64,000 nt of DNA from Escherichia phage ph0021. Position 1 is the first letter of the stretch; each line of letters starts with the position of its first letter. Where the stretch lies: sequence record OP557970.1. The stretch is one strand, 5' to 3'. The position numbers were made by a program, and so were the translations under genes. This document shows positions 1-64,000 of this stretch, in pieces. The notes beneath the pieces were generated by a model. The model was given only the letters and a program-made list of their open reading frames with translations. It did no database searches and was not told where the DNA came from.

Positions 1-36
1 TCTATTATATACTATCCAAATCTTAAAGTAAACAAG

Positions 37-44
37 TATAAATA
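37..44 (+). promoter_or_regulatory. T4-type late promoter (TATAAATA) upstream of gene 34
   Basis: Exact TATAAATA octamer about 35 nt upstream of the gene 34 ATG. Confidence 0.6.
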
Positions 45-78
45 CTTATTATTGAAAACACAATAGGAGCCCGGGAGA

Positions 79-3000
79 ATGGCCGAGATTAAAAGAAAGT
101 TCAGAGCAGAAGATGGTCTGGACGCAGGTGGCGATAAAATAATCAACGTAGCTTTAGCTGATCGTACCGTAGGAACTGACGGTGTTAACGTTGATTACTT
201 AATTCAAGAAAACACAGTTCAGCAATATGATCCAACTCGTGGATATTTAAAAGATTTTGTAATCATTTATAATAATCGTTTTTGGGCAGCAACGGATAAT
301 ATTCCAAAACCTGCTGGAAATTTTAATAGAATTCGTTGGAAAGCATTACGTACTGATGCTGTATATACAACTGTATCATCTGGACCATATCAATTAAAAT
401 CCGGAGAAGCAATTTCAGTAGATACATCAGTTGGCAATGACATTGAGTTTACTTTACCACCTTCTCCACTTGATGGAGAAACCGTAATAATTCAAGATAT
501 CGGTGGAAAACCTGGCATAAATCAGGTTAAAATAAATTCTTCAAATCAGAGTATTGTCAATTTTAGAGGTGAACAGGTACGTTCAGTTCTAATGACTCAT
601 CCAAAGTCACAGATGATATTCATTTTTAATAATCGTTTGTGGCAAATGTATGTTGCTGATTATAGCAGAGAAGCTGCGATTGTTACTCCATCGACTGCAT
701 ATCAAGCACAATCTAATGATTTTATCGTGCGTAGATTTACTTCCGCTGCGCCGATTAATGTTAAGCTTCCAAGATTTGCTAATCATGGCGATATTATTAA
801 TTTCGTTGATTTAGATAAATTAAATCCACTTTATCATACAATTGTCACGACATATGATGAAACAACTTCAGTACAAGAAGTTGGAACTCATTCTATTGAA
901 GGCCGTGCATCGATTGACGGTTTCTTGATGTTTGATGATAATGAAAAATTATGGAGATTGTTTGACGGGGATAGTAAAGCACGTTTACGCATTATAACAA
1001 CTAATTCTAATATTCGTCCAAATGAAGAAGTTATGGTATTTGGTGCGAATAACGGAACAGCCCAAACAATTGAACTTCAGCTTCCAACCGATATTTCCAT
1101 TGGTGATACTGTTAAAATTTCCATGAATTACATGAGAAAAGGACAAACAGTTAAAATCAAAGCTGCCGGTGAAGATAAAATTGCTTCTTCAGTTCAATTA
1201 CTGCAATTCCCAAAACGCTCAGAATATCCGCCTGAAGCTGAATGGGTGACTGTTCAAGAATTAGTTTTTAACGGTGAAACTAATTATGTTCCGGTTTTAC
1301 AACTTGCTTATATAGAAGATTCTGACGGAAAATACTGGGTTGTACAGCAAAACGTTCCAACAGTTGAAAGAGTCGATTCTTTAAATAATTCTACTAGAGC
1401 AAGATTAGGCGTAATAGCTTTAGCTACACAAGCTCAAGCAAATGCTGATTTAGAAAATTCTCCACAAAAAGAATTAGCAATTACACCAGAAACATTAGCT
1501 AACCGTACTGCTACAGAAACTCGCAGAGGTATTGCAAGAATAGCAACTACTGCTCAAGTAAATCAGAACACCACATTCTCTTTTGCAGATGACCTTATCA
1601 TCACTCCTAAAAAGCTGAATGAAAGAACTGCTACAGAAACTCGTAGAGGTGTCGCTGAAATTGCTACGCAGCAGGAAACTAATACAGGTACTGATGATAC
1701 TACAATCATCACTCCTAAAAAGCTTCAAGCTCGCCAAGGTTCTGAGTCATTATCTGGTATTGTAACCTTTGTATCTACGGCAGGTGCTACTCCAGCTTCT
1801 AGTCGTGAATTAAATGGTACAAATGTTTATAATAAAAACACTAATAACTTAGTTGTTTCACCTAAAGCCTTGGATCAGTATAAAGCTACTCCAACACAGC
1901 AAGGTGCAGTAATTTTAGCAGTTGAAAGTGAAGTAATTGCTGGACAAAGTCAGGAAGGATGGGCAAATGCTGTTGTAACGCCAGAAACGTTACATAAAAA
2001 GACATCAACTGATGGAAGAATTGGTTTAATTGAAATTGCTACGCAAAGTGAAGTTAATACAGGAACTGATTATACTCGTGCAGTCACTCCTAAAACTTTA
2101 AATGACCGTAGAGCAACTGAAAGTTTAAGTGGTATAGCTGAAATTGCTACACAAGTTGAATTCGACGCAGGCGTCGACGATACTCGTATCTCTACACCAT
2201 TAAAAATTAAAACTAGATTTAATAGTACTGATCGTACTTCTGTTGTTGCTCTATCTGGATTAGTTGAATCAGGAACTCTCTGGGACCATTATACCCTTAA
2301 TATTCTTGAAGCAAATGAGACACAGCGTGGCACACTTCGTGTGGCTACACAGGTTGAAGCTGCTGCAGGAACATTGGATAATGTTCTAATAACTCCTAAA
2401 AAGCTTTTAGGTACTAAATCTACTGAAGCGCAGGAAGGCGTTATTAAAGTTGCAACTCGGTCTGAAACTGTAGCTGGAACGTCAGCAAATACTGCTGTAT
2501 CTCCAAAAAATTTAAAATGGATTGTGCAGAGTGAACCTACTTGGGCAGCGACTACTGCGATAAGAGGTTTTGTTAAAACTTCGTCTGGTTCAATTACATT
2601 CGTTGGTAATGATACAGCTGGTTCAACACAGCCATTAGAATCATATGAGAAAAATGGTTATGCAGTATCACCATATGAATTAAATCGCGTATTAGCAAAT
2701 TATTTGCCGTTAAAAGCAAAAGCCGTAGATAGTAATTTACTGGATGGTCTAGATTCGCTCCAGTTCATTCGTAGGGACATTGCACAAACAGTTAATGGTT
2801 CACTAACCTTAACACAACAAACGAATCTGAGTGCCCCTCTTGTATCATCTAGTACTGCTACGTTCGGTGGATCAGTTTCAGCAAATAGTACACTAACTAT
2901 TTCTAATACTGGAACAGCAACTCGTCTGATTTTTGAGAAAGGACCTCAAACTGGAACAAACCCGGCTCAAACGATGACAGTCAGAGTGTGGGGAAATCAA

Positions 3001-3948
3001 TTTAGTGGGGAATCAGACACAACACGTTCTACCGTATTTGAAGTTAGTGATGAAACGTCTAGTCATTTTTATTCTCAGCGCAATAAAGCTGGAAATATAA
3101 CATTTAATATCAACGGTACAGTAACACCGATAAATGTTAATGCTTCAGGAACATTGAATGCAAATGGTGTAGCAACATTTGGTAATTCAGTCACTGCAAC
3201 TGGTGAAATTATTTCTCGAAGCGCAAATGCTTTCCGTGCTATTAACGGAAATTATGGTTTCATTGTTCGCAATGATGGGTCAGTAACGAATTTTATGCTT
3301 ACTGCATCGGGTGATCAGACTGGTGGATTTAATGGATTACGTCCTTTAGCTATTAATAATGCATCTGGTCAAGTAACGATTGGTGAAAGCTTAATCATTT
3401 CCAAAGGTGCTACTATAAGTTCAGGTGGTTTAACTGTTAACTCGAGAATTCGTTCTCAGGGTACTAAAACCTCTGATTTATATACCCGTGCGCCAACATC
3501 TGATACAGTAGGATTCTGGTCAATCGATATTAATGATTCAGCCACTTATAACCAGTTTCCGGGTTATTTTAAAATGGTTGAAAAAACTAATGAAGTTACT
3601 GGACTTCCATACTTAGAACGTGGTGAAGAAGTTAAATCTCCTGGTACATTGACTCAGTTTGGTAACACACTTGATTCACTTTACCAAGATTGGATTACTT
3701 ATCCAACGACTCCAGAAGCACGTACCACTCGCTGGACACGTACATGGCAGAAAACCAAAAACTCTTGGTCAAGTTTTGTTCAGGTATTTGACGGAGGTAA
3801 CCCTCCTCAACCTTCAGATATAGGAGCGATCCCATCTGATAACGGAATAATAGGTAATCTTACTATTCGCGATTTCTTGCGAATTGGTAATGTTCGCATT
3901 ATTCCTGACCCAGTGAATAAAACTGTTAAATTTGAGTGGATTGAATAA
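79..3948 (+). CDS. 34: long tail fiber proximal subunit gp34
   Basis: 1289-aa ORF; N-terminus MAEIKRKFRAEDGLDAGGDKIINVALADR and length match T-even gp34; internal RTATETRRG...ITPKKL repeats. Confidence 0.93.
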   Translation: MAEIKRKFRAEDGLDAGGDKIINVALADRTVGTDGVNVDYLIQENTVQQYDPTRGYLKDFVIIYNNRFWAATDNIPKPAGNFNRIRWKALRTDAVYTTVSSGPYQLKSGEAISVDTSVGNDIEFTLPPSPLDGETVIIQDIGGKPGINQVKINSSNQSIVNFRGEQVRSVLMTHPKSQMIFIFNNRLWQMYVADYSREAAIVTPSTAYQAQSNDFIVRRFTSAAPINVKLPRFANHGDIINFVDLDKLNPLYHTIVTTYDETTSVQEVGTHSIEGRASIDGFLMFDDNEKLWRLFDGDSKARLRIITTNSNIRPNEEVMVFGANNGTAQTIELQLPTDISIGDTVKISMNYMRKGQTVKIKAAGEDKIASSVQLLQFPKRSEYPPEAEWVTVQELVFNGETNYVPVLQLAYIEDSDGKYWVVQQNVPTVERVDSLNNSTRARLGVIALATQAQANADLENSPQKELAITPETLANRTATETRRGIARIATTAQVNQNTTFSFADDLIITPKKLNERTATETRRGVAEIATQQETNTGTDDTTIITPKKLQARQGSESLSGIVTFVSTAGATPASSRELNGTNVYNKNTNNLVVSPKALDQYKATPTQQGAVILAVESEVIAGQSQEGWANAVVTPETLHKKTSTDGRIGLIEIATQSEVNTGTDYTRAVTPKTLNDRRATESLSGIAEIATQVEFDAGVDDTRISTPLKIKTRFNSTDRTSVVALSGLVESGTLWDHYTLNILEANETQRGTLRVATQVEAAAGTLDNVLITPKKLLGTKSTEAQEGVIKVATRSETVAGTSANTAVSPKNLKWIVQSEPTWAATTAIRGFVKTSSGSITFVGNDTAGSTQPLESYEKNGYAVSPYELNRVLANYLPLKAKAVDSNLLDGLDSLQFIRRDIAQTVNGSLTLTQQTNLSAPLVSSSTATFGGSVSANSTLTISNTGTATRLIFEKGPQTGTNPAQTMTVRVWGNQFSGESDTTRSTVFEVSDETSSHFYSQRNKAGNITFNINGTVTPINVNASGTLNANGVATFGNSVTATGEIISRSANAFRAINGNYGFIVRNDGSVTNFMLTASGDQTGGFNGLRPLAINNASGQVTIGESLIISKGATISSGGLTVNSRIRSQGTKTSDLYTRAPTSDTVGFWSIDINDSATYNQFPGYFKMVEKTNEVTGLPYLERGEEVKSPGTLTQFGNTLDSLYQDWITYPTTPEARTTRWTRTWQKTKNSWSSFVQVFDGGNPPQPSDIGAIPSDNGIIGNLTIRDFLRIGNVRIIPDPVNKTVKFEWIE

Positions 3949-3956
3949 GAGGTATT

Positions 3957-5072
3957 ATGGAAAAATTTATGGCAGAGTTTGGACAAGGATACGTCCAAAC
4001 GCCATTTTTATCGGAAAGTAATTCAGTAAGATATAAAATAAGTATAGCGGGTTCTTGCCCGCTTTCTACAGCAGGACCATATGTTAAATTTCAGGATAAT
4101 CCTGTCGGAAATCAAACATTTAGCGCAGGTCTTCATTTAAGAGTTTTTGACCCTTCAACAGGAGCATTAGTTGATAGTAAGTCATATGCTTTTTCTACTT
4201 CAAACAATACAACATCTGCCGCTTTTGTTAGTTTCATGAATTCTTTGTCAAACAATAGACTTGTTGCTATATTAACTAGCGGAAAGGTTAATTTTCCTCC
4301 TGAAGTGGTATCTTGGTTAAGGGGAGCAGGAACTTCAGTTTTTCCATCAGATTCAGTATTGTCAAGATTTGACGTATCATATGCTGCTTTTTATACTTCT
4401 TCTAAAAGAGCTATTGCATTAGAGCATGTTAAACTAAGTAATAGAAAAAGCACAGATGATTATCAAACTATTTTAGATGTTGTATTTGATAGTTTAGAAG
4501 ACGTCGGAGCTACGGGATTTCCTAAAAGAACATATGAAAGTGTCGAGCAATTTATGTCAGCGGTTGGTGGAACTAATAATGAAATTGCGCGTTTGCCAAC
4601 TTCATCCGCGATAAGTAAATTATCTGATTATAATTTAATTCCTGGTGATGTTCTTTATCTTAAAGCACAGTTATATGCTGATGCTGATTTACTCGATCTT
4701 GGAACTACAAACATATCCATTCGTTTTTATGATGCATCAAATGGATATATTTCCTCTACCCAAGCTGAGTTTACTGGGCAAGCTGGGTCTTGGGAATTAA
4801 AGGAAGATTATGTAGTTGTTCCTGAAAATGCAGTCGGATTTACTATATATGCGCAGAGAACTGCTCAAGCTGGTCAAGGCGGAATGAGGAATTTAAGCTT
4901 TTCTGAAGTATCAAGAAATGGCGGCATTTCAAAACCTGCCGAATTTGGCGTCAACGGTATTCGCGTTAATTATGTCTGTGAATCGGCTTCACCTCCAGAT
5001 ATAATGGTACTTCCTACACAAGCCTCTTCTAAAACTGGCAAAGTGTTTGGGCAAGAATTTAGAGAAGTTTAA
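3957..5072 (+). CDS. 35: long tail fiber hinge protein gp35
   Basis: 371 aa, immediately downstream of 34; T4 gp35 is about 372 aa. Confidence 0.88.
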   Translation: MEKFMAEFGQGYVQTPFLSESNSVRYKISIAGSCPLSTAGPYVKFQDNPVGNQTFSAGLHLRVFDPSTGALVDSKSYAFSTSNNTTSAAFVSFMNSLSNNRLVAILTSGKVNFPPEVVSWLRGAGTSVFPSDSVLSRFDVSYAAFYTSSKRAIALEHVKLSNRKSTDDYQTILDVVFDSLEDVGATGFPKRTYESVEQFMSAVGGTNNEIARLPTSSAISKLSDYNLIPGDVLYLKAQLYADADLLDLGTTNISIRFYDASNGYISSTQAEFTGQAGSWELKEDYVVVPENAVGFTIYAQRTAQAGQGGMRNLSFSEVSRNGGISKPAEFGVNGIRVNYVCESASPPDIMVLPTQASSKTGKVFGQEFREV

Positions 5073-5077
5073 ACTGA

Positions 5078-5101
5078 GGGAGCCTTCGGGTTCCCTTTTT
5101 C
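5078..5101 (+). terminator. rho-independent terminator-like hairpin after gene 35
   Basis: GGGAGCC-TTCG-GGTTCCC stem-loop followed by TTTTTCTTT on the plus strand. Confidence 0.6.
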
Positions 5102-5103
5102 TT

Positions 5104-5111
5104 TATAAATA
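5104..5111 (+). promoter_or_regulatory. T4-type late promoter (TATAAATA) upstream of gene 36
   Basis: Exact TATAAATA about 24 nt upstream of the gene 36 ATG. Confidence 0.6.
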
Positions 5112-5134
5112 ATATTAAAATAAAGGGGCATATA

Positions 5135-5785
5135 ATGGCTGATTTAAAAGTAGGTTCAACTGTAGGTGGATCTGTCATTTGGCATCAAGGAAATTTTCCA
5201 TTGAATTCAGCCGGTGACGATGTACTCTACAAATCATTTAAAATATATTCAGAATATAATAAACCACAGGCAGCTGATAACGATTTCGTTTCTAAAGCTA
5301 ATGGTGGTACTTACACCGGTCCAATTACTATTAATTACGGGGTAAATAGTTATCTTCAATTAAGTAATAATGAAACCCCCATTCGAATTCGTTCTGGTGG
5401 CGGTACCGGTAATACTCTTGTAGTTGGCGGCTCTTCCGGTGGTATTAGTTTTAGACCTGCAGGTAGTGAAATCACTACTGGACAAATTACCATTACGCCA
5501 GAAGGTTTGACAACATTTACCAGGGCTGTAACGGCTCCATCGGTAACTGTTACATCTACTCCTTCCGCAGCATCTGATGTTACTCGTAAAGATTATGTTG
5601 ATGGAGCAATAAATACTGTTACAGCAAATGCAAACTCTAGGGTATTACGCTCTGGAGACACTATGACAGGAAATTTAACTGCGCCAAACCTTTTTTCACA
5701 GAATCCTGCATCTCAACCTTCACACGTTCCACGATTTGACCAAATCGTAATGAAGGATTCTGTTCAAGATTTCGGCTATTATTAA
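5135..5785 (+). CDS. 36: long tail fiber distal connector gp36
   Basis: 216 aa; start [21 protein letters not shown]; position between 35 and 37. Confidence 0.88.
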
Positions 5786-5793
5786 GAGGACTT

Positions 5794-8760
5794 ATGGCTA
5801 CTTTAAAACAAATACAATTTAAAAGAAGCAAAACTGCAGGTCAACGTCCTGCTGCTTCAGTATTAGCCGAAGGTGAATTGGCTATAAACTTAAAAGATAA
5901 AACAATTTTCACAAAAGATGACTCAGGTAGTGTTATAGAATTAGGTTTAAAATATGGAGGAACAATTGATGGTTCTTTAACTGTTAATGGAAACATAATT
6001 GGAAATTTAACAGGTAACGCTGCAACTGCAACGAAATTAAAAACAGCACGAAAAATTAATGGTATATCCTTTGATGGGTCAAAAGATATCACGCTAACTC
6101 CATCTGACATAAATGTCAATAGCACAACGTTTATAAAAAATAACGGCGAATTACCTGTTGATGCTAATTTAGATGAGTATGGGCCTGTTGAAGAATATCT
6201 TGGAGTTTGGTCGAAAGCAACTTCAACCAACGCTCAACCAGCAAATAAATTTCCAGAAGAAAATGCTGTAGGTGTTCTAGAAGTATTTGTGGCCGGTCAA
6301 TTTGCTGGTACTCAGAGATATACAACTAGATACGGAAATGTTTATATTCGTTCCTTGACTGCTACATGGAACGGAGTAAATGGTCCGTGGAGTGTGTGGC
6401 GAAATATTCAATCCGGTACTCGTCCACTGTCAACAACAATTGATCTTAATGATCTAGGAGGCGCTGAACACCTTGGTTTGTGGCGAAATAGTTCAAATTC
6501 CATTGCTACCTTTGACAGAAATTTCCCAGAAGAGGGGTCGTCAGCTCAAGGTCTTTTGGAAGTATCTGAAGGTGGAAACTATTCTCGTACACAAAGATAT
6601 ACAACCAGATTTGGAGTTGTTTATACTCGCTGTCTTACTGCTGCATGGGATGCATCTGCGCCTAAATGGGGACCGTGGCAACAAGTCGGTAATGTCACAC
6701 CGGCGACTTTCTATGATGGAGATCTGAATGATTTTAAAACTCCTGGGTTATATAATATTTTAGGCACTGATGCCGTTATTAACTGTCCTACAGGTGAAGG
6801 TTTGCCGACTGTTATTGTTGGTTTGCTGGAAGTTAAACAGCGTGCTTCTGGCGGTGCTATTTTCCAAAAATTTACTACTGCCGGAACAGGTGCAACTACT
6901 CGCGATCGTATTTTTGAGCGTGCATATACTGGTGGTGCGTGGGGTGCATGGAACGAAGTATATACATCTTATTCTCTGCCAATTACTTTGGGTATGGGTG
7001 GTATTAAAGCTCAATTAGCGGAGTTAGATTGGCAAACCTTTGATTTTGTCCCTGGTAGTATGTTTAGTGTTCCTTTGAACAAAATAAAGAATATGCCCGC
7101 AAATATGGATTGGGGCACGATTGATGGAAACCTGGTTATGTTTTCCGTTGGTCCTAGCGAACACACTAGCACAGGACGTACTGTTCAGATTTGGCGTGGT
7201 ACTGTATCCCAGACAAACTACCGTTATTTTGTCGTTCGTGTATTCGGTAATTCAGGAAATAGAACTTGCACAGTTCGTCGTGTTGTTCTTGAAGACGGAT
7301 CACATACTTGGACTGCTAAACAAGATTTTAATGGCGCAGTTAACTTTAACTCTACTGTTAACCTTAATAACACTACCACATTTAAAACAGAAGTTAAATT
7401 TCGCTCATTGAATGCATTCCGTATGTATGGCGGAAAATTTGGTACATTTTTACGTAATGATGGAGAGAGTCTTTATATTCTTTCCACCGACGAAGATGAT
7501 CAAGATGGAAACTTTAATACAAATAGACCTTTCCGTTATGAATTAAGAACTGGTGATGTTACTTTAGGTGGTATTAGTGGTGCTAACGTTTTAAAATTAA
7601 AACGTGATTCTCTCACCGCATTTTTTGGTGGTGATATTAACATGAAAGGCTTGATGACTTTTGACGCCGGACGTTTAGGATCACGAGATTATTTTAAATT
7701 TAACCATTGGGGTGATAGTAATAATGCGCGTGATAACATTATTCAGTTAGAAGACAGCAAAGGCGCTCATTTTTCCACTGAACGTACTTTAGCGACTGGT
7801 GCAATTAAGACTAAATTTTTTGGTGAAATTGAATCCGATGGTAAATTGGTTATTAAACGTCCGGGTGATTCTATTGTATTATCAGCACCTGCTAATAATT
7901 CTTTGCATATTCGCGGTGATATAGACGGGACTGGTAACTGGTATATTGGTAAAGGTGGTACTGATAATGGATTAGCGTTCTATAGTTATGCTACTAATGC
8001 TGGTGTATACATTACAAACGCAGGAGATATCTCGCTAAGTCCAAAGGGTGCCGAAATGGCTCAGGTCAATAACGTTCGATTATATGTTCATGGTGAACGT
8101 TGGACCGCTAGTCAACCAGGTGATTGGGGCAGTCAGTGGCAAGTGGAAGCGCCAATATTCGTCGATCATGGTTATGTTGGATCAGATAGCTATTATCCAA
8201 TTATTAAAGGAAGAAGTGTAGTCACCAATCAAGGGTTTGTAACTGCCGTCGATCTTGGTATTCGTCGTGTCAATAACAATTGGGGACAAGCAATTATTCG
8301 TGTTGGATCTGCGGAGGCATCGCCAGCGGCTGGACACCCTAACGCGGTATTTGAATTTCATTACGACGGTACTTTCTATTCTCCTGGTAATGGTAACTTT
8401 AACGATGTGTATATTCGTTCCGATGGTCGTCTTAAGATTAATAAAAAAGAGCTAGAAAACGGAGCACTTGAAAAAGTATGCCGACTGAAAGTTTATATTT
8501 ACGATAAGGTTAAGTCTATTAAAGACCGTAGTGTTATTAAACGCGAAGTTGGTATTATTGCTCAGGATCTTGAAAAAGAATTACCGGAAGCTGTGTCTAA
8601 AGTTGAAGTTGATGGATCTGATGTTCTGACAATTTCTAACTCCGCTGTGAATGCTCTTTTAATTAAGGCTATCCAAGAAATGAGCGAAGAAATTAAAGAA
8701 TTAAAAACGCCTTTCTTCACTAAAATTGCTCGCAAAATTAGTAAATATTTTAAATTCTAA
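5794..8760 (+). CDS. 37: long tail fiber distal subunit gp37 with C-terminal intramolecular-chaperone-like region
   Basis: 988 aa; start [22 protein letters not shown]; C-terminal region after [22 protein letters not shown] resembles the cleaved C-terminus of T2-type gp37. Confidence 0.9.
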
Positions 8761-8794
8761 CAACAAGGGGCAACGCCCCCTTTGGAGATAAATT

Positions 8795-9595
8795 ATGGCA
8801 GTAGTTGGTGTTCCTGGTTGGATTGGTAGTTCATCCGTAAATGAAACAGGACAACGATGGATGAGTCAAGCGGCTGGTCAATTAAGATTGGGTGTTCCTT
8901 GCTGGATGAGTCAATTTGCAGGTCGCTCACGAGAAATTATTCATACACTTGGAGCAGACCATAACTTCAATGGTCAATGGTTCCGAGATAGATGTTTTGA
9001 GGCCGGTAGTGCACCTATAGTGTTTAATATTACAGGTGATTTAGTATCATATTCTAAAGATGTTCCTTTATTCTTCATGTACGGGGATACGCCTAATGAA
9101 TATGTTGTTCTTAATATTCATGGTGGTGTTCATATGTGGGGTCGTGGTGGTAATGGTGGATACACTCACTCAGGAGGCGACGGTAACGGTACACAAGGCG
9201 GTCATGTTATTCAAAATGATATCGGCGGACGGCTTCGTATTTGGAACTACGGTGTTATAGCTGCTGGCGGTGGCGGTGGCGGTGGTATTGCATATCGTCC
9301 ACACTCAGGGGCAAACTGGCAAGATATCGGTGGCGGTGGTGGTCGACCTTTCGGTGGCGCTGGCGGTGGCGGTTATTCCGGTGGTGCTGCTTCGTATGAA
9401 GGTCCGGGTGGTGGTTATGACTATGGTAACGCACACTCCGGCGCTGGTGGTAATGCTGGTGCTGCTGGTCAGAATGCATGGTCTGACGGCGGTAAAGTTC
9501 TTAAAGTTGGTGTTGGTGGTGCGTCTGGTCATGCAGTGTTTGGATCTTCTCCAACTTGGGGTGTTGTTGGAACAATTTACGGACCAAGAGTATAA
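8795..9595 (+). CDS. 38: tail fiber tip adhesin gp38 (T2-type, glycine-rich motifs separating variable segments)
   Basis: 266 aa; several GGGGGG/GxGGG islands; T4 gp38 is 183 aa whereas T2-type adhesins are about 260 aa. Confidence 0.88.
9256..9375 (+). repeat. imperfect (GGY)n codon repeats encoding the gp38 glycine-rich motifs
   Basis: Runs of ggcggtggcggtggcggtggt and ggtggcggtggtggt inside gene 38. Confidence 0.6.
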
Positions 9596-9599
9596 TGTG

Positions 9600-9607
9600 A
9601 ATAAATA
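9600..9607 (+). promoter_or_regulatory. late-promoter-like element (AATAAATA) upstream of t
   Basis: One mismatch to TATAAATA, about 18 nt upstream of the t ATG. Confidence 0.3.
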
Positions 9608-9625
9608 CCCTTAAAAGGAGGGTCT

Positions 9626-10282
9626 ATGGCAGCACCTAGAATATCATTTTCGCCCTCTGATATTCTATTTGGTGTTCTAGATCGCTTGTTCAAAGATAAT
9701 GCTACCGGGAAAGTTCTTGCTTCCCGGGTAGCTGTCGTAATTCTTTTGTTTATAATGGCGATTGTATGGTATAGGGGAGATAGTTTCTTTGAGTACTATA
9801 AGCAATCAAAGTATGAAACATACAGTGAAATTATTGAAAAGGAAAGAAATGCACGCTTTGAATCTGTCGCCCTGGAACAACTCCAGATAGTTCATATATC
9901 ATCTGAGGCAGACTTTAGTGCGGTGTATTCTTTCCGCCCTAAAAACTTAAACTATTTTGTTGATATTATAGCATATGAAGGAAGATTACCTTCAACAATA
10001 ACTGAAAAATCACTTGGAGGATATCCTGTTGATAAAACTATGGATGAATATACAGTTCATTTAAATGGACGTCATTATTATTCCAACTCAAAATTTGCTT
10101 TTTTACCAACTAAAAAGCCTACTCCCGAAATAAACTACATGTACAGTTGTCCATATTTTAATTTGGATAATATCTATGCTGGAACGATAACCATGTACTG
10201 GTATAGAAATGATCATATAAGTAATGACCGCCTTGAATCAATATGTGCTCAGGCGGCCAGAATATTAGGAAGGGCTAAATAA
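9626..10282 (+). CDS. t: holin T
   Basis: 218 aa, same length as T4 holin; N-terminal cytoplasmic region, single TM segment (VAVVILLFIMAIVWY), large C-terminal domain. Confidence 0.93.
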   Translation: MAAPRISFSPSDILFGVLDRLFKDNATGKVLASRVAVVILLFIMAIVWYRGDSFFEYYKQSKYETYSEIIEKERNARFESVALEQLQIVHISSEADFSAVYSFRPKNLNYFVDIIAYEGRLPSTITEKSLGGYPVDKTMDEYTVHLNGRHYYSNSKFAFLPTKKPTPEINYMYSCPYFNLDNIYAGTITMYWYRNDHISNDRLESICAQAARILGRAK

Positions 10283-10555
10283 TTATTTGTTCGTATACAT
10301 CTCTAGATATCGATATACACCCTCAAAACCCTCGTTGAATTCGTCGATGAGGGTTTTCTTATCTTCTTGAGTTAATTCAGAAACAATTTTACGGAATGAA
10401 TTCTGATTTAACTTTCTACCTTCATGCGTTACTCCAATCTCATTCAGAAATGCAATAAAATTAGCACGATTCTCAACAATATCTTCTCTGGAAAATTTAA
10501 TCAAAATAGACGCAACAGTAATAATTTCACGAACTGTATCAATATTTTTATTCAT
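10283..10555 (-). CDS. asiA: anti-sigma-70 factor AsiA
   Basis: 90 aa; MNKNIDTVREIITVASILIKFSREDIVENRANFIAFLNEIGVTHEGRKL matches T4 AsiA. Confidence 0.95.
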   Translation of the reverse strand: MNKNIDTVREIITVASILIKFSREDIVENRANFIAFLNEIGVTHEGRKLNQNSFRKIVSELTQEDKKTLIDEFNEGFEGVYRYLEMYTNK

Positions 10556-10567
10556 TAACTATACCAC

Positions 10568-10720
10568 TCAATTAGTTGACTTTGTTATAATATCATCAGA
10601 CGTTTGTTTTGTAAACTGGTCTGTGTTATTTTCTTCAAAAATTTTTTCTACGAATTCCTTGAACGACTCACGTTCCTGAGCTACATTATGCTCGATTACC
10701 ATTTCAAGATTATGACTCAT
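10568..10720 (-). CDS. small hypothetical protein (50 aa) between asiA and arn
   Basis: ATG overlaps the arn stop (ATGA); acidic 50-aa ORF; below the ORF-track size cutoff. Confidence 0.4.
   Translation of the reverse strand: MSHNLEMVIEHNVAQERESFKEFVEKIFEENNTDQFTKQTSDDIITKSTN
10587..10616 (-). promoter_or_regulatory. T4-type early promoter upstream of asiA
   Basis: Minus-strand GTTTAC, 18 bp spacer, TATTAT. Confidence 0.5.
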
Positions 10721-10995
10721 TCGAAATAATCTTCAATTTCGTAATCATGGACGTAAATCATTATAGTTTTTAATACATCATCAATACTTTTTCCTGGAGC
10801 TGGAATTACGTAAAAATATCCTGCTTTTGAGAGGTCTTTATAAGTTCCAACCAAGAAATCATTATTCTCGAGATGTAATTCTTCAACTAATTCATTAACA
10901 ATTGAATGGTATAAATTTGGTAGAAACTTATATAGCTTTTCTAGAATATCAATTTTGATTGTATATTGAACCACAGATTGAGAATCAATAATCAT
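10717..10995 (-). CDS. arn: anti-restriction nuclease Arn (McrBC inhibitor)
   Basis: 92 aa; MIIDSQSVVQYTIKIDILEKLYKF...; size and position match T4 Arn. Confidence 0.88.
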   Translation of the reverse strand: MIIDSQSVVQYTIKIDILEKLYKFLPNLYHSIVNELVEELHLENNDFLVGTYKDLSKAGYFYVIPAPGKSIDDVLKTIMIYVHDYEIEDYFE

Positions 10996-11078
10996 AGACC
11001 TTCCCCTTATGTTTCTGTTTGCGATTAGATTCTTTAAACGCTTTCTTCTTATCCTTATGAACAGAAGCTTTATTAAAA

Positions 11079-11297
11079 TTATGTTTTGCGACTAAATTGT
11101 TCATAGTGCTGAATTACCTCTCTCAAACATTTGCATGTGAATGAAAACTTTTTAGCTACACCACATTCAAATATGTGTTCTCTTAAATCACGTGTATCAG
11201 TATATCCCATCTCAACAATAAAATGCCGTATTAGATTTTTATCTTTATCATTGAGAGAATTAAAATAATCGGATTTTGAATTAATTTCCCTGGCCAA
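11079..11297 (-). CDS. hypothetical protein (arn.1 position)
   Basis: 72-aa ORF in the early-gene orientation; Cys cluster ECG...FTCKC. Confidence 0.5.
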   Translation of the reverse strand: MAREINSKSDYFNSLNDKDKNLIRHFIVEMGYTDTRDLREHIFECGVAKKFSFTCKCLREVIQHYEQFSRKT

Positions 11298-11577
11298 ATT
11301 GAATCACCTTCAGTTGACGTTTTAATTCTTTTATCATCTCTTCGTTCATCGCAATATAAAGATCGCGTAAAGCAGGTTTTAACATTCCATTTACTGGAGA
11401 ACTAAATGGACATACATAATCTTTTCCTACGAGCTTTTTGGTGAATTCCATATCACAGAACTGAAATGCCGGTTCATTGGCATAAATTCCCCAATTAGTT
11501 GACATCATTTTATTGGCATATTCCAACGCCTGGATTTGATTCTTAATTCCATCAATTTGAAACTTTTTAATATTCAT
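11281..11577 (-). CDS. hypothetical protein (arn.2 position)
   Basis: 98-aa ORF, tightly packed with neighbours. Confidence 0.5.
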   Translation of the reverse strand: MNIKKFQIDGIKNQIQALEYANKMMSTNWGIYANEPAFQFCDMEFTKKLVGKDYVCPFSSPVNGMLKPALRDLYIAMNEEMIKELKRQLKVIQFGQGN

Positions 11578-12038
11578 TAGTAAAGGTCCTCAGAGTAAAG
11601 TTCTTTTTCACTACCACCGTGTTCAATACGTACTTGTCCGGCGTAAGTTGCAATAATCATTGCTTCTTCACGTGTCCAGTAATTGCTATACTGATCAATA
11701 AACCCTTGGTCATCATCACAAACTTGCTGAGTAACTAATTGGGGTTTAACTACATCTAAAACTTCTGCCATATCTTTAGAATAATGACGAGCACCTGGAA
11801 TAACAAGAGTTCGTCCATCTTTTAATTTAAAACGGTTGGCGGCACAAACAATTCGTCGTTGATACTTTTGGTTTTCATCCCAGTATGCGGTCTGCCAACA
11901 GATTTCAGGAACTTCTTTCAGAATATCTTCTTCTGTGCATTTATAACCATGTGCTTTAAATTTTTCAACAAGACTTTCTGGAGTTTCACGAGATAAAGGA
12001 ACATTCAGCATTTTTAAACGATTAATAAATGGGTTCAT
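11577..12038 (-). CDS. hypothetical protein (arn.3 position)
   Basis: 153-aa ORF; ATGA-type overlap with the downstream gene. Confidence 0.55.
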
Positions 12039-12364
12039 TTAAACCATCCTTTAATACGCTGCCACAGAGTTTTCTGTTGAGCTTTGTTAACACCAATTGA
12101 GCGAATAACTGGTTGAGATTCCTGGAATTCTTTATAATCAGCAAGGTAAATTTCGTAAGCCGATTGAACAAAGGTACTAATCGCTGCCATGAAGTTCTTG
12201 CGAATTCCCATAGAGGCTTCAGAACCACCACGGATGATTAAATATTTACCAGTCTTAATCTTTACGATAGTTCCAAGATAAGCTCCATGGTACCAGATGT
12301 CCCACCCCTCTTGAGTGGGTTCTGCACAACGACGAAGTTCATTAACAATTTCTAACTTGTTCAT
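12035..12364 (-). CDS. hypothetical protein (arn.4 position)
   Basis: 109-aa ORF upstream of motA in T4 map order. Confidence 0.55.
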
Positions 12365-12374
12365 TATTTATTCC

Positions 12375-13010
12375 TCACAGTTCAGATGCTACGGTGATTA
12401 CCGCTTCAATGTTTTCTGCCGAGCGTTTAATGTCAAGATACACATTACCGTTTTTAGCGATTTTACATGACATTCCGATATCAATAAATTTCTGAATATG
12501 ATGTTCCATCATTTTGTATCCAAAAATTCGCATATTTCCATTATTGTTAATTTCAAAATTACGAATTCCGTGAGTGCGTTTTTCTAAAATAGCGAGATAG
12601 TTACTACGATAAGTTTCAACCTTTTTAAGAACAAATCCATTTTCATCTAAAAGTTTTAGCATAAGGTCTTTATCTTCTTCCATATCGGAAGTAATCTCAC
12701 GAGCTTTACGAGTTGCTCGTTTTTTCAGTAGTTCAGGAGCATTTTCCTGTGCATATAAAGTTGCTGCATTTGAAATAATATCCTGAGCTTCTCCTGTAAT
12801 GATTAATCCATCACCAGATTTCTCTACCAGACCTTTTTTAATCAATACCCCAATATTACTATTAACTACTGCATTACCTAAATCTGGATGCACCTCACGA
12901 ACTTCTGCGGCTGTAATGAAATCTTTCTTAGCAATGGTAATTAAAATCGCAGCAGTTTTTTCATTCAGAACATCGTTAGAAGCTTTGATGATGTAAGTTA
13001 CTTTAGACAT
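12375..13010 (-). CDS. motA: middle-transcription activator MotA
   Basis: 211 aa; MSKVTYIIKASNDVLNEKTAAILITIAKKDFITAAEVREVHPDLGNAV matches T4 MotA. Confidence 0.95.
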   Translation of the reverse strand: MSKVTYIIKASNDVLNEKTAAILITIAKKDFITAAEVREVHPDLGNAVVNSNIGVLIKKGLVEKSGDGLIITGEAQDIISNAATLYAQENAPELLKKRATRKAREITSDMEEDKDLMLKLLDENGFVLKKVETYRSNYLAILEKRTHGIRNFEINNNGNMRIFGYKMMEHHIQKFIDIGMSCKIAKNGNVYLDIKRSAENIEAVITVASEL

Positions 13011-13046
13011 TTTAATCTCCGTTTCAGTTCATTTATTTGATAGGTC

Positions 13047-13076
13047 TATAGTATCATGTTTAAAGCAGAAGTAAAC
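13047..13076 (-). promoter_or_regulatory. T4-type early promoter upstream of motA
   Basis: Minus-strand GTTTAC, 17 bp spacer, TACTAT. Confidence 0.5.
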
Positions 13077-13115
13077 ACTTTTTTGCACTCTTTTTCAAGA
13101 GCTCTAATAAAGTAC

Positions 13116-13343
13116 TTACTTAATGTTCAGATTACGAACTTCGATTTCGTCTTCATGGGCAAAATCAAACTGTTTGAATTCTGTGTCACCTTTAAATTTA
13201 AAAATCATTGTGAAGAAAGTCAGAACACCAGGTTTTTCTTCACGAACTCCACAGATATCATATTCAATACCATCTACAACCAGTTTGTTAGCAGTCAGAG
13301 CATTTTTAGCTTTAACGATTTCGTTTTCGATTTTAAATTTCAT
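13116..13343 (-). CDS. hypothetical protein
   Basis: 75-aa ORF preceded by an early promoter. Confidence 0.5.
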   Translation of the reverse strand: MKFKIENEIVKAKNALTANKLVVDGIEYDICGVREEKPGVLTFFTMIFKFKGDTEFKQFDFAHEDEIEVRNLNIK

Positions 13344-13393
13344 TTTTTGTATCTCCGGGTTGTTTGTTTCAGTTCATTTATTTGATAGTTGTA

Positions 13394-13422
13394 TAGTACC
13401 ACAGTATGCTTTGGTTGTAAAC
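13394..13422 (-). promoter_or_regulatory. T4-type early promoter
   Basis: Minus-strand GTTTAC, 18 bp spacer, TGG-TACTAT plus the conserved leader ACAACTATCAA. Confidence 0.5.
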
Positions 13423-13444
13423 CGTTTTGTGAAAAAATTTTTGA

Positions 13445-13473
13445 AATAAAAAAGGGAGAGCCTCGGCTCTCCC
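13445..13473 (-). terminator. rho-independent terminator
   Basis: GGGAGAGCC/GGCTCTCCC stem followed by TTTTTTATT on the minus strand. Confidence 0.7.
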
Positions 13474-13478
13474 TAAAA

Positions 13479-13628
13479 TTACTGCATGACTGTGATAACT
13501 GTCATGATAACACGTTGAATTCCGAACGCAAGAAGACCTCCTGCTACGGCAGGAACAACACCTAAACCCGCCAGTAAAATGCCACCAGATACTAATGCAG
13601 CGCTTGTAATACCTATGAATGGACTCAT
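13479..13628 (-). CDS. small membrane protein (49 aa) translationally coupled to gene 52
   Basis: ATG overlaps the gene 52 stop (ATGA); Gly/Ala-rich hydrophobic peptide MSPFIGITSAALVSGGILLAGLGVVPAVAGG. Confidence 0.45.
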   Translation of the reverse strand: MSPFIGITSAALVSGGILLAGLGVVPAVAGGLLAFGIQRVIMTVITVMQ

Positions 13629-14953
13629 TTGATTTCCTCTAAATCTTTGGTGTATTCTGTAACTACATCAGTAGTTTTCCAATATTCGTTTTCTTCTTTT
13701 TTAGCTTTAGCTTCTTCAGCAAGTTTCTTTGCTTCGTCGGAAGTCATATGAAAAATATTCATTCCGACTAGTTTATCAACATAAGAAGAATACATCTCAA
13801 TTTTAGAAAGTTCTTCAGTCAGTTCTTTGCGAGTTTTACCCTGTACAACGATTTCACCTGAAATTACTTTCTTAATGAAATGTGCCTTGGCAAAAGCTAA
13901 ACGAAAAGCTGACTCAGTTTCTTTAATTTTATTATCAATTCGTTTTTGGACATAAGTTTTACGAACTTCAACGAAGTCTTTGATTAAATCAACTACGTTA
14001 TCGTAAACTTGTAGTTTTCCTTTCTCATTAATAACCGTAATATTCTGAGAACGACGCTCAATCAACCCGAAGTCTTTCATAATTTTTGCATGGCGTTCTT
14101 CTTCATTATCGCTCAAAGAGTATTCTTTTCGGAATTTAACTTTGAATCCAAAACCATGCTCACCACAAGCATCATCCCATGTAATGAAGCCTTTATCTTC
14201 AAGTGGGTCTAAGATTTTACTCACATAAATTTCACGATCATACTTATACGGAATCTCAGTGATATGCATTTGAGTTCGTGAAGTAAACTTATATGTTCCA
14301 CGAATTTCATATTGCCCATCAATTTCAACGACTTCACCACGAAATTCTGGGAATTCTACCTTCGGTTTAGTTACTTTCTTTCCTTGAAGAGCTTGTAATA
14401 CAGCTTTCTTGACAGAAGAAACACTATGAGGAAGAATGTAAGTTGCATAACCAGTTGCAATACCGGAAACGCCATTAAGAAGAACAGTAGGAATAATAGG
14501 CAAATAGAAAGCAGGCGGAATGTGTTCTTTATCTTGATGTACCGGAGCATATTCAGTATCTTTATATACGTTATAGAAATTTTTACTTACACGAGCAAAA
14601 ATATAACGACTTGCTGCTGCCTTTTGGACAGTACGAGAACCAAAGTTTCCTTGACCGTCTAACAGAGGAAAGTTATTATTCCAAGTGTTAGCCATCAAAG
14701 CACCTGCGTCTTGCGCAGAGTTTTCACCATGATGATATCCAAGGTCCGCTACACCGCCTGCGATAGAAGCGAGTTTGTGAAACTTATCTTTATTTCCTCG
14801 TGCCAAATCAAGAGCTCGAGCAATAACAAATCGTTGAACTGGCTTAAATCCGTCAATCATATTTGGAATGGCACGATTTTCAACCGTGTACATAGCATAA
14901 GCCAATGCTTCATTATCAATGATACTTTTTAAATCGCGATTATTCAGTTGCAT
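13625..14953 (-). CDS. 52: DNA topoisomerase II medium subunit gp52
   Basis: 442 aa, same length as T4 gp52; GyrA-like breakage-reunion region. Confidence 0.95.
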   Translation of the reverse strand: MQLNNRDLKSIIDNEALAYAMYTVENRAIPNMIDGFKPVQRFVIARALDLARGNKDKFHKLASIAGGVADLGYHHGENSAQDAGALMANTWNNNFPLLDGQGNFGSRTVQKAAASRYIFARVSKNFYNVYKDTEYAPVHQDKEHIPPAFYLPIIPTVLLNGVSGIATGYATYILPHSVSSVKKAVLQALQGKKVTKPKVEFPEFRGEVVEIDGQYEIRGTYKFTSRTQMHITEIPYKYDREIYVSKILDPLEDKGFITWDDACGEHGFGFKVKFRKEYSLSDNEEERHAKIMKDFGLIERRSQNITVINEKGKLQVYDNVVDLIKDFVEVRKTYVQKRIDNKIKETESAFRLAFAKAHFIKKVISGEIVVQGKTRKELTEELSKIEMYSSYVDKLVGMNIFHMTSDEAKKLAEEAKAKKEENEYWKTTDVVTEYTKDLEEIK

Positions 14954-14957
14954 AAAT

Positions 14958-15098
14958 TTACCATACTAGTGAATGTAGTGCCATAATAACATCAGAAATG
15001 AAAAGCACGACTTGAATTAATCCGAACATTACTCCATAATATAGTGCTACCAATAAAGTAGCAAGGGCTAATGAATAGCCCAAGATTTTCTTAATCAT
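14958..15098 (-). CDS. small hydrophobic peptide (52.1 position)
   Basis: 46 aa; ATG overlaps the upstream stop; below the ORF-track cutoff. Confidence 0.4.
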   Translation of the reverse strand: MIKKILGYSLALATLLVALYYGVMFGLIQVVLFISDVIMALHSLVW

Positions 15099-15249
15099 TA
15101 GTAGATAACAACACAAATGTTAAATATGCACACATACCCTGGGCTAAAGCTTGTGAAAACACACTGCTAGCATCGATACAGATAGTTAAAACACATGCTA
15201 CTATCCAACAAATAAATGAAATAACTCCTAATAATTTTGCGATATTCAT
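15091..15249 (-). CDS. ac: small membrane protein, position and size of T4 ac (acriflavine sensitivity)
   Basis: 52 aa, hydrophobic; RBS GTGAGGAAAA; T4 ac is about 51 aa at the same map position. Confidence 0.5.
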   Translation of the reverse strand: MNIAKLLGVISFICWIVACVLTICIDASSVFSQALAQGMCAYLTFVLLSTND

Positions 15250-15256
15250 ATTTTCC

Positions 15257-15337
15257 TCACTGGCGTCCGAAGACGCCTTTAGTTTTAAGATTATTACGAT
15301 AGAACTGCATCACATGTTCGTTATGGAAATTACTCAT
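15257..15337 (-). CDS. stp: Stp peptide (activator of the host PrrC anticodon nuclease)
   Basis: 26 aa [26 protein letters not shown] matches remembered T4 Stp; start overlaps the ndd stop. Confidence 0.7.
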
Positions 15338-15795
15338 TAATATGCCTGCAAAACGAATTTAAAATTATCAGCCAACATACGGTTCATTTCTTCAAGTGTT
15401 TGATACTCAGAATGATGATTACGAGTAAACGCTAAAGCTAACTGTCCTTTTCCAAATCCCGTCGTCAGAGGTTTCATCTTAGAAGCAGGCAGATAAAATA
15501 CTGCGTATGGAACATTGTTATTTGCAATAGTACGTGCAAGCTGAGACCGACGTTGACGAATATGACTTAGAACTGCACTGAATCCTTGCTTAGAACGCTG
15601 ATTACCTACATAAAATCGTGCAGACACGCATGGATTACTAAATGGACGACCATCTAATTTACTCACTAAAAAGTAAAATCCAGGTTTAGATAAAAAGTCT
15701 TTATGCGGAGTTCCCAAAAACCATTCACCGTTCTTGATTGTACCAATAACGGTAGCGCCAGCATTATTCAGATCAGTAGCAGTCATATATTTCAT
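15337..15795 (-). CDS. ndd: nucleoid disruption protein Ndd
   Basis: [33 protein letters not shown] matches T4 Ndd; start set at the internal Met with RBS GAGGAAA, trimming the track ORF to about 152 aa. Confidence 0.85.
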
Positions 15796-15855
15796 ATTAA
15801 TTTCCTCTAAATTATTTTCTACTCCAAGGCCGCATGAATACACGCGGCCATTAAA

Positions 15856-16071
15856 TTAATCGTCGCAGTCGACGCTCAATTCCCAAAACTCTTCTACGGT
15901 ATAAGTTTCAGTATCATTTTCAATACAGAAACGTTCATTACTATTATTTGCTAAAGTAGCGTTAACTGTCATTTTCTCGCTGGTGCTCTTAAGAGGTGAA
16001 ATACGAATTAACTGATCACCACTATCCAAGCAAAAAATTTCACCAACTTTTACATCTTTAAAGATTTTCAT
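15856..16071 (-). CDS. hypothetical protein (ndd.1 region)
   Basis: 71-aa ORF with RBS GAGGTG. Confidence 0.5.
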   Translation of the reverse strand: MKIFKDVKVGEIFCLDSGDQLIRISPLKSTSEKMTVNATLANNSNERFCIENDTETYTVEEFWELSVDCDD

Positions 16072-16079
16072 AATTCACC

Positions 16080-16190
16080 TCAAGGAGTATAAAATCCAAA
16101 TGCAGTTGTTGACCATCCCATCCAATATGGAAAATTTGCGCCAATGTAAAACATAAGAATATAAAACCAACCACTCAGCAAATTCATCAT
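16080..16190 (-). CDS. small hydrophobic peptide (36 aa)
   Basis: MMNLLSGWFYILMFYIGANFPYWMGW...; ATGA overlap with the upstream stop. Confidence 0.35.
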   Translation of the reverse strand: MMNLLSGWFYILMFYIGANFPYWMGWSTTAFGFYTP

Positions 16191-16384
16191 TTTACACCAT
16201 TCCAAATTGTTTCAACCACGGATTTTAAACCATTTTGATGAATATCCATTCCGACTACCGTCATCAAATAAATTCCAACTACAACTGAACCTAAGGCAAA
16301 AATCAGCATGAAAATGAATAAAGCCGGAAAAATATTATCGAAAAACCATTCAATAAATGTAAAAGCACTGCGTTTACGCTTCAT
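16187..16384 (-). CDS. small membrane protein
   Basis: Track ORF trimmed to the Met preceded by GAGGAAAAT; one TM helix. Confidence 0.45.
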   Translation of the reverse strand: MKRKRSAFTFIEWFFDNIFPALFIFMLIFALGSVVVGIYLMTVVGMDIHQNGLKSVVETIWNGVK

Positions 16385-16391
16385 ATTTTCC

Positions 16392-16505
16392 TCACATAAA
16401 TCCAAAGTAAACGTTTAATACATCAATCATTAAAACGATTGGGAATATACTCAAAACTATTAGTATTATAACTACATTCCATATAGCTTTAACAATCTTT
16501 TTCAT
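16392..16505 (-). CDS. small membrane peptide (37 aa)
   Basis: MKKIVKAIWNVVIILIVLSIFPIVLM...; RBS GGAGG; directly downstream of an early promoter. Confidence 0.4.
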   Translation of the reverse strand: MKKIVKAIWNVVIILIVLSIFPIVLMIDVLNVYFGFM

Positions 16506-16533
16506 TTTCTGTTCCTCCGTAGTTGATAGGGTA

Positions 16534-16563
16534 ATAGTACCACGGAAGAACAGTCTTGTAAAC
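16534..16563 (-). promoter_or_regulatory. T4-type early promoter
   Basis: GTTTAC, 18 bp spacer, TGG-TACTAT. Confidence 0.5.
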
Positions 16564-16748
16564 AACTTTTTTAAAAATATTCGTAATAAATGTGAATACC
16601 AATCACTACTGCCGAAACTTGTGCAACCCACCATGCACACGCAATAAGTACAGAATTCAAAATTTTCATAATAACCTCATCACAAAAGTAAATGTTAAAC
16701 AAATTACTGGAATACTAATTAACCAAACAAAACACCAACATAATGAAC

Positions 16749-17012
16749 TCATAGTTCAATCTCAACGATTTCCAAGTGTTTTTGTTTTATTGCCTTTTTA
16801 ACACAATCATGGACTAAATATGACCATGAATCATTATATTCTCCATTAACTAATCGTTGGAGATCTTCACGTGATGATAAGTAAGGTTGATCTGATTCCC
16901 ATTTTGATAAAAATACTGCAGTAAAAATATCTCCTTCATCTGTAGTTGAAGTCGTAAATGCAATAAATTCACCGGTAATTTTATGTTTAGCGTAATAAAA
17001 TTTAAATTTCAT
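16749..17012 (-). CDS. hypothetical protein
   Basis: Track ORF trimmed to the internal Met (MKFKFYYAKHK) with RBS GGAGG, because an early promoter lies inside the 5' extension. Confidence 0.5.
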   Translation of the reverse strand: MKFKFYYAKHKITGEFIAFTTSTTDEGDIFTAVFLSKWESDQPYLSSREDLQRLVNGEYNDSWSYLVHDCVKKAIKQKHLEIVEIEL

Positions 17013-17039
17013 TTTTACTCCTCCGTAGCTGATAGTTGT

Positions 17040-17069
17040 ATAGTACCACGGTCCTTGTGGTATGTAAAC
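17040..17069 (-). promoter_or_regulatory. T4-type early promoter
   Basis: GTTTAC, 18 bp spacer, TGG-TACTAT plus the conserved leader. Confidence 0.5.
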
Positions 17070-17086
17070 TGTTTTGTGAAAATTTT

Positions 17087-17644
17087 TTAAATGGAAAGAT
17101 ACCATCCATTGTAGTTGCTTTTTCTTACAACCTTACGAAGGTCTTCTCTGTCACCGATGAACTTCGGAGTGTACTGGATGACACCTGGATGAATTTCTTT
17201 AGTGTTGAATATAATTATACAGTCAGCGACTTGATGATTTAGAATGGGCCCTAGATTTATTCCAGAACCGTATGGATACTCTCCGCTGCATCCTGTTGTT
17301 ACAGAAATCCAACGTGAGCCAGTTTGATGTGTCTTAACTTCTACACGAAGCCCACAGTATTTTGGATGTGCTAAAACATCCCACGCGTATGTATATGGAT
17401 CATCGACATCTTCTTGACCTTTATTAACATACCCGCTTAGCCAATCTGCTACAAAAAACTCTGCGTATACAGCAATACGACATCTTTCAATAACTTCTGC
17501 TTTATCCTGGTTCGGGTTTTGTTTTAAAGAGTATCTTGCAGTATCAGCAATTTTGACCTTCATTTCACTAGTCAAGTCACTGTTCGATAGGGTAAATGTC
17601 GGAATCTGAAATAGTCTCTGTAAACCCGGATTCGTTTTCTGCAT
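17087..17644 (-). CDS. denB: endonuclease IV DenB
   Basis: 185 aa, same length and map position as T4 DenB. Confidence 0.85.
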   Translation of the reverse strand: MQKTNPGLQRLFQIPTFTLSNSDLTSEMKVKIADTARYSLKQNPNQDKAEVIERCRIAVYAEFFVADWLSGYVNKGQEDVDDPYTYAWDVLAHPKYCGLRVEVKTHQTGSRWISVTTGCSGEYPYGSGINLGPILNHQVADCIIIFNTKEIHPGVIQYTPKFIGDREDLRKVVRKSNYNGWYLSI

Positions 17645-17906
17645 TTAGACTTTCCTTTTTACCACTGAGATAAGCGTTATATACTTTAAGAGTGCCGTAA
17701 TAAATTCGGTCATTTTCATCTAAAGACTCGCGGTCAAGTTCATCAAGCTCCTTTTTATCCATGACTATAACATCATTACAGTAAAGAAACCCAAGTTTTT
17801 CGTGACCAAACTCAAATTTATTACAGTACACAATATTAGCGTGATGATTTCCGTGCAGTTTAATCTCTTTTATGTCGGAATCACCGATATTCATACAATA
17901 AATCAT
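17577..17906 (-). CDS. hypothetical protein (denB.1 position)
   Basis: 109-aa ORF; its 3' end overlaps the denB start. Confidence 0.45.
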   Translation of the reverse strand: MIYCMNIGDSDIKEIKLHGNHHANIVYCNKFEFGHEKLGFLYCNDVIVMDKKELDELDRESLDENDRIYYGTLKVYNAYLSGKKESLNAENESGFTETISDSDIYPIEQ

Positions 17907-17916
17907 AATTTTTCCT

Positions 17917-17941
17917 TAAAACAAAAGGGCCGAAGCCCTTT
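17917..17941 (-). terminator. terminator-like hairpin
   Basis: AAGGGCCGAAGCCCTT stem-loop followed by a T-run on the minus strand. Confidence 0.5.
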
Positions 17942-17944
17942 ATT

Positions 17945-18139
17945 TTACTTGAATTGTGCAATTCTTTTCTCTAGACATTCAGCATAAGATTTCATTGAGA
18001 TGAACTGTGAAAGTAGCAGTTCTTGCTCAACTACACTAACTGTTAGAAACTTTGCGCTTTCTAAAAATTTACTCAGTGCATTAATTTTGAGCATTAATTG
18101 ATCGTATTCTTCTTTTACTCGTGCTTGATAACCTAACAT
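17945..18139 (-). CDS. hypothetical protein
   Basis: 64-aa ORF with a predicted coiled-coil character. Confidence 0.5.
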   Translation of the reverse strand: MLGYQARVKEEYDQLMLKINALSKFLESAKFLTVSVVEQELLLSQFISMKSYAECLEKRIAQFK

Positions 18140-18167
18140 AATTTTCCTTAGTTAAGGGCCGAAGCCC

Positions 18168-19106
18168 TTATTTAAATTGTTCAGTAACGTCTTCAACTAC
18201 TTCGTATTGGCAGGTACGCATTTTAGCGTCGTTATAATCAATCGGAATTGATACCACATCGCGAGGATGCACTTTAACTTTTACGACTCGGCTGGTTGAA
18301 CTGCCAAAGTGACGAATATAAGATTTAGAACACACATGCAGACCACGAGAACAAGTTTGTGTATCATCGTCATTCACACGAGTACGTGGCATTTTAACTA
18401 CTTTACCCGGACTGTTATCAAAGGTATTTGAGTGACAGTCAAAGTAATTGCTGCGAACTACTTTCCAAGCATAGAAGTAGCCATCTTCTGTAATTTCAAT
18501 ATCGTTTGCTACCAAGAAATCAAAGAGTCGAGATACCGCTTTTTGGCTTGGGTTTTCCAGCAGATTTTCCAAGAACGGAAAATAAAATTCAAAGTTTTCG
18601 CCTTTTTCCATCGAGTCAAGAATACGATCAACCAAACCAGACCGCAATTCAATATTTTGATAGAACAAGCTTCCACCTTCAATTCGAACATCGCCGGAAA
18701 TATATTTTTCAACAGCGCGACGAACATTAATTTTTTGTGCTGCTTCTTCCAGCTTATCCGCTACAAGCAGATTAAGAATTTCCTGGAAGTTTGAATGAGT
18801 ATTAGGAGTTGCGTTATAAGTTACACCGTCAACAGTAATTGAAATGAATTTTTTAGATGCATTCCAAATAATGTCAGATTTAGCAACTGGAGCAATAACT
18901 GCATCGCTATTAACTTTAACTGTAATATCACCACTAATAGTAACTTTAGAGCGTTCTGCTTCTTCAGCATTTTTCAAAACACGACGGATTGTGTCAACCG
19001 ATACACCTTGCCAATCAGCCAATTCCTGCTGGGTGTAATTACCACTTGAATACAGTTTAACAATTTCAGCTTGTTCGTTTTTGGTCAGGCATTTAATATT
19101 GTACAT
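18168..19106 (-). CDS. rIIB: rIIB protein
   Basis: 312 aa, same length as T4 rIIB; immediately follows rIIA. Confidence 0.93.
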   Translation of the reverse strand: MYNIKCLTKNEQAEIVKLYSSGNYTQQELADWQGVSVDTIRRVLKNAEEAERSKVTISGDITVKVNSDAVIAPVAKSDIIWNASKKFISITVDGVTYNATPNTHSNFQEILNLLVADKLEEAAQKINVRRAVEKYISGDVRIEGGSLFYQNIELRSGLVDRILDSMEKGENFEFYFPFLENLLENPSQKAVSRLFDFLVANDIEITEDGYFYAWKVVRSNYFDCHSNTFDNSPGKVVKMPRTRVNDDDTQTCSRGLHVCSKSYIRHFGSSTSRVVKVKVHPRDVVSIPIDYNDAKMRTCQYEVVEDVTEQFK

Positions 19107-19117
19107 AATTTTCCTTA

Positions 19118-21295
19118 TTAGGCCGCAAGGGCCTTCATAGTTTTAGCGATTTGAGAAACTTCATCATCACTTAAAGAGTTGCGATAACCGATGAAGTCGG
19201 AAACAATACGGAATTTCTTGGTAAACTCAGCAACCATTTTATCACTGTTTTTTGAAGCATTATTTGACAATACATCAAAAAGATTAGTTACTGTCCAGAT
19301 GTCATGACCAATGGTATCTTTTCCACCATTAAAATATACACCGCGCAATGAACTAACTATATTAGCGAGTCGTGTATATTCTTCAGAAACTTCATCTGTA
19401 CTGAAGTACTTCATCATAAAATCTAACTCAGGATACTTGATAATTTTATCAATATATCGTTGAGCTGAACTTGAATAACCTACGTACTTATCATAATCTA
19501 CATCATCAAAAGCATCTACATATAAATCACGCAAAGCTTCAAAAATACACTGGCACTGACCGAGTTCTTTTACCTTTTTCTGTAAAAGCGGACGAATAAC
19601 ATAAAATTCATTAATGCCAATAAGATTAGCCATACGAATCAAAATATTCATAGATGGATGACAAAGAGATGTAGTACCATCCATAGAGAAAATATCAGAA
19701 CGATGCATATACGCTACATAACCAGTAATTTCATCTGCTTCTGATGTGAGCGTAAATAATTCCTCTTTTTCCCAGCGCCCGTCTTTAATTTCAAACTTAA
19801 ATGCTGTAGCAGCTTTAGGACGAGGAGCTTTACTTTTAACTACCTTTGGAATATAGCTTTTAACTAAAGCTTCGATTTCTGACAAATAATGAATGTTAAC
19901 TTCATCACTTTCAAACATCGCCATAATATCAGGGAGTAAATCAATCTGCGATTCTACTTCTGGGTTAATAAACAGAAGGCGTTCGTTATGATGAATATTC
20001 AAAGTGTTATTAAATTCACTATCATCTAACGCTCGTGCTAATCCACGAACAATATTAACACGATTTTTAATATTATCAATAACGATATTAATTTTTGTTG
20101 TATTAATACCAAACAGACGATAACTTGATGCAACGGCTGAAGTTTCATGACTTTGCTTAATGCGTTTCAGTCGAGGGTCAAGATTTACTTCATACACAAC
20201 TCCTGCATTGCATAACTTACTATCAGGTTCAAACATGCTTTGCATCTTTTTATATGACAGATTTTTAGTCGTGAATTTAACTGAATTACTAATCATATAA
20301 TCTCGAGCAGAATACCCCATCTTCATCAATTCACGATATGTGTGACGAGGAGATGTGGATTCTTTAAATCGTTTTACATCTTCATTAAATGCTTTCTCAC
20401 TGAGTTCTTTAACTCGTTCAATAATATTTTTACGAGTACGATCATCCAGTGAAAGAGCCTCGCGAGATGGAGCAATATCAAGTGAACCCATTGGAAACTT
20501 AATGTAATTCACTTCATTGCGAATGCTTAGCCAGTTACGGTCTCTAATAACACCATCGATAGGATAAACAATACCGCCATAGATAGCATATAATCCACCA
20601 CGATCAGGCCAGTATCTTTCTGGATTTACACCGTAATAGTCATCAAAATCCGGAAAATAATCAATTTCGCGGTCAAGACCATTAATGATAGCCAAATCTT
20701 TGAATGGTCGCATGATATAAGAAACTTCATAAGCAAAGTTTCTAAAGTCTTTTTCTTCAACTGGAACTACGATTTCAATACCAGTTTTATCATCTGGACC
20801 CATTTCTTTTACGAATGTAGGTTTAATCTGTGGACCATCACCATCCATGTAAGCTACATAACCACGAATTTCGCCTTTATGATATGAAGTAATACTAAAT
20901 GTATCAGTATAACTAAACGGAGATTTAGAACCTAAACCAAATCCACCAATGAAATCGTTAGATTCAGCCTTAGATGAACTAAAGTATGAATTATACAACC
21001 CAGGAGAATTATCATCACCCTGAATATCAAAATCGCTCATACCTGGACCAAAATCACGACAAACAAATCGCGGATCTAATCGTCCTGGAACTTGAATGAT
21101 AAATTTTTCAGGATTTCCATTGAGAGCATGGGCATCAATCATATTGGTAATCAATTCACGGACTACTGCGCGAATCTTGTTTGTATACAAATCAGATGAC
21201 AGAATTTTAAATACTTTAGGAGATGCTGTGATGCTAAATGCTTTTGATTTAGAACCATTGCCAAGAATTGTTTCTTTTTCAGTGGTGATAATCAT
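19118..21295 (-). CDS. rIIA: rIIA protein
   Basis: 725 aa, same length as T4 rIIA; N-terminal ATPase-like region. Confidence 0.93.
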
Positions 21296-21305
21296 AATTT
21301 CCTCA

Positions 21306-21509
21306 TTAATTCATATTGCGTTTAATAACTTCAGCGACTTCTAGTAGTTCATCTTTAGTTGCAGTGTCAGATTGAATTTTATCTCTAATATCCTTAAAGC
21401 GGTTTTTAAACTCTTCAGCTTCTCCCATATCGAAAAAGCGTTGAATGATTCTATATTCTCGATGAACTGCTTTATCAAAAAGTTCTAAATTTACTTTATA
21501 TGATTTCAT
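21306..21509 (-). CDS. hypothetical protein (rIIA.1 position)
   Basis: 67-aa ORF downstream of an early promoter. Confidence 0.55.
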
Positions 21510-21534
21510 TTCAATATCCTCATTTGCCCAATTA

Positions 21535-21564
21535 ATTATACCACATCCTTGTGGTAAAGTAAAC
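21535..21564 (-). promoter_or_regulatory. T4-type early promoter
   Basis: GTTTAC, 18 bp spacer, TGG-TATAAT. Confidence 0.5.
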
Positions 21565-23384
21565 TACTGGCTCATCCATTCTTTACGAAGGTCAGCATTA
21601 TCTCCCATGAGCATTTCAAAAAGCTCTTTCCAATTCTCAGGAAGTTTAACAACATCATATACTGGGTTTTGAATCATCTCACGATATTCAGATTTTTCCA
21701 AAGAGCCAAGTCCTTTAATATAACGGATGCTATGTTTAGGTAGAGCATCTTTGGCACTCTCATATTCAGCGACTGTATAAAACCATTCTTGTTTTTTACC
21801 AATTTGAGCGATGATTACAGGAGTTTTGACAAAACGAATTCGTCCTTGCTCAAACAATTCTGGCCAATTACTAAAAAATCCGAGCAAAGAAGGATAAATG
21901 CTTCCTAGACCATCATGGTCGGCATCAGTCATAATAGCAATATTATGATAATTTAAGTTTTCAGCCTTTTCACCGAGAACTAATCCAGTGATTGCGCAAA
22001 TATCAAATAGTTCTTTGTTTTTAAGCATATCTGCATAAGACATACCCCAACTGTTGAGAACTTTACCGCGCAATGGATAACCACCGTGAAGTTCTTTATC
22101 ACGAACATCAATAAGATATCCGATAGCCGAATCACCCTCAGTTAAGAATAGTGTAGTGTCAGCATCTTTACCGCAAAGATTCGCTTTAATATGTTTATGA
22201 ACCTTAGCTTTAGAAGCCTTTTTAGCTGCTTTAGTTTCTGCTGCTTTTTCTGCTGCCAATTTACGGGCCAAGGCAGCTTCAATAATCGGCATTAAAATTG
22301 CTTCATTATTTAGAATAGCGCGTGAAATCTTTTTAGCATCAAGTTGAATATGACTACGAATTTCGCCAAATGGAGAAGTCAAACGCTCTTTAGTTTGAGA
22401 ATCAAATCGCATGTTTTTCATATCACGGACAAACATAACGATAGTCAAACATTCTTTGACACGTGCTTTAGTCACATCAATTTTGAACTTACGTTTGATT
22501 TGCGGAATAAGGTCTTCACAAATATCATCCATAACACAGTCAATGTGATGGCCACCATTCTTAGTGTGAATGTTATTGACGTATGTTAATTGACGAAAAC
22601 CATCCGGTGAACGACCAACCGCAATAGAACAATTTTCTTGTTCTTGAACAATAGCATGCTCATCATATTGGCGTGCATATTTCTTAAAATTGCCCTGAAC
22701 CTTTTTACCATTAAAGGTAAATTGAATATCAGGATAAACTACTGCAAGTGTCTGGAGACGATCTAGTGTAATGTCAAGATAAACTTGAGATAGCTCATTA
22801 GTTTCAAATGACATAAAATCAGGAATGAAAGTAACACGTGTTCCTTTCCATTTTCCAGGAATATCTTCCCATGATTTATTTTCCATACCATTTGAACAAC
22901 GAACTACAATATTATTTTGACCGTCGCCAGTTTCACCAACAAACATCACAGAAAAAATGTTTGTCAAACTAGAACCAACACCGTTCATACCGCCAGTGAC
23001 GCGTTCTTTATCATCACCGAAGTTACCACCTGCTTTTGGAATAGTCCATGCAGCAACAGGACCAGGAATTTCTTCACCGGTAGGTGTTTTGACCATCGCT
23101 TGTGGAATACCACGACCGTTATCTTCAACTGTTACTTGATTGTTTTTAATAGTAACATTAATTTTATTCGCGAATTTAAACTTAGTACGAATACCTTCAT
23201 CTACTGAGTTATCGATAATTTCATCAATAAGCTTAACAAGACCAGGTACATACTGAACACTTTCCCATTTACCAAACAGAAAGCGCTCATGCATTTCATT
23301 AGCAGAAGAGCCAATGTACATGCCACTACGCTTTTTGATATGTTCAATATCGCTCAGAATTTTAATTTCATTCTTAATCATCAC
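21564..23384 (-). CDS. 39: DNA topoisomerase II large subunit gp39, uninterrupted (covers T4 genes 39 and 60)
   Basis: 606 aa single ORF; GyrB-like ATPase N-terminus; T4 gp39 (516 aa) plus gp60 (160 aa) are contiguous here, as in T2/T6. Confidence 0.93.
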   Translation of the reverse strand: MMIKNEIKILSDIEHIKKRSGMYIGSSANEMHERFLFGKWESVQYVPGLVKLIDEIIDNSVDEGIRTKFKFANKINVTIKNNQVTVEDNGRGIPQAMVKTPTGEEIPGPVAAWTIPKAGGNFGDDKERVTGGMNGVGSSLTNIFSVMFVGETGDGQNNIVVRCSNGMENKSWEDIPGKWKGTRVTFIPDFMSFETNELSQVYLDITLDRLQTLAVVYPDIQFTFNGKKVQGNFKKYARQYDEHAIVQEQENCSIAVGRSPDGFRQLTYVNNIHTKNGGHHIDCVMDDICEDLIPQIKRKFKIDVTKARVKECLTIVMFVRDMKNMRFDSQTKERLTSPFGEIRSHIQLDAKKISRAILNNEAILMPIIEAALARKLAAEKAAETKAAKKASKAKVHKHIKANLCGKDADTTLFLTEGDSAIGYLIDVRDKELHGGYPLRGKVLNSWGMSYADMLKNKELFDICAITGLVLGEKAENLNYHNIAIMTDADHDGLGSIYPSLLGFFSNWPELFEQGRIRFVKTPVIIAQIGKKQEWFYTVAEYESAKDALPKHSIRYIKGLGSLEKSEYREMIQNPVYDVVKLPENWKELFEMLMGDNADLRKEWMSQ

Positions 23385-23450
23385 TTATCCTCGTTTGGTT
23401 TCGGGAATATTATACTCCGGTAATCATAAAGCTAAAGGCCCGAAGGCCTT

Positions 23451-23711
23451 TTATTTAAAACGAATAGTTGAATCCTTAAAGAACAGTCCAGAACATACTG
23501 TTCCTTCTACTTTCTGCCCAGTAGGTCCAATAGCACGAAATCCAGTATGTTGGAAATCATTTTCAGAGCAACCGAACCAGTTATATCCAGTGATTTCAAT
23601 ATTAGTAAAACCGCTTGAAGACAAAACTTTGGTTGCATTATCAGCATCAGTACATCCTACTAAAGACACTACTAATACTAATGCTGCAATAGAACGATTA
23701 ATATATTTCAT
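23451..23711 (-). CDS. putative lipoprotein (39.1 position)
   Basis: Signal peptide with lipobox LVGC (MKYINRSIAALVLVVSLVGCTD). Confidence 0.55.
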   Translation of the reverse strand: MKYINRSIAALVLVVSLVGCTDADNATKVLSSSGFTNIEITGYNWFGCSENDFQHTGFRAIGPTGQKVEGTVCSGLFFKDSTIRFK

Positions 23712-23713
23712 AA

Positions 23714-23890
23714 TTACCCTTTAAGCAAGTCGTAAAATCCGCCATTCACATGCTTAGGAGCGGAAACTAACCGAATAGCAATCCGATGACAATCAGGACA
23801 TACATCAGTATCCCTTTCAGAAATTTTCTTGATTTTTTCATATTCATGTCCGCAATCTTCGGATTGGCATTTATAATCATACATTGGCAT
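23714..23890 (-). CDS. small zinc-ribbon protein (58 aa)
   Basis: MPMYDYKCQSEDCGHEYE...DVCPDCH: a CxxxxC ... CxxC arrangement typical of FmdB-type zinc ribbons; below the ORF-track cutoff. Confidence 0.45.
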   Translation of the reverse strand: MPMYDYKCQSEDCGHEYEKIKKISERDTDVCPDCHRIAIRLVSAPKHVNGGFYDLLKG

Positions 23891-23892
23891 AA

Positions 23893-24312
23893 TTATTCCT
23901 TAAAGTGTGCTTTCAACATCTGATACAAGGACCATGCTTGTTCATTATTTTCAATAATAACTTTCATGATCGGGAATTCTGTGAAATCTTCTATTTGTTC
24001 TTGCTCTTCCTGCTCTTGTTCTTCAGCTGCCTGATATGGATTTTCCACTTCATTAAAGAACTCAGCTTCGCTCGTTGAAAGCCAAATAAAATCTTCATCC
24101 AAAATATCTTTACCGGAGGATAACGCCAATCTTCCAGTAGATGTCACAATTTTAGTAGGACGACCAAGATGGTCAATATCTATAACTTTAAAAGGTTCCA
24201 TACCTAAACGCCGCGCATAGATTCCGTTATCAGTATGGTCTTTAATAAAATTTTCTTGAGCTTGTTTATTTTTAAATTGATACCATTTATTAACTTCGAA
24301 TTTAATAGCCAT
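23893..24312 (-). CDS. hypothetical acidic protein (goF position)
   Basis: 139 aa; T4 goF is about 141 aa at this position; Glu/Gln-rich tract. Confidence 0.5.
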
Positions 24313-24530
24313 TAATAAATTTCCTTCCAGTAAGTTGTGCCATCTTCAGTAATTTCACGAAATACACCGTAAATTGGTTGTTTATCCCCAACCTTTTCAT
24401 ACACATAAACCGAAGTCAAGTGAGTAAACTTAGCAGTGTGTTCCTTTTGAACTACTACCAAATCTGGATCGAATAATACATCTTCAAATTCATCATTAGT
24501 GCAATTCTGAACAATTTTACGTTTCATCAT
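24312..24530 (-). CDS. hypothetical protein (cef position)
   Basis: 72 aa; T4 cef is about 71 aa at this position. Confidence 0.45.
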
Positions 24531-24628
24531 AATTTCCTCATTAATTGAACATTGGAGCGATGCGTTTCAGAAGAGTATCAGCGCACCTTTAACGAATTAT
24601 CCATTTTATTCTTCAAGTTGTTTTCTGT

Positions 24629-24671
24629 ATCAGTAGTTGATATTGATATAGTACCATAATCAACTACTGAT
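24629..24671 (-). repeat. 13-bp inverted repeat flanking a promoter-like -10 element
   Basis: ATCAGTAGTTGAT ... ATCAACTACTGAT with a 17-bp spacer containing TATAGTACC. Confidence 0.5.
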
Positions 24672-24701
24672 GTATATAGTTTTATGAAAAAATTTTAAAC
24701 T

Positions 24702-25193
24702 TTATGCATAGCGAGCTTTGCTGTAGTGTTTAATCCAACTTTCAGGAATGACTTTGTATGTTCCTAAAAATACCGCGTTGTATAACTTAACGCCATCTTC
24801 TACCCATTGATCAGTAATGTATGCACACATAGCGCGAGTACGCTGAGGAAGTGGTTGTCCACCTTCGGTAAATTCAAACTCATAAGGAGCAATGAACTTG
24901 ATAGCTTGACCAAGTTTCCACTTAAAGTCTACACCTACATGCGAAGTATCAATCGTTTCAATTCCTTTAGCAGGAACAGCTTTCAAAAACGCAGGCTCAA
25001 GAAATTTCCATCGAACATAACCAAACTGGGGCTTAGACATTCCATCTTTAGCAATGATACGTACTTTTACTTCAGAATCTTCATCTTTAACACCGTGTTT
25101 AAGCTGAATGCTTACAACTTCGACCAATTTTCCTGCTGCTTTAGAACGGGATTTATCAGATACACGAGCAATTTCACCGATATTAATATTCAT
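24702..25193 (-). CDS. motB: MotB-like DNA-binding protein
   Basis: 163 aa (T4 MotB 162 aa) at the expected position upstream of dexA. Confidence 0.6.
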   Translation of the reverse strand: MNINIGEIARVSDKSRSKAAGKLVEVVSIQLKHGVKDEDSEVKVRIIAKDGMSKPQFGYVRWKFLEPAFLKAVPAKGIETIDTSHVGVDFKWKLGQAIKFIAPYEFEFTEGGQPLPQRTRAMCAYITDQWVEDGVKLYNAVFLGTYKVIPESWIKHYSKARYA

Positions 25194-25266
25194 AATTATC
25201 TCTCACTTGTTAAAAAGATTTTATACTCCACAGGACCATTATACTCTGGTCCCAAGAGTTTGTAAA

Positions 25267-25815
25267 CTAGCTTACACGAACATTAATCACTGCGCTACGA
25301 GGAACTACAGAGTATTCTCCAGCATGAACTACGTTCAGAAGTTCAACACCATCTTCAATCCACTGGTCTGTTACCCAACCACAGATAGGATTATCAAAAG
25401 GACGACGGATAGACACAGCAGCACACAACAAGTCTGTAGGGTCTTGTTCTTCAACTTCTTGGAACAGGATGAACTCATCTTCATAAACCAGGTTTTTCTT
25501 TATTTTGTTATTATCTAACCGGCGACCGTGGATGACGTAAGATTTGTCAAACCACTCACTTTTGGCAAATTCTTCAACAATAAATTCGCCTTCGCCAAAA
25601 ACATCAGTCAGAGTTTTATGACCAGAAATCAAGGCATTAGTTTTAATTTTAGGTTCAACCAGTTTGTAGGTTTTGCCGATTTCAATAGCGGTAGTCATAG
25701 TAGTTTCCTTAATTTCCAGTGGTTTAACAGGGCATACATAAGTGCTTACAACATCAAAATCAATCAGTTTAGCTACTGGATTTGGTGTGTATTCAGGATT
25801 ATAATTAAATTTCAT
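25267..25815 (-). CDS. MotB paralog (motB.1 position)
   Basis: C-terminal CGWVTDQWIEDGVELLNVVHAGEYSVVP aligns with MotB CAYITDQWVEDGVKLYNAVFLGTYKVIP. Confidence 0.55.
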   Translation of the reverse strand: MKFNYNPEYTPNPVAKLIDFDVVSTYVCPVKPLEIKETTMTTAIEIGKTYKLVEPKIKTNALISGHKTLTDVFGEGEFIVEEFAKSEWFDKSYVIHGRRLDNNKIKKNLVYEDEFILFQEVEEQDPTDLLCAAVSIRRPFDNPICGWVTDQWIEDGVELLNVVHAGEYSVVPRSAVINVRVS

Positions 25816-25817
25816 AA

Positions 25818-26318
25818 TTATCTCATTTCAATAAAATCTACGAGTTCAGCATGGGATTTACGGAACATTACTTGATGTCCACCAATGATAACTTCATCTT
25901 CAGGAACTTCATATACAGCGAGATAAAATCCTTTAGAAGCTAATTCTTCACGCTCTTCTCGTGTGAACCATCTCATCATATCATATTCACTAGCGAAAGC
26001 AAAATGATAAAGACCTATAAACCATCCGGGAATATGATATTCTACTCCAACATAATCTTTCTTGAACTTAGTATTAATTACTATATTAGCGTTTTTAACT
26101 AATAGTTTATCTTCGTGCGGTAAAGGAATTCTTTTATTATTATCGCTATGATGCATAAAATTAGGTCTGTCATAACCTACGTGTAATAGCCACTCTTCGC
26201 TCCATGAATCTATTATACTCCTGTACGGCGTTATTTGAACACAAAGATTTCGACGTATTGTTATAGCATCTTCATAATCAAGAATACTAAACGATGATTC
26301 AACACGATAAATTTTCAT
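25818..26318 (-). CDS. hypothetical protein (motB.2 position)
   Basis: 166-aa ORF directly downstream of an early promoter. Confidence 0.55.
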   Translation of the reverse strand: MKIYRVESSFSILDYEDAITIRRNLCVQITPYRSIIDSWSEEWLLHVGYDRPNFMHHSDNNKRIPLPHEDKLLVKNANIVINTKFKKDYVGVEYHIPGWFIGLYHFAFASEYDMMRWFTREEREELASKGFYLAVYEVPEDEVIIGGHQVMFRKSHAELVDFIEMR

Positions 26319-26346
26319 TTTATTATCCTCGGTTAGCTATGGTGTT

Positions 26347-26376
26347 ATAATACCATAACTAACCGAGGAAGTAAAC
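26347..26376 (-). promoter_or_regulatory. T4-type early promoter embedded in a 16-bp inverted repeat
   Basis: GTTTAC, 18 bp spacer, TGG-TATTAT; flanking CCTCGGTTAGCTATGG / CCATAACTAACCGAGG. Confidence 0.5.
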
Positions 26377-26382
26377 AACTTT

Positions 26383-27066
26383 TTATCGTTTAGTTGGAAG
26401 AGATAGAGGATCGCATTCTTCCTCTGATGGAGCGTCTTCAAGACCCATAGCATACCGCAAAGCATACTTCATCATCAGGATGTCTTTCGCACAGTCATGA
26501 ATGGAATCATGTGCAACAAATCCATCCAAGGTTCCTTTTGGAAGAGGACATGTGGTCATATCACGAACGAGTAGAAGTGCTTCAATTCTGGTACGAATAT
26601 CACGCTGATTCCAGAATTTACATGGTTCTAACTTAAATGTGTCAAGTTCATTCTCAGAAACGCCATTAAAACGTTGAATATCGCGAATGAGATCGACTAA
26701 AATTGGAAAATCAAACGACATTCCACGGCACCAGCCTTGAGATTTCCAAGGATCGATATTATGCGCATTGATGTAATCATTAAATTTTGCAATACCGTCA
26801 ATAGTGCTTACATCTTCATCGGATGGTGCAATATTTTTTCTAGCTTCAGGGGATTGATTCTTCCACCATTCGATAGTGCTTTTAGTAAAAAGACGATGTC
26901 CTTTTTGGCTTTTTAAATCAAATTTGATTTTAATGCCGCGTGAAACTAATTCATCAAATGTTTCAACTACTTCTGGGTTAGGGTCAAAAGCAATTACAGC
27001 TAAATCAATAACAGCTGCTTTTTCACCGCTTCCCATTGTTTCAAAATCTATAATAAAATCAAACAT
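26383..27066 (-). CDS. dexA: exonuclease A DexA
   Basis: 227 aa, same as T4 DexA; start MFDFIIDFETMGSGEKAAVIDLAVIAFD (DEDD-type 3'-5' exonuclease). Confidence 0.9.
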   Translation of the reverse strand: MFDFIIDFETMGSGEKAAVIDLAVIAFDPNPEVVETFDELVSRGIKIKFDLKSQKGHRLFTKSTIEWWKNQSPEARKNIAPSDEDVSTIDGIAKFNDYINAHNIDPWKSQGWCRGMSFDFPILVDLIRDIQRFNGVSENELDTFKLEPCKFWNQRDIRTRIEALLLVRDMTTCPLPKGTLDGFVAHDSIHDCAKDILMMKYALRYAMGLEDAPSEEECDPLSLPTKR

Positions 27067-27341
27067 TAAATTTTCCTCGCTAAATCACGAATTTGGCCTA
27101 CAGTATAATCTTGAATATAAACTATATTAATAGGTTCATCAATAAATTTTGCCATAGATTCAATATCTTTTTGTATTTCTTCAAGACTGTATATTATCTT
27201 TAAAGCTTTTTCGCGAATAGTAACATTATCAGGTCCTGGATTTTCCTCAATGACAGCTTTGACATTTGTCATAAGAGATTTAAACTGATGCAAACTTAAT
27301 TCAATCATTAATAATCGCCTTATAAAGATGGCTAATTTCAC
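27066..27341 (-). CDS. hypothetical protein (dexA.1 position)
   Basis: 91 aa; weakly similar to the next ORF. Confidence 0.5.
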   Translation of the reverse strand: MKLAIFIRRLLMIELSLHQFKSLMTNVKAVIEENPGPDNVTIREKALKIIYSLEEIQKDIESMAKFIDEPINIVYIQDYTVGQIRDLARKI

Positions 27342-27561
27342 CTAAAACATAATCACTGATTGTAACAGTTTTTACTTCACCACAAAAGAATTCTAACGCA
27401 ATCAAATCTCGTTCAATTTCTTCCAATTGAAGCATTAACTTGCCTGATTCAGTTTTCACATTTTTGCGATTTTTGCTATAAGCTATTTCATAAATTTCGC
27501 TTATTTTATCTTGAAGAAGATAAAACTGATCTTTAGTTATTTCCACGAATAGCTTCCTCAA
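27301..27561 (-). CDS. hypothetical protein (dexA.2 position)
   Basis: 86 aa; shares the L.EI..D...F....V..V.I.DY..G.I..L pattern with the previous ORF. Confidence 0.5.
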   Translation of the reverse strand: MRKLFVEITKDQFYLLQDKISEIYEIAYSKNRKNVKTESGKLMLQLEEIERDLIALEFFCGEVKTVTISDYVLGEISHLYKAIIND

Positions 27562-27793
27562 ATTTAATCAATAATTTACAGACGCTTTCATCTAATGTAA
27601 TTACCGTATCTGTATTACTATGATATGATTGTTTTTCAATTCGTTTAATTGCTAATATAGTATCACTTATAAGATAAAGCTTATGAAGCAGCTCAGCTCC
27701 TGTTACCATAACATTAAGATTATCTTGCTTATTAGTATGCTTCCTTATACCATCTATTAAACGATTTAAATATTTTGAATTGATGTTAATCAT
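27533..27793 (-). CDS. hypothetical protein
   Basis: 86-aa ORF packed between dda and the dexA.x genes. Confidence 0.5.
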   Translation of the reverse strand: MININSKYLNRLIDGIRKHTNKQDNLNVMVTGAELLHKLYLISDTILAIKRIEKQSYHSNTDTVITLDESVCKLLIKFEEAIRGNN

Positions 27794-27799
27794 ATATCC

Positions 27800-29119
27800 T
27801 CACACATAAAATACGTCATAACGACCACGGGTAACACCAACATAAAGAAGTTGTTGAGCCAATTCAGCATCTGCATAATGAATACAAGGCGTATAGATGA
27901 AAGCACGATCTACAGACATACCCTGAGCTTTATGGAATGTTGATGCAGGAAGTGCTTTCACTTTACTAAACTGTGATTTAGCATCCCAAAAATCACTCCA
28001 CGGAGCTTTTCCGCCTTTATTCCAGTTCTTATAAGTTTCTGCCGTTTTACCTAAAAATAGGTTAAACTTATATAGCTCTTCATCAGATGAAATTATTTTA
28101 ATCTTTTCGCGATAATATTCATCATCGCCGTAAGTTTCTACTGTTAAATCCCAATGACGAATTAAGTATTCTCCAGGAACACCACGAGCTTTAACAAATG
28201 TTGATGTATATTCTGCTTCTATAATACGAACTAATTGTCCATTATTAAAAATAATTTCTGACACAGGCTTTCCATCAATTTTATATGTTTTAATTAATGG
28301 TTCCTGCATTACAATAATTTCACCGACAATAAAATCTTTATCAGTTTCAAAAATCTTTTTACGAATAATGCTATTTAACTTGTCAACAGATTTATTCGTA
28401 AATGCCATTACGCGATTTTCAAACAAATCATCTAGAGATTTGACGATTGAAAAATAATTTACCATAAAATCGCGTAAAGCGGTATCACCAGTAAATCCAC
28501 GTACTCCATGCCCGTCAACAATTTTATCATAAATCCACTTACCGTTACGAACGTCAGTAGCTACATCAATAATAGGAGCATTACTGCGTTTAACTTCAGT
28601 GAGTTCACACTGATAAAAATCTTTATGTGTAAAGAATGGACTGATATAAGCAGTGTTTTCTCCTGGGTCAACAGGTCTAATTTGCTTATTATCACCTATT
28701 CCAATTATAGTACACCACGGCGGGATAGTTGAAAGCAGAATTTTAAATAGCTTTCTATCATACATTGACACTTCGTCACAGATTAATACCCTGCATTTAG
28801 CTAAATCTGGTACTTCCTTCTGTTCAAAAAGAACATTTTCTTCATATGTTACTGGGTTAATTTTAAGAATACTATGAATAGTACTCGCTTCTTTTCCTGA
28901 TAGTTTTGAAAGAATCTTTTTAGCTGCATGAGTAGGAGCTGCTAAAATAATACCAGTTTCACCTGTAGATATTAGGGCTTCAATAATAAACTTAGTAAGA
29001 GTAGTCTTACCGGTACCAGCAGGTCCATTAATAGTTACATGATGTTTCTTTTCTTTAATAGCCTTCATAACGATGTTAAAGGCATTTTTCTGGCCTTCGG
29101 TCAAATCATCAAATGTCAT
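27800..29119 (-). CDS. dda: DNA helicase Dda
   Basis: 439 aa, same as T4 Dda; Walker A GPAGTGKTT. Confidence 0.95.
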   Translation of the reverse strand: MTFDDLTEGQKNAFNIVMKAIKEKKHHVTINGPAGTGKTTLTKFIIEALISTGETGIILAAPTHAAKKILSKLSGKEASTIHSILKINPVTYEENVLFEQKEVPDLAKCRVLICDEVSMYDRKLFKILLSTIPPWCTIIGIGDNKQIRPVDPGENTAYISPFFTHKDFYQCELTEVKRSNAPIIDVATDVRNGKWIYDKIVDGHGVRGFTGDTALRDFMVNYFSIVKSLDDLFENRVMAFTNKSVDKLNSIIRKKIFETDKDFIVGEIIVMQEPLIKTYKIDGKPVSEIIFNNGQLVRIIEAEYTSTFVKARGVPGEYLIRHWDLTVETYGDDEYYREKIKIISSDEELYKFNLFLGKTAETYKNWNKGGKAPWSDFWDAKSQFSKVKALPASTFHKAQGMSVDRAFIYTPCIHYADAELAQQLLYVGVTRGRYDVFYV

Positions 29120-29427
29120 CGTAAATTCCCTGCAATTGGTATACTAACAATACGCCCAGTATCTAAAATTCGCTGATATAATCTTTGTGTGTCTACGTCA
29201 GGCTTAACATGTTTAACTTCTATTTTATTAAACCAAAACTTGCGTGGAGTCTCAACTAATCTTGGAATTCCCTTACCTAAAGCTAATCGATACTGCTCTT
29301 TAAGAGTAGTAAATACTTTATCAGCAATATTCCATTCAAAAAATACAGCAGGACGATGTTCATCAAGCGGAACTGGCGCCGTAAATCCGTCTTTGTCTCG
29401 GTAAACTATCGCATATACATAAACCAT
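29116..29427 (-). CDS. hypothetical protein (dda.1 position)
   Basis: 103-aa ORF overlapping the dda start by 4 nt. Confidence 0.55.
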   Translation of the reverse strand: MVYVYAIVYRDKDGFTAPVPLDEHRPAVFFEWNIADKVFTTLKEQYRLALGKGIPRLVETPRKFWFNKIEVKHVKPDVDTQRLYQRILDTGRIVSIPIAGNLR

Positions 29428-29428
29428 A

Positions 29429-30175
29429 TTATCCTCGGATAAGTTTAAAAATTGAACAATTTAGCGGATATCCTCTTTTCAGTTTAAGTTTATCAATAAA
29501 AGACAAATTTTGATACCGCTCTACACCTTGAATAATTTTATCACACATATCATATTGCATTTCTGCTTCTGACAGCTTTTTCACAATTTTCCAATCCGAG
29601 CCTTTAAGAAGAACGTTCAATTTAACAACTTCAGCGCCTTCTGCTATACGAGAACCATCAATACGAGCTTTAAGTGCTATAATCGTTAGCTTAACGTCAG
29701 AAGTTTGTTTTGATTTAGAAAGCTGAGAAATGTGCTCAATTCGGTTTTCACGTTTTTTCTGTATAGCTTTAATTTGATTATAAGTCTTTTTGATTTTAGC
29801 CCATTTCTTTTCATCTAAATTTAGTTTATGAACTTTTTTCGCAGATGAACGACCAATTCGCAAAGCAAATAAATCACGCTTTTCAATCAACTCTTCTAAA
29901 GTATAATCAGAACGAAATGTATTATACTTTTTCTTTACTGCAATAACATTCCCTTTAATGTATCCAACGTTATTATCAAAACGTTCTAATGATAATTTCT
30001 CTCCTTCAATACGATTATCAAAAGGTTCTCCCGAGTAAGCACAAACTTTCTGATCTAAAATGTTCTTAATGTAATTGAAGTCTAAGTTAAAATCTTTAGA
30101 ACGTCTTTTTGCAGATGCCTGAGTATGCTCTAGACGACGTTTAATTTTACGAATTTGGTTATTAGACAGCTTCAT
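29429..30175 (-). CDS. srd: Srd-like protein
   Basis: 248-aa basic protein at the T4 srd position between dda.1 and modA; preceded by an early promoter. Confidence 0.5.
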   Translation of the reverse strand: MKLSNNQIRKIKRRLEHTQASAKRRSKDFNLDFNYIKNILDQKVCAYSGEPFDNRIEGEKLSLERFDNNVGYIKGNVIAVKKKYNTFRSDYTLEELIEKRDLFALRIGRSSAKKVHKLNLDEKKWAKIKKTYNQIKAIQKKRENRIEHISQLSKSKQTSDVKLTIIALKARIDGSRIAEGAEVVKLNVLLKGSDWKIVKKLSEAEMQYDMCDKIIQGVERYQNLSFIDKLKLKRGYPLNCSIFKLIRG

Positions 30176-30211
30176 ATTTTTCTCACATCTTACGGACGGT
30201 TAACTACTTAT

Positions 30212-30241
30212 ACTATAACATTTTTACCTTAACTTGTAAAC
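30212..30241 (-). promoter_or_regulatory. T4-type early promoter upstream of srd
   Basis: GTTTAC, 18 bp spacer, TATAGT. Confidence 0.5.
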
Positions 30242-30298
30242 AACTTTATGTAAAAATGCTTTAAAACTTTCATGGTATAATGAATCTAAGTCCTTCCA

Positions 30299-30901
30299 TT
30301 ATAGATTAAATCCTTCAAAGTCAAGAGTATAGATAGTGTATGTTGAATACTTTTTATACTCATATCTATCTGCAATTCTAAATACACTTCCAGCCGGTAT
30401 CATTACTTCTTGTTCATCTGAAACTAATTCCATATTACGATAACGATGACTATCCGGAAACTTAAAGTTTGGATTGTATTCTTTACAGCGTAGAGCTTTT
30501 ATAGCATACTCCTGGAAATTGAATACCATAGGAGCTTTGAATTCAAAAATAACCTGTGTGTTATACTCTAAACCGGAAGCAAAATGTAGAGCTATATTTT
30601 TATCATATGAAGCTGATACGACTTTATCAAATGTAATAATATCAATTCCTTGATTTAATACTTGCTTAGTCTCAGCTGGAACACCTCTCCAAAGAGGTTT
30701 ATCGTTTGGAACCAAACGAGATTTGATTATTTCATTTAACCAAGTATGGTCATCTGGCTTATTAGTAATACAATGAATTAAAAGTTCAATTTCAGATAAA
30801 TTAAACCCTTCAGAAAGTAATTCTTCACGAATAGAAGCACGCACCGATGCATCCATTGATTTTATTTTAAAATCTTTTAGTTGCATTACTGAGTATTTCA
30901 T
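30299..30901 (-). CDS. modA: ADP-ribosyltransferase ModA
   Basis: 200 aa, same as T4 ModA; map position. Confidence 0.8.
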   Translation of the reverse strand: MKYSVMQLKDFKIKSMDASVRASIREELLSEGFNLSEIELLIHCITNKPDDHTWLNEIIKSRLVPNDKPLWRGVPAETKQVLNQGIDIITFDKVVSASYDKNIALHFASGLEYNTQVIFEFKAPMVFNFQEYAIKALRCKEYNPNFKFPDSHRYRNMELVSDEQEVMIPAGSVFRIADRYEYKKYSTYTIYTLDFEGFNL

Positions 30902-31521
30902 TCAACTACCTCAATATCATAAACTTTAAATATTCCAAACGAATCGTGTAATTTTTCTTTTGAAATAGAAGTTATTTTATACTTTCCAATTGGAATCATC
31001 CATTCTTGTTCACGCACAATCATCATTAAGTTATCAGTACGCTCTGAATCTAATCCATCAGTATCTTCATACGTGTACTTAAACTCAGTATTAGGAGAAG
31101 AAAGTATAATATCGCTGATATGGTCAGAATAATTAAAAGCTTTATCAGTTTTTAAGCGAAATATTATTTCAGTGAAATACTCAACATAAGAAAAACCGCA
31201 TGCTGTGTGCAAACTAGTAGTAAATGAATCTACCCTGTTCGTTGAAAACACTTCTCCAACTTGTAAATCTTTAATAAGTTCTTCTGTTGATTTTGATATA
31301 CCACGATATAACTGATATGGTGATTTAGTTAAATGCTTTTTAATGATTTTATTCAACTGCTGATGAAGAGATTCATTCTTTTTGGCTTCCATACATTGCC
31401 AAAGAATTGACTGTTCAAAGTCAGTAAATTTTTCACAGACCTTTTTATACATATCATATTGAAAATCAACGCTTTCAGCTTTTATAGATAACTGTTCAAC
31501 ATCTGCAAGATTAATAATCAT
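30898..31521 (-). CDS. modB: ADP-ribosyltransferase ModB
   Basis: 207 aa, same as T4 ModB; 4-nt overlap with modA. Confidence 0.8.
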   Translation of the reverse strand: MIINLADVEQLSIKAESVDFQYDMYKKVCEKFTDFEQSILWQCMEAKKNESLHQQLNKIIKKHLTKSPYQLYRGISKSTEELIKDLQVGEVFSTNRVDSFTTSLHTACGFSYVEYFTEIIFRLKTDKAFNYSDHISDIILSSPNTEFKYTYEDTDGLDSERTDNLMMIVREQEWMIPIGKYKITSISKEKLHDSFGIFKVYDIEVVE

Positions 31522-31547
31522 GATAGCCTCCGTATACTTCAGAAGCT

Positions 31548-31577
31548 ATCATATCACCGTTAGAAAGGAAAGTAAAC
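31548..31577 (-). promoter_or_regulatory. T4-type early promoter upstream of modB
   Basis: GTTTAC, 18 bp spacer, TATGAT. Confidence 0.5.
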
Positions 31578-31588
31578 AACTTTTTGAA

Positions 31589-31771
31589 TTATTTTGCCCA
31601 GGGAGCCCAGGGCGGAGGGTCAAGATGGTATGAAGCTAGTTCTTCTAGAAGAGCATCTGGGGCTTCAATTCCATAATTCTGTAATACTATACGGTATTCT
31701 TTCTTATAATCACTAGAATCATTCTGGTTATTCGTAGAATGATTATCTTCTAACATCTCAAATAAATCCAT
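31589..31771 (-). CDS. hypothetical protein
   Basis: 60-aa ORF. Confidence 0.4.
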   Translation of the reverse strand: MDLFEMLEDNHSTNNQNDSSDYKKEYRIVLQNYGIEAPDALLEELASYHLDPPPWAPWAK

Positions 31772-31779
31772 ATTAATTC

Positions 31780-32250
31780 CTAGCGATAAAAACCAAATTG
31801 ACGATTAGCTTCAATAATCTTTCTTTCTTCTTCGGACATTCTCCAGCGTAGTCCAACATCAAAATGGGCCCAGACCATCTTAACAAATGCATTTATGTCT
31901 TTAATATCTTCAATGATGAATGTTTTACTTTTAAAAGGCTGACTCGCTAATTTAACTTTATCATCTTCAAACAGGTCAAAAAGACCATATTCATGAGCTC
32001 TTTTATAGCCTTTAATAGTTAAAGCTTCAGAAGAAGAAAACGGTGAATCAGTATTCTGCAAAATATCTTCAGTATGCTTTATAATTAGAATAATATTTTC
32101 TGGATATTTTCTTTCTTTTATATCTTTAATTAAAAAATCCGGATTTTCTGCTAAAGGAATAATTAATGAGCATTTTTTATCAAGTGTATTTACTGATTTA
32201 CCTTCTTTAGACATAAATTCTATTGAATAATGTTTTGCTACTTCAATCAT
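31780..32250 (-). CDS. hypothetical protein (mrh region)
   Basis: 156-aa ORF in the modB-soc interval. Confidence 0.5.
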
Positions 32251-32407
32251 GTGATTTCCTTTTGCCTACTAATGGACCATCGGGAATTTTGTTTTCCTGG
32301 ATATATTTCTCATTTTCTTCCATCATTTTACTGCCAATTTTAAGAAGCAAATTCAGTGCTTCATTTGCTTTTGCTTTAGCCTCTTCCAATGTCATATCTT
32401 TGTTCAT
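32243..32407 (-). CDS. small hypothetical protein (54 aa)
   Basis: ATGA overlap with the upstream stop and 8-nt overlap with the downstream start; below the ORF-track cutoff. Confidence 0.35.
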
Positions 32408-32607
32408 GATTTATCACCATAGATGTCTCTCATCAATTTAAGCGCTGAGCGTTCTAATTTCTTTTCTTTCTCAGCACTAATCATTGATTTCATCCATTCT
32501 TCCGATTCGTTCTGCATTTCTTTATTTGCTTGTTCAACCCAACCATCATCAATGTACATTGAGTTTGGTCTACTAAACCATTCAAGTATTTTCTTCAGAA
32601 CTTTCAT
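32404..32607 (-). CDS. hypothetical protein
   Basis: 67-aa ORF. Confidence 0.4.
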
Positions 32608-33067
32608 TTGTTTTACCTAAAACGACAGTAGGAGCATCGTCAAATTCATGAATTTTTAGCAAATTTGGATGTAAACTATTCCATACAGAAGAAATAAAAT
32701 ATGATAAAGCGTCTTCACTCGCAATTATAAATTTATTTCCTTTATCTATTTTCCAACTATATACTGAATCGTATGAATAAAATGATAAAGGTTTATCATT
32801 ATATTGTTCTGCGCTAACATTAATGTATTCGGATTTAGTAAATGCTTCAATTGCTCTAAACGGAATATTTGGCACAGTTTCAATAATACCAATCTTTTTA
32901 AGTTTTATTTCAGCATCTTCTGGAACTGGCATTGAAACGAAATTTTCTACGAGATACATTGGGTCACAATAACCCTTATCAATCATTACAGCTACAGTAA
33001 TTGGAACATCTTTAGCAAATGACATACTATTACTGCTAATATACATTTCAAACAAAATTGCTTCCAT
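32582..33067 (-). CDS. hypothetical protein
   Basis: Track ORF trimmed to the internal Met (MEAILFEMY). Confidence 0.5.
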
Positions 33068-33075
33068 AATTTTCC

Positions 33076-33417
33076 TCAATCGCAAGATGTAGATGAACAA
33101 CTAGAATCGCAAGAACTTCCACATGAATCGCCTGCCCATACATGAACAGGAACATTAGTATCATATGAATCAGAACTAGACTGTGTATTCTGTGTGTTAG
33201 ATGATGTAGTAGGTGTTGACCAGCGCCAAGGATTTTTATAATATTCTTGGGCTTCTTCATAAGTCATAGTAACTGCTTCTACTGTTCCATCTCCCATATA
33301 AACATACTCAACTGCAGTTAAAGGAAGGTAGTCATTTGAAATAGGAACTACACCTTCCCCAGGAGTCGTAGAGAAAAAATCCGTAAAGAAACTTTTAAAC
33401 CAATTAAAGATAAACAT
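33076..33417 (-). CDS. hypothetical protein with a Ser/Thr-rich linker and cysteine-rich C-terminal tail
   Basis: C-terminus ...[47 protein letters not shown]. Confidence 0.5.
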
Positions 33418-33623
33418 TACAAAAAGCCTCTCTTGAATTCGACTTGCTTTTCACCATAATCATATCGAATCTCTGCATTAAATTCGACAGAACCATCTGC
33501 GTACATCATAAATGAATGCACAATAACTTCTGTAGACCATGGCTGTAATTCATATTTCTTCATTACATGTCGTGAAATGATAATATCTAAATCTTCATTC
33601 GGTTTAATCCAACGATTTAACAT
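33417..33623 (-). CDS. hypothetical protein
   Basis: 68-aa ORF directly downstream of an early promoter. Confidence 0.5.
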   Translation of the reverse strand: MLNRWIKPNEDLDIIISRHVMKKYELQPWSTEVIVHSFMMYADGSVEFNAEIRYDYGEKQVEFKRGFL

Positions 33624-33649
33624 AGTGCTCTCCTCTATAAGATAATTCT

Positions 33650-33679
33650 ATTATACCATACTCATTTTGATATGTAAAC
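33650..33679 (-). promoter_or_regulatory. T4-type early promoter
   Basis: GTTTAC, 18 bp spacer, TGG-TATAAT. Confidence 0.5.
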
Positions 33680-33689
33680 CATTTAAATG

Positions 33690-33712
33690 AAAAAGGACTC
33701 CCGAAGGAGTCC
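33690..33712 (-). terminator. rho-independent terminator after soc
   Basis: GGACTCC-CGAA-GGAGTCC stem-loop followed by TTTTT on the minus strand. Confidence 0.65.
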
Positions 33713-33718
33713 TTGAAT

Positions 33719-33962
33719 TTATTCACCAGTTACTTTCCACAAATCTTCATTTGCAGCAATCCATTCAGTACGTTGATTTTCTTCATATACTGTAGAATAT
33801 GCTGCTTTTTCTGAAGGGAACGTCTGGTAATGAGCACCAGAAATTTTGTGAACATCAGAATAAAGAGGGAAAGCTACAGAAATTTCTTTACCCTGAATTG
33901 TTACCACCATCAACTGCTTGGTCAAATGTTTTAATATTAACATAACCGCGAGTACTAGCCAT
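33719..33962 (-). CDS. soc: small outer capsid protein Soc, reading frame apparently interrupted
   Basis: ATG at 33962 gives MASTRGYVNIKTFDQAVDGGNNSG then a stop; a second frame from about 33900 gives ...GKEISVAFPLYSDVHKISGAHYQTFPSEKAAYSTVYEENQRTEWIAANEDLWKVTG, which matches the Soc C-terminus. Confidence 0.6.
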
Positions 33963-33978
33963 GTAATTCTCCTTTTAT

Positions 33979-34188
33979 TTAAATTACATGATTATTTATA
34001 ATAAATTCTCGCGGAACGTTAAAATACCCGATTTTAGTTAATATAACAACATCACCGTTAATAATTACCGGAGAATAATCTTCTGGAGCATTAAATTTCC
34101 AATGGGCTCTAATATTATATCCATCAGAACCAAATGCTCGAGTAGCCGGTCTCCCGGCTTTTTGCCACGCGTAGAAATCAAATTTCAT
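33979..34188 (-). CDS. hypothetical protein (soc-56 interval)
   Basis: 69-aa ORF; T4 has segF at this locus. Confidence 0.5.
   Translation of the reverse strand: MKFDFYAWQKAGRPATRAFGSDGYNIRAHWKFNAPEDYSPVIINGDVVILTKIGYFNVPREFIINNHVI
33993..34000 (-). promoter_or_regulatory. T4-type late promoter (TATAAATA) upstream of soc
   Basis: Exact TATAAATA on the minus strand about 30 nt upstream of the soc ATG. Confidence 0.55.
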
Positions 34189-34379
34189 TTTGAATGCTCT
34201 ATAATTAATTTTAAAGCTTCTTCACTGACAAAAATTTCGTCAGGACCTTCTATAACTTCAACCGTACGAAGTTGATTAGTTAAGAGCTCACATACGAGCT
34301 CCTTGTTATAATCTTTAAATAGTTGGTCAATACGTTTCTTATGGGCTTTCTTAAGCTGACGCTTATTTAAACGAGCCAT
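34185..34379 (-). CDS. hypothetical protein (soc-56 interval)
   Basis: 64-aa basic ORF with overlaps at both ends. Confidence 0.5.
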   Translation of the reverse strand: MARLNKRQLKKAHKKRIDQLFKDYNKELVCELLTNQLRTVEVIEGPDEIFVSEEALKLIIEHSK

Positions 34380-34897
34380 TAATAACCTCGGTCTTGACGG
34401 GCGAAATTTTCGGCATTTTTCAGATAATAAAGTTTAAAGATTTCTTCTGCTGTAAGACCAAGACCCTGGAACATATTCAGAACGAAATGAAGAATATCAA
34501 TCATTTCAAATTTAATTTCTAACTGGTCTTGTGGAGACAAATCAGTAATCAGAGTTTCACGACGTTCACCATGCTGCGACTTCCAAGGTTTCCATACAGC
34601 AGATGCGTCTTTTTCACCATTACTCATACCACCAAGAGAAGTCAGAAGTTCACGGAATTCATCATCAATATAATCTTTCTGATTGCGTAGCCAATCAACA
34701 ACTTCACCGGCAGTAGCCAAGTCATCAGGATGACGATTATATTCAGGTTTATCTTTAGCTAAACGAACCTGTAAAGATTTCTGCATGTCAAGCATTACCT
34801 GTAGCGGGTCTTTTTCATCACCGAGAATATCCCAATACTCATTTTGAGCTTTATCAGCGCCTTCGATCAGTTGACTACATTCGTTGAAATGTGGCAT
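34379..34897 (-). CDS. 56: dCTP pyrophosphatase gp56
   Basis: 172 aa; MPHFNECSQLIEGADKAQNEYWDILGDEKDPLQVMLDMQ... matches T4 gp56 (171 aa). Confidence 0.9.
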   Translation of the reverse strand: MPHFNECSQLIEGADKAQNEYWDILGDEKDPLQVMLDMQKSLQVRLAKDKPEYNRHPDDLATAGEVVDWLRNQKDYIDDEFRELLTSLGGMSNGEKDASAVWKPWKSQHGERRETLITDLSPQDQLEIKFEMIDILHFVLNMFQGLGLTAEEIFKLYYLKNAENFARQDRGY

Positions 34898-34898
34898 G

Positions 34899-35549
34899 TT
34901 ATTTTTCCTTTCTTATGAAGTTTTCTATCATATGTCTATAGCAGATATTAGGATAACCTGCCTTGACAGCTATTTTATTAAATTTTGTGCGCTTAGGTCT
35001 ATTATTATAAACCCATAATTCATAAAGCGCATCATAACTATTCCATATTTCTCCTCGCCTAGGATTTGGTAAACCATATCGAGGTGAATTTTTACCGCTA
35101 AATCTTCCTTTTCGGGCTTTACTCATATTAGCCTTGGCTTCATCGGATATAATTTTACCTTTATGAGCTAGACGCATTTTGGCTTTAGTTTCTTCTGGGG
35201 TCTTTTTGCCTTTAATCCATGACGGCTTGCCATATCTAGGATTATTTTCACCCGAGAAAAGAACAGAGTTTTGGATTTTAAGGGTTTCTATTAATCTACT
35301 TGTTAATTTAACACCTTTATTATATCGCATTAAATTTACAGCATAATGCAATCCTCTCACATCTGGATATATTTTAGTTAATAATCTATGAGCTATAAAA
35401 TGCTCACGCGCAGTTAACTCAACAAGATTGTTTTTGTCATCTGCTCCTCCTATACATCTAGGAATTATATGATGACGTTCTTTATATCCGCCAAGATGCC
35501 GGCATTTAGCTTTTGTAATTAAAGCCGAGTAAATTTTTTGGTAATTCAC
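34899..35549 (-). CDS. HNH-family homing endonuclease with NUMOD-like DNA-binding repeats
   Basis: HNH core ERHHIIPRCIGGADDKNNLVELTAREHFIAH; repeated NNPRYGKPS / KNSPRYGLPN motifs with GK..SEE.K.K.S.A.KG spacing; freestanding between 56 and 61. Confidence 0.75.
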   Translation of the reverse strand: MNYQKIYSALITKAKCRHLGGYKERHHIIPRCIGGADDKNNLVELTAREHFIAHRLLTKIYPDVRGLHYAVNLMRYNKGVKLTSRLIETLKIQNSVLFSGENNPRYGKPSWIKGKKTPEETKAKMRLAHKGKIISDEAKANMSKARKGRFSGKNSPRYGLPNPRRGEIWNSYDALYELWVYNNRPKRTKFNKIAVKAGYPNICYRHMIENFIRKEK

Positions 35550-35589
35550 ATATATCCTTTCAATTCATGGGTTAGTAGATTAATTATAC

Positions 35590-35597
35590 AATAAATA
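35590..35597 (+). promoter_or_regulatory. late-promoter-like element (AATAAATA) upstream of the plus-strand ORF
   Basis: One mismatch to TATAAATA, about 22 nt upstream of the ATG at 35620. Confidence 0.3.
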
Positions 35598-35619
35598 TAT
35601 AAAGCAATAAGGAGGACAT

Positions 35620-35820
35620 ATGGTACAAAAATTAATGGCACTTGTTGATGCCATAAAAGGTAATAAAAAACGTATAGCTTTTACTATTTCTGCTATGGTA
35701 GGAATTTTACTCTGGAACTTTATTTTATCACCCATTGCAATTGCACATGGTATTAATATTCCAGTAGTTACTCTTGATACATTCGTAGATTTAGCATTTG
35801 CTTTAGTTGGGTTAATTTAA
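35620..35820 (+). CDS. small membrane protein, the only plus-strand gene inside the early region
   Basis: 66 aa; strong RBS AAGGAGGA 7 nt before the ATG; TM segment ISAMVGILLWNFILSPIAIAHG; stop overlaps the gene 61 stop from the opposite strand. Confidence 0.45.
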   Translation: MVQKLMALVDAIKGNKKRIAFTISAMVGILLWNFILSPIAIAHGINIPVVTLDTFVDLAFALVGLI

Positions 35821-36845
35821 ATCTTAGCATATTTAGATAACCGCATTTTAGCCATCAACCCCTGTGCAATATTATTTTTCATATATTCCATAATTTGTTC
35901 AGGGGTTGCACCTTCCTTTCTAATCATATCATTAACATCTTTTGATTTCCAGGGAGATTTATCCCAAAACATAACTCTTTCTCCTGCATCAACTAATTTA
36001 GTCATTCGCTTGATAGTGTCAGGATGACGAGGTTCATTATCTAAAACCCACACTCGTCTATCTTTAAATGGAACAACTTCTAGGTCTAATTGACCACCCG
36101 TAATAGCTATACCATTTTCAATAAAAAGCGAATCTATAGGTCCTTCTAGAACATATACATCACCATCTTTAACTCGTTCGACTCCATATATTTTTGTTGC
36201 CTCAGGATAAGCTTTAATGGTGATATATTTTTGAGGAGCATCTTTCTTTAATGCACGTCCTTGAAAAGACTCAGCTTTTCCATTAGCATTATAAATTGGA
36301 ATAACAAGACGAGGCTCAGGTATTTCCTTTTTATATGTTCCCGGTGCTATGCTATTAACTAATTTAGGCCATTCGGTTGTAAACCAAAGATATTTCCATT
36401 TATCCTTTGGAATACAACGAGCTTTTACATATTTTATAATTGGATGGTCTTCCGCCAGTTTATCTAATCTAACACATGACGGAAGAGATTTAATTATTTT
36501 CTTCTCAGGTTGTTTAGGAAGTTCTTTAGGTTTTTCTACTGGACGACTTTTACCTTTTTCTTTTCTTATTTCAAAGATATACTCACGATATAAATCAGGT
36601 TCAAACTCCTTTAAATATATTCCGATTGGTGCATGATAGTTACAGTTATAACAATGAATATTTCCTTCATTATTATCGCCATAATACCATCCACGGGCTT
36701 TATTTTGGTCGGTTTTTGAATCTCCACAAACAGGGCATCTAAACCGCAATTTAAAAGTTGAACTATTATTTACTTGTGTGAATTTAGGTAAATGAGCTAA
36801 TGCACGGTATGCAAACTCATTATCAATCCAAGGTATTGATGACAT
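35817..36845 (-). CDS. 61: DNA primase gp61
   Basis: 342 aa, same as T4 gp61; zinc ribbon CPVCGDSK...CYNC. Confidence 0.95.
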   Translation of the reverse strand: MSSIPWIDNEFAYRALAHLPKFTQVNNSSTFKLRFRCPVCGDSKTDQNKARGWYYGDNNEGNIHCYNCNYHAPIGIYLKEFEPDLYREYIFEIRKEKGKSRPVEKPKELPKQPEKKIIKSLPSCVRLDKLAEDHPIIKYVKARCIPKDKWKYLWFTTEWPKLVNSIAPGTYKKEIPEPRLVIPIYNANGKAESFQGRALKKDAPQKYITIKAYPEATKIYGVERVKDGDVYVLEGPIDSLFIENGIAITGGQLDLEVVPFKDRRVWVLDNEPRHPDTIKRMTKLVDAGERVMFWDKSPWKSKDVNDMIRKEGATPEQIMEYMKNNIAQGLMAKMRLSKYAKI

Positions 36846-36847
36846 TT

Positions 36848-37012
36848 TTACTCTTCTTTTTCTTTAGATTCCTCTTTTTTCTTTTTAGGAATCTGTTCAG
36901 GACCTTTATTTACTACAGCGCCTGACGTTGTTCCAGTAGAGATATTTTCAGGATTACCACCTGAATCTCCAGCTACCATATCTTCTTTAATAAATTCTTT
37001 ATATGTTTTCAT
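36848..37012 (-). CDS. small hypothetical protein (61.1 position)
   Basis: 54-aa Lys/Glu-rich ORF; below the ORF-track cutoff. Confidence 0.4.
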   Translation of the reverse strand: MKTYKEFIKEDMVAGDSGGNPENISTGTTSGAVVNKGPEQIPKKKKEESKEKEE

Positions 37013-37013
37013 A

Positions 37014-37370
37014 TTAACCTCTATTCATAAAAGCATTAAAAATTTGGTCATCAATAGATGGTGCAGTAATATTTTCTGCATCATTTAGCAAATCATTAAT
37101 TTCATCAGATAGCATAACACATGTACCTTTATTTCCTGTAATTGTTACTGCGCAATTACGAACGTTTTCTTTATTAAATTTTAGGTTAATATTTTCGTAG
37201 TGAAAATCCTTTAATGCTGAATATATTTTTAAAATAAAATTGTCTTTTACTACAATAAACCCAACCTCACTATTAAAACGTGGTTCATGGAAACTGTAAT
37301 AAACCTTTTCATCTATAAAATCGTATGAAATTTTTTCCATTTTTAAATATGAAAATTCAGAACTATACAT
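37014..37370 (-). CDS. hypothetical protein (61.2 position)
   Basis: 118-aa ORF. Confidence 0.5.
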   Translation of the reverse strand: MYSSEFSYLKMEKISYDFIDEKVYYSFHEPRFNSEVGFIVVKDNFILKIYSALKDFHYENINLKFNKENVRNCAVTITGNKGTCVMLSDEINDLLNDAENITAPSIDDQIFNAFMNRG

Positions 37371-37382
37371 ATTAACCTCTAA

Positions 37383-37676
37383 TTACTCACCTACCACTTC
37401 AGCGATAATATTTTTATTATTAAAGTTTTTATCGCAATACAGAACATAATTATACTGCATTACACCACCAGACTTAAGCTGTTTTTGCACTTCGGCTTTC
37501 ATTTCAGGACGATCACGCTCAACGATATTCATAATATCCGCTTCAATTTGAGTTTCAACTTCAGTCTGATCCGCAGTCATAGACCATTCACACAAATCTT
37601 TATCATATCCTGCCATAGCAGGCTGAGCAGCACAAGAAGCCAAAGCAAAAATTGTAGCAAAGATAAATTTTTTCAT
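37383..37676 (-). CDS. sp: Spackle periplasmic protein (superinfection exclusion)
   Basis: 97 aa with signal peptide MKKFIFATIFALASCAAQPAMAG; T4 Sp (61.3) is a 97-aa periplasmic protein at this position. Confidence 0.75.
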   Translation of the reverse strand: MKKFIFATIFALASCAAQPAMAGYDKDLCEWSMTADQTEVETQIEADIMNIVERDRPEMKAEVQKQLKSGGVMQYNYVLYCDKNFNNKNIIAEVVGE

Positions 37677-37736
37677 GATAATCTCCTCAGTAGTTTATGT
37701 TTATATAGTATCTCAATTTCCAATAAAAGTAAACAG

Positions 37737-37994
37737 TTATTTTAAAACTTCTGCGTAATCACATGTTACAAACTGTTTCTCTAGCTTAACGATCTTACGA
37801 AAATACCTTTTACACTGACGAATCTGCCTCTTCGTAGGGCGAACAGCAAACTTAATAAATTCCACTCGACCAAATGGAGGGTTTTCTTCTGCTGGAATAT
37901 CTAACACCAATTCCCACGTATCTGCAATAAGTGCTTTGAATTGCGTATTTTTCCTGACGTTATACGGAGTAGGTTTAAATAAAACAATATGCAT
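37737..37994 (-). CDS. hypothetical protein (61.4 position)
   Basis: Track ORF trimmed to the Met with RBS GAGGA so it no longer overlaps dmd. Confidence 0.5.
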   Translation of the reverse strand: MHIVLFKPTPYNVRKNTQFKALIADTWELVLDIPAEENPPFGRVEFIKFAVRPTKRQIRQCKRYFRKIVKLEKQFVTCDYAEVLK

Positions 37995-37995
37995 A

Positions 37996-38178
37996 TTATC
38001 CTCGGCAATCCACTTCACACACTTTCTTGTCATCAATGAAAGCTTTAACTAATGCTTTATTAACTTCAGCATATTGAGTAGTAGCCCATTGAACGTCATC
38101 TTTCATCATTGTGATTTCTTTAGTAAACATGCTTTCATTCTTAAACCACCCCATAAAAACTACCTTTACCAATTCCAT
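37996..38178 (-). CDS. dmd: Dmd antitoxin (inhibitor of RnlA/LsoA toxins)
   Basis: 60 aa; size and position immediately upstream of 41 match T4 dmd (61.5). Confidence 0.8.
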   Translation of the reverse strand: MELVKVVFMGWFKNESMFTKEITMMKDDVQWATTQYAEVNKALVKAFIDDKKVCEVDCRG

Positions 38179-38206
38179 AACAATCTCCTCATTTAACCAA
38201 CAAGAC

Positions 38207-38237
38207 TACTATACCATAGTCTTGTCAGCTTGTAAAC
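38207..38237 (-). promoter_or_regulatory. T4-type early promoter upstream of dmd
   Basis: GTTTAC, 18 bp spacer, TGG-TATAGT. Confidence 0.5.
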
Positions 38238-39664
38238 TAAAATTTTAATTCATTTGCCAAAGCATCTAACTGAGCTCGTGTGGATTCATTTCTTTGATAA
38301 CGATTCTGCTCAGCCTGAATCTGTTGTGAACCTGCTACTTCGTTCACTTCAGTTGGAGTAGAATCTTGTTCAATTTCTACCCATTTCTGATTTCCCTTTT
38401 GAACACCCATCAAAAACTTATTCCATTTGTTCTTATCACCATATCGTGATTTGATTTGCTTAATGAGTTGTTGTTCAGCAGCTGCTAGCTCCTCGGTTTC
38501 AATGACCGCAAGCATAAAATCGGCTGTTGCTGGAAGACCAGCAGATTCTGCAATATCGCTCATGTTAACATCAGAAGAATCCCAAGCTTGTTTACCAACC
38601 TGTGCTGCAGTCCAAAGAACAGTTTCGGTTTCAACAGCCAGAGCACGCAATTCCTCTGCAATAGCTTTAACAGTTGTGTAACTATTTTCTGAATAAACTC
38701 TAATGCGGCAAGATTTACAAATACCTAGATAGTCGACAATAATGATTGTTGGAACAAAATTCTTCTTGAGCTTTAATTCATTTAAAAGTGATCGAAATGT
38801 ATTAGCGTCTGCTCCACCAGTAGGATATTGCTTAACGATTAAACGACCGAGAGTAGATTTCTCACGCCATTTTTCCATTTTTCCTTTATACTCAGTGTAA
38901 GAAATATGTCCATCATCAATGTCATCAAGAGAAACATCAAGCATATTAGCATCAATACGCTTAGCACAGACTTCTTCTGCCATTTCCATGGAAATATAAA
39001 GAACATTATGTCCGAGCTGTAAATAATCTGCCGCTAATGAACACAATCCTAATGATTTACCAACGTTAACGCCAGCCATTAAAACGTTCAGTGTTCCAGT
39101 TTCAGCTCCGCCTTTCGTAATTTTGTTTAGAATTCTGAGTTTAAATGGAACCTTACGAGCTTTATTCATATAAGATAGCCAACGTGCTTCATAGTCATCC
39201 ATCCAATCATGGCCAACGTAGCTATCAAATGAAATTGATAATGCTTGGCGCATGATGTCAGGAATAGCACCTACATCTGGCATTTTCTTATTTCGTTTTT
39301 CTGGAGGAAGCTCAGCATTGGTTTGAATTTCGATTATTTTAGACGTAGCATTAAACATCGCCCTTTGCTGAACATATTTTTCTGTTTCTTTTATTAACCA
39401 ACTGTGGTCTTCTGGAGAATCAGCTAGTTTTGAAATAAGTGTTTTTACACCAGAATATTCTGTTTCAGTAAATGAACTATTTTCTAATGCAACATTTAAC
39501 GCATTAATAGATGGAACGCTATGGTACTCATTAACATGAGATTTAATTAATTTGAATGTATTTTTAGCTGGACCACTTTCAAAATATTCTGAATCCATAT
39601 ATGGCCAAACTTTTGAAAAATAAGCTTGATCAAATATGAGATGAGAAAGAATAATTTCTACCAC
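38237..39664 (-). CDS. 41: replicative DNA helicase gp41
   Basis: 475 aa, same as T4 gp41; DnaB-like Walker A GVNVGKS. Confidence 0.95.
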   Translation of the reverse strand: MVEIILSHLIFDQAYFSKVWPYMDSEYFESGPAKNTFKLIKSHVNEYHSVPSINALNVALENSSFTETEYSGVKTLISKLADSPEDHSWLIKETEKYVQQRAMFNATSKIIEIQTNAELPPEKRNKKMPDVGAIPDIMRQALSISFDSYVGHDWMDDYEARWLSYMNKARKVPFKLRILNKITKGGAETGTLNVLMAGVNVGKSLGLCSLAADYLQLGHNVLYISMEMAEEVCAKRIDANMLDVSLDDIDDGHISYTEYKGKMEKWREKSTLGRLIVKQYPTGGADANTFRSLLNELKLKKNFVPTIIIVDYLGICKSCRIRVYSENSYTTVKAIAEELRALAVETETVLWTAAQVGKQAWDSSDVNMSDIAESAGLPATADFMLAVIETEELAAAEQQLIKQIKSRYGDKNKWNKFLMGVQKGNQKWVEIEQDSTPTEVNEVAGSQQIQAEQNRYQRNESTRAQLDALANELKF

Positions 39665-39673
39665 ACTTACTCC

Positions 39674-40036
39674 TTAAAAGAATTTAAATTTTTTCTTTGA
39701 CCTTTTATTAAATGCATCTTGTAGTTGCATTGTAATACATTTTTCTACATGAGGAGCTAACTCAGCTTTTCTTTCTTGGTCAAGAACAGCAAAGTCCATT
39801 ACAACCTTTCCATCAACCCAATCCAGTTTAGTTACATACACTATATGTGTAGAGCCATCTTCTAGTTTAATGACAATCTCCTGGATAACATTTTCCATAG
39901 CAGATTTAATTATCTTAAGAGACTTATTAAAAAGACGTTCTTTTCTTTCTTCTTCCCCCTCCGAAGAGGGGGATTCATCGATAATTTCTAGATCTAAATC
40001 TAAATCATCTTTATTCATTAAATTCTTCCATATCAC
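39674..40036 (-). CDS. 40: head vertex assembly chaperone gp40
   Basis: 120-aa ORF at the T4 gene 40 position between uvsX and 41. Confidence 0.6.
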   Translation of the reverse strand: MIWKNLMNKDDLDLDLEIIDESPSSEGEEERKERLFNKSLKIIKSAMENVIQEIVIKLEDGSTHIVYVTKLDWVDGKVVMDFAVLDQERKAELAPHVEKCITMQLQDAFNKRSKKKFKFF

Positions 40037-41192
40037 TTAACTGCTCGAGGTCAGTTTCTAAATCAGCAGCTGATTTACTTTTACTTTCTGGAGATTTAAA
40101 TTTTTCAACCTTTGAGTTAATCAATTCATCAACTTCAGCTTCAACAATTTCATTACTATCAATAGCACCTAACTGATAAGCACGTTTAATAGCATCTCGG
40201 AATGGTTGATGCTTAAATAAAGGACCCCAGAATGTAGTGCAGTTGGTATCTTTTGCACGCCAAGATTTTTCTTCGCGAATCATCTCGCCGGTTTCTTCGT
40301 CAAGAAATTCACGAGCATACCAACCATTTTTAGGTTTTACTACAAATCCTAATTCTAGAGCCATATCTAACAATCCAGAATAAGGATCGATACCACCGTC
40401 AAATTTAACATCAATAAAGAATTTACTTTTTTCTTTAACGGTACGAGATTTTTCTACATTTAGAACAAATTGATACCCCTGAAGATCAGAACCATCTTTA
40501 ATCTGACGTTTACCGATAATGAATACGGTATCAGCCGAATACATTACGCCTGTACCACCTGTCATCACGGTTTTACTAAACATTTCAATTGTTTCAATTG
40601 TATGGTTAACCGCAACACATGGAATATTTTTAATGCTAAAATAAGGAGTAACAATACGGAATAATGACTTCAGTGATTTAGCACGAGTCATATCTGCCAC
40701 AGATTTTTCATTCAAGGCATCTTCCGTTTCTTTCTTAGAAGCCATATTACCGATTGAGTCGATGAATACAATAACCTTTTCACCACGCTCAATAGCTTCA
40801 AGCTGATTCACCATATCAATTTTCAGCTGTTCAACTGACTGAATTGGCGTATGAATTACTCGTTCCGGGTCAACTCCCATGGATCGCAAATAAGCTGGAG
40901 TAATACCAAATTCACTATCATAGAATAGACAAACCGCGTCAGGATATTTGTTCAAATATGCCGCAACCATAGTCAAAGACATATTTGATTTAAAGTGTTT
41001 AGAAGGCCCTGCGAAAATAGTTAAACCAGACTGCATACCGCCATCAATCGCGCCAGAAATAGCAATATTAAGCATTGGGATTTTTGTACGGATTACATCC
41101 TTTTCATTAAAGAATTTAGATGTAGTCAGTTCAGCAGTCATTTTAGAAGTGGAAGCTTTAATCAAACGGGATTTTAAATCTGCAATAGACAT
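40011..41192 (-). CDS. uvsX: RecA-like recombinase UvsX
   Basis: 393 aa; MSIADLKSRLIKASTSKMTAELTTSKFFNEKDVIRTKIPMLNIA... matches T4 UvsX. Confidence 0.95.
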   Translation of the reverse strand: MSIADLKSRLIKASTSKMTAELTTSKFFNEKDVIRTKIPMLNIAISGAIDGGMQSGLTIFAGPSKHFKSNMSLTMVAAYLNKYPDAVCLFYDSEFGITPAYLRSMGVDPERVIHTPIQSVEQLKIDMVNQLEAIERGEKVIVFIDSIGNMASKKETEDALNEKSVADMTRAKSLKSLFRIVTPYFSIKNIPCVAVNHTIETIEMFSKTVMTGGTGVMYSADTVFIIGKRQIKDGSDLQGYQFVLNVEKSRTVKEKSKFFIDVKFDGGIDPYSGLLDMALELGFVVKPKNGWYAREFLDEETGEMIREEKSWRAKDTNCTTFWGPLFKHQPFRDAIKRAYQLGAIDSNEIVEAEVDELINSKVEKFKSPESKSKSAADLETDLEQLSDMEEFNE

Positions 41193-41269
41193 TCATTTTT
41201 TCCATAGGCATCATTATATTTTCCTCACTGGTTAAAGATAGAGTAATTATAACACAATAAATTTAGGCA

Positions 41270-42118
41270 TTAATCAACTGCTATCGGATGAATAGCATTA
41301 AACTTATGAAATGCTTCTGATTTTTCTTTACGTGAAACACACATGCGAAGAACCTTTAGTGGTTCATCTTCTTCACCCAACGATTTTCGTTTTTCAATAT
41401 TAGAAGTTTTCCAACGAGCTTGTTCTGGAAACTCTCTATTGATTTGCTCAAGCGCTCTATTATGTTTAGAATTACTACGAATTGAACTGCACCCGCCAGG
41501 AGCTTGTGCTTTTCCAGATACAACCAGATATTTGAACAAGGCCAAATGCGGATAACCTTGATTAATTAAATTGAGAAATGCATACATATCTTCGCATAAA
41601 TCAATTTTTCCATACCCAATTTGTTCTGTCGTAAGTTTTCCGAGGTCATACCATGTATTCGTGAATCCATATGAATTTTCACGATAATTACCCCAAGATG
41701 AAGTAATTTTAAAAATTGGTAAACGAGCATGGCCATGATAATATCCGCAATCCATGGCATCCTCAACATATTGAATCAATTCATAGAACTGTTCACGAGT
41801 TAATTGATTGACTTTATCTACACAACGACGATCATCTCTTTTTCGCATTGAACTCATACGAATAGTAGTATCATCGTCAATCATCCAAATTCGTTGACCT
41901 GCATACATATCAGTAATTGCTTTACGAGTTCCAGAAATTCCATTTACATCATCAGGAATAGTTATAATTTTAGCTTTAGACCCATAGGCATCATAATAAG
42001 CTTTTTCTTCGTGTTCACGTACTACAATATGTGGTTCATAATCAGTCGGAAACATATCAAGGGCAGAAACTGCCCCTACACGTTGATAGCTTGGAATTAC
42101 GAATTGAATCATTTCCAC
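41270..42118 (-). CDS. DNA glucosyltransferase, T2/T6 beta-alpha type (DxD fold)
   Basis: 282 aa at the locus where T4 has 351-aa beta-gt; contains RIWMIDDDTTIR (DxD signature). Confidence 0.6.
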   Translation of the reverse strand: MEMIQFVIPSYQRVGAVSALDMFPTDYEPHIVVREHEEKAYYDAYGSKAKIITIPDDVNGISGTRKAITDMYAGQRIWMIDDDTTIRMSSMRKRDDRRCVDKVNQLTREQFYELIQYVEDAMDCGYYHGHARLPIFKITSSWGNYRENSYGFTNTWYDLGKLTTEQIGYGKIDLCEDMYAFLNLINQGYPHLALFKYLVVSGKAQAPGGCSSIRSNSKHNRALEQINREFPEQARWKTSNIEKRKSLGEEDEPLKVLRMCVSRKEKSEAFHKFNAIHPIAVD

Positions 42119-42849
42119 TCACCTTTATAGTCTTTTTTCACAATATGAGTTTCGCCAGTATTCCACCAATGATCAACCAAGTAAAAATGACGAGAATATA
42201 CATGAAGACTTCCAACATTCCATATAATAGAACCTGCTTTATACTGACGAGTTGAATCGCCGGCATTCAAATCAGATACTAATTTATCTAATACGTATTT
42301 TTGCCATGCATAATCATTACGGAATCCGAAGACCACGTCATTTGAGCGCATGCTTACTACTGCATTGACTTTCTTATCACGAATCAGGTACTGTACTGTA
42401 TTAGTACACATGAAATCTGACATACCATCTTTATTGTAGTCAAATTGCATGGATGGACGAGTATAAATCATGATACCACGTCGAGAATCAGGATTTTGAC
42501 CAAGTTCAGCTAAACACATATCATACTGGGCATAGTTATCTTCTGACCAAATAGCCCAACCATAATTCGAGTTAATTTCGCCTTTAGAAGATGCTACCTG
42601 CTGCCAAATCTTTGGTGTTTCGCCTGGAATATCTTTAACAAACAAGCTCTTAGATTTATACCATTCAAGTTCACGCTGAATGTATTCATCATTAAGAGCG
42701 CCAAAAATAAACGGTTCATCTGCTACAAATGATGCGCCAATAATTTCAATAGTTTTAACACCGGTTTTATCAACTACGAAATCTTTTTCTTTTAATGCAA
42801 GCCCCAAATGAAGACGGATTTCTTCAACTGTCATAGAGTCACTAATCAT
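42109..42849 (-). CDS. 42: dCMP hydroxymethylase gp42
   Basis: 246 aa, same as T4 gp42; thymidylate-synthase-like fold. Confidence 0.9.
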   Translation of the reverse strand: MISDSMTVEEIRLHLGLALKEKDFVVDKTGVKTIEIIGASFVADEPFIFGALNDEYIQRELEWYKSKSLFVKDIPGETPKIWQQVASSKGEINSNYGWAIWSEDNYAQYDMCLAELGQNPDSRRGIMIYTRPSMQFDYNKDGMSDFMCTNTVQYLIRDKKVNAVVSMRSNDVVFGFRNDYAWQKYVLDKLVSDLNAGDSTRQYKAGSIIWNVGSLHVYSRHFYLVDHWWNTGETHIVKKDYKGEWK

Positions 42850-43002
42850 TTAAACCTCAATTGATACATTCATATTTAACTTGTAACAGTAATAAGCTCC
42901 AACCTAAAATAATAGTTGGAATCATAAGAGGAACCGTTACACTATAGTATATACTTATTATAATCATCAAGATTAAAAGCAACACTGCTATAATTTTGCT
43001 TT

Positions 43003-43254
43003 TCATTCCTTCTCTCTGATGATAATTACTTGATTTGGTTGTGCAGACTTTTTAGTTTCACCAGCAATTGACCAAATAAATGTAATAAACCAACCAATAA
43101 TTGACCAGTTAAACAGTAAAGATGTGAAAAAGATTCCTACTGTCGATTTTGACCCACGCATCAAGGCAATAAACCATGGAAGCATGTATATAATAATAGC
43201 CAACACACCTGAAACTAAAACCATAAAAATTGAACCTGCTACTAAAGTTTCCAT
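43003..43254 (-). CDS. imm: immunity protein Imm (superinfection exclusion)
   Basis: 83 aa, two TM segments; matches T4 Imm. Confidence 0.85.
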   Translation of the reverse strand: METLVAGSIFMVLVSGVLAIIIYMLPWFIALMRGSKSTVGIFFTSLLFNWSIIGWFITFIWSIAGETKKSAQPNQVIIIREKE

Positions 43255-43261
43255 GTTTTCC

Positions 43262-43642
43262 TCACTTAGTCAAATTTTTTACACATGAATTATAAGAATT
43301 CACTACATACTCCATCGGAGCATTTTTACCGGTACGCCATTGGTAATTATTAGCCCAATTTGCCCAAAGCTCGGCGCAGTAGTTTTCAATTTTTTCTTCG
43401 CGTGTAATTACATCCGAATTACGATATGCTTGAGCAGATTCATCTGGACGAATAGCTTCGTCAAAATTTGCCTGCATTTGTTCTACTGTTTGCTTTGGAG
43501 CTTCTTTATAACACTTGACATTAGGATTATAAAATTTGCTTGAACAGTTTACAATTTTTCCTACATCAGACTGATTTACTACCGGTCCTTGAGCTACACA
43601 ACCAGTAAGACCTAATGCAATAACCAAAATAGCGATTTTCAT
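43262..43642 (-). CDS. putative lipoprotein (imm-43 interval)
   Basis: Signal peptide with lipobox LTGC (MKIAILVIALGLTGCVAQ). Confidence 0.55.
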   Translation of the reverse strand: MKIAILVIALGLTGCVAQGPVVNQSDVGKIVNCSSKFYNPNVKCYKEAPKQTVEQMQANFDEAIRPDESAQAYRNSDVITREEKIENYCAELWANWANNYQWRTGKNAPMEYVVNSYNSCVKNLTK

Positions 43643-43652
43643 AATAATTTCC

Positions 43653-43901
43653 TCAAATGCAAGTAGTAATTACTCCAGTAGTGCTTATGCAGATATTACC
43701 CATTTGCACACCTAAAGACCCATTTGTATTCACATGAAGATTATCATCAATTTTAACTGATATTTTACCATTAGTGTGAATAACGGTGCTAGATTCAATC
43801 ACAGGTTGGGTATCATTTTCAACACTAACAAATGGAACTGCTGCTAATGCAACTAAACAAACTGCTAAGCATCCCATAACAATTTTCATTTTATTCTCCA
43901 A
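43653..43901 (-). CDS. secreted or membrane small protein
   Basis: 82-aa ORF with an N-terminal hydrophobic signal-like segment; downstream of an early promoter. Confidence 0.5.
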   Translation of the reverse strand: MENKMKIVMGCLAVCLVALAAVPFVSVENDTQPVIESSTVIHTNGKISVKIDDNLHVNTNGSLGVQMGNICISTTGVITTCI

Positions 43902-43926
43902 ATCTGTATCAGTAGTTGATAGTTGT

Positions 43927-43956
43927 ATAGTACCATAGAAGAACAGTCTTGTAAAC
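43927..43956 (-). promoter_or_regulatory. T4-type early promoter
   Basis: GTTTAC, 18 bp spacer, TGG-TACTAT plus the conserved leader. Confidence 0.5.
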
Positions 43957-44036
43957 AGTTTTGTGAAATTTTTTAGGGAATTCTAAAGGTCCAGAATCAT
44001 CTGTTTTTCATAAGTATAGATTTATATTACTTGTAT

Positions 44037-44060
44037 GAAAAAGGGACCCGGAGGTCCCCC
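44037..44060 (-). terminator. rho-independent terminator after gene 43
   Basis: GGGACC-CGGA-GGTCCC stem followed by TTTTT on the minus strand. Confidence 0.65.
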
Positions 44061-44073
44061 TAGATTTATTCTA

Positions 44074-46770
44074 TCAGCCAAACAGGAAGTCTAACGAAGC
44101 TTTTTCTTCATAATCCATACCAGCCGATTCACACATACCCGCAAGCGGTTTAACAAACGATTTTTGGAACAAAGTTGAGTAGTCAATCCAAGACAGTACG
44201 TCAGAACGAATTTCTTTTGGAAGTTCTGTGCCCGACGGCCAAGCAATGCACTTATCACCAAATGGATTTCCTTCACGCAATGGAAGAACCATTACTTTAT
44301 TTCCATCCAAAATTGGAGCTACACCTAAACCGCTAACAGCTCGACGATAAGTTAGCACACCACGAATATGGAACGGACATTTAAATCCTGGCCAACCTTT
44401 ATCATCATATTTCGCTATATCGTTCGCAGTTTTTACTTCAGCAATAACTTTATAGTCAAGTTGACGATATTCTTTCTCAAAGTTCTTATAATACTCTTGA
44501 ACAGACTCTTCGCCTTCTTGAAGAATACGACGAATACTTTCTTCGAGAGCTTCTTGGACCGCTTTAGGCGTTGAACTTTGCTGAGTTTCCATACCCATGA
44601 TTTTTAGATGCGGTTCAGCAAATCGCTTATCTTCCATATCATAAACGTTCAGAGCATAACGCTTTTTCGCTTTCCAAAATCCACCAACGCCCTTTGAACC
44701 AAGTGGAGGGCAAGAAATAGCTTCACGGTCCATATGCATCAGATGCTCGCGGTTATTCATATAATCACATAACTCACGATATGCAACATCAATCATAGGT
44801 TCCATCTTTTTCTTACCAAACTGATTCATGAATTCAACTAAATCGTTCTGCTCTTTGAATCGGTCAAGACCAACTTTTTCAATAACTTTATCTACACAAA
44901 CATATACCGAATCAGTATCACCTGCTGCAATGAAATCTTCTCCATTAGTTCCGCACACTTTATTCAGATACTCATTAATTTTACGAGCAATCCACTGAAT
45001 ACCAACTTGGCCGAAAATTGTGATAGCAGTAGCATTTCGCAAATCATAGTAACGGAAATGAATATTACCAAGAGCACCATAAAGACTGTTAATAAGAATT
45101 TTACGGTTCAGTTGATTTGTGTTAGCAAGTGTAGCTGCTTTTTCACATTCTTCAATCAGACTATTGAGAACGGATTCGGTGTAATTCGATAGTTCATTTA
45201 AGAAATCATCACTGAACTTAACATATCGTTCAACTTCAGGTTTAGTTGAACAAGACCCTGCGCCTTTCATAATAATCTTTTTAATAGCTTCGGCATTCAT
45301 TTCTTCAGCGAACATTTTCTTTTTCCAATCTTTACGCTGGAAAAATACTTTAGCAATTTCCTTTGGAATGATACCTTCTTGATGCTTATCGTACATCCAT
45401 CCATTCGGAGAACAAGAATATTCTTCACTTGGCTTAGGAGCTGTTCCTGCGATATATTCATGAATTGGATGAACTTTAAACTGACCACGAATAGTCTCAG
45501 GACTAATGTTAACCTGACGAATAATGCTCGGATACAGAGACGTCAAGTCAAAACTCATAATATATCGACGAGCAATTGGTTTAGGTTCAAATACAAATGC
45601 ACCCGGAAAACTTTGTTTAACGTGCGAACCTTGTTGAGGAATAACCTTATGTTCACCTTTCAATGAGTTAAAAATAATAGCATCCCAAGTTTTAATAGGA
45701 CTCATTACACCAGAAAAAGGCATTTTAGCGTAATAAGACATACTTAAAACTAGATCGATAAACCCGCGAATTTTATCAATTGCTTGAACTGATTCTACGT
45801 CAATGATGTTATAACTAATGTATCGCTGATGATTAGTCTCACGAAGTTTATTAATAGGACCGTCGTATGGTAATTTACCTTTTTTGGTTTCATGCTGAGC
45901 AACTGATTCCAAAGAGAATGACGGCAAATTAGTAAAAGCGAATTTCTTATACAAATCTAAATAATCAAGAATAGATACGCCATCAATAGAATAAATTTCT
46001 TTGCTACCGTACATATTTTGGATAAGTTTAGATTTTACTCGACCGATTGGAGAGAAGCGTTTCATACTACGTTCACCGAGAACTATTTTAACGCGGTTCA
46101 TGATATACGGAACGTCAAATCCCTCAATATTCCAACCAGTAAAAATAGCAGGTCGTTTCTGTTCCCAGAGATTGATATATTCCATGAGCATATCACGCTC
46201 ATTATCGAATGGCATATAAATTACTCGGTCAAGAATTTCTTGAGGAACTTCATCACCACCTTCACAGTCAAGCTTAGCAGATAACTTTGCATCCCATTTT
46301 GATACTGAACCATACATTGAATTCAAAAGGTCGAAAACATAAAAACGATCATCAATTGAATCGTAATGAGTGATAGCATCAATTTCATATTCAGCTTTCA
46401 TTGGGTCAGGAAATTTATCACCAGTAACCTCAATGTCACAGTTAGCTACACGAACAAATTTTCGGTCATAAACAATTTCTGAACCGTATGTATCACTGAT
46501 ATAAGCAAGTTTAAAATCGTTCATACCGAGAGCTTCGAGACCGATGTCTTCCATTCGTTTCATCCAATCTCGAGCATCTTTCATTGATGGAAATTTTTGA
46601 GGAGCGCAGTTTTTACCATAGATGTCTTTGTACTTTGACTCTTCCTTACAATGCCTAAACATAGTTGGAAGATATTCTACTTCACGAGTACGTTCCTTTC
46701 CGTTTTCATCAATATAACGTTCAACAATGTTATTTCCGACTGTTTCAATAGAGATATAAAATTCTTTCAT
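44074..46770 (-). CDS. 43: DNA polymerase gp43
   Basis: 898 aa, same as T4 gp43; family B polymerase motifs (DTDS, YGG/A, exonuclease FDIE). Confidence 0.97.
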   Translation of the reverse strand: MKEFYISIETVGNNIVERYIDENGKERTREVEYLPTMFRHCKEESKYKDIYGKNCAPQKFPSMKDARDWMKRMEDIGLEALGMNDFKLAYISDTYGSEIVYDRKFVRVANCDIEVTGDKFPDPMKAEYEIDAITHYDSIDDRFYVFDLLNSMYGSVSKWDAKLSAKLDCEGGDEVPQEILDRVIYMPFDNERDMLMEYINLWEQKRPAIFTGWNIEGFDVPYIMNRVKIVLGERSMKRFSPIGRVKSKLIQNMYGSKEIYSIDGVSILDYLDLYKKFAFTNLPSFSLESVAQHETKKGKLPYDGPINKLRETNHQRYISYNIIDVESVQAIDKIRGFIDLVLSMSYYAKMPFSGVMSPIKTWDAIIFNSLKGEHKVIPQQGSHVKQSFPGAFVFEPKPIARRYIMSFDLTSLYPSIIRQVNISPETIRGQFKVHPIHEYIAGTAPKPSEEYSCSPNGWMYDKHQEGIIPKEIAKVFFQRKDWKKKMFAEEMNAEAIKKIIMKGAGSCSTKPEVERYVKFSDDFLNELSNYTESVLNSLIEECEKAATLANTNQLNRKILINSLYGALGNIHFRYYDLRNATAITIFGQVGIQWIARKINEYLNKVCGTNGEDFIAAGDTDSVYVCVDKVIEKVGLDRFKEQNDLVEFMNQFGKKKMEPMIDVAYRELCDYMNNREHLMHMDREAISCPPLGSKGVGGFWKAKKRYALNVYDMEDKRFAEPHLKIMGMETQQSSTPKAVQEALEESIRRILQEGEESVQEYYKNFEKEYRQLDYKVIAEVKTANDIAKYDDKGWPGFKCPFHIRGVLTYRRAVSGLGVAPILDGNKVMVLPLREGNPFGDKCIAWPSGTELPKEIRSDVLSWIDYSTLFQKSFVKPLAGMCESAGMDYEEKASLDFLFG

Positions 46771-46848
46771 AGATATTCCTTAGTTTATAGCCCGAGTTAT
46801 TAGGCTCTTGATATATTATACTCCAATTAAGGGGCCGAAGCCCCTTGC

Positions 46849-47217
46849 TTAATTACCAATCGTATATTTAGGAACGAGTTTCCATTCATGTTTTTGTTTA
46901 AAAGAAATAACTCGGAAGTTATTAGTTAAATCTTTCATAAAAGTTCTTTGACCAGGAACGATTTCAATCAGTCCCCAATCTTCTAACAGCCATGCAATCG
47001 AATCACGACGAACTTCATCTTCTTCTGTCATTTCAACCTGGCGACCATCCATACGAAGCATTTCTTTAAAATGAACGATATAATATAGTCCTTTTTTCTG
47101 AAGAATATGACAGGACTGATACAGAACTTTATCTTTATTATTAGCAATTCCCATACGAGTCAAAGTTTCTTTTACTTTCAGAAAATCTTCAGGTTTTTTA
47201 AGAGTAATTTCAATCAT
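46849..47217 (-). CDS. regA: translational repressor RegA
   Basis: 122 aa, same as T4 RegA. Confidence 0.9.
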   Translation of the reverse strand: MIEITLKKPEDFLKVKETLTRMGIANNKDKVLYQSCHILQKKGLYYIVHFKEMLRMDGRQVEMTEEDEVRRDSIAWLLEDWGLIEIVPGQRTFMKDLTNNFRVISFKQKHEWKLVPKYTIGN

Positions 47218-47218
47218 T

Positions 47219-47782
47219 TTACCATTCCAATGCTAGTTTTTTGAGTTGTTTCTGTTCTTTTACGTTCTTAGTCACTTCTTTCAAAAAATCATCCGTGACT
47301 AATCCTTTAAGTTCTTTTAATACTAAAGGAAGTTTTCCATTTTTAGTAAGAATTGATTTATAGTTAATTGCATCATTTGTATTAACTTGATACCGCTTAG
47401 CAAGTAACTTAATAATCAATACTTCAGTGGAATCTTCAACTAGTTTTGCCCATTTACCATATCTTTTACCACGAGGAACTGCAGCCATTAGATAATTAAA
47501 ATGGGCTTCATCGCTTAAACCTGATCCAATTAAATTCATAGCATATACAGCTGGCATGCACTCTGGAAATTGTGATAATGCATTTTCAACCATGAATTTT
47601 GAATAATCTTTTTGAGCAATAGAGCATTTAGTTTTATTATTAATAGCTCCAATTATTTCAAAAAACTCATTTTCAGCTTTTTCTTTAAAAGAATCAGCAG
47701 CGGATTGGACAGCTGTCCAATCTTTTGAATACCAAGCAACTTGATGCTCGTTTAATTGAATATCATCTTCAAATAAGCTCAT
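47219..47782 (-). CDS. 62: clamp loader small subunit gp62
   Basis: Start set at [22 protein letters not shown] (T4 gp62, 187 aa), trimming the track ORF. Confidence 0.9.
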
Positions 47783-47783
47783 A

Positions 47784-48743
47784 TCACTTCCACTGCATTT
47801 CACATGCTAACTGAATGAAAAGATAAGCTAAATGCAATTCAGTATTAGCTGCAATACCATGATACTGATTATTTTCGCCGACAATTTCGTACATACGAAT
47901 AATACTCTGTGGAGTTACACGTGAATAGATTTCTTCGGCAAGTTTACCCACGAACCACGAATAATCGGCTGCATATTTTGGTGCTAAAGCTCTGAGTTGT
48001 TTAACATCTTTATTTTTGAGAGACTCAAGAACATCATCAATAGCACCACGATCGTTAGTAACCAGTGATAAAATACCAGCATCCAAAACACCTTTAGATG
48101 AATAACTATCGAGCTCGCCAATAGTTTTACGAAAATCAGGAAAATTCTTTTTAACCAAAGCTGCTACAACTTTCATATCAGCTATAGCAATACCTTCATG
48201 TTTACAGATTTCAGTCAATCGACGAATCATCTGCTTCATCATTTCAATTTTATCTTCATCGGTCGGTTGACCGAATGTGATAACTCGACAGCGTGACTGA
48301 AGTGGTTTAATAATACCATCAATATTGTTAGCAGTAATAATAATACTACAGTTTGAACTATAAGCTTCCATAAAGGAACGAAGATGTCGCTGAGACTCTG
48401 CTAATCCTGAACGGTCAAATTCATCAATAACGATTACTTTTTGACGACCATCAAATGAAGCTGCGCTAGCAAAATTAGTCAAAGGACCACGAACGAAATC
48501 AATTTTACAATCTGATCCATTCACAAACATCATATCAGCATTTACATCATGGCACAATGCTTTTGCTACAGTTGTTTTACCTGTTCCTGGAGAAGGAGAA
48601 TGAAGAATAATATGTGGAATCTTACCTTTACTTGTAATAGATTTAAAGGTTTCTTTATCAAAGGCGGGAAGAATACATTCATCGATAGTAGATGGACGAT
48701 ATTTCTGTTCAAGAATGTGTTCTTTTTCATTTACGGTAATCAT
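47784..48743 (-). CDS. 44: clamp loader large subunit gp44
   Basis: Start set at [17 protein letters not shown] (T4 gp44, 319 aa); AAA+ Walker A GTGKTT. Confidence 0.9.
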
Positions 48744-48794
48744 AATTTCCTCATTCAAGTTTTAGTGTAAATTATAAAGGGCCGAAGCCCTCTA

Positions 48795-49484
48795 TTAAAA
48801 ATCGTGGGTAGAATCAGCTTCAAGAGCTACTACATAATTCGCGTGTTCACCTTCAAATTTAGCAGCACCTTGTTTACCTTTTGCCCAGAGCAGAAGTTTA
48901 TAATTTCCTGGTTGCATTTTCATATTTGCCATATTGATAATGAAATTAAATGTATTTTCACCATCATAATCACCAAGAGTCAAAGAATATTTAACACGGG
49001 TCAGAGCAGAATCTTCTACTTTATTAAAACCGTTAATTACGATTTTACCTTCTTTTACCGTGATAGCAATTGTATCAATCTGCAGACCACGAGATACACG
49101 CAACAGCTGTTGAAGGTCTTCAGCTTTAATTTCAGTAACAACAGATGCTACTGGGAATGGAATTGGTTTATTAGGAGCAACTACTGTACTCGGATCGGCT
49201 GCTGGCCAAAAAATTGTTGAACGGGCATCAGCAATTTTAATATTTCCATCTTCTGACTGGGAAATTTCTGCATCATCATCATTAACTAAAGACAGAATAC
49301 CGAGAAAACCATTCAAATCGTAAATTGCTACATCAAAATCAATAGTGTCAGAAATATTTGCTTCCGCATAAGTTGTACCATTAACTGCACGAGTCATAAT
49401 AAATTGACCGGATTTAAGCATAATACCAGAGTTAATAGTAGCGAAATTTTTAAGCAGAGCAGTAGTATCTTTAGACAGTTTCAT
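48795..49484 (-). CDS. 45: sliding clamp gp45
   Basis: 229 aa; MKLSKDTTALLKNFATINSGIMLK matches T4 gp45. Confidence 0.95.
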   Translation of the reverse strand: MKLSKDTTALLKNFATINSGIMLKSGQFIMTRAVNGTTYAEANISDTIDFDVAIYDLNGFLGILSLVNDDDAEISQSEDGNIKIADARSTIFWPAADPSTVVAPNKPIPFPVASVVTEIKAEDLQQLLRVSRGLQIDTIAITVKEGKIVINGFNKVEDSALTRVKYSLTLGDYDGENTFNFIINMANMKMQPGNYKLLLWAKGKQGAAKFEGEHANYVVALEADSTHDF

Positions 49485-49539
49485 GTAATTTCCTTCAATT
49501 CAAATGAGATTTAATTTTATAACTAATTTAATAAAGCAA

Positions 49540-49929
49540 TTAACGATTAAAATCAGCAGCAATTGTTTCCGCAACAATTTGAGCAGCAACAATTAGACGT
49601 TCATCTGCATTACCACAATAATCATCTTCAAGGCGTTCGCCACATGAAGTCATAATAAATTTAGCACCAGCATTTAGAGATTCTGTCGTATGTTTGCGCA
49701 TTAGTTCAATCCATTTATTACTTACTTCACGATCGATAGCTTCATAATATGCATGACGAGCAGGTGCAGATTTAATTTTGTTCTGAATAACTTCCATTGC
49801 GTTATCAGAAAGAGACAAAACCCATGCGCGACGAATTTTATTTTGGTTTTGCGGATTTGAGTCAGAACGCACGTGTTTTGGCTGAATATCTTTTACATCA
49901 ACAGTATAATTCACAGTAATTTTAGTCAT
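49540..49929 (-). CDS. rpbA: RNA polymerase binding protein RpbA
   Basis: 129 aa, same size and position as T4 rpbA. Confidence 0.7.
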
Positions 49930-49938
49930 AATACACCT

Positions 49939-50127
49939 TTAGTCATAATAATCAGTAACAGTCCAAGCTTCATTTCTATTGGACATTATTTTTGTATATT
50001 CTGCTTTAAATGCATTCCTAAGCATAGATTCAGTAACTATATGCTCTTCATTAGAAAAATTATTTCTCAGAATATATCGTTTTATTTCAGGAATAGTTAA
50101 TAGATGCTGTCCAGTTGAATATTCCAT
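49939..50127 (-). CDS. hypothetical protein (45.2 position)
   Basis: 62-aa ORF. Confidence 0.5.
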   Translation of the reverse strand: MEYSTGQHLLTIPEIKRYILRNNFSNEEHIVTESMLRNAFKAEYTKIMSNRNEAWTVTDYYD

Positions 50128-50182
50128 GTTTTTCCTCCATAGAGATTATACTCTAATAAATTAAAGCATAATCTCTTATAAA

Positions 50183-51865
50183 TTAAACCATTACAGTAAA
50201 TCGACCAACTTTCTTCATTTGAAGATGCTGACCGTATGCTTGCGGGTCATGGTCTCTATGCGAAATAACAAAAACATTAGTATTTTTTAAACTATCTAAA
50301 ATAGTTGAAATAGCTTTTACACCTTCAACGTCGGTCGCTGAATCAAAAACTTCATCAAGAATTAGTGTGTTTATTTTAACGCCTGAAACTTTTTCAGCAA
50401 TATCACGCCAAGTAAATAAAAGAGCAATATCAATTCGCGCTTTTTCACCTTGACTGAATGAAGCATAACTAAAATCTTCACGACCACGTGATTTAATTGT
50501 CTCATTAAATTCTTCATCTAATGTAAACACATAATCCGCTTCCATTATTTTAAGATAATGGTTAATCTGCTTATTAAATAATGGAATGTACTTTTTAATA
50601 ATAGCACCTTTAATACCAGAATCTTTGAGCATATCAGTCAAAATTCCTCGGTGGTATTTTTCCATTACTAAATTAGTTTTTGTCTTAACAATTTTATCAA
50701 GTTCTTCTTGAAGCAGTGCTATTTCATCAGCATGGTCAATAAACTCAGAAGATGCTTTTTCTATAGCCGCTTTAACCTTTTTAGCTTTATCTACTGCTGC
50801 GATCAGAGATTGCTTTTTATTGCGAATATCATTTGCCAACGACTGCTGGGTTTTAATATTATCTCGGTATTCATCAACAAGAACTTTTAAATTATCACGA
50901 TGTGTTGAAAGCTGTTCAAATGAATGCGTACATTCAGAAATTTTATCTTTAATTTTAGAAACAACTTTATCACCTGAACTTAATTGTGACAAGCAGGTTG
51001 GGCATAATCCACCTTCGTGATACATATTAATGACTTTATTATACGAGTCAATTTTTGATTTAATTAAAACTGCTTCTTGACCGATTTTATTAAATGCATC
51101 AGTCGGGTCTTCATCTAAAACAATATTAACTAATCTTTCATTAGCTTCTTCTATTTCCGATTTTAGCGTTCTAGCTTCTTTTGCCAAATCATCATACATA
51201 TTTTGAAGACGAGTAAGGTTGTCACCCGTTAATTTTTTCTGGCGTTCAACGTTATCATTATATATTTTAATTTGTTGGATAATACTATCTTTTTTAACAT
51301 CAAGCACTTGGTTTTGTGAATTTAATTCACGTATTAGTGCTTTATTAAGCTTATCCATTTCAGCTAATGTTCCTACCTCAAGCAGGTCTTCCACAAGCTT
51401 TCTTCGCGCAGGGGTCGACAAACCCATGAAAGGGGTATACCCTGCTGTACCAAGGACAACAATCTGCTTGAAACTGGCATATGACATTCCGATAAGCTGT
51501 TCAAATTCTGCTTGGAAATCTTTACTGCTGGCAGATTCATTAAGACGTGCACCGTTAACGGTGATTTCGAAAACGTTTGGTTTTTGTCCTCTTTTGATAT
51601 AGTACTTTTTCTCATCATATTCCATCCACAGTTCAACTAAAAGTTCTTTCTTATTTGTGCTGTTTATTAATTGACCTTTCTTTACATCACGAAATGGCTT
51701 GCCAAAAAGCCCAAATGTGATGGCTTCTAACATAGTAGACTTACCACCGCCATTTCGTCCAGTAATAAGAGTTTTTTGAACCTTATCTAATTGAATGTCA
51801 ATAGGATTTCCACCTACTGACATTATATTTTGATACCTAACTCGGTTTAGTTTAAAATTCTTCAC
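50183..51865 (-). CDS. 46: recombination nuclease subunit gp46 (Rad50/SbcC-like ATPase)
   Basis: 560 aa, same as T4 gp46; Walker A GRNGGGKST and a coiled-coil centre. Confidence 0.95.
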   Translation of the reverse strand: MKNFKLNRVRYQNIMSVGGNPIDIQLDKVQKTLITGRNGGGKSTMLEAITFGLFGKPFRDVKKGQLINSTNKKELLVELWMEYDEKKYYIKRGQKPNVFEITVNGARLNESASSKDFQAEFEQLIGMSYASFKQIVVLGTAGYTPFMGLSTPARRKLVEDLLEVGTLAEMDKLNKALIRELNSQNQVLDVKKDSIIQQIKIYNDNVERQKKLTGDNLTRLQNMYDDLAKEARTLKSEIEEANERLVNIVLDEDPTDAFNKIGQEAVLIKSKIDSYNKVINMYHEGGLCPTCLSQLSSGDKVVSKIKDKISECTHSFEQLSTHRDNLKVLVDEYRDNIKTQQSLANDIRNKKQSLIAAVDKAKKVKAAIEKASSEFIDHADEIALLQEELDKIVKTKTNLVMEKYHRGILTDMLKDSGIKGAIIKKYIPLFNKQINHYLKIMEADYVFTLDEEFNETIKSRGREDFSYASFSQGEKARIDIALLFTWRDIAEKVSGVKINTLILDEVFDSATDVEGVKAISTILDSLKNTNVFVISHRDHDPQAYGQHLQMKKVGRFTVMV

Positions 51866-52125
51866 AAAAGATTCCTTTTAATGTATCTTTTAGACCATTC
51901 TATCATATCATCATAATCTAAAAAGTATTCATCAAATTCAGCCATGCAAACAACACCTTGTGCTGCTTTTGATGTGATATAAATTATTCCAACATATCTA
52001 GAATCTTCTTCGGTATAATCAATATTTGCTATGAATTCATCATTAATGTCAAATGTCGAAAACTTCACAGTATGCATCCTTAATACAAGATACAGCCATA
52101 TCTTGTAATGATTTAGGTGTGTCAT
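51862..52125 (-). CDS. hypothetical protein (46.1 position)
   Basis: 87-aa ORF; overlaps the next ORF, so the true start is uncertain. Confidence 0.45.
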   Translation of the reverse strand: MTHLNHYKIWLYLVLRMHTVKFSTFDINDEFIANIDYTEEDSRYVGIIYITSKAAQGVVCMAEFDEYFLDYDDMIEWSKRYIKRNLL

Positions 52126-52312
52126 TATCTAAAATGTTAAAGTTAAAAGATACGGCCCAATCAGTGCAGACCGTTACCTTTTTAATACAATTATCTTCAA
52201 CCTCTAACGGTTCAAACCAATATTCAATAATTTCTTTATGCCCAATATCATCTTTTACTTCGCATTCAAAATGCTGACTCATCATAACATTTTTAAATTC
52301 ATCAAAAGTCAT
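52049..52312 (-). CDS. hypothetical protein (46.2 position)
   Basis: 87-aa ORF. Confidence 0.45.
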   Translation of the reverse strand: MTFDEFKNVMMSQHFECEVKDDIGHKEIIEYWFEPLEVEDNCIKKVTVCTDWAVSFNFNILDNDTPKSLQDMAVSCIKDAYCEVFDI

Positions 52313-53328
52313 TGTGTTGCCTCTACATATAACTGATTTGCATATTGAATAAGTGCTTCGCGATCAGAATCAGTGATGTCTGGAATTGCATTAATGTATT
52401 CTTCCATCAATGTCTGAAGAGATTGAACTTCAACTTCTTCACTATCATCTGACTCGACAGAGTTATCAATCTTTGACACAACTCGTAATGAATGCACAAC
52501 TTTTTCTAGTTCAGATTCGAACTTCGTCAGATTTTTGTCTACCTCAGTTACTATAACACGTACTGATAGATTTGTAAAATCTTTATAGTCAATTTTTCCC
52601 TTAAATGGGTATTGAATTCGACGATGCCAGGTAGTATTGTTTGGAATAAATTCCATTCGTTCTGTTTCTGTATCAAACATCCAGAACCCACGAGGGTCAT
52701 TCTCGTCACCTGCAGTTAGTGTCCATGGTGTCCCAATATATCTGACGTTAGCAGCCTCAGAGATAGTATGGAAGTGACCAGACCACACTTCTTTATAAGT
52801 CTTAAGGAAATCAGGTTCAAGACCGTGAGATTTCATTCCTTTATAAAAATAAAATCCGTTCAGTTCCCAGTGACCAATACAAAAAGAAGCAGATGAAGTT
52901 TTGATGTGCTCAAGAATTTCACCAGTATTTTCTTCACACATCCAAGGAATTAAATCAATTAAACATCCGTCAAAATCTACCGTAGTAGGCTTATCATATA
53001 CTTTAACATTAGGATATTTAGCCAAAAGCTCAGTAGAGGCATTTGGATGCATTACATTTTTGTAGTGGAGATCGTGATTTCCTACAATAGTATGTAATGT
53101 GATTCCAGCAACATCAAGCATTTGAACTATTTCACGGGCAAACTCCATAGTTTTATGTGTGATTGCTTTTCGCACATCAAAAATATCGCCGTATTGAATC
53201 CATACAGTAATTCCATTTTTCTTAGAATATTCTATTGCTTGTTTAATTCCATCAATTTGAATACCGCGAATCCACTCATCATCAGCTTTAACGCCTAAAT
53301 GCCAATCACCTAAATTTAAAATTTTCAT
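52309..53328 (-). CDS. 47: recombination nuclease subunit gp47 (Mre11/SbcD-like)
   Basis: 339 aa, same as T4 gp47; phosphoesterase motifs GDWHLG and GNHD. Confidence 0.95.
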   Translation of the reverse strand: MKILNLGDWHLGVKADDEWIRGIQIDGIKQAIEYSKKNGITVWIQYGDIFDVRKAITHKTMEFAREIVQMLDVAGITLHTIVGNHDLHYKNVMHPNASTELLAKYPNVKVYDKPTTVDFDGCLIDLIPWMCEENTGEILEHIKTSSASFCIGHWELNGFYFYKGMKSHGLEPDFLKTYKEVWSGHFHTISEAANVRYIGTPWTLTAGDENDPRGFWMFDTETERMEFIPNNTTWHRRIQYPFKGKIDYKDFTNLSVRVIVTEVDKNLTKFESELEKVVHSLRVVSKIDNSVESDDSEEVEVQSLQTLMEEYINAIPDITDSDREALIQYANQLYVEATQ

Positions 53329-53465
53329 ATATCAAGAACCGTCATTGAAATGCAAAATAAAATTATTGAAATAAATCCATCTGGAGTGCTAAAGAACCCA
53401 ATCCAACATGCTCTAGTGAATAGATAAAATGCAAGAAAAAGTATCACATATCCAAGAAATATCAT
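53325..53465 (-). CDS. small hydrophobic peptide (47.1 position)
   Basis: 46 aa MIFLGYVILFLAFYLF...; stop overlaps the gene 47 ATG; below the ORF-track cutoff. Confidence 0.4.
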   Translation of the reverse strand: MIFLGYVILFLAFYLFTRACWIGFFSTPDGFISIILFCISMTVLDI

Positions 53466-53504
53466 TATATCAAACTCCGTATAAAGCTAAAGGGCCGAAG
53501 CCCT

Positions 53505-54707
53505 TTATTTTGTAATAATGTCAAACTGCTCTTTAAAGCAGAAGCTTGAATCTTGGTGCTGATACAAAAATTCATAAGCTTTTTCGCGTTCACGGTCATA
53601 AAGAGCTCGGTCAGATGACAGTTCTTTAATACGTTCAAATGTTGATTCCATGTCATTTTCATCAAACCAAACAATACCGCTATCATGAGAAATTAATGGA
53701 GTGTTATCAACACGGAATTTTAAATTTTCGCCAGTAGATTTCCAAAATACCGGAATTGTTCCACATGCACCAAGCTCGAGATGAGTATATTCTAAAGAAC
53801 GTTGTAGATATTTTTTATCCAACTTACTCAACTGATAACCAAAACCGGATTTACTCATACGTTCAAGCATTTCGCTATTTACATAACGGTCAAGAATTTG
53901 CGTTGGCAAATTAGAAGCAATTTTAATTTGGTCTACTTGATGAAGACGATAATACTCGTATGGAATTCCTTTTTCTTTAATAGGAATGAACGCTGGAGAA
54001 CGTTCCAGACCTTCCATAATAGTACTTAGTCCTGCAGGTTTAAGATGTTTTTCGTGAAAATCAAACATCTGGTAAAAACCTTTCCATGTAGTCGTACGAC
54101 CAATCCAACGGTTGATATTCATGTTAATTTCAGAAACATCTTTCCAGTAGGTTGATCGAACCTTTGCAATATCCATCGGAGGCTGAAAGTTATATACTGT
54201 CGGTGCTTCTTCAATATCATCAAACAGAGAAACTGTTTCAGGATACCATTCTTTCATCAGAACTTTATTAAAATCGCCATTATCAGAATGGCTAAAAATA
54301 ACATCAGCTCGACGAACAGTTTCTTCTAATCCCAAATTTCGACGCAAAGAAAGAGAAGAATGGTCATGTTGATAAACTACAACACGAACAGAAGGTTTAA
54401 TGTTATCAATAATTTTTTTATAGTTATTAATAGTGTCTTCTTCAACCGAAGTAGCAGGAACTGAATTAATAATTAGAATATCACAATCATTTACCAGCTT
54501 AAGTGTTTTATCATATTCTTTTGCCAATAAAACCGGAATTGAAAATGATTTATAATCATGCGCGCAATTACGAGTAAATGATTTATCTTTAGCATAAACC
54601 AAAGTTACTTCATGACCATTTTTAATAAACCAATCACGTTGCTCGAGTGAGAATTTTGTTACACCACAACCTTCAAGACCTCGAGCCATAAAAATACATA
54701 CTTTCAT
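53505..54707 (-). CDS. a-gt: alpha-glucosyltransferase
   Basis: 400 aa, same as T4 alpha-gt; N-terminus MKVCIFMARGLEGCGVTKFSLEQRDWFIKNGHEV. Confidence 0.85.
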   Translation of the reverse strand: MKVCIFMARGLEGCGVTKFSLEQRDWFIKNGHEVTLVYAKDKSFTRNCAHDYKSFSIPVLLAKEYDKTLKLVNDCDILIINSVPATSVEEDTINNYKKIIDNIKPSVRVVVYQHDHSSLSLRRNLGLEETVRRADVIFSHSDNGDFNKVLMKEWYPETVSLFDDIEEAPTVYNFQPPMDIAKVRSTYWKDVSEINMNINRWIGRTTTWKGFYQMFDFHEKHLKPAGLSTIMEGLERSPAFIPIKEKGIPYEYYRLHQVDQIKIASNLPTQILDRYVNSEMLERMSKSGFGYQLSKLDKKYLQRSLEYTHLELGACGTIPVFWKSTGENLKFRVDNTPLISHDSGIVWFDENDMESTFERIKELSSDRALYDREREKAYEFLYQHQDSSFCFKEQFDIITK

Positions 54708-54950
54708 TTAATATCCTCTTTGTTTTGGTTTATTTTACCAAAAATTTATAAAGCAATATAGGAGCCGAAGCTCCTATCCGCATAATACACCATACAAAGG
54801 CTCATTAGAGCTTCTAAATTTTATGCGCTTATATGTTATAGTTCCTTCTGCTTTAGCTTTATCATTAGACTCTTTAAAGAGTCTCATCATTTCCTCTTTA
54901 GAGGAACGAATTTTATTATAATCTATTTCAGAAGTCTGGGTGTTCATCTT

Positions 54951-55157
54951 TCATAACTGCCACCATTTTTTGACTTGATAAGAATCAACCCACACTTTCA
55001 TATTAGGGTCTGCTCTTACAATAGGAGGATTAACTTCTTTAATTGAACTATCATGGTATTCTTTTTCAGAAATTTTCACACAAAGATGACCATTCAAAGA
55101 TTCAGTAAATCCTGCATTAATTTTAAGACGCTTGAATTTTACGTGTGTAAGCATCAA
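54951..55157 (-). CDS. hypothetical protein
   Basis: 68-aa ORF, probably starting at the second codon (ATG) of the track ORF. Confidence 0.4.
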   Translation of the reverse strand: MMLTHVKFKRLKINAGFTESLNGHLCVKISEKEYHDSSIKEVNPPIVRADPNMKVWVDSYQVKKWWQL

Positions 55158-55440
55158 TCATATCCTCAATTTGCGATCTAGTAGTCTTCCAAAGAATACT
55201 GATGAGTTCATCGTTATATGGCTGTTTTAGAATATCCCGACTTTTCTTGATAGCATATTCGTATTGAGCAAAATTATTGTTTTCAGCTGCAATCTGAGCG
55301 TGCTTATAAAGACGATTCAGTTCGCGTTTGTTTTTAGACAATAACTTATTTGCTTTTCTTTCTGCTTCAAGACGGTTCTTTTCTTCAATAGAAGAAATAA
55401 GCTTTTCCACTTCATCATTAATTTCGGGTTTATCAGTCAT
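55123..55440 (-). CDS. hypothetical coiled-coil protein
   Basis: 105-aa ORF. Confidence 0.45.
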   Translation of the reverse strand: MTDKPEINDEVEKLISSIEEKNRLEAERKANKLLSKNKRELNRLYKHAQIAAENNNFAQYEYAIKKSRDILKQPYNDELISILWKTTRSQIEDMIDAYTRKIQAS

Positions 55441-55441
55441 A

Positions 55442-55687
55442 TTATTTCTCTAATATAAAATAAAAATCATCATCTGTTAAATGATACCGATAGTTTAATT
55501 CTACACCATTAGATTTAAAAGCGGTATCATACGGATTTTCTGGATCAATATCAATGTCAAGAGCTAAAACTTCCCTGAGATACATTTTAAGTAAATAGGG
55601 AATAGCTTCAACTTCAGGTATTTCTTCCAAGAATCCGGAGAGGTTAATCGTTAGCCTCATATAAAAAATCCAAACTAGGAGAATCAT
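55442..55687 (-). CDS. hypothetical protein
   Basis: 81-aa ORF; its 5' end overlaps the gene 55 3' end, so the start is uncertain. Confidence 0.4.
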
Positions 55688-56201
55688 CTACAACACTTTT
55701 CTTTTCAGCCCCCGGTGTTCTATAGGTTGATTCTTCGTAATGCGTCATTTTATCGTAGATGTCTTGAATAAAAGTTTCATCTACTAACGCAACCATATCG
55801 TCGTCACGACTGTCATAGACATTGTGAACGAAGTAACTATATTTCTTTGCAACTTCCTTACGTTCTTTTTTAATACGTTGGACGAATGCATTAAAACAAG
55901 CTTGAGTTATATATGCATGTGGGTTTTTATATTTCGTTTCATCAAAATTATGAAGCCCCTTAATAGAAGCTTCTATACCATCTGCAATCATTTCTTGTTT
56001 CCAAGACTGGGTGTATCCTGAAAAGTTGAAACGTTTAGATAAGCCTTCTGCAATAAGCATAATGGCTAATCCGATAGTATCATTCTGACGAACTACTTTA
56101 TTTGGGTCTTTATTATTTGCTAATTCTGTTTTCCAATCAATAATAGCTTGTAAAAGCTCTTTATTGTTTACGTAATTATATTTAGGCTTAGTTTCTGACA
56201 T
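55644..56201 (-). CDS. 55: late-transcription sigma factor gp55
   Basis: Start set at [23 protein letters not shown] (T4 gp55, 185 aa). Confidence 0.9.
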
Positions 56202-56279
56202 TTTCACCTCTTAGCTCAATTCATAGATCTATTATATCATAATATTTGAAGATCTATCTTAAAGCATAGAGGATATCAG

Positions 56280-56549
56280 TTATCTAAGTAAACAGTATGC
56301 TTGGAACACTTTCTCCATCATCTTTTTAAATTCATGAATATCTATATAATGACTAGTTAGATCAGCATGATATAAAAAGTCTAAAAACTTTTCATGTGTA
56401 CTAACATATTCACTTTCATTTAATTCAGAAACATGGCTTTCCCAATATCCAACACCAGTCTTATTTGGGAAAAATGAAATTTTCATGTATTGGTCAACAT
56501 AGAAAATGCCATAATTTTCAATAGTAATAGAAATATTAATAAATTTCAT
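56280..56549 (-). CDS. hypothetical protein
   Basis: 89-aa ORF. Confidence 0.45.
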   Translation of the reverse strand: MKFINISITIENYGIFYVDQYMKISFFPNKTGVGYWESHVSELNESEYVSTHEKFLDFLYHADLTSHYIDIHEFKKMMEKVFQAYCLLR

Positions 56550-56761
56550 ACATTCATCAACTTAGCCGCTTCAAGAGCTGCATCTAGTGAATCAAATTGA
56601 TCAACATATTCAATCAATTCGCCGTAATTGGCATATAACCACCATTGGCTAAATTCATACTCAAGGATGAATCCGTTTCCTTCAATTTGAGTTAAACCAA
56701 TGCCATTTGTATTTACTTCATACCCAGCAAGACGCAAATCGTTAATAAGAGCTTCGTTCAT
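56546..56761 (-). CDS. hypothetical protein
   Basis: 71-aa ORF with a 4-nt overlap. Confidence 0.45.
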   Translation of the reverse strand: MNEALINDLRLAGYEVNTNGIGLTQIEGNGFILEYEFSQWWLYANYGELIEYVDQFDSLDAALEAAKLMNV

Positions 56762-56763
56762 AA

Positions 56764-57090
56764 TTATACCTTAGTAATTTTCAGGTCTGCAAATTTTTTC
56801 TTGCGTTGATTTTTCATGCGACGAATAGTTTTATCGGAAATTTCATGCTTTTGATAAGCTTTAGATTCTACACCAAAAGCTTTAACATCAAATTCTGACA
56901 AGATATATTGAACCAACAATTCACGGATAGTATTACGTCCAATCTTCTGATCATTCTGTTTCATCATTTGATGAAGCTCTTTTTCCCATTTATCCAAAAT
57001 TTGAGGAGTTACAATATCGCCTTTTTCTAACAAAGAAACTACTTTATCATATGCGTAAGAATTGATGGCGTTTTTAATTTGAATAGTCAT
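56764..57090 (-). CDS. hypothetical protein
   Basis: 108-aa ORF with a basic C-terminus. Confidence 0.5.
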   Translation of the reverse strand: MTIQIKNAINSYAYDKVVSLLEKGDIVTPQILDKWEKELHQMMKQNDQKIGRNTIRELLVQYILSEFDVKAFGVESKAYQKHEISDKTIRRMKNQRKKKFADLKITKV

Positions 57091-57142
57091 ACATTATCCT
57101 CAATTGCATTAAAATTTTATTATCCAAAAAGGGCCGAAGCCC

Positions 57143-57343
57143 TTAGCTAAACCGTTTGGCACCCTTCCAGCCTTCGTACATCATTGCAACTGATAATGAC
57201 AAAGCTCCTTCGCATGCTGCATACTTATTATTCCAGAACCAATTTAGAAAAACTTCATCCTCAATACCATTGTGTTTCATGTTCTGGAAAAATTTGGCGC
57301 GTTCTTCAGCAATTCGCTGCGATAATTTAGATTCAGGATTCAT
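57143..57343 (-). CDS. hypothetical protein
   Basis: 66-aa ORF. Confidence 0.45.
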   Translation of the reverse strand: MNPESKLSQRIAEERAKFFQNMKHNGIEDEVFLNWFWNNKYAACEGALSLSVAMMYEGWKGAKRFS

Positions 57344-57475
57344 TTAAATTTTCCAGTTACCATTTTCATCAATAAATTTAATCCAGTCATTTACTGACCA
57401 CTTGGTCGTATCGCCCTTTGGAGCAACATTTAAAGTATATAATCCCTGTTTAAAAAGCATGCGTTTGATATTCAT
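57344..57475 (-). CDS. small hypothetical protein
   Basis: Track ORF trimmed to the Met with RBS GAGGAAAAT; about 43 aa. Confidence 0.35.
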   Translation of the reverse strand: MNIKRMLFKQGLYTLNVAPKGDTTKWSVNDWIKFIDENGNWKI

Positions 57476-57482
57476 ATTTTCC

Positions 57483-57776
57483 TCAGCTATAACGATAACA
57501 CTCGTTTGATTTACGCTTAGCAACTCGTTGAGAAGTATTGTAATCAAAATCATCGTCAATGTAAACTGATTTTTTCAACTTTCTTACTTCACCACGTAAT
57601 TGGCGATTTAACTCATCTTTAACTTCTGAATCAATGCCTTTCATTCTACGCCATTTATCTGAGCGAAAAATGTTTTCAACCATATCTTTATGACTTACAC
57701 CATCAGGAGCTTTACGCTTTCCGAAATAGTCATAATCACGAACTTTCAAGTCTTTACGACGATACGTTTTACCCAT
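57483..57776 (-). CDS. hypothetical highly basic protein
   Basis: Track ORF trimmed to MGKTYRRKDLK; Lys/Arg-rich. Confidence 0.45.
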   Translation of the reverse strand: MGKTYRRKDLKVRDYDYFGKRKAPDGVSHKDMVENIFRSDKWRRMKGIDSEVKDELNRQLRGEVRKLKKSVYIDDDFDYNTSQRVAKRKSNECYRYS

Positions 57777-57951
57777 GGAGTTTAATTTCCTTAGCAACTG
57801 AACTAAATACAGCACGATCACAAATCATCTGTTTATTTAACTTAAGTATAAGATAATAAACTTCAAAACCGTTTACATAAGTAACACGAACAACATTACC
57901 GTTAATAAGATAATATTGTCCCTTTTTAATTTCTTTATCAACCACAACCAT
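57769..57951 (-). CDS. hypothetical protein
   Basis: 60-aa ORF downstream of an early promoter. Confidence 0.45.
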   Translation of the reverse strand: MVVVDKEIKKGQYYLINGNVVRVTYVNGFEVYYLILKLNKQMICDRAVFSSVAKEIKLHG

Positions 57952-57981
57952 ATCAAATCCTCAAAGGCAATTCATGTGTTA

Positions 57982-58011
57982 ATAATACCACAGTTTGAAC
58001 TTCTTGTAAAC
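57982..58011 (-). promoter_or_regulatory. T4-type early promoter
   Basis: GTTTAC, 18 bp spacer, TGG-TATTAT. Confidence 0.5.
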
Positions 58012-58082
58012 AACTTTGTGAAAATTATTTTAGGGAATGATAAGAAAGGAACGATAGCTTAGAATGGTAATATACAGAATGT

Positions 58083-58107
58083 GAGAAAGAAAGGCCCAGA
58101 GGGCCCG
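58083..58107 (-). terminator. rho-independent terminator after nrdH
   Basis: GGCCC-AGA-GGGCC stem followed by TTTCTTTCTC on the minus strand. Confidence 0.5.
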
Positions 58108-58109
58108 TC

Positions 58110-58433
58110 TTAGTCTTCTATGATATCTCTATCATATCCAAGTGAAATGAGAGTTTCTTTGAAGTGTTTAATGTTCTTTTGTCTAGAATCATTAATGAAA
58201 ATGACTGGATAACGAATGTTAAGAGATGTGAATCCAGCGCGTTTAGCAAGAGATACAATCAGCGGACGATCATACTCAATCTTACCGTTATTTGTAAGAA
58301 CTTTATAGAAAGTAAAAGGAGCATTGAGCTCCTTTAGAAGTTTTGTAACTGATTGACATCCAGGACAACGACCTACTTCATCTGGAATTCCATAGACTTC
58401 AATCTTATTCTTTAAGTTCGAGTTTTGTTCCAC
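58110..58433 (-). CDS. nrdH: glutaredoxin-like NrdH
   Basis: CPGC redox motif (VYGIPDEVGRCPGCQS); no in-frame ATG near the conserved core, so a GTG start with RBS AAGGAA is proposed. Confidence 0.55.
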   Translation of the reverse strand: MEQNSNLKNKIEVYGIPDEVGRCPGCQSVTKLLKELNAPFTFYKVLTNNGKIEYDRPLIVSLAKRAGFTSLNIRYPVIFINDSRQKNIKHFKETLISLGYDRDIIED

Positions 58434-58716
58434 GAGAAATAATTCCTTGGTAAGCCCAATAAGGAGGATTAACAGAATCCTCACCAGAGTTTTCTTCAGG
58501 AAAATAAACCTGGATAACAAATCCAGACTCATCAAAGGTAAAATAAACCGTAGGCAGTTCACCTAACAAATCGGCACGAGCGTTGATTTCTTCGAGGTCT
58601 TGTTCACGTCCAGCCCAAAAACTAGGATTTAGATTACATTCGTAAAAATAATAGTCATTACCGAACATATCAAACCCATTCCAACTCTCTACCACGTACC
58701 GCTCAAAACTAATCAT
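58405..58716 (-). CDS. hypothetical protein
   Basis: 103-aa ORF. Confidence 0.45.
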   Translation of the reverse strand: MISFERYVVESWNGFDMFGNDYYFYECNLNPSFWAGREQDLEEINARADLLGELPTVYFTFDESGFVIQVYFPEENSGEDSVNPPYWAYQGIISRGTKLELKE

Positions 58717-58718
58717 AA

Positions 58719-58934
58719 TTAAGCCTTTTTATCAAGAACAGAATTCAGTTTGTTAGTAATTTTATCCAGACGCTCATTGAACTCATTAGAAGATAAGCCC
58801 TTTTCTGGAGAAATTAAACTAATAACGAAAAATATAGCAATAAAAGGAATAAGGAAAATAGCTCCAACTGCCATAAACAGAAAGAATGTTACAGTTGTAA
58901 GAAAATCAGCTAAACCTTTACGAAATTTATACAT
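58719..58934 (-). CDS. hypothetical membrane protein
   Basis: 71 aa with one TM segment (FFLFMAVGAIFLIPFIAIFFVISLI). Confidence 0.45.
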   Translation of the reverse strand: MYKFRKGLADFLTTVTFFLFMAVGAIFLIPFIAIFFVISLISPEKGLSSNEFNERLDKITNKLNSVLDKKA

Positions 58935-59049
58935 ATTTTACCCTTAATTGATTAACCAAGCATTGATAAGCACTAAACTATATTGCGAATAAAATTCTGG
59001 ACCAAAATGAAAAATCATATCATTTATAGTATCCATAATGTAATTCAAT

Positions 59050-59520
59050 TTAATCATGTGTCCACACCCCATCGGTATTTGACCAAAGTCGCTGATTATC
59101 TGATCCTCGCCACAGCTTTTTGGTCGGAAGATTTTTCTCATACTTCCCATCAATAATAACATCAACATATTTAAGCATTTCTAGTTGTTTAATATCTTCA
59201 AACTTATATCCTGTCCACAACCAAATGCTTTTATTGGGATAAAGATTTTTTACTGTTTGAACCACAGAGTGAATCACATCTCTGTTATCAGGATAAAGAG
59301 GGTCACCCCCAGTTATAGTTAATCCTTCTATATAATCATTATTCAAACATTCAATTAATTGTTCTAGTGTTTCACCAGTGAATGGAATACCATTTCTAGC
59401 ATTCCATGTTGATTTATTATAACACCCTTCACATTTATGCAAACAACCTGTAACGAAAAGAACGGTCCTGCAGCCAGGACCATTAACAAAATCGCAAGGA
59501 TAAAATCTATCATAATTCAT
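59050..59520 (-). CDS. nrdG: anaerobic ribonucleotide reductase activating protein NrdG
   Basis: 156 aa, same as T4 NrdG; radical-SAM cysteine cluster CLHKCEGC. Confidence 0.9.
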   Translation of the reverse strand: MNYDRFYPCDFVNGPGCRTVLFVTGCLHKCEGCYNKSTWNARNGIPFTGETLEQLIECLNNDYIEGLTITGGDPLYPDNRDVIHSVVQTVKNLYPNKSIWLWTGYKFEDIKQLEMLKYVDVIIDGKYEKNLPTKKLWRGSDNQRLWSNTDGVWTHD

Positions 59521-61334
59521 TGGTGCTTAACCCTATGCATGATTTCTTTATTTTTGCCGAGATTAAATCCGCGTTCGTTCGGATTTCCCAAATAACCACA
59601 TGTTCTTCTTATGGTGTTCATCTTTTTAGGATCAGTTTCTCCACAAATAGAACAAACAAATCCGTTTTCAGTAGGAGTCATTTCATGGGTACTTCCGCAT
59701 GTAAAACACTTATCTACTGGCATATTAACACCAAAATAATCTAAATGCTGTGCAGCATAATCCCAGACAGCCTCAAGACCTTTTAGGTTATTTTTCATAT
59801 CAGGAAGTTCAACATAAGAAATGTGACCACCTGTCGCAATGAAATGATATGGGGCTTCGCGAGAAATCTTTTCAAACGGAGTAATATTTTCTTCTACTGA
59901 AACATGGAAACTGTTAGTGTACCATCCTTTATCGGTAACATCTTTTACACTTCCATATTTCTCAGTATCAAGTTTACAGAAGCGATAACAAAGGTTTTCA
60001 GCAGGAGTCGAATACAAACTAAAAGCAAACCCAGTTCTTTCAGCCCATTGTTTAAGACGAGCATTCATTTTAGTTAAAATTTCCTGTCCAATATCACGAC
60101 CGACAAGAATATTCAATTCGTGAATACCAATGTATCCTAAGGACACTGAACTTCTACCGTTTTTAAATAACTCAATTATATCATCATCAGGTTTAAGACG
60201 AACCCCAAATGCACCTTCTTGGTAAAGAATAGGAGCAACAGTCGCTTTAACTCCTTTTAAGGAACTAATTCTACACATCAAAGCTTCAAAACATAAATCC
60301 ATTCGCTCATTGAACAATTCAGTAAATTTCTGTTCATTGAACTGTGTTCCAATATAAGAATCCAACGCAATACGAGGAAGATTCAGTGTTACAACACCAA
60401 GATTATTACGTCCATCAAGAATTTCATTACCGGTTGAATCTTTCCACGCGCTCAAGAAACTGCGACAACCCATTGGAGAAACAGGAATAGATGAGCCGGT
60501 GATAGCTTTATTGTTCTTAGCTGAAATAATATCAGGATACATCCTTTTGCTTGCACACTCTAGAGCAAGCTGCTTAATATCATAGTTCGGATCGTCTTTA
60601 TAAAGATTAACACCTTCTTCAACGAACATAACAAGCTTAGGGAAAATAGGAGTTATCCCATCACGACCAAGACCTTTAATACGATTTTTCAGAATTGCTT
60701 TCTGAATCATTCGTTCAGTCCAGTCAGTTCCCGTACCAAATGTAATTGTTACAAAAGGTGTTTGTCCATTTGAACTAAAGAGAGTATTTACTTCATATTC
60801 ATAAGCTTGGAATGCATCGTATACGTCTTTTTCTGTTTTAGATTGGGCATAATTCAATGCATCGGCGATTTGCCATTTTTCTGCATCCTCAATATGTTTT
60901 GCATAGGTGCGTTTAACATAAGGAGAAAGTACTTTATCTACATTAGCAAAAGTCGTTCCGCCATATTGATGGGAAGCAACTTGCGCAGTAATTTGTGCCA
61001 TAATTGCAGTAGCAACTCCAATTGATTTAGGAGTTTCAATCTGTGCATTACCTAGCTTAAATCCGTTTTCAAGCATTCCTTTTAAATCTACTAAACAGCA
61101 ATTAGTAAATGGAAGAGCAGGGGAATAATCAATATCGTGGAAATGGATAATTCCGCTTTCATGTGCTTTCATAATAAAAGACGGGACCATATTTTTGGCA
61201 ATGTGTTTAGACACAATACCAGCCATAAGGTCCCGTTGAGTTGGAAAAACACGAGAATCTTTATTAGCATTCTCGTTTAAAAGGTCTTTATTAGTTTTAT
61301 GAATCAATCCTTCAATTTCTTTTTCAATTGTCAT
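59517..61334 (-). CDS. nrdD: anaerobic ribonucleotide reductase NrdD (intronless)
   Basis: 605 aa uninterrupted ORF; C-terminal glycyl-radical region; 4-nt overlap with nrdG. Confidence 0.95.
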   Translation of the reverse strand: MTIEKEIEGLIHKTNKDLLNENANKDSRVFPTQRDLMAGIVSKHIAKNMVPSFIMKAHESGIIHFHDIDYSPALPFTNCCLVDLKGMLENGFKLGNAQIETPKSIGVATAIMAQITAQVASHQYGGTTFANVDKVLSPYVKRTYAKHIEDAEKWQIADALNYAQSKTEKDVYDAFQAYEYEVNTLFSSNGQTPFVTITFGTGTDWTERMIQKAILKNRIKGLGRDGITPIFPKLVMFVEEGVNLYKDDPNYDIKQLALECASKRMYPDIISAKNNKAITGSSIPVSPMGCRSFLSAWKDSTGNEILDGRNNLGVVTLNLPRIALDSYIGTQFNEQKFTELFNERMDLCFEALMCRISSLKGVKATVAPILYQEGAFGVRLKPDDDIIELFKNGRSSVSLGYIGIHELNILVGRDIGQEILTKMNARLKQWAERTGFAFSLYSTPAENLCYRFCKLDTEKYGSVKDVTDKGWYTNSFHVSVEENITPFEKISREAPYHFIATGGHISYVELPDMKNNLKGLEAVWDYAAQHLDYFGVNMPVDKCFTCGSTHEMTPTENGFVCSICGETDPKKMNTIRRTCGYLGNPNERGFNLGKNKEIMHRVKHQ

Positions 61335-61804
61335 TTTAAACTCTTTCTAAGCTGCTTCTTGAATGAAGCTATTAATTGTGTTTTGGTGTCAGATTCATTA
61401 TATTCAAATCCTCTTTGAAGCATCTCAGCCATCATTTCCTCTTTTCCTAAACGAGAAAATTCCTTTGATTTATCTCCAACGAAGTTAGGGTGAATATTAT
61501 TTTGGGTGTAATCGGATTTTAAATAAGTAAGTAAATTTTCTAACCATTCAAGATAATCAACCCCTTGTCCCTTTAAGCCAGAACGATTAAATTTATGCTT
61601 CATTTGGCCTTCTGCGGCATTACAGAGATTACAAAGCAATCCACGTACCTTTCCTGCTTTTGGTCCATTTAATTCATGGTCATGATCAAGATGATTAGCT
61701 TGAACATCAGGATTTAGTTCTCGTTGGCAAATTAAGCATTTACCGTTTTGCGCATCATAAAATTTCTGTTTTTCTTCTTTATATAATTTGCCAGTCAATA
61801 ACAT
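61331..61804 (-). CDS. 49: endonuclease VII (Holliday junction resolvase) gp49
   Basis: 157 aa, same as T4 gp49; zinc-binding CLICQ...CNLCN. Confidence 0.9.
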   Translation of the reverse strand: MLLTGKLYKEEKQKFYDAQNGKCLICQRELNPDVQANHLDHDHELNGPKAGKVRGLLCNLCNAAEGQMKHKFNRSGLKGQGVDYLEWLENLLTYLKSDYTQNNIHPNFVGDKSKEFSRLGKEEMMAEMLQRGFEYNESDTKTQLIASFKKQLRKSLK

Positions 61805-61846
61805 AATAAAACCCTTACCTTAAATAGATAAGGGTATTTATTATTT

Positions 61847-62332
61847 TTAAGTATTGTAAAACATTTGATTCAATCGCTTATATTGCCGAATCTTTTGGTC
61901 AGAAAAAGAAATTTGGGTTTCAAGCCATTCAATATATTCTGCCGCAGCTTGCATCAAATTTCCTTCATAGCCATCGTTATTTTCTTGTGCAGCTAATTTA
62001 GCTAATGCGTATGGAATACGTTCACCTTGAAAATCGGCTTTAGGCTTCTGAACAACTTGATTAGTTCTCTCTACAACTTCTTCAATTTCACCATTTTCTA
62101 CTGATTCAGTATTCCACAAGCACCAATACGTAGTTGGCTTATCGTAGATGTTAATAATCTTTCCATCAGAAAGTTCAATTTCAATAATTCCAGTATCAGG
62201 TTCTATATCATCTTCACATTCTTTTGCAAGTTCACGAACTTTAAAGACAGTACCTGCACTAAGTTCCGGCCAGTAATTACATAGCTCTTTATCAGCACGA
62301 TTAATTCTAAACCACTTATCTACTGTAATCAT
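61847..62332 (-). CDS. hypothetical protein (pin/49.x region)
   Basis: Track ORF begins at a non-ATG codon; trimmed to the first ATG (MITVDKWF). Confidence 0.45.
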   Translation of the reverse strand: MITVDKWFRINRADKELCNYWPELSAGTVFKVRELAKECEDDIEPDTGIIEIELSDGKIINIYDKPTTYWCLWNTESVENGEIEEVVERTNQVVQKPKADFQGERIPYALAKLAAQENNDGYEGNLMQAAAEYIEWLETQISFSDQKIRQYKRLNQMFYNT

Positions 62333-62627
62333 GTCCCATCTCCATATCAATTAAGTCATTTATTGTAGGTTCATTATATACTGTTTCTTCATCAGTGTAA
62401 ACCGGTTCTTCCGGCTCTGGCTCTACAGTTTCCCATCTAGCCGCCCACCAAGGTTTAACCCCGAAGCTTATTAAGTTCTTCATAATCAATCCAGGATTCT
62501 AATCCTGATGGCAAATCAGATTCAATTTCCCAAAGAAGTTCTTCAATTTTCTGAAGACGATCTAGTTCTTCGGCTGGAATAGTAACCATTGACGGAGTTC
62601 TTGATACACTAATATCGTAAATCATAT

Positions 62628-62843
62628 TTACCCCAATTTAACCATACAATCGCCGTATTTCCACTTAGAAATAGACTTTTCACCATTAGAATAATAAACT
62701 TCGAGTTTAGCACGATTATTTTTAATTTGAATAACCTTGGCTGTCATCAAAGTTCCATACCCATAATAAACTGCAACTTCATCACCTACATATACCGCGC
62801 TTCCGCGGTAATCATGAATATAGTCAGTTCCTTCGAGCATCAT
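62628..62843 (-). CDS. hypothetical protein
   Basis: 71-aa ORF with a 4-nt overlap with nrdC. Confidence 0.45.
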   Translation of the reverse strand: MMLEGTDYIHDYRGSAVYVGDEVAVYYGYGTLMTAKVIQIKNNRAKLEVYYSNGEKSISKWKYGDCMVKLG

Positions 62844-63103
62844 TTAAAATATTCTCGCAGTTGGTCAAATCCACCAATATGACTTCCATCAGGAGCAAAT
62901 ACCTGGGGCATTGTCAAGCCGATTTGAGTATCACGACCTAGTTTAGTCAGAAGCTCAGCGATTTTCTCATCATCAAAAACACCTTTTTCCGGCATAATGT
63001 TGATAAATTCAAACGGCTGTTTCTTCACGGTCAAAAGACGTTTTGCATTATCACAATACACACATTTATGGATGTTGCTATCATAACCATATACTTTAAA
63101 CAT
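62840..63103 (-). CDS. nrdC: thioredoxin NrdC
   Basis: 87 aa; MFKVYGYDSNIHKCVYCDNAKRLL matches T4 NrdC (CVYC active site). Confidence 0.9.
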   Translation of the reverse strand: MFKVYGYDSNIHKCVYCDNAKRLLTVKKQPFEFINIMPEKGVFDDEKIAELLTKLGRDTQIGLTMPQVFAPDGSHIGGFDQLREYFK

Positions 63104-63104
63104 A

Positions 63105-63347
63105 TTATTCCTTAATTCCTAGTACTTGTTTAAAAGTCTCGTCGTAATCAAGACTTTGGCCCGTTTGTTCTTTATGTTTGTATATAATATCACTTACTTC
63201 TGATAGCATATTTTTATATGAACGAGTTAAAGCAGATTTAAGCACGCTGTATCTATCAGGAAATTTACCATGTTCATTATAATAAGCTATTGCTAATTCA
63301 CGGACTGCCTTTTCAGCAGCCTCCATATATTCTTTACGCTTGGTCAT
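63105..63347 (-). CDS. hypothetical protein (nrdC.1 position)
   Basis: 80-aa ORF. Confidence 0.5.
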
Positions 63348-63349
63348 TT

Positions 63350-63739
63350 TTAATCCAAAATATTATTAGGCATTGGTTGAACACCCACAAGTTCTTTAAA
63401 GAACTCAGTAGAGTCAGGCAATTTAACCATTTCCGGAGCATGCTTACTGAATTTATGTTTACATTGACGGCATTTATATTCAAGCTCTGGTTTACGCCAG
63501 TTAATCAATTGAACTTGTTCAGTACCGCATTCAGGGCAATTAGGAACGTTTTTAGAAGCTCTTTCACGCCGTTCAACCATAGCCATAATAGCATCCCATG
63601 CTGGAGGTTTAAAATCTAAATCGTCGCAGCCGTGAATCTTTCCACGCATTTCCAAATCGTCTTCTTCACCAGCCATAATAATTTTAATTAGACTGGAATT
63701 ACTTGAAGCTGCAATGTCTTCTAATAAACGCTTTTTCAT
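63350..63739 (-). CDS. hypothetical zinc-finger protein
   Basis: 129 aa with CPECG...CRQC (a CxxC ... CxxC pair). Confidence 0.5.
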
Positions 63740-64000
63740 TTCAATACCTCAATAGCATTACGTAAACCATTTGCTTTGGCGGTTAAAGCCTTAAGAACTT
63801 TAGTATGCTCTTCAATTTGTTTTTCAACTTCAATCAAACGGGCATTGAGATATTCACGTTCTTCTTTCATAGTATCATTCCCATGATTGGGTTTTGGTGC
63901 AGATTTAAATTCACTAGGGTCCTTTAACTTAATAACAAATTTAGTTTCAAACAGTGAAAGACCATAATTCGTATTATCATCAAATGATTTAACTACATCC
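63739..64000 (-). CDS. 3' portion of a minus-strand ORF that starts beyond the window end
   Basis: Open frame ending ...TAKANGLRNAIEVL then stop near 63739; no start inside the window. Confidence 0.3.

Follow-up and report, generated by a model that had tools for sequence, protein, structure and literature searches.

The open reading frame (ORF) on the minus strand at 33076..33417 of the window, i.e., the whole 64,000-nt stretch of Escherichia phage ph0021 DNA (OP557970.1) that we analyzed, is the already catalogued phage T4 gene mrh.1, and comparison with its homologs indicates that the Cys-Asp tail ending its product is a genuine feature under selection, conserved across T4-like phages. Mrh.1 is a small acidic early protein of the DUF7206 family, largely disordered, in which three short conserved modules are joined by hypervariable disordered linkers. 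As a tentative best guess, the tail would be a flexible thiolate/carboxylate arm that binds metal or takes part in redox chemistry.

Mrh.1 Is a Member of the DUF7206 Family

The ORF list of the window contains the following ATG-initiated frame:

33076..33417, minus strand: mrh.1 coding sequence, 113 aa followed by a TGA stop; Pfam DUF7206, phrog_2031

An earlier note made from the sequence alone had described a 113-aa ORF ending in a Ser/Cys tail, for which it gave no strand; the C terminus is exactly as quoted there. Its statement that no function could be assigned holds for the whole field, but the ORF itself is a known one. Mrh.1 of the window is 98.9% identical to T4 Mrh.1 (UniProt P20706; PF23836; PHROG 2031), i.e., it is the same protein with V35A as a single, conservative substitution, and 100% identical to that of phage PsgM02F. 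The same gene is annotated as mrh.1 in RB32. The curated profile threshold of the family is exceeded over the full length of the protein, PF23836 (DUF7206) scoring 102 bits against a cut-off of 25.6 (E=3.3e-29) across residues 3-113 and profile positions 1-107 of 107, and phrog_2031 matching with E=1e-32. Both hallmarks of DUF7206/PHROG 2031, the GDG hairpin and the terminal C-D, are present.

Searching 1.84 billion representative sequences with phmmer returned 10 matches, all from T4-like phages except for a repetitive 1152-aa sequence that is clearly spurious, while PDB searches with the sequence, the family profile, and two tail peptides returned nothing meaningful. Our literature search found no paper discussing Mrh.1 or DUF7206 and no functional work. 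Among the papers that we set aside, a T4 structural genomics study (PMC8076793) deals with Mrh rather than Mrh.1, and a 2026 Mosigvirus preprint on Emp/Gp94, of interest because Emp targets MreBCD, is unrelated, since Gp94 adjoins motA and mrh is never mentioned.

The annotated frame is the coding one, because the alternative frames are closed or are open in Tequatrovirus only. The +1 frame, for example, has 62 open codons in Tequatrovirus versus at most 27-30 in Dhaka- and Gaprivervirus, and the overlapping +1-frame ORF at 33048-33260 shows no conservation beyond Tequatrovirus. The one observation that could make mrh.1 look like a frame artefact or a non-coding ORF is that mass spectrometry missed its product in a proteome time course of T4-infected cells. 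This non-detection is uninformative because trypsin cuts Mrh.1 into peptides of 8, 53, 4, and 48 aa, which are ill-suited to mass spectrometry. Moreover, the family is kept in at least eight genera with synonymous variation, Pfam and PHROG models match the protein, the start of mrh.1 is coupled to the mrh.2 stop with a Shine-Dalgarno sequence present, and the other frames are closed in other genera. Judged by these comparative data, the artefact reading is already refuted, and we put its probability close to nil.

mrh.1 Is the Second Gene of an Early Unit

The unit mrh.2-mrh.1-mrh, in which mrh.1 is the second gene, is read from an early promoter. Its other elements are:

33693..33714, minus strand: soc intrinsic terminator hairpin, AAGGACTCCTTCGGGAGTCCTT followed by a T-run
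33650..33678, minus strand: extended -10 sigma-70 promoter of T4 early type, near-consensus (TTTACA, 17-nt spacer, TG, TATAAT)
33417..33623, minus strand: mrh.2, 68 aa, phrog_1873; its TAA stop overlaps the mrh.1 ATG by 1 nt (TAATG)
33073..33077, minus strand: Shine-Dalgarno GAGGA for mrh, overlapping the mrh.1 stop codon
32582..33067, minus strand: mrh, 161 aa, T4_MRH family, third gene of the early unit; PF24070 (E=5e-43), phrog_1234

The promoter, with 11 of 12 consensus matches in addition to the TG motif, immediately follows the soc terminator and precedes the mrh.2 start by 27 nt. The terminator, whose 9-bp stem has 5 GC pairs, keeps the early mrh.2-mrh.1 unit apart from the late transcript of soc; phages Marfa and Merlin have annotated terminators at the equivalent place after soc. 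The RNA of T4 mrh.1 is classed as early (PMC9697503, supplement file 4). At its 3' end, the mrh.1/mrh junction reads GAT TGA GGA AAA TT ATG. Since the mrh Shine-Dalgarno overlaps the mrh.1 stop, the last codons of mrh.1 are doubly constrained in Tequatrovirus. The downstream genes and the junctions differ in other genera, yet the C-D end of Mrh.1 is kept.

The gene order soc-(mrh.2)-mrh.1-(srh/mrh)-modA.x-modB is shared by the window, T4, T2, RB32, and Dhaka-, Gapriver-, Moon-, Winkler-, and Marfavirus, and metagenomic contigs have the same soc-to-modB order around mrh.1. The Mosigvirus locus fits it as well, though mrh.1 is unannotated there, while Kanagawavirus loci keep the downstream order, the place of soc on the upstream side being taken by hoc or a lipase-like gene. 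The position that characterizes the family locus, between soc and the mod ADP-ribosyltransferase genes, is conserved. The upstream gene is less constant, mrh.2 being missing or swapped for unrelated small ORFs of other PHROGs in Moon-, Kanagawa-, Marfa-, and Winklervirus. Since the upstream ORF differs or is absent in these four genera, Mrh.2 is ruled out as an obligate partner of Mrh.1. Public genomes include frameshifted or truncated mrh.1 alleles, so that the function can be dispensed with in the laboratory.

Mrh.1 Is Composed of Three Conserved Modules

We aligned 60 diverse sequences, including the window protein, and used this alignment for two AlphaFold2 (AF2) runs, one with a T4-type and the other with a Dhakavirus-type query. 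The parts of the protein are as follows:

33373..33417, minus strand: module 1, N-terminal amphipathic helix, residues 1-15, consensus M-I-x-W-L-K-N-L-F
33262..33318, minus strand: module 2, β-hairpin, residues 34-52, the most conserved block
33139..33216, minus strand: Ser/Thr-rich disordered linker, residues 68-93, pLDDT below 50
33079..33138, minus strand: module 3, tail, residues 94-113; conserved C103, C112, D104, D113, and free C terminus
33121-33123, 33109-33111, 33097-33099, and 33082-33084, minus strand: codons of C99, C103, C107, and C112, respectively

With a mean pLDDT of 57, AF2 predicts the N-terminal helix, the hairpin, and one or two further helices, and leaves the tail disordered. 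In module 1, modeled as a helix at residues 4-15, K8 and F11 are at least 90% conserved within a general pattern [FW]-[LI]-K-x-[LF]-F (FNWFKSFF in T4), and the mean maximum hydrophobic moment is 0.59 compared with 0.44 +/- 0.12 for shuffled sequences. The helix is ~9 residues long in most genera (MIxWLKNLF) and is then followed by K/T/P/G. Its core pattern is similar to that of the membrane-targeting tail of Escherichia coli MinD (KKGFLKRLFGG), one of the short terminal amphipathic helices that target MinD, FtsA, MreB, and SepF to the membrane; the helix is C-terminal in MinD and N-terminal in Mrh.1. In Mrh.1 it may bind the membrane or, alternatively, a protein groove. In module 2, Y40, G42, G44, and E47 are invariant. 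Its predicted strands span residues 34-40 and 46-52, in a region (residues 31-60) with block-mean pLDDT values of 75-86. When the first AF2 model was compared with the PDB using Foldseek, there was no match at E<=0.001, the best one having E=1.5.

The linker at residues 68-93 is hypervariable, both in composition and in length; across the family, 55-120 residues lie between GDG and the C terminus. The Ser/Thr-rich linker singled out by the earlier note is thus present here but is lineage-specific, since linkers are rich in K/R/E/Q in other genera. Large insertions are tolerated outside the modules. In one homolog (P0003), ~50 aa are inserted in the linker between the post-hairpin helix and the tail, which is kept, and in two others (P0115 and P0117) 110 aa part the N-terminal helix from the hairpin.

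No signal peptide or transmembrane anchor is apparent from hydropathy. The 15-residue Kyte-Doolittle mean peaks at 0.87, and the N-terminal segment, at 0.85, contains K8 and D13. The thiols of Mrh.1 should therefore be cytoplasmic and reduced. An exported Mrh.1, whose hydrophobic N terminus would serve as signal or anchor and whose tail would close a disulfide loop in the periplasm, is barely credible. Although the N terminus is aromatic and hydrophobic, and extracytoplasmic proteins often have Ser/Thr-rich linkers and terminal disulfide loops, the segment is amphipathic, has no cleavage-site pattern, and in most genera ends after the ~9-residue helix.

The C-Terminal Cys-Asp Tail Is under Selection

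The only Cys residues of Mrh.1 are C99, C103, C107, and C112, all within the last 15 residues and with spacings of x3, x3, and x4. Given a Cys frequency of 1.12% in window ORFs of at least 100 aa, the probability of finding at least four in a 14-residue C-terminal stretch is ~1.4e-5, and mrh.1 is the sole window ORF of at least 50 aa that ends in CD. Across the family, the motif Y-D-S-G-S-S-C-D-S-x(3-6)-S-C-D occupies the very C terminus. The earlier note would have given up the tail had it been missing from orthologs, but ~111 full-length clusters from at least eight genera end in CD in 109 cases and in CN in the other two. In the 60-sequence alignment, C112 is invariant and C103, D104, S105, and D113 are at least 90% conserved. 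The regular Cys spacing emphasized in that note does not extend beyond Tequatrovirus, to which the four-Cys pattern is specific. Only C103 and C112 are conserved family-wide, 4-10 residues separate the last two Cys, and one Yersinia phage homolog retains the terminal SCD only.

The codons of the tail vary (TGT/TGC, GAT/GAC, TCN/AGY) and its pN/pS is 0.34, these synonymous changes indicating that selection acts on the protein. An extension past the Cys-Asp end is never seen in the family, which points to a need for a free end.

The tail can also exist on its own. Citrobacter phage Ci1 encodes, at a different locus after dda, a 58-aa protein that consists of a basic helix and the tail only, without the hairpin, and that nevertheless passes the DUF7206 threshold, matching profile positions 53-107. 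A tblastn search with this mini-protein gave no matches, probably because of low-complexity masking. A database search with a profile of the last 42 residues, in which the family itself was lost to composition filtering, returned only four weak matches, including an FmdB protein and a phage protein with a zinc ribbon plus tail at E=2-8.

Possible Roles of the Tail

A thiol-based role, with the tail engaged in metal binding or disulfide formation, remains the most economical reading. Since Mrh.1 has no signal peptide, it would be cytoplasmic, and its two conserved Cys-Asp dyads and terminal carboxylate would form a flexible thiolate/carboxylate arm. The arm might chelate a metal ion, whether by itself, in a dimer, or by sharing a partner's metal site, or, alternatively, carry out thiol-disulfide exchange. 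The N-terminal helix and the hairpin would dock Mrh.1 either to a partner or to the membrane on its inner face, and two extra Cys would have strengthened the arm in Tequatrovirus. The disorder of the tail in the AF2 models is as expected for a flexible ligand arm. However, a Cys-Cys gap varying between 4 and 10 residues and a homolog with SCD only are atypical for a defined metal site, and a classical tetrathiolate site needs more than the two Cys of each chain unless Asp ligands, dimerization, or a partner make up the number. At E<=10, Mrh.1 matches DUF7206 only in Pfam, and neither Mrh.1 nor a Dhakavirus homolog matches anything in NCBIfam. The profile check proposed in the earlier note for metallothionein-like or zinc-ribbon motifs therefore comes out negative. 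What stands of the metal-binding or disulfide-forming tail put forward there is the thiol role, unaccompanied by any family profile and set in a segment predicted to be disordered.

A serious, if doubtful, alternative is that the tail acts as a linear motif independently of metal. The ...S-C-D-COOH end and YDSGS would dock in a host or phage pocket that reads the free carboxylate, as in PDZ, TPR, or clamp-type recognition, the Cys giving shape and hydrogen bonds, and Mrh.1 would be a tether or a competitive inhibitor built of three linear motifs. Strict C-terminal placement in ~110 clusters, a tail disordered in AF2, hypervariable linkers between motifs (typical of linear-motif proteins), the survival of a single-Cys homolog, and the Ci1 mini-protein, in which the tail follows another N-terminal part, are all consistent with this. 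Yet Cys is rare in window proteins (1.1%) and cytoplasmic motifs seldom retain it without using the thiol, Asp after both Cys suggests ligand dyads, and it is Cys rather than other residues that Tequatroviruses gained. That conservation is positional, not compositional (C112 in 60 of 60 sequences; D113, C103, and D104 in at least 90%) makes it unlikely that the tail is a sticky low-complexity spacer or condensate tail, rich in [S/G]-Y-[S/G] and Asp, in which Cys would be incidental and the function would reside in the helix and hairpin. Ser codons do switch freely, the residues between Cys vary (S, G, P, V, F), SY/GY repeats are common beyond Tequatrovirus, and the hairpin is the best-conserved and best-modeled part; but the Ci1 protein has kept the tail while lacking the hairpin, and T4 Mrh.1 has no Tyr repeats.

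We consider it highly improbable that the Cys/Ser/Thr core is a substrate for modification (azoline/azole, lanthionine, or thioether) as in microcin B17, lanthipeptides, or SCIFF-like peptides. The composition of the tail resembles such cores, and a similar FmdB-family tail hits a class III lanthipeptide model below threshold (E=0.03). FmdB-family tails are described in TIGR02605 as resembling heterocycle bacteriocin precursors. However, a precursor of this kind would be expected to have its cognate enzyme encoded nearby or elsewhere in the genome, and the genes annotated within 3-10 kb of mrh.1 at ~20 loci from at least eight genera include no cyclodehydratase/YcaO, LanB/C/M/KC, or radical-SAM maturase. 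The T4 genome is not known to encode any such modifying enzyme except the NrdG activase. In addition, Mrh.1 is an intracellular early protein with neither a leader/core layout nor an export system.

The thiolate/carboxylate arm can be taken further, into a proposal that we regard as a long shot. S-C-D...S-C-D-COOH might be a portable "thiolate-carboxylate plug," carried by Mrh.1, the Ci1-like tail-only mini-protein, and FmdB-type proteins, whether convergent or homologous. Anchored in T4 at the inner face of the membrane by the MinD-like helix, the plug would enter the metal site of a membrane-proximal host zinc enzyme, or strip it of its metal, in the manner of a cysteine-switch inhibitor, FtsH being the obvious candidate for this enzyme. 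FtsH is the protease that degrades sigma-32, srh is a proposed sigma-32 decoy, and mrh is a sigma-32 modulator. If the plug proposal were true, mrh.1 would be functionally tied to its neighbors srh and mrh.

Mrh.1 is one of many T4 early proteins without known function, although T4 is the best-studied phage. What was a "hypothetical protein" now has a defined design, three short modules with an obligatory C-terminal Cys-Asp motif, which singles out C103, C112, D113, and the free C terminus for experimenters. A metal or redox arm directed against a host enzyme, should the tail turn out to be one, would represent a new kind of host-takeover device and might illuminate the equally unexplained tails of bacterial FmdB-family proteins. 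Otherwise, Mrh.1 remains an ordinary conserved phage protein.

Comparison with Known Cys-Rich Tails

Like metallothioneins and the Cys-rich metal-binding C termini of SlyD and MerA, Mrh.1 has a flexible Cys/Asp-type segment without a hydrophobic core. In contrast to metallothioneins, which are recognized by high Cys content, Cys clusters, and a profile match, Mrh.1 has 3.5% Cys with only two conserved, no C-x-C or C-x-x-C clusters, no His, and no such match.

The FmdB family (TIGR02605 "CxxC_CxxC_SSSS," PF09723) comprises small proteins with a degenerate Ser/Gly/Cys tail, which the Mrh.1 tail resembles in composition. P0123, a bona fide member (49.7 bits against the FmdB model, cut-off 31.3), has a Ser/Gly/Asp/Cys tail ending SYDSGSSCSSGCCGGSCGF after a Cys4 zinc ribbon, and the phage-like P0122 has a low-complexity tail ending SSYDSGSSSCDSGSSDSGGSCDSGGSF, also after a Cys4 zinc ribbon. 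Unlike Mrh.1, FmdB tails have no invariant C-D end, and the two CxxC knuckles ~17 residues apart that mark the N terminus of zinc-ribbon/FmdB proteins have no counterpart in Mrh.1, which lacks any CxxC. Since the reverse match of the tail to DUF7206 is below threshold (E=0.21), the resemblance may be convergent. Searching the literature on the FmdB zinc ribbon brought up no study of its function.

In ribonucleotide reductase R1, a flexible dithiol arm at the C terminus is a well-established arrangement. Mrh.1 lacks an R1 domain, or any catalytic domain that the tail could serve, and has no homology to NrdA, so that it is not an R1-type dithiol shuttle and the resemblance is generic, a design analogy only; Cys spacing is x2-x4 in NrdA versus x4-x10 in Mrh.1, and the terminal residues are K-I/L versus D. 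As a design, however, the two are alike. Class Ia R1 (NrdA) carries a Cys pair in the last ~10 residues of a disordered acidic arm, as does Mrh.1, the ends reading DDGCESGACKI in E. coli NrdA, ADDCAACKL in T4 NrdA, and C-D-S-G-S-S-S-C-D in some Mrh.1 homologs.

Identification of mrh.1

The ORF at 33076..33417 on the minus strand of the window starts with ATG and encodes a 113-aa protein. The C-terminal sequence quoted in an earlier note, which described a Ser/Thr-rich linker followed by a Cys-rich tail, is the exact C-terminus of this ORF, only the strand having been left out. The gene is called mrh.1 in the RB32 record, with mrh.2 upstream and mrh downstream. Its product matches Pfam PF23836 (DUF7206) over residues 3-113 (E=3e-29) and phrog_2031 ("unknown function," E=1e-32) and shows every DUF7206/Mrh.1 family trait tested, while an NCBIfam scan gave no match. 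The ORF is therefore a catalogued gene in a catalogued family without known function. Mrh.1 matches were detected by tblastn in 501 phage records, the T4 protein being 98.9% identical, and a full-text literature search found no paper discussing mrh.1, DUF7206, or Y01I. What is new here is the invariant C-terminal motif, the three-module layout, a stand-alone tail protein, and a link to FmdB-type tails.

The 3-kb region around mrh.1 (32000-35000) matches "Pseudomonas phage PsgM02F" (OR584013) at 100% identity and many Tequatroviruses at 92-96%. Gene content and the 92-96% identity to coliphages indicate that the window is a typical Tequatrovirus. The recorded host of PsgM02F, Pseudomonas coronafaciens from coffee leaves, is a surprising label for a T4-like enterobacterial phage.

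Mrh.1 is acidic (pI ~4.05), and all four of its Cys (99, 103, 107, and 112) lie in the last 15 residues. At the background of 1.12% Cys across window ORFs of at least 100 aa, at least four Cys per 14-residue stretch has p ~1.4e-5. No other window ORF of at least 50 aa ends in Cys-Asp.

Conservation of the C-terminal tail

Word-indexed and exhaustive phmmer searches with Mrh.1 returned few matches, the phmmer search bringing up three distant full-length homologues of 37-60% identity in which both protein ends are kept. Another 21 loci supplied orthologues, namely those of three Tequatroviruses (RB32, T4, and T2), three T4-like metagenomic contigs, and 15 phages (Dhaka-, Gapriver-, Mosig-, Moon-, Winkler-, Kanagawa-, and Marfavirus, and Yersinia phage P8). 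A profile built on 17 of these orthologues yielded 116 clusters. The C-terminal end is CD in 109 of ~111 full-length clusters and CN in two; the Mosigvirus HX01 orthologue ends in SCE, and in the Yersinia phage P8 homologue the terminal SCD is all that remains of the tail motif. In a 60-sequence alignment, Y40, G42, G44, E47, and C112 are invariant, and K8, F11, P19, P25, E37, D43, V49, D97, S102, C103, D104, S105, and D113 are at least 90% conserved.

Conserved residues are encoded by mixed codons (Cys TGT/TGC, Asp GAT/GAC, and Ser TCN/AGY), the last 15 codons have a pN/pS of 0.34 with a near-saturated pS of 0.77, and the +1 frame of mrh.1 is open in Tequatrovirus only. Codon variation, conserved ends, and the limits of the +1 frame exclude the frame artefact that the earlier note would have suspected had orthologues lacked the tail, and show that the tail is genuine and under selection at the protein level. 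The four-Cys tail is present as quoted, but C99 and C107 are confined to Tequatrovirus, C103 and C112 alone being family-wide; 4-10 residues separate the last two Cys, and one metagenomic homologue has three tail Cys. Similarly, the Ser/Thr-rich linker holds for the T4 lineage, but linkers in other genera are K/R/E/Q-rich and span 30-90 residues.

In HX01 (Escherichia phage, NC_018855), an intact 82-aa DUF7206-type ORF ending in SSSGSCE is present at L011:1501-1749, where the RefSeq annotation lacks an mrh.1 CDS and places two tiny ORFs on the opposite strand. P0003 (Escherichia phage 235Ecol030PP, Tequatrovirus, 164 aa) carries a ~50-aa insertion, …MEEIIRQPEKAGNVGAGALPLNSKKLKEHLDSRR…IDTAPIITATAVSSW, in the linker between post-hairpin helix and tail. 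It is near-identical to the hairpin end and linker of homologues from Gapriver/Dhakavirus, and a T4-type four-Cys tail comes after it. P0003 looks like the product of intragenic recombination across genera. Public phage genomes and metagenomes also contain frameshifted or truncated alleles (P0004, P0005, P0006, P0009, and L029:701-): P0006 shifts to the +1 frame, L029 ends after just 28 aa, and the annotated Sa45lw protein begins at M41. Such alleles reflect either a dispensable gene or errors of assembly.

Three conserved modules

AlphaFold2, run on the 60-sequence alignment, gave a model of low overall confidence (mean pLDDT 57) with three consistent elements: a helix (residues 4-15), a β-hairpin (34-40/46-52) around the GDG turn, and a second helix (53-67). 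Block-mean pLDDT is 75-86 for the hairpin region (31-60), and residues 70-113 score below 50. A modelled Dhakavirus homologue gave the same picture, and sequence and structure searches of the PDB with Mrh.1 found no significant relative. The homologues P0115 and P0117 carry an insertion of ~110 residues that parts the N-terminal helix from the hairpin, and across the family the GDG turn lies 55-120 residues from the C-terminus. The three conserved blocks are thus separable. The C-terminal motif has to lie at the free end. The [FW]-[LI]-K-x-[LF]-F block at the N-terminus is amphipathic (mean maximum hydrophobic moment 0.59 vs. 0.44 shuffled) and resembles the membrane-targeting end of Escherichia coli MinD (KKGFLKRLFGG, taken from the genome), which is a resemblance only. 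Mrh.1 is most likely cytoplasmic, as its hydropathy does not reach that of a signal peptide or TM segment.

Locus and expression

The gene order in RB32 is 56 - soc - mrh.2 - mrh.1 - mrh - srh - modA.4/.3/.2 - modB - modA. The following features surround the genes in the window.

Features near mrh.1
33714-33693, minus strand: strong hairpin terminator after soc
33678-33650, minus strand: extended -10 sigma-70 promoter (11/12 match), 27 nt upstream of mrh.2, past the soc terminator
33979-34379 and 34899-35549, minus strand: small ORFs of the gene 56/soc region and homing endonuclease

The mrh.1 start overlaps the mrh.2 stop (TAATG), with a Shine-Dalgarno GAGAGG upstream, and the Shine-Dalgarno GAGGA of mrh overlaps the mrh.1 stop. 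In a T4 time course, mrh.1 RNA is classed as "early," and the protein as "NA" (not detected), while Mrh.2, Mrh, and Srh were detected (PMC9697503, supplement file 4). The non-detection is uninformative because trypsin is predicted to give only 8-, 53-, 4-, and 48-residue peptides. Transcribed early, mrh.1 encodes a conserved protein that is mostly disordered and has three short conserved modules.

The translationally coupled upstream ORF is Mrh.2 (phrog_1873) by PHROG scan in Tequatro-, Mosig-, and Dhakavirus and Yersinia phage P8, and by annotation in Gaprivervirus. It matches other PHROGs in Moon- and Kanagawavirus and none in Marfavirus, and is missing in Winklervirus and one metagenomic lineage. 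Mrh.1 is thus conserved more widely than Mrh.2 or Mrh and depends on neither.

In the window, soc (33719-33962, minus strand), a dispensable gene, is split by a +1 frameshift near 33903-33906 (T2 GGTGGT-ACAATTCAG vs. GGTGGTAACAATTCAG). Its normal start leads to MASTRGYVNIKTFDQAVDGGNNSG*, and the remaining Soc (small outer capsid protein) is encoded in a different frame. Either soc is a true pseudogene here or the PsgM02F-like genome contains a sequencing error. Gene 56 and soc are separated by two small minus-strand ORFs (64 and 69 aa), arranged as in T2, at the site where T4 has the SegF homing endonuclease, and a different homing endonuclease (216 aa, minus strand) lies directly upstream of gene 56. 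Mobile endonuclease genes give the locus a mosaic structure. In many deposited T4-like genomes, the small modA.2/.3/.4 ORFs carry the label [quoted passage not shown] which looks like an error spread from a name clash with bacterial modA; in one, mrh.1 appears as a "capsid vertex protein" and mrh.2 as an "ADP-ribosylase."

Similar tails in other proteins

A profile of the last 42 residues of Mrh.1 gave four weak matches. The 47-58 aa proteins P0120 and P0121, encoded by Citrobacter phage Ci1 and related contigs, are composed of a basic helix and ...YTPSYNSDSSYDSCDSSSPSCD, so the tail can occur where the rest of Mrh.1 is absent. P0121 clears the DUF7206 threshold (29.5 bits) over profile positions 53-107 only, and its gene directly follows the dda helicase gene, away from the soc-mod locus, in a genome recorded as Straboviridae without subfamily or genus. 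P0122 (L045:1235-1450, phage-like metagenomic contig, 71 aa) has a Cys4 zinc ribbon followed by SSYDSGSSSCDSGSSDSGGSCDSGGSF, its Mrh.1-like tail reading SSYDSGSSSCDSGS...SCDSGGSF. P0123 (Caldicellulosiruptor), a bona fide FmdB family member (TIGR02605 "CxxC_CxxC_SSSS," 49.7 bits), ends in SYDSGSSCSSGCCGGSCGF. A tail of similar composition is thus a recognised feature of a widespread bacterial family of small proteins; the likeness between Mrh.1 and FmdB tails is a resemblance only. Mrh.1 itself was tested as a zinc ribbon/FmdB protein and lacks the defining features.

Possible roles of the tail

Tested likewise as a metallothionein, RiPP precursor, secreted disulfide protein, or RNR tail, Mrh.1 fitted none of these classes. 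The reading that we favor is that two Cys-Asp dyads and the terminal carboxylate would form a flexible thiolate/carboxylate arm, which might bind metal or exchange disulfides. Each conserved Cys is followed by Asp, Tequatroviruses extended the motif by adding Cys, and cytoplasmic linear motifs seldom carry Cys, a costly residue, unless the thiol is used. In tail design, the arm would be comparable to the flexible C-terminal dithiol arms of RNR NrdA (DDGCESGACKI and ADDCAACKL), an established device. However, Cys spacing is variable, just two thiols are conserved, one homologue has a single Cys, and no metal-family profile matches Mrh.1. Nearly as likely is the main rival, a C-terminal docking peptide that works independently of metal.

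RiPP-like modification of the tail is unlikely because ~20 mrh.1 loci have no accompanying maturase gene, as is export because a signal sequence is absent. On a further, very improbable reading, Mrh.1 would be tethered to the membrane and plug a host zinc enzyme such as FtsH in the manner of a cysteine switch, which would connect mrh.1 with the sigma-32-related genes next to it. The findings give a clear and testable point of entry to one T4 gene of obscure function.

Follow-up and report, generated by a model that had tools for sequence, protein, structure and literature searches.

The soc gene in the 64,000-nucleotide stretch of phage DNA analyzed here (the window) is interrupted by a single additional A, which very probably represents a genuine insertion that created a soc-null allele in a phage expected to form viable virions whose capsids are less stable. 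The window matches Pseudomonas phage PsgM02F (OR584013.1), which has a T4-like (Tequatrovirus-type) genome, at 100% identity. An initial annotation, made from the sequence alone, had proposed that the soc reading frame is broken, and our analysis confirmed this: the ATG at position 33962 opens an ORF of only 24 codons, and the rest of Soc lies in the +1 frame. The features of the locus, together with the other coordinates used below, are listed in Table 1.

We examined the organization of the locus and its expression signals. The late promoter that the initial annotation had placed upstream of the ATG was recovered at 34000-33993, and an alignment showed that it is unchanged in phages JoYop, RB32 and JLBYU31 and in the Logan contig ERR11812349_27. 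The gene is located between gene 56/soc.1-soc.2 and the mrh genes, the same order as in JoYop, FriedrichMiescher, RB32 and the Logan contigs. Searches against the Pfam Soc profile (PF16855) divided the gene into two pieces: the 24-aa piece covers profile positions 1-15 with 19 bits, which is below the cut-off by itself, and the downstream 63-aa piece covers positions 18-74 with 139.5 bits (E = 5e-41). For comparison, the intact JoYop Soc spans positions 1-74 in one match, and the T4 Soc chains 5vf3 and 9mkb match the Soc profile at E about 1e-44. The window lacks a continuous soc ORF of about 77-85 codons that would encode the whole beta-tadpole fold. By sequence, synteny and expression signals, the locus is a member of the Soc family, yet it has no single intact ORF.

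Two further observations concern the region past the gene. A near-consensus sigma-70 promoter (33650-33678, minus strand; TTTACA, a 17-nt spacer and TGnTATAAT, with 11/12 matches) is positioned directly 3' of the soc terminator and 5' of an mrh.2-like ORF. In addition, the 40-aa “hypothetical protein” annotated in GenBank at 33604-33726 on the minus strand covers the soc stop codon, the terminator and the sigma-70 promoter, and is probably spurious.

Table 1. Features of the disrupted soc locus and related features. Coordinates refer to the window unless a contig is named.
Feature	Coordinates	Strand	Basis or remark
T4-type late promoter TATAAATA	33993..34000	-	Read from sequence; falls within the 3' end of the soc.1-like gene upstream
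Shine-Dalgarno AAGGAG	33969..33974	-	Sequence; 6 nt 5' of the soc ATG 33962
soc ORF1: authentic ATG and 24 codons MASTRGYVNIKTFDQAVDGGNNSG, then TAA	33888..33962	-	TAA at 33890-33888
Internal ATG	33908..33910	-	Annotation; GenBank start of the 63-aa “virion structural protein” WYA84090.1
Lesion: AA in place of the single A of intact alleles	33901..33902	-	Alignments with JoYop, RB32 and JLBYU31
soc remainder in the +1 frame, …TIQGKEISVAFPLYSDVHK…WKVTGE and stop	33719..33900	-	Stop at 33721-33719
GGG TAA, the last sense codon of ORF1 and its stop	33888..33893	-	Sequence
Intrinsic terminator past soc: 9-bp stem AAGGACTCC/GGAGTCCTT, then a T run	33686..33714	-	
Out-of-frame soc ORF, 74 aa	33719-33943	-	100% identical to ph0021 protein
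gp37, 988 aa	5794-8757	+	100% identical to ph0021 protein
gp38	8795-9592	+	100% identical to ph0021 protein
gp56	34382-34897	-	100% identical to ph0021 protein
soc with the extra A in Logan contig ERR11812349_27 (L023)	9940-10275		Contig coordinates

Next to its intact relatives, the lesion is small and well defined. Where the intact alleles read GGT ACA ATT CAG GGT AAA, the window reads GGT AAC AAT TCA GGG TAA, that is, GGTACAATT has become GGTAACAATT, and a premature stop follows four codons past the extra A. The closest allele, the soc gene of JoYop, is intact with 80 codons, and the extra A is the sole difference between it and the window across the gene. The soc genes of RB32 and JLBYU31 have another 3' end and the same 5' half, and both read GAT GGT GGT ACA ATT CAG GGT AAA at this point. 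The initial annotation had left open whether the frame was lost through a 1-nt insertion or a 2-nt deletion. The alignments with JoYop, RB32 and JLBYU31 decide for the insertion of a single A; a 2-nt deletion was ruled out, since exactly one base separates the window from each of these three intact alleles, which belong to the same haplotype family. The junction had been placed at 33888-33905, and the extra A (33902/33901) indeed falls inside this interval. At the protein level, it affects the codons of the hairpin tip, where strand beta1 turns into beta2; this turn is the most variable part of Soc across homologues.

Residues 1-20 of ORF1 are native Soc and residues 21-24 are out of frame; the remainder, TIQGKEISVAFPLY…WKVTGE, comprises 56 undamaged codons in the +1 frame, and its DNA is 100% identical to that of JoYop soc. 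Ribosomes recruited by the AAGGAG/ATG start would thus be expected to read 20 native and four out-of-frame codons and to terminate at the TAA, and the remaining 56 codons, intact in the +1 frame, have no ribosome-binding site of their own. Full-length Soc would then not be made in normal amounts, so that heads should be viable, with Hoc and without Soc. Judging from the sequence, Soc is most likely missing from the virions. The downstream frame shows no difference from its counterpart in intact relatives, which indicates that the mutation is recent, and it is presumably tolerated because soc is dispensable.

The expected phenotype can be drawn from laboratory strains of T4, in which soc has been lost through amber and deletion mutations, including hoc- soc- display strains (Ishii & Yanagida 1977, as cited in PMC3012670 and PMC7602432) and T4ΔSoc (PMC10580926). 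In such soc-null T4, production and infectivity are unaffected, viability is lost at pH 10.6 and survival recovers about 10^4-fold when Soc is supplied (PMC3012670); Soc and gp24 together contribute thermal and pH robustness (PMC10580926). By analogy, the heads of the phage studied here would lose the Soc “clamp” that guards capsids when pH and temperature are high. Both cases concern loss of soc and the expected phenotype is alike (viable and infectious, with the capsid clamp gone and lower pH and temperature stability), but in the window a +1 insertion arose spontaneously in a T4 relative isolated recently, and was neither engineered nor selected. The loss of soc by itself is a routine loss of function, the gene having been known to be dispensable since 1977. 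It does have practical bearing: PsgM02F and Escherichia phage ph0021 have both been proposed for biocontrol or therapy, and a Soc-less capsid is expected to withstand heat and alkaline pH less well, a point to consider for formulation and persistence in the field. A natural soc-null relative of T4 would also be a ready recipient for Soc-fusion display.

Disrupted soc genes were also found in other public read assemblies (among them the Logan contig SRR29934094_45207 and the proteins P0014, P0023, P0021, P0017 and P0020). These are likewise single-base frameshifts in otherwise intact T4-like contigs; however, they are located at other sites, whereas the insertion in the window lies outside any run and is found again, unchanged, in a second lineage. 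For example, in the soc gene at 5920-6153 of SRR29934094_45207 (L024), the A5 run of GAAAAAGC, a classical slippage site, is one A short, and this 7-kb contig is otherwise intact. The resulting A4-run allele was not found among about 294 deposited genomes, and natural soc frameshifts were not found in a literature search.

We considered whether the allele may be leaky rather than null. According to this explanation, which we regard as improbable, ribosomes would slip by +1 at UCA GGG UAA A, with tRNA-Gly re-pairing on GGU and retaining two of three pairs, and the phage would be partly decorated. The geometry resembles that of the “shifty stop” +1 sites, in which a repetitive last sense codon is followed by a stop codon and the ORF continues in the +1 frame; examples are CUU_UGA_C in prfB and CCC_UGA in E. 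coli pheL and in tsh of a Listeria phage. A comparable case is the “savior indel” with compensatory frameshifting in HSV thymidine kinase. The CCC_UGA sites, used by Listeria phages, shift at 1-15% in E. coli (PMC5009743). At the soc locus, too, the stop stands directly past the shift codon and the +1 frame continues (GGG TAA A), as in the prfB and CCC_UGA type. After a slip, Soc would continue as GGT AAA GAA, and the hypothetical product would be an 80-aa Soc of native length in which the loop NNS replaces TIQ (junction peptide TFDQAVDGGNNSGK; shift-site sequence TTCAGGGTAAAGAA / AATTCAGGGTAAAGAAATT). Only three residues would be altered, all in the hypervariable hairpin tip; no damage is seen in the downstream frame, and two lineages share the arrangement.

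Several observations nevertheless speak against recoding. An undamaged downstream frame is expected equally of a recent mutation. On GGU, the tRNA-Gly species that reads GGG would form a wobble-position mismatch. Unlike the known sites, the shift codon here is GGG, and our literature search, which included the review PMC5009743, found no precedent for shifting at GGG_UAA. The locus also lacks a correctly spaced Shine-Dalgarno-like stimulator: the only such element, GGTGGT, precedes the shift codon by 9 nt, compared with 3 nt in prfB. We detected no stimulatory RNA structure either (fold z = -0.25 vs shuffled sequence). In addition, the arrangement is not conserved across homologues. About 360 deposited soc genes read as single ORFs, as judged from identity bands and annotation, and the two-frame arrangement was seen only in PsgM02F/ph0021 and in one Logan contig. 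Finally, a shift of 1% would be too little to supply about 870 binding sites. Overall, the locus is best classified as a null allele of soc that arose naturally by frameshift, and not as a programmed frameshift.

That the lesion occurs a second time is the only mildly surprising aspect of this allele. The Logan contig ERR11812349_27 (31.6 kb), from an unrelated, GiZh-like phage, carries the identical extra A on an RB32-type soc haplotype. Its identity to the window is 97% across the replication genes and falls to about 90% in the soc-mrh region; its soc gene equals that of JLBYU31 except for the extra A and one A fewer just past the stop. Apart from soc, every gene called on it is of the expected length, and 8 kb align to the window without a gap, so this assembly is not noisy either. 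A literature search found no mention of ERR11812349. The two haplotypes that carry the extra A differ 31 nt upstream and 75 nt downstream of the insertion, and each carrier keeps its own markers. Either the insertion arose twice, or recombination transferred a segment no longer than about 105 nt. Recombination is very active among T4-type phages, and such a transfer would have required co-infection by both lineages. The shared insertion suggests a mutation-prone site or short-patch recombination.

To assess how widespread the allele is, we searched deposited genomes and metagenomic collections. Among the deposited genomes, about 360 records contain this soc family, about 59 of them with the RB32/JoYop-type 5' half; the extra A was seen only in PsgM02F, as judged from identity bands and annotation. 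Neither allele of the DQAVDGG-type junction had a match in IMG/VR, in JGI metagenome contigs or in GTDB genome contigs. A search for related loci in IMG/VR recovered only 13 soc loci, none belonging to this allele type.

An identical non-homopolymer insertion in two lineages is unexpected for random loss, and may point to a hotspot, recombination or a maintained allele. The immediate sequence offers one candidate mechanism: the direct repeat GGTAA lies 12 nt downstream of the extra A (CAGGGTAAAG), and we conjecture that the A may have been templated from this repeat through transient misalignment. A bolder reading, for which we see little probability, is that the site is a recurrent and possibly reversible hotspot which, combined with low-level slippage at GGG_UAA_A, would turn capsid decoration on and off or dim it in T4-like phages. 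Such a switch would explain both the identical insertion on two haplotypes and the undamaged downstream frame. Should the site be a hotspot, it would be a small addition to the mutational-spectrum lore of T4.

The initial annotation had considered a pseudogene and an assembly error equally possible. The disruption itself stands, and the balance between the two does not: a genuine mutation is strongly favored by the clean Illumina assembly, by the allele of ph0021 and by ERR11812349_27. It is very unlikely that the phage DNA carries an intact soc and that the extra A came from base-calling, assembly or polishing. A one-base insertion at a non-homopolymer site is an atypical error for Illumina. 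PsgM02F was sequenced by Illumina MiSeq/NextSeq and assembled with Shovill (SPAdes and Pilon) at a stated coverage of 171,636x (PMC10815195); the chemistry, the very high coverage and the non-homopolymer site all speak against an artefact. In its favor, PsgM02F and ph0021 share one laboratory, one sequencing provider and one Shovill/Pilon pipeline. However, these are two separate sequencing projects that agree on the allele, and the same insertion is present in the unrelated contig ERR11812349_27, which was produced with a different assembler, without Pilon, and is otherwise gap-free over 8 kb.

As a further check of the assembly, we compared 118 annotated JoYop CDS with the window by tblastn. 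About 105 of them had full-length, single-frame, stop-free matches, including every large gene (34, 35, 52, rIIA, rIIB, 39, dda, 61, 41, uvsX, 43, 44, 45, 46, 47 and nrdD). In this screen of the window, only soc showed a frame switch with a stop, and the intactness of all other matched genes again argues against an artefact. Beyond the window, the structural genes are full length, with T4 lengths for Hoc (377 aa), gp23 (521 aa) and gp24 (427 aa).

A second frame switch, at 62612-62843 on the minus strand, was considered as another lesion of the window and rejected. The window has an intact 72-aa ORF there (MMLEGTDYIHDY…CMVKLG), and it is the corresponding JoYop gene, cm3_195 (OR769032.1, 119259-119492), that switches frame. 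JoYop has an A4 run where the window has A5, and the JoYop copy, not that of the window, looks frameshifted. As the window ORF is intact, this region gives no sign of indel noise in the window assembly.

The ph0021 allele was deduced from its annotation. The 74-aa “hypothetical protein” WAE77634.1 of ph0021 corresponds exactly to the out-of-frame window ORF 33943..33719 (MLILKHLTKQLMVVTIQGKE…). This ORF needs the extra A to exist, and ph0021 therefore carries the broken allele. Phage ph0021 (vB_EcoM_Uniso21, OP557970) is an E. coli isolate that was sequenced one year before PsgM02F by the same laboratory (PMC9692438). The gp37, gp38 and gp56 proteins of the window are also 100% identical to ph0021 proteins; within a 15-billion-protein collection, the gp37 shared by PsgM02F and ph0021 is the only member of its 90%-identity cluster and is otherwise unique. 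Based on these four identical proteins, gp37 among them, the two records probably describe the same phage. If so, the assignment of Pseudomonas as host deserves scrutiny, and cross-contamination is one possibility. Given one laboratory and one pipeline, the two records constitute a replicate measurement and not independent lineages. In GenBank, both are annotated with fragments only (63 aa in PsgM02F, 74 aa in ph0021), and the records should flag soc as disrupted.

The two annotated fragments also raise the question of whether a shortened protein could be functional. The 74-aa ORF was rejected as a real gene: its ATG at 33943, annotated in ph0021, is 26 nt from the soc Shine-Dalgarno sequence and has none of its own, and its first 13 codons are out-of-frame soc. 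With regard to the 63-aa fragment, it is hardly credible that ribosomes terminating at TAA 33890 reinitiate at ATG 33910 and produce a truncated Soc that binds capsids: this ATG is 20 nt upstream of the ORF1 stop, a distance within reach of termination-reinitiation, and the product matches Pfam Soc positions 18-74, but the ATG has no Shine-Dalgarno sequence (it is preceded by AAGCAGTTG) and the product would be devoid of the YVNxKT motif and of strand beta1. Within this motif, Y7, V8, N9, K11 and T12 are invariant across distant Soc proteins. We took the fold from reviews and from an AlphaFold model of Soc, which places beta1 at residues 7-17, the turn at 18-20 and beta2 at 20-30 with moderate confidence (pLDDT 72.6). 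Because beta1 in this model and the invariant Y7, V8, N9, K11 and T12 all precede the internal start, the 63-aa product would lack a conserved core strand. Strand beta1 is the partner of beta2 in two elements of the fold, the head sheet and the trimerising hairpin (PMC7602432, a review).

The surroundings of soc also differ between the window and its relatives. A homing-endonuclease ORF (CDS0167) lies between gene 56 and gene 61, at about 34899-35549 on the minus strand, and is absent from JoYop and from the Logan contig ERR11812349_27. Beside it, gp56 is only 70% identical to that of JoYop, compared with 99-100% for soc.1 and soc. Judged by sequence identity, the soc locus adjoins a sharp mosaic boundary.

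Follow-up and report, generated by a model that had tools for sequence, protein, structure and literature searches.

Genes at the 61/56 locus

On the minus strand of the window (the whole 64,000-nucleotide stretch of phage DNA analysed), gene 41, dmd, 61.4, sp, an ORF of 118 amino acids, 61.1 and the primase gene 61 are followed by an HNH gene and then by gene 56 (Table 1). Sequence identity between the window and Pseudomonas phage PsgM02F (OR584013.1) is 100%; despite its name, this phage is a Tequatrovirus (PMC10815195), and at this locus it shows 96–98% identity to T-even phages of E. coli and Yersinia. Genes 56 and 61 are both intact on either side of the HNH gene, and the gene 56 product is 98% identical to gp56 of phage slur02 and 73% identical to that of T4.

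An earlier note on this DNA had described the gap between gene 56 and the primase gene as occupied by a single substantial ORF, a 216 amino acid protein with an HNH core and NUMOD3-like repeats. The protein, its repeats and both neighbours were all found, and the motif quoted there (ERHHIIPRCIGG...N...LTAREHFIAH) corresponds to residues 24–54. The HNH gene is indeed the largest ORF in the gap but not the only one, as a conserved hydrophobic ORF of 66 amino acids is also present, overlapping the gene 61 stop codon by 4 nt. The interval that had been assigned to the HNH gene (34899–35820) does contain it but also takes in the native gene 56 promoter region and this second ORF. The 66 amino acid ORF is seen in phages with the HNH gene (HEG-plus) and in those lacking it (HEG-minus) alike, and is a neighbour that lies outside the mobile element. 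In T4, the same ORF is intact but unannotated.

Translation of the HNH gene begins at a GTG codon, confirmed as the start by the resulting N-terminus, MNYQKIY, which aligns with residue 1 of both MobE and MobD of T4. At its other end, the TAA stop codon lies 1 nt ahead of the gene 56 ATG.

Table 1. Features in and around the interval between genes 61 and 56, with positions in the window
Feature	Position	Strand	Basis or remarks
Gene 56 (dCTPase/dUTPase), downstream host gene, likely target	34379..34897	-	PHROG 173 (E 8.8e-47); Pfam dUTPase_2
Putative co-converted tract: spacer C and first 34 nt of gene 56 (ATGCCACATTTCAACGAATGTAGTCAACTGATCG)	34864..34898	-	Alignments
HNH gene (HEG), 216 aa, free-standing, probable Mob family	34899..35549	-	GTG start, TAA stop
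C-terminal three-helix domain, aa 165-216 (W..YD.LY.LW..NRPKR..F....GYP..Y)	34902..35057	-	
Second GAAAGGA, within the last HNH codons (..RKEK*)	34906..34912	-	Ribosome-binding site for gene 56
Two NUMOD3 repeats, about aa 100-160 (GENNPRYGKP...ETKAKM / GKNSPRYGLP)	35070..35252	-	Pfam NUMOD3
HNH (beta-beta-alpha-metal) catalytic core, about aa 17-60	35370..35501	-	Pfam HNH, invariant columns, profile, AF2 model
Shine-Dalgarno sequence GAAAGGA of the HNH gene	35557..35563	-	Junction alignments against slur02 and KpV477 empty sites
Putative MotA-dependent middle promoter	35583..35609	-	Read from sequence, published consensus
Conserved hydrophobic 66 aa ORF	35620..35820	+	phrog_2024 (E 3.9e-31)
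Primase gene 61	35817..36845	-	Neighbour, confirmed

The HNH protein and its relatives

Profile searches largely bore out the architecture proposed for the protein. The Pfam NUMOD3 profile matched two stretches with 29.3 bits against a cut-off of 20.4, and the protein also matched the PHROG 655 'homing endonuclease' family (E 1.3e-59). The Pfam HNH profile itself (PF01844) scored 18.8 bits (E 0.0019), just under its curated cut-off of 21.4, and covered residues 23–43 only; the protein is therefore assigned to the HNH superfamily on the strength of its homology to the T4 Mob proteins and of matches, weak but sensible, between the family profile and the HNH motifs of McrA (E 0.0027) and a group II intron maturase (E 0.0074). 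In the decisive comparison, made by BLASTP with the T4 Mob proteins (taken from NC_000866), the protein was 63% identical to MobE over residues 1–81 (E 7e-33), 35% identical to MobD over residues 1–211 (E 7e-35), the C-terminal module included, 46% identical to MobB (E 1e-20) and 35% identical to MobC (E 1e-17). Database searches yielded 2,709 relatives, and across 115 aligned homologues the residues E24, H26, P30, G35, N41, E49, H50 and H54 are invariant, the catalytic His/Asn/His columns among them.

A confident AlphaFold (AF2) model of the protein (pLDDT 89.6) places two strands (residues 24–27 and 42–45) and a following helix (47–60) at the HNH motif; the NUMOD3 region is helical and the C-terminus folds into a bundle of three helices. 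The NUMOD3 repeats presumably form a DNA-contacting linker, and the family profile in this region weakly matches the I-TevI DNA-binding domain (1i3j, E 0.015). The C-terminal three-helix domain is presumed to be a helix-turn-helix DNA-binding module. The same module is present in the GIY-YIG enzyme SegA (32% identity, E 1e-6), pointing to a DNA-binding module common to both nuclease families. Among searches of other kinds, a PDB search with the single sequence gave no usable match, NCBIfam returned just one IscB HNH match (13.8 bits), and neither sequence nor fold comparison gave a significant match to I-HmuI.

Of the characterised relatives, the closest in its catalytic domain is MobE, a free-standing HNH homing endonuclease encoded between nrdA and nrdB in T4 that nicks the 5' region of T2 nrdB (PMC2790892). 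The two have in common an N-terminal catalytic domain and a promoter-less cassette lying directly upstream of, and in the same orientation as, an essential nucleotide-metabolism gene; both are sporadic among T-even phages and both are associated with co-conversion at the 5' end of the gene that follows. They differ in their sites (61/56 as opposed to nrdA/nrdB) and in length, the HNH protein being longer and having NUMOD3 repeats and a C-terminal module of the MobD/SegA type that are missing from the 141 amino acid MobE of T4. The starts also differ, as the HNH gene begins with its own GTG whereas mobE begins by overlap with the stop codon of the upstream gene.

MobD, which is encoded by a free-standing HNH gene between nrdC.11 and mobD.1 in T4 (PMC2988022, Table 1), has the full-length architecture of the HNH protein, and the C-terminal signature listed in Table 1 is shared between the two. 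In contrast to MobD, the HNH protein is encoded at another locus, its catalytic domain is nearer to that of MobE and its central region is shorter, with 37 gap columns in an alignment of 247 columns.

Also comparable are I-HmuI and I-TevIII, the intron-encoded HNH endonucleases of phages SPO1 and RB3, respectively. These resemble the HNH protein in joining an HNH catalytic motif to an extended DNA-binding region, but the HNH gene, unlike theirs, is not carried by an intron.

Insertion site, expression signals and dam

Alignment of the interval with slur02, IME537, 235Ecol030PP and T4 revealed a clean indel of ~652 bp that separates the gene 56 ribosome-binding site from the start codon. Relative to the empty sites of slur02 and the Klebsiella phage KpV477 the indel is exact. 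An empty site reads ...ATGAATTGAAAGGAAAAATA-ATG(gene 56) and an occupied site ...ATGAATTGAAAGGA-TATAT-GTG...[HNH]...AGAAAGGAAAAATAA-C-ATG(gene 56). The Shine-Dalgarno sequence now serving the HNH gene is the original gene 56 ribosome-binding site and constitutes the left copy of a 7-nt junction repeat. The cassette has thus captured the native ribosome-binding site, and its own last codons (RKEK-stop) supply a second copy, hence the presence of GAAAGGA at both junctions. The sequence that follows the second copy, GAAAGGAAAAATAAC-ATG, is the same as the native gene 56 leader of Jiaodavirus.

The putative middle promoter comprises a MotA box (tatTGCTTtA, 35609->35600), an 11-nt spacer and a -10 element (TATAAT, 35588->35583), and is located 34 nt upstream of the HNH GTG. 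As slur02, T4 and KpV477, whose sites are empty, have the same element immediately ahead of gene 56, the cassette appears to be promoter-less and to ride on the gene 56 transcript, an arrangement in which the native gene 56 promoter, a putative middle promoter by the published consensus, would drive first the HNH gene and then gene 56. Most T4 free-standing endonucleases are likewise promoter-less and carried on a neighbour's transcript (PMC2988022). A sigma-70 scan performed at chance level (8 sites found, 8.1 expected) and did not flag the middle promoter, so that its assignment is based on the MotA-box consensus. Neither a hairpin sequestering the ribosome-binding site (RNA folding of the start region gave z = 0.19, no better than shuffled sequences) nor a convincing terminator on the coding strand at the 5' end of the HNH gene was detected. 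Both mobE and segF possess a hairpin of this type or an internal terminator, and in this respect the HNH gene is unlike mobE.

Judged from sequence and from genomic context, the gene has each of the properties by which the Mob family is recognised, including a distinct C-terminal region that presumably binds DNA and an intergenic position between conserved genes, in the orientation of genes 61 and 56 and outside any intron or intein. We consider it very probable that it is a free-standing homing endonuclease gene (HEG) of the T4 Mob (HNH) family, a promoter-less cassette that parts the gene 56 start codon from its original ribosome-binding site.

The 56–61 gap is also where T4 carries dam, as the earlier note had pointed out and as comparison of the loci confirmed, and the same note had seen no Dam in the window. 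A tblastn search with T4 Dam gave no match at E<=1 either in the window or in the reconstructed genome of 165,282 bp. No [DNS]PP[YFW] motif was found in any plausible methyltransferase ORF, the sole occurrence in an ORF of at least 150 amino acids being a DPPF six residues from the end of a 309 amino acid ORF, and the methyltransferase-like ORF of the KpV477 type had no match in the genome at E<=0.01. That T4 has dam where the window has the HNH gene, together with the lack of any Dam in this genome, could be taken to mean that the insertion displaced dam and caused the loss of the methyltransferase from the locus. This we regard as so improbable that it can be set aside, because all four combinations of the two genes exist: T4 has dam alone, IME537 and ELT1 have both genes, slur02 has neither and the window has the HNH gene alone. 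The indels also have different boundaries, that of dam lying upstream of the gene 56 promoter and that of the HNH gene downstream of it. Replacement of dam by the HNH gene was rejected on the basis of these haplotypes; the two arose independently as indels within a gap whose content varies and, for annotation, the absence of dam here is an independent polymorphism not caused by the insertion.

Movement between genera and the probable target

Of 791 phage records matching the locus, 31 cover at least 80% of positions 34300–36900 and 58 contain the HNH ORF. The gene is thus sporadic rather than universally conserved at this position, and in slur02 and other near-identical phages the site is empty. 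Members of three genera have the same cassette in this position: Tequatrovirus, Jiaodavirus, which comprises Klebsiella phages, and Dhakavirus, the last represented by VR5. In the Klebsiella phage Mexia, which at this locus is a close relative of Jiaodavirus KpV477, the HNH gene is 1 nt from the gene 56 ATG, and in VR5, where it is annotated "mobE", the distance is 4 nt. Together with the precise empty sites, this distribution agrees with the earlier proposal that the locus is a likely site of mobile-element insertion.

Sliding identity profiles of the window against Mexia and VR5 reveal the cassette to be a mosaic. The flanks are 45–75% identical to Mexia, as opposed to 93–100% for the HNH domain (35250–35500) and 95–99% for the 3' end of the gene plus the start of gene 56 (34850–34950). 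Across the central NUMOD3 block, identity to Mexia is 76–82% and nucleotide identity to VR5 is 98–99%. Since separate blocks match Mexia and VR5, the HNH gene of the window is a recombinant of alleles from different genera, and the near-identity of the cassette DNA within divergent flanks indicates horizontal movement between those genera. The block shared with Mexia starts at the GAAAGGA upstream of the GTG and stops 34 nt into gene 56.

This last boundary defines a short tract of donor-type sequence. In the window, gene 56 is of the Tequatrovirus type apart from its first 34 nt, which are of the Jiaodavirus type. Gene 56 of KpV477, a Jiaodavirus without the HNH gene, has GAAAGGAAAAATAAC-ATGCCACATTTCAACGAATGTAGTCAACTGATCG as its native leader and start, and in a Jiaodavirus background the insertion alters nothing else. 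The typical Tequatrovirus sequence is AAAATA-ATGGCATATTTTAATGAATGTTCACAACTGATTG, in place of which HEG-plus alleles have the Jiaodavirus version. On sequence grounds, this pattern in HEG-plus Tequatrovirus phages is that expected had a donor resembling Jiaodavirus left behind a short co-conversion tract. The tract is present in 120 phage records, 58 of which are from Klebsiella or Raoultella phages; by subtraction, around half of the non-Klebsiella records with the tract are without the HNH gene. One HEG-less allele carrying it, L009, has exactly the sequence expected if an IME537-like allele had undergone deletion between its two GAAAGGA copies. A candidate partial duplication of gene 56 beside the HNH gene (IMG/VR contig 2974741249, L038/L049) was rejected, as the contig also has primase duplications and looks chimeric.

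The content of the 56–61 gap differs from phage to phage, examples being dam and an ORF of 186 amino acids, and in KpV477 the gap holds several ORFs including one of 154 amino acids annotated as a methyltransferase. This variability, and the 7-nt repeat flanking the insert, would suit a view of the HNH gene as ordinary cargo of a hyperplastic region, acquired like dam by illegitimate or homologous recombination without endonuclease-driven homing. We think this very unlikely, however, as the gene belongs to a family in which homing has been demonstrated (MobE; PMC2790892), it is inserted within a few nucleotides of one position in all three genera, unlike the other cargo, and it is accompanied by a short donor-type tract of the kind that break repair predicts.

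The HNH alleles examined are all intact and dN/dS between them is 0.06–0.19 for all pairs, indicating purifying selection on the protein. Such values suit any functional protein, mobile or not, and so would also be expected of a stranded or domesticated Mob-like nuclease, one that arrived by homing, lost the ability to spread and was retained either for some other benefit (interfering with relatives in the same infection, for instance, or contributing to DNA metabolism) or only for the ribosome-binding site and the promoter spacing that it now gives the essential gene 56. A competitive benefit has been reported for a phage homing endonuclease (PMC11620839), many empty-site alleles already have the donor-type tract and may be resistant, and the cassette is woven into gene 56 expression in such a way that imprecise deletion would be harmful. 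Even so, domestication seems improbable to us: blocks of 95–100% identity shared across genera within flanks of 45–75% point to recent transfer rather than long residence, and an element that is still cycling would show just such low occupancy (58/791) with many empty sites intact. Interference competition and homing can, moreover, coexist.

For a homing endonuclease of the Mob family, we envisage the following course of events in a mixed infection, drawing on homology with MobE, MobA and I-HmuI. The protein, probably expressed from the upstream MotA-type middle promoter and held at a low level by its GTG start, would bind the DNA of a HEG-less phage through its NUMOD3 and helix-turn-helix regions, and the HNH centre would then nick or cut close to where gene 56 begins or its translation is initiated. 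Repair by recombination, with the HEG-plus genome as template, would copy the HNH gene and a short flank into the recipient, locally excluding the recipient's nearby markers; cleavage and marker exclusion are proposed here by analogy with MobE and SegF. I-HmuI, MobE and MobA are all nicking enzymes (PMC2988022), and the inheritance of MobE, which acts on its downstream gene, is accompanied by co-conversion (PMC2790892).

Gene 56 is the probable target by the same analogies, being already the known target of another such enzyme: SegF, a GIY-YIG free-standing endonuclease encoded between gene 56 and soc in T4, cleaves T2 gene 56 (PMC2988022, Table 1). The HNH gene and segF therefore have in common gene 56 as a neighbour and, probably, as a target, and intronless homing at the locus, but their products differ in fold (HNH as opposed to GIY-YIG) and they lie on opposite sides of gene 56, with no sequence similarity between them (tblastn E 0.91). 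In Mexia, gene 56 is flanked by both kinds of element.

The position of the target is the weakest step in this scheme. Enzymes of the free-standing kind can cleave at distances of hundreds to thousands of bp from the genes encoding them (PMC2988022). No immunity substitutions were found in the 1.3 kb gene 61/orf66 flank when three HEG-plus were compared with seven HEG-minus Tequatrovirus alleles. A few substitutions at the very start of gene 56 recur in the HEG-less allele L009. Once alleles of the L009 type are counted, none is at once fixed among HEG-plus alleles and missing from every HEG-minus allele, leaving no immunity signature by which to place the target. Within Jiaodavirus, alleles with and without the HNH gene do not differ at any of the first 74 nt of gene 56, and this identity and the shortness of the tract suggest a site at or spanning the insertion point. 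Pursuing this, we put forward, tentatively and as a possibility that we judge to be rather unlikely, that the recognition site spans the enzyme's own insertion point, comprising the gene 56 ribosome-binding site and first codons, in the manner of intron-encoded enzymes and unlike the distant sites of free-standing ones. The 74-nt identity, the restriction of the tract to just 34 nt and the existence of empty sites resembling precise excisions between the GAAAGGA repeats all favour such own-site recognition. Were it correct, the element would have crossed from Jiaodavirus, with its Klebsiella hosts, to Tequatrovirus, with hosts among E. coli, Yersinia and Shigella, and the locus would preserve a natural record of a full cycle of invasion, transfer between genera and precise loss. 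The insertion also moves the middle promoter ~650 bp away from nt 23 of gene 56, annotated in T4 as oriA, and this altered spacing might affect use of the origin.

GenBank records label the HNH gene "homing endonuclease", "mobE" or, in one record, "putative mobile endonuclease D". We found no paper describing it: the gene goes unmentioned in the account of PsgM02F (PMC10815195) and a 2010 review gives no Mob gene for the 61/56 site (PMC2988022). The 61/56 junction is a sixth Mob-type insertion site beside the five described in T4. To our knowledge, activity data within the Mob family are confined to MobE and MobA, and the nucleotide-precise boundaries, the 34-nt donor tract and the candidate excision footprints described here offer ready substrates for mapping a Mob target. 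Whilst these data do not overturn current understanding, they place gene 56 under attack from both sides by unrelated selfish nucleases, SegF from downstream and a Mob-type gene from upstream, and provide a clean natural case of a homing cassette common to phage genera with different hosts, whose spread between related phage groups is, as far as sequence comparison can tell, still readable in the flanking DNA.

Surroundings of gene 61 and the HNH gene

The gene 61 stop codon is overlapped by 4 nt by a convergent, conserved hydrophobic ORF of 66 aa that is preceded by a strong ribosome-binding site (AAGGAGG). T4 has an intact copy of this ORF with 94% amino acid identity, yet it is without annotation in NC_000866.4. 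Antisense to the 5' start of the 66-aa ORF lies a terminator-like hairpin, which follows gene 61 and precedes the putative middle promoter. This hairpin might keep gene 61 read-through off HNH/gene 56 transcription.

Two neighbouring regions also differ from T4. In place of T4 gene 61.2, which encodes a 208-aa protein, the window has an ORF of 118 aa that matches weakly (31% identity to the C-terminal part of 61.2). In slur02, a close relative lacking the HNH gene, both gene 61.2 and the 118-aa ORF are present, and the difference is a further indel polymorphism between genes 41 and 61. The second region is soc, encoding the small outer capsid protein, where a divergent patch is shorter by a net 2 nt than in T4 and slur02. 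The reading frame that opens with the soc ATG at 33962 ends after 22 codons; the remainder of Soc is found as a separate 74-aa ORF (33719..33943, minus strand). This frameshift may genuinely disrupt soc, which is non-essential, or stem from an error in sequencing.

Features around genes 61 and 56 and elsewhere in the genomes compared
Feature	Sequence	Coordinates	Strand	Remarks
soc, frameshifted	window	33719-33962	-	
66-aa hydrophobic ORF	window	35620-35820	+	conserved, phrog_2024
Terminator-like hairpin	window	35635-35654	-	ATGGCA-loop-TGCCAT, then T run
118-aa ORF	window	37014-37370	-	in place of T4 gene 61.2
Annotated homing endonuclease gene	OR584013.1 (L060)	143832-144464		outside window; between helicase-loader and ssDNA-binding genes
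Thymidylate synthase	OR584013.1 (L060 5660-5974)	146659-146973		outside window; sole CDS so annotated
Mob-like gene	OR584013.1 (L060)	149795-150526		outside window; between nrdA and nrdB; 63% identical to T4 MobE
Duplicated primase/gene 56 region	IMG/VR contig 2974741249 (L049/L038)	1873-5937		
Gene 56 with a homing endonuclease gene on either side	Klebsiella phage Mexia (L056)	1802-3651		
Different cargo upstream of gene 56	Klebsiella phage KpV477 (L061)	1-2482		HEG-less Jiaodavirus

Homing elements and host of OR584013.1

Besides the HNH gene of the window, the sole Mob-like gene of the OR584013.1 genome is that between nrdA and nrdB; one further homing endonuclease is annotated, in the helicase-loader/ssDNA-binding interval. 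When T4 MobB, MobC, MobD, SegA and SegF were used as queries against this genome, no additional loci were identified, and the phage is therefore far poorer in homing elements than T4. Its annotated thymidylate synthase CDS is 315 nt, far below the length of T4 td, with no dihydrofolate reductase annotated beside it, which may reflect either a deletion or an annotation gap.

OR584013.1 is named as a Pseudomonas phage, having been isolated on P. coronafaciens pv. garcae, and its plating efficiency on E. coli is only 0.11% (PMC10815195). Its sequence at the gene 61-56 locus is that of a Tequatrovirus, sharing 96-98% identity with phages of E. coli, Shigella and Yersinia.

The gene 56 locus in other phages

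IMG/VR contig 2974741249 has a primase gene with internal duplications and gene 56 in two partial copies; it was therefore probably assembled as a chimera from two phages that occur together. Around genes 61 and 56 it has three endonuclease-like ORFs with a common C-terminal module (W..Y..L..LW..NKPK..F...GYP..Y).

In Klebsiella phage Mexia, a Mob-type gene lies upstream of gene 56, while another gene annotated as a homing endonuclease, at the position of T4 segF, overlaps the gene 56 3' end. Over nt 1-74, gene 56 of Mexia is identical to that of KpV477, but it is highly divergent from ~nt 150 and is therefore mosaic. The KpV477 cargo consists of several small ORFs, one of them encoding a 154-aa protein annotated as a DNA methyltransferase. 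Variable genes generally have a hot spot in the stretch upstream of gene 56.

Follow-up and report, generated by a model that had tools for sequence, protein, structure and literature searches.

Does a short open reading frame (ORF) that runs against almost all of its neighbours in a T4-like phage genome constitute a gene, did it arrive with the homing endonuclease gene beside it, and what might its product do? These questions are raised by the window, meaning here the whole stretch of 64,000 nucleotides from Escherichia phage ph0021 (OP557970.1) that was analysed, which is 100% identical to the T4-like phage PsgM02F and equals the reverse complement of OR584013.1 positions 77643–141642. The original prediction held that all genes from 10283 to 64000 lie on the minus strand save one encoding a small membrane protein. 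This is almost exact; the OR584013.1 annotation has one further plus-strand CDS in that interval, a 35-aa ORF at 24552–24659 with a TTG start, which has neither a Shine-Dalgarno sequence nor a late promoter box and is probably spurious. The features of the locus, in window coordinates, are the following.

35620–35820, plus strand: the ORF, with an ATG start, 66 codons and a TAA stop; predicted inner-membrane protein gene of family phrog_2024, equal to WYA84085.1 (hypothetical) in PsgM02F
35609–35616, plus strand: Shine-Dalgarno sequence AAGGAGGA, with a gap of 4 nt from GGAGG to the ATG
35590–35597, plus strand: probable gp55-type late promoter box AATAAATA (consensus TATAAATA at -13 to -6)
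35817–36845, minus strand: gene 61 (DNA primase), convergent with the ORF, its stop overlapping the ORF's TAA by 4 nt (TTAA)
34899–35549, minus strand: gene for a free-standing HNH/NUMOD3 homing endonuclease (NUMOD3 and HNH matches, phrog_655)
35583–35606, minus strand: middle-promoter-like element of the HNH/gene 56 unit, with a MotA box TGCTTTA at 35606–35600, an 11-nt spacer and a -10 element TATAAT at 35588–35583
35635–35654, minus strand: hairpin and U-tract from a terminator scan, a candidate intrinsic terminator for gene 61, inside codons 6–12 of the ORF

The ORF, its strong Shine-Dalgarno sequence and its convergence on gene 61 are all present as first described, and the comparisons below point to a genuine gene. 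We consider it quite likely that this is a real, resident and conserved T-even-type gene, with late expression predicted from its upstream sequence. The gene is already known as a hypothetical protein in phage records and is omitted from the T4 reference.

Evidence for a conserved coding gene

The ORF product matches the phrog_2024 HMM with an E value of 3.9e-31, its residues 2–66 aligning to profile positions 1–65 of 65, and it is a full member of the family, of the same size and in the same position as the 'RB32ORF030w'-type proteins of T-even phages and without difference from them. That name belongs to the family member in RB51, while those in phages 55 and 107 are labelled 'putative transmembrane protein'; hundreds of phage genomes annotate the ORF, which was found in 692 phage records, as a hypothetical protein. 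It is 95% identical to an unannotated counterpart in T4 and T2. Positional homologues were found in Tequatrovirus, Mosigvirus, Gaprivervirus, Dhakavirus, Jiaodavirus and Kanagawavirus, and in all loci examined in these six genera the family gene immediately follows the 3' end of gene 61 and is encoded on the other strand; conservation among phages that share the locus, the lack of which would have told against the original prediction, holds across these genera. Tequatrovirus, Mosigvirus, Dhakavirus and Kanagawavirus all show the 4-nt overlap of stop codons with gene 61, as does the B copy of Gaprivervirus, which makes five genera of the six. Gaprivervirus carries a tandem type A/type B duplication of the family gene, in which the B copy is decayed. 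The family is missing at the gene 61 position in Karamvirus EnA02, Winklervirus LC53, Krischvirus KFS-EC and Biquartavirus 31.2, and is therefore not essential to T4-type phages.

Several lines of evidence indicate that the frame is maintained as protein. It is open throughout the six genera at a length of 61–66 codons, and in 28 of 28 unique coding sequences from three genera between which synonymous sites are saturated; between-genus dS exceeds 1, yet the length stays at 65–66 codons. By our estimate from base composition, the chance prior for an open frame of 66 codons in such AT-rich DNA is about 0.8%. In the ORF frame pN/pS is 0.17 both in Tequatrovirus (15 unique CDS) and in Mosigvirus (8 unique CDS), with weaker constraint in Gaprivervirus (0.56, 5 sequences), and the variable columns pooled by codon position number 29/8/41, so strongly are second positions protected. 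One antisense frame in Mosigvirus gives a similarly low pN/pS of 0.15; that frame is not open, and the low value is expected because its wobble positions are shared with the ORF frame. Among 27 diverse members W32, N33 and P38 are invariant, even though members outside the type-A clades are only 16–31% identical to the window protein. Further supporting translation, a Shine-Dalgarno sequence (AAGGAG, AGGAGG or GGAGG) stands 4–7 nt from the ATG in 14 of 14 first-in-line loci from the six genera.

These observations bear on the possibility that the ORF is untranslated, the region being kept for minus-strand signals (the 3'UTR or terminator of gene 61 and the promoter of the downstream gene) and the frame being incidental. 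A minus-strand hairpin and U-tract do lie inside the ORF, the middle-promoter-like element does overlap its upstream region, and the annotators of the T4 reference called no gene there. However, the hairpin is missing in Mosigvirus, where the ORF is retained; the frame remains open across six genera at saturated synonymous divergence, with second codon positions protected and amino-acid motifs invariant though the DNA has diverged; the Shine-Dalgarno sequence and ATG are conserved everywhere; and a non-coding gap of 200 nt would be unusual in genomes so tightly packed. We regard an untranslated region as very improbable.

The family appears to be confined largely to T4-like phages. A word-indexed protein search that started from the single sequence found close relatives only; when 1.84 billion representatives were searched exhaustively with HMMER, the gains were Mosigvirus and Gaprivervirus members only, apart from three long repeat proteins (PQQ-propeller-like LLWNY repeats and SH3-like repeats) that were rejected as spurious, their scores being sums of many weak stretches. 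Profile searches gave about 120 clusters at 90% identity, all of 41–74 aa and most of 56–74, nearly all of whose named sources are T4-like phages. The family has no significant match in Pfam, NCBIfam, PADLOC or the PDB, weak matches to YwcE, SNARE and SspI being dismissed as far under the cutoff. Foldseek recovered only family members from BFVD and no match from the PDB, and the family HMM, run against all window ORFs, matched this ORF alone, with no paralog. The family has no assigned function, and literature searches found no paper describing the ORF, which agrees with its earlier designation as a candidate for an undescribed function.

A likely late promoter

The box AATAAATA lies 22 nt before the ATG and predicts a transcription start near 35603. 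It differs by one mismatch from the consensus TATAAATA; at the -13 position, A or T is common in T4-like late promoters (PMC1524935). The T4 counterpart, GATAAATA, is less typical. Within the window the heptamer ATAAATA is depleted about 5-fold (8 observed versus 38 ± 6.7 expected), and the seven other copies include six in front of genes expressed late in T4 (gp34, gp36, gp37, holin t, soc and gp49). Holin t in the window is preceded by the same AATAAATA variant, and the distance from box to ATG, 22 nt for the ORF, compares with 23 nt at gp36 and 18 nt at holin t. In all first-in-line loci of the six genera, despite diverged flanks, ATAAATA preceded by A, C or G is found 12–22 nt before the ATG, and the box is retained in at least five unrelated upstream contexts. 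The conserved box, the depletion of ATAAATA and its association with late genes therefore make it likely that a gp55-type late promoter drives the ORF; the late-promoter-like element noted from the sequence at the outset is plausibly real.

The plus-strand box sits within the spacer of the minus-strand middle-promoter-like element, whose TGCTTTA we take to be a match to the MotA-box consensus of T4 middle promoters, and the fPS-2 record has a 'predicted middle promoter' at the equivalent position, so part of the local conservation of the box could stem from that promoter. That the box is conserved merely as spacer was rejected: in the T4/dam, Dhakavirus, Kanagawavirus and Jiaodavirus contexts it is present although that promoter is missing. 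Late in infection, RNA polymerase with the sigma factor gp55 would start at the AATAAATA box, near 35603, giving a leader of about 17 nt from which the strong Shine-Dalgarno sequence would direct translation of the 66-residue protein.

Relationship to the HNH endonuclease gene

The ORF indeed adjoins the HNH gene: the start of the latter is 70 nt away and the two genes diverge. The original prediction added that the ORF may have arrived with the endonuclease, and proposed to ask whether the two co-occur in other phages. Homing endonuclease genes can drag flanking DNA along, and the whole HNH-plus-ORF block is common to 29 phage records at 95–100% identity (counted as a match over at least 80% of a 1.2-kb query), as might be the case if the ORF were cargo of an HNH homing-endonuclease cassette. 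Against these 29 records stand the 692 with the ORF, most of which are without an HNH gene of the window type, so that no co-inheritance is seen. In T4 and T2 dam flanks the ORF on that side, and T4 has no HNH gene there; in Mosigvirus phage 55 nothing intervenes and the ORF directly adjoins gene 56, without HNH; and in ELT1 the HNH gene, dam and the ORF are all present. The HNH gene is an independent insertion immediately upstream of gene 56, and dam is absent from the window locus.

In Mosigvirus SSE1 and Jiaodavirus KEN25_1 the same HNH gene (91–97% nucleotide identity) is found at the identical position, just upstream of gene 56, and the ORF versions beside it are only 52% and 26% identical, respectively, to the window ORF. 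Near-identical HNH genes thus stand beside genus-specific ORF versions, and the ORF therefore tracks the host genus and not the HNH gene. The distribution refutes a joint arrival and leaves the cargo explanation with a next to negligible chance: the HNH element targets the locus and the ORF is resident there. As judged from these comparisons, the HNH homing endonuclease inserted later, between gene 56 and the ORF, and the ORF is not part of it. The locus is a clean case of a free-standing HNH gene that recurs at one intergenic site in three genera without carrying its neighbour along.

Possible antisense transcription at gene 61

The hairpin on the minus strand folds at -8.2 kcal/mol (z = -2.1), and the fPS-2 annotation predicts a terminator at the same place. 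It is also found in T4 but not in Mosigvirus, and is not conserved outside Tequatrovirus. If it is used as a terminator, the 3'UTR of gene 61 would be antisense to almost the whole ORF. On the other strand, the terminator scan found no plus-strand terminator within 3.7 kb downstream of the ORF, so a late transcript would run antisense into the primase gene 61.

It is conceivable on these grounds that the late promoter mainly makes RNA antisense to gene 61 and beyond, shutting off early replication genes, and that the peptide is secondary. The lack of a plus-strand terminator for at least 3.7 kb and the recurrence of the convergent stop overlap are in keeping with such a role, and antisense transcription of T4 gene 32 is a precedent cited in PMC3014915. 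This reading leaves the purifying selection at the protein level and the invariant residues unexplained, however. In Jiaodavirus a GC-rich bidirectional hairpin between the ORF and the primase gene would block read-through, yet ORF and box are kept, and in Gaprivervirus a second protein-coding paralog separates the two genes. We therefore think it unlikely that antisense RNA is the main product, while an antisense effect is compatible, as an additional effect, with the explanation we favour, namely a conserved and probably late-expressed protein-coding gene.

The predicted protein

The AF2 model of the protein (mean pLDDT 81) has helices at residues 2–12, 16–42 and 52–63. Hydropathy, the AF2 helix 16–42 and charge asymmetry agree on one membrane-spanning helix, in keeping with the small single-pass membrane protein first proposed. 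The net charge on the N-terminal side is positive (median +3) and that on the C-terminal side 0 to -2 in 23 of 27 members. The hydrophobicity of the transmembrane segment, which in several clades is rich in Gly, Ala, Ser and Thr, is marginal, with a summed deltaG of -1.1 to +3.7 kcal/mol on the scale of Hessa et al. (2005), and stable insertion is therefore not certain.

In the modelled arrangement, the protein would begin with a cytoplasmic N-terminus that is basic and amphipathic (residues 1–18), cross the inner membrane once by a marginally hydrophobic helix (residues ~19–42) and expose its final 24 residues at the periplasmic face as a loop and a short amphipathic helix, which include a conserved acidic residue. 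W32-N33 and P38, which are invariant, and A40, G44 and P48, which are nearly so, are gathered in the loop and towards the periplasmic end of the membrane helix; the working surface is therefore most likely at the outer face of the inner membrane, in contact with another membrane protein.

An alternative is that signal peptidase cuts after P38-x-A40-x-(A/S/T)42 and that the released periplasmic peptide of 24 residues is the active product. Relative to position 42/43, most of the family conserves a proline at -5, an alanine at -3 and a small side chain at -1, and a basic n-region precedes a hydrophobic stretch whose marginal hydrophobicity and Gly/Ala/Ser/Thr-rich composition in several clades would suit a signal peptide. 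But the hydrophobic core, at ~19–24 residues, is long for a cleaved signal peptide, position 40 is a leucine in Mosigvirus, and the invariant W32-N33 would fall within the segment to be discarded. Cleavage and release are accordingly improbable in our estimation, and we retain the single-pass membrane protein.

Possible functions

A membrane-acting exclusion factor or toxin-like peptide had been suggested. Searches of Pfam, NCBIfam and PADLOC, together with hhalign, found no similarity of the family to known exclusion, toxin, holin or defence families, a result that lends the suggestion no support without disposing of it. Four diverse members had no match in PADLOC-DB at E ≤ 1, and six diverse members had none among the Pfam and NCBIfam holin models, the best being YwcE (E 0.02, 16 bits versus a cutoff of 25); hhalign probabilities were 0.5% for holin T, 0.4% for RI and 0.4% for Imm.

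One reading would make the product a holin- or pinholin-like lysis protein, or a small membrane peptide resembling a type I toxin and held in check by the antisense 3'UTR of gene 61. Like T4 holin T and the class II holins and pinholins (S21), which are small late inner-membrane proteins, it is small, hydrophobic and predicted to be late, its late box resembling that of holin t in form and spacing. One UniProt family entry is auto-named 'Holin', the sub-threshold match at E 0.02 is to the holin-like YwcE family, and the 3'UTR would cover nearly the whole ORF if the hairpin terminates. Nevertheless, no Pfam or NCBIfam holin family exceeds threshold, and the protein lacks sequence or profile similarity to T and the pinholins, as the hhalign value for T illustrates. 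Its charge cluster is N-terminal and its C-terminus hydrophobic (…AFALVGLI), the reverse of typical holins, in which the charged segment is C-terminal. The second helix has 12 residues, so that only helix 16–42 is long enough to span the membrane, no endolysin or spanin gene adjoins the ORF, and T4 already has a complete lysis set in t, e, rI, rIII and the spanins. To a type I toxin-antitoxin system the likeness lies in a hydrophobic peptide of ~60 aa whose coding region would be overlapped in full by a convergent transcript; the antisense partner here, however, is an mRNA 3'UTR and not a dedicated small RNA, there is no PADLOC match, and the gene 61 hairpin is not conserved beyond Tequatrovirus. 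We give the holin or toxin reading a small chance, and a stand-alone holin or toxin is unlikely.

Two further comparisons concern T4 proteins themselves. The antiholin RI (signal-anchor-release) resembles the ORF product in its N-terminal, weakly hydrophobic membrane segment with an LSP motif and its periplasmic C-terminus, but the globular periplasmic domain of RI has about 70 residues, whereas the ORF protein has 24 residues past the membrane, and hhalign, as given above, finds next to no relationship. Imm and Sp, which act in superinfection exclusion, are likewise small envelope proteins of the same phage, and sp is 1.5 kb from the ORF in the same gene block; those are minus-strand genes of the early/middle block, while the ORF has a late box and lies on the strand of the late genes.

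We tentatively suggest a late accessory role at the cell envelope, where the protein would most likely adjust the timing of lysis or the integrity of the envelope. Nothing specific to lysis was found, the ORF not being part of a lysis cassette and its product having no similarity to T, RI or Imm. In a fuller and equally speculative form of this proposal, the family could be an unrecognised late component of T-even phages, a single-pass protein whose juxtamembrane W-N-x4-P…G…P motif would bind a host or phage inner-membrane partner and so control the timing or inhibition of lysis, envelope integrity or the entry of competing phages. If such a component exists, an arms-race interface would lie behind the fast divergence of the family, the A/B duplication in Gaprivervirus and the decay of its B copy, and the omission of the gene from the reference annotation would explain why it has not been studied in T4.

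Significance for T4 and its relatives

In the T4 reference (NC_000866), the ORF is unannotated at 17738–17938 on the plus strand, in the 309-bp gap that separates dam from gene 61 in NC_000866 and AF158101. Few viruses have been studied as thoroughly as T4, and still its reference omits a gene conserved in at least six genera, which would go unnamed in any screen, transcriptome table or proteome search that relies on the reference gene list. Annotating 17738–17938 (plus strand) would be cheap and would make the gene testable. Should it have no measurable effect, it would join the numerous small accessory ORFs that T-even phages carry; should it prove to have a role in lysis timing, the envelope or exclusion, it would be a new component in a system thought to be fully catalogued.

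A conserved plus-strand gene beside gene 61

The window is assigned, by gene content and identity, to a T4-type phage of the genus Tequatrovirus; it matches the reverse complement of positions 77643-141642 of PsgM02F (Pseudomonas phage, OR584013.1) at 100% identity, and hundreds of coliphages at 95-99%. The PsgM02F record names Pseudomonas coronafaciens from coffee leaves as host, an assignment that looks doubtful for what is a typical Tequatrovirus sequence, with 96-100% identity to T4-like phages of Escherichia, Shigella and Yersinia. The locus order is soc, gene 56 (dCTPase), HNH endonuclease, the open reading frame (ORF) studied here, gene 61 (primase), 61.1, 61.2-like, sp, 61.4-like, dmd and gene 41. 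The relevant features are:

35620-35820, plus strand: the ORF, ATG at 35620, 66 codons, TAA at 35818-35820
35609-35616, plus strand: Shine-Dalgarno sequence AAGGAGGA upstream of the ORF
35590-35597, plus strand: late-type box AATAAATA, 22 nt from the ORF ATG
34899-35549, minus strand: HNH gene (NUMOD3 and HNH, phrog_655), divergent, its start 70 nt from the ORF
35606-35583, minus strand: middle-promoter-like element, TGCTTTA-11 nt-TATAAT, with the late box within its spacer
35654-35635, minus strand: candidate terminator, a 7-bp hairpin followed by UUAAUUUUUGU, inside ORF codons 6-12
24552-24659, plus strand: 35-aa coding sequence with a TTG start and neither Shine-Dalgarno nor late box, between motB and cef

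The ORF, ribosome-binding site and upstream box described in the original prediction are thus all present in the sequence, and the proposed convergence on gene 61 is real, the two stop codons overlapping by 4 bases. The statement that every other gene between 10283 and 64000 lies on the minus strand is essentially correct; it misses one further plus-strand CDS annotated in PsgM02F, that at 24552-24659, which is probably a spurious over-prediction.

Several independent grounds in the sequence comparisons establish that the ORF is a gene. It matches phrog_2024 (a PHROG family of unknown function) end to end (E 3.9e-31), and tblastn gives matches in 692 phage records (coverage of at least 80% in 685). 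T4, T2 and RB51 (where it is named RB32ORF030w) are among them, as are Mosigvirus at about 52% identity and Gaprivervirus at 43-51%. Using the primase as a positional anchor, we located diverged homologues that sequence searches had missed in Jiaodavirus (63 aa), Dhakavirus (66 aa) and Kanagawavirus (61 aa). A profile that included them gathered about 120 clusters (90% identity), none outside 41-74 aa and most of 56-74, whose named sources are nearly all T4-like phages and among which no credible functional name was found.

Substitution patterns fit a translated frame under purifying selection. pN/pS in the ORF frame is 0.17 in both Tequatrovirus (15 unique CDS) and Mosigvirus (8 unique CDS), and variable columns at the three codon positions number 10/3/14, 6/1/17 and 13/4/10 in three clades (29/8/41 pooled). 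Between genera dS exceeds 1 and dN is about 0.45-0.55, with length constant at 65-66 codons. One antisense frame, whose wobble positions are common to the sense frame, also scores low in Mosigvirus; the window has no minus-strand ORF spanning the region. Three residues, W32, N33 and P38, never vary among 27 members whose identity to the window protein falls as low as 16-31%; A40, G44, P48 and G64 hardly vary, and position 53 is acidic in almost every member.

A putative late promoter

Late promoters of T4 have TATAAATA at -13 to -6; in T4-like phages A is a frequent first base (Nolan et al., 2006, PMC1524935). Counting both strands, the window has just 8 copies of the core heptamer ATAAATA, whereas shuffling gives an expectation of 38 ± 6.7. 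Six of the seven copies other than that of the ORF lie upstream of genes that T4 transcribes late: gp34 (34 nt), gp36 (23 nt), gp37 (178 nt), holin t (18 nt), gp49 (30 nt) and soc. The seventh, a AATAAATA box at 12365-12372 on the minus strand, 0 nt from the start of the CDS after motA, is the sole copy in the window without a sensible place upstream of a known late gene. The soc box, TATAAATA at 34000-33993 (minus strand), is intact; soc itself (small outer capsid protein; 33719-33990, minus strand) is split by a frameshift, with MASTRGYVNIKTFDQAVDGGNNSG* in one frame and the remainder (…IQGKEISVAFPLYSDVHK…) in another, and OR584013.1 annotates only the 63-aa 3' part. The split is due either to an error in the sequence or to soc being a true pseudogene.

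The arrangement [A/C/G]ATAAATA 12-22 nt before the ATG, followed by a Shine-Dalgarno sequence, holds in 14 loci from six genera where the family gene stands first behind the box. What lies upstream in these loci is of at least five unrelated kinds: dam, the HNH gene, gene 56, and the versions seen in Jiaodavirus and in Kanagawavirus. Heptamer depletion, late-gene neighbours and retention across six genera make the proposed late promoter plausible, and argue fairly strongly that gp55-RNA polymerase would transcribe the ORF late, starting near 35603 and leaving a leader of about 17 nt, for which folding predicts no unusually stable structure (z = -0.9).

The HNH gene as a separate arrival

The suggestion that the ORF may have arrived with the HNH gene did not survive a survey of their co-occurrence. 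The HNH-plus-ORF block (at least 80% of the query) appears in only 29 records versus 692 for the ORF. Gene orders vary around it: 56-dam-ORF-61 in T4, 56-HNH-dam-ORF-61 in ELT1, 56-ORF-61 in phage 55, and 56-HNH-ORF-61 in the window, where dam is absent from the locus; T4 and phage 55 thus carry the ORF without the HNH gene. Mosigvirus SSE1 and Jiaodavirus KEN25_1 both have the same HNH gene (91-97% nucleotide identity) directly upstream of gene 56, each time adjoining the genus-specific version of the ORF (the retrieved loci L018 and L019 carry copies at 1029-2201 and 2556-3206). Because it occupies one position in three genera (Tequatrovirus, Mosigvirus and Jiaodavirus), the HNH gene appears to target one site. 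Taken together, these observations indicate that the endonuclease recurs at a site where the ORF was already resident, just past the 3' end of gene 61 and on the other strand. The HNH frame of Shigella phage SSE1 has lost its stop codon and continues in frame into gp56 (…FIRKENN-MPHFNECSQ…, 390 aa).

Predicted protein and comparison with known systems

The anticipated small single-spanning membrane protein is supported at the level of prediction. An AF2 model from a 27-sequence alignment (mean pLDDT 81) consists of an amphipathic helix (2-12), a helix at 16-42 and, after a loop formed by residues 43-51 (HGINIPVVT), a helix of 12 residues (52-63). Charge has a median of +3 N-terminal to the hydrophobic core and is 0 to -2 on the C-terminal side in 23 of the 27 members; P0109, P0121 and P0124 are about neutral, and in P0103 the window was misplaced. 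By the positive-inside rule, this asymmetry predicts an N-in, C-out orientation. The core is marginal, with a summed deltaG of -1.1 to +3.7 kcal/mol (scale of Hessa et al., 2005) and an Asp inside it in type B members (described below). With the invariant residues gathered at the predicted periplasmic helix end and loop, we infer a single-pass inner-membrane protein that would act at its periplasmic face. P38-x-A40-x-[A/S/T]42 resembles a signal-peptidase site, and cleavage there could conceivably release a 24-residue periplasmic peptide, but a cleaved signal would usually have a shorter hydrophobic stretch.

No Pfam, NCBIfam or PADLOC model reached threshold for six diverse members; Foldseek returned only family members from BFVD and no match from PDB; profile comparison with T4 RI (antiholin), holin T and Imm (superinfection immunity protein) gave probabilities of at most 0.5%; and the family HMM matched no window ORF except the ORF itself. 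One member's UniProt entry reads 'Holin', which appears to be an automatic name: a charged C-terminus and a second spanning helix would be expected of small holins, whereas this protein has neither. The T4-like cyanophage Synechococcus phage S-CREM1 (database match H151, OP535465.1, 2453-3448 region) has a small 'holin-like protein' gene between primase and nrdA.

Overlapping minus-strand signals

Further signals share the same stretch of 270 bases. The hairpin at 35654-35635 (-8.2 kcal/mol, z = -2.1) is present in T4 and absent in Mosigvirus, and annotators of fPS-2 labelled its equivalent a terminator; if so used, gene 61 mRNA would have a 3'UTR of about 180 nt, antisense to the ORF over almost its full length. 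The element at 35606-35583, which matches the MotA-dependent middle promoter pattern and has a counterpart predicted in the fPS-2 record, would serve the HNH/gene 56 unit. Since no plus-strand terminator was found over 3.7 kb past the ORF, a late transcript would run antisense into gene 61. In Jiaodavirus a GC-rich bidirectional hairpin lies between the ORF homologue and the primase. An antisense effect on gene 61 is a plausible by-product, and we do not read it as the main function.

Divergence and significance

Type A members (…AIKGNKK…LWNF…HG…) occur in Tequatrovirus, Mosigvirus and Gaprivervirus, and type B (…IWKL..KKDKK…LWNL…QG…) in Dhakavirus, which has B only, and in several phages of Klebsiella. 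In Gaprivervirus VR25 and VR26 both types stand in tandem, A then B, 8 nt apart (1495-1692 and 1701-1901 in retrieved loci L012 and L013), with a late box before A only; TH40 has lost part of its B copy, and that of locus L016 is frameshifted (L005, 2693-2811; L016, 1693-1900). No family member follows gene 61 in Karamvirus EnA02, Winklervirus LC53, Krischvirus KFS-EC or Biquartavirus 31.2; a fold search found a 63-aa relative in Enterobacter phage CIP9. Judged by identity to the window, the small protein diverges much faster than its primase neighbour (52% against 74% in Mosigvirus, about 18-23% against 61% in Dhakavirus). Such rapid divergence, duplication and loss suggest an accessory, host-interaction type of gene rather than core morphogenesis; that the product is a late accessory factor on the envelope (lysis timing, envelope integrity or exclusion) is a tentative guess.

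As a sequence the ORF is not new: hundreds of phage genome records list its product as a hypothetical protein, and a PHROG family represents it. The T4 reference (NC_000866 / AF158101) has no feature in the 309-bp dam-61 gap, where the T4 copy lies (17738-17938, plus strand; 2239-2439 in retrieved locus L003; 66 codons, 94% identical by alignment, with a Shine-Dalgarno sequence and a GATAAATA box); more recent records for T4 and T2 do annotate it, as a hypothetical protein. In the accessible literature we found neither a functional or expression study of the ORF nor a remark on this absence. As a small accessory phage membrane protein the ORF is an ordinary kind of object; but it is also conserved, easily tested and left out of a model organism's reference gene list.
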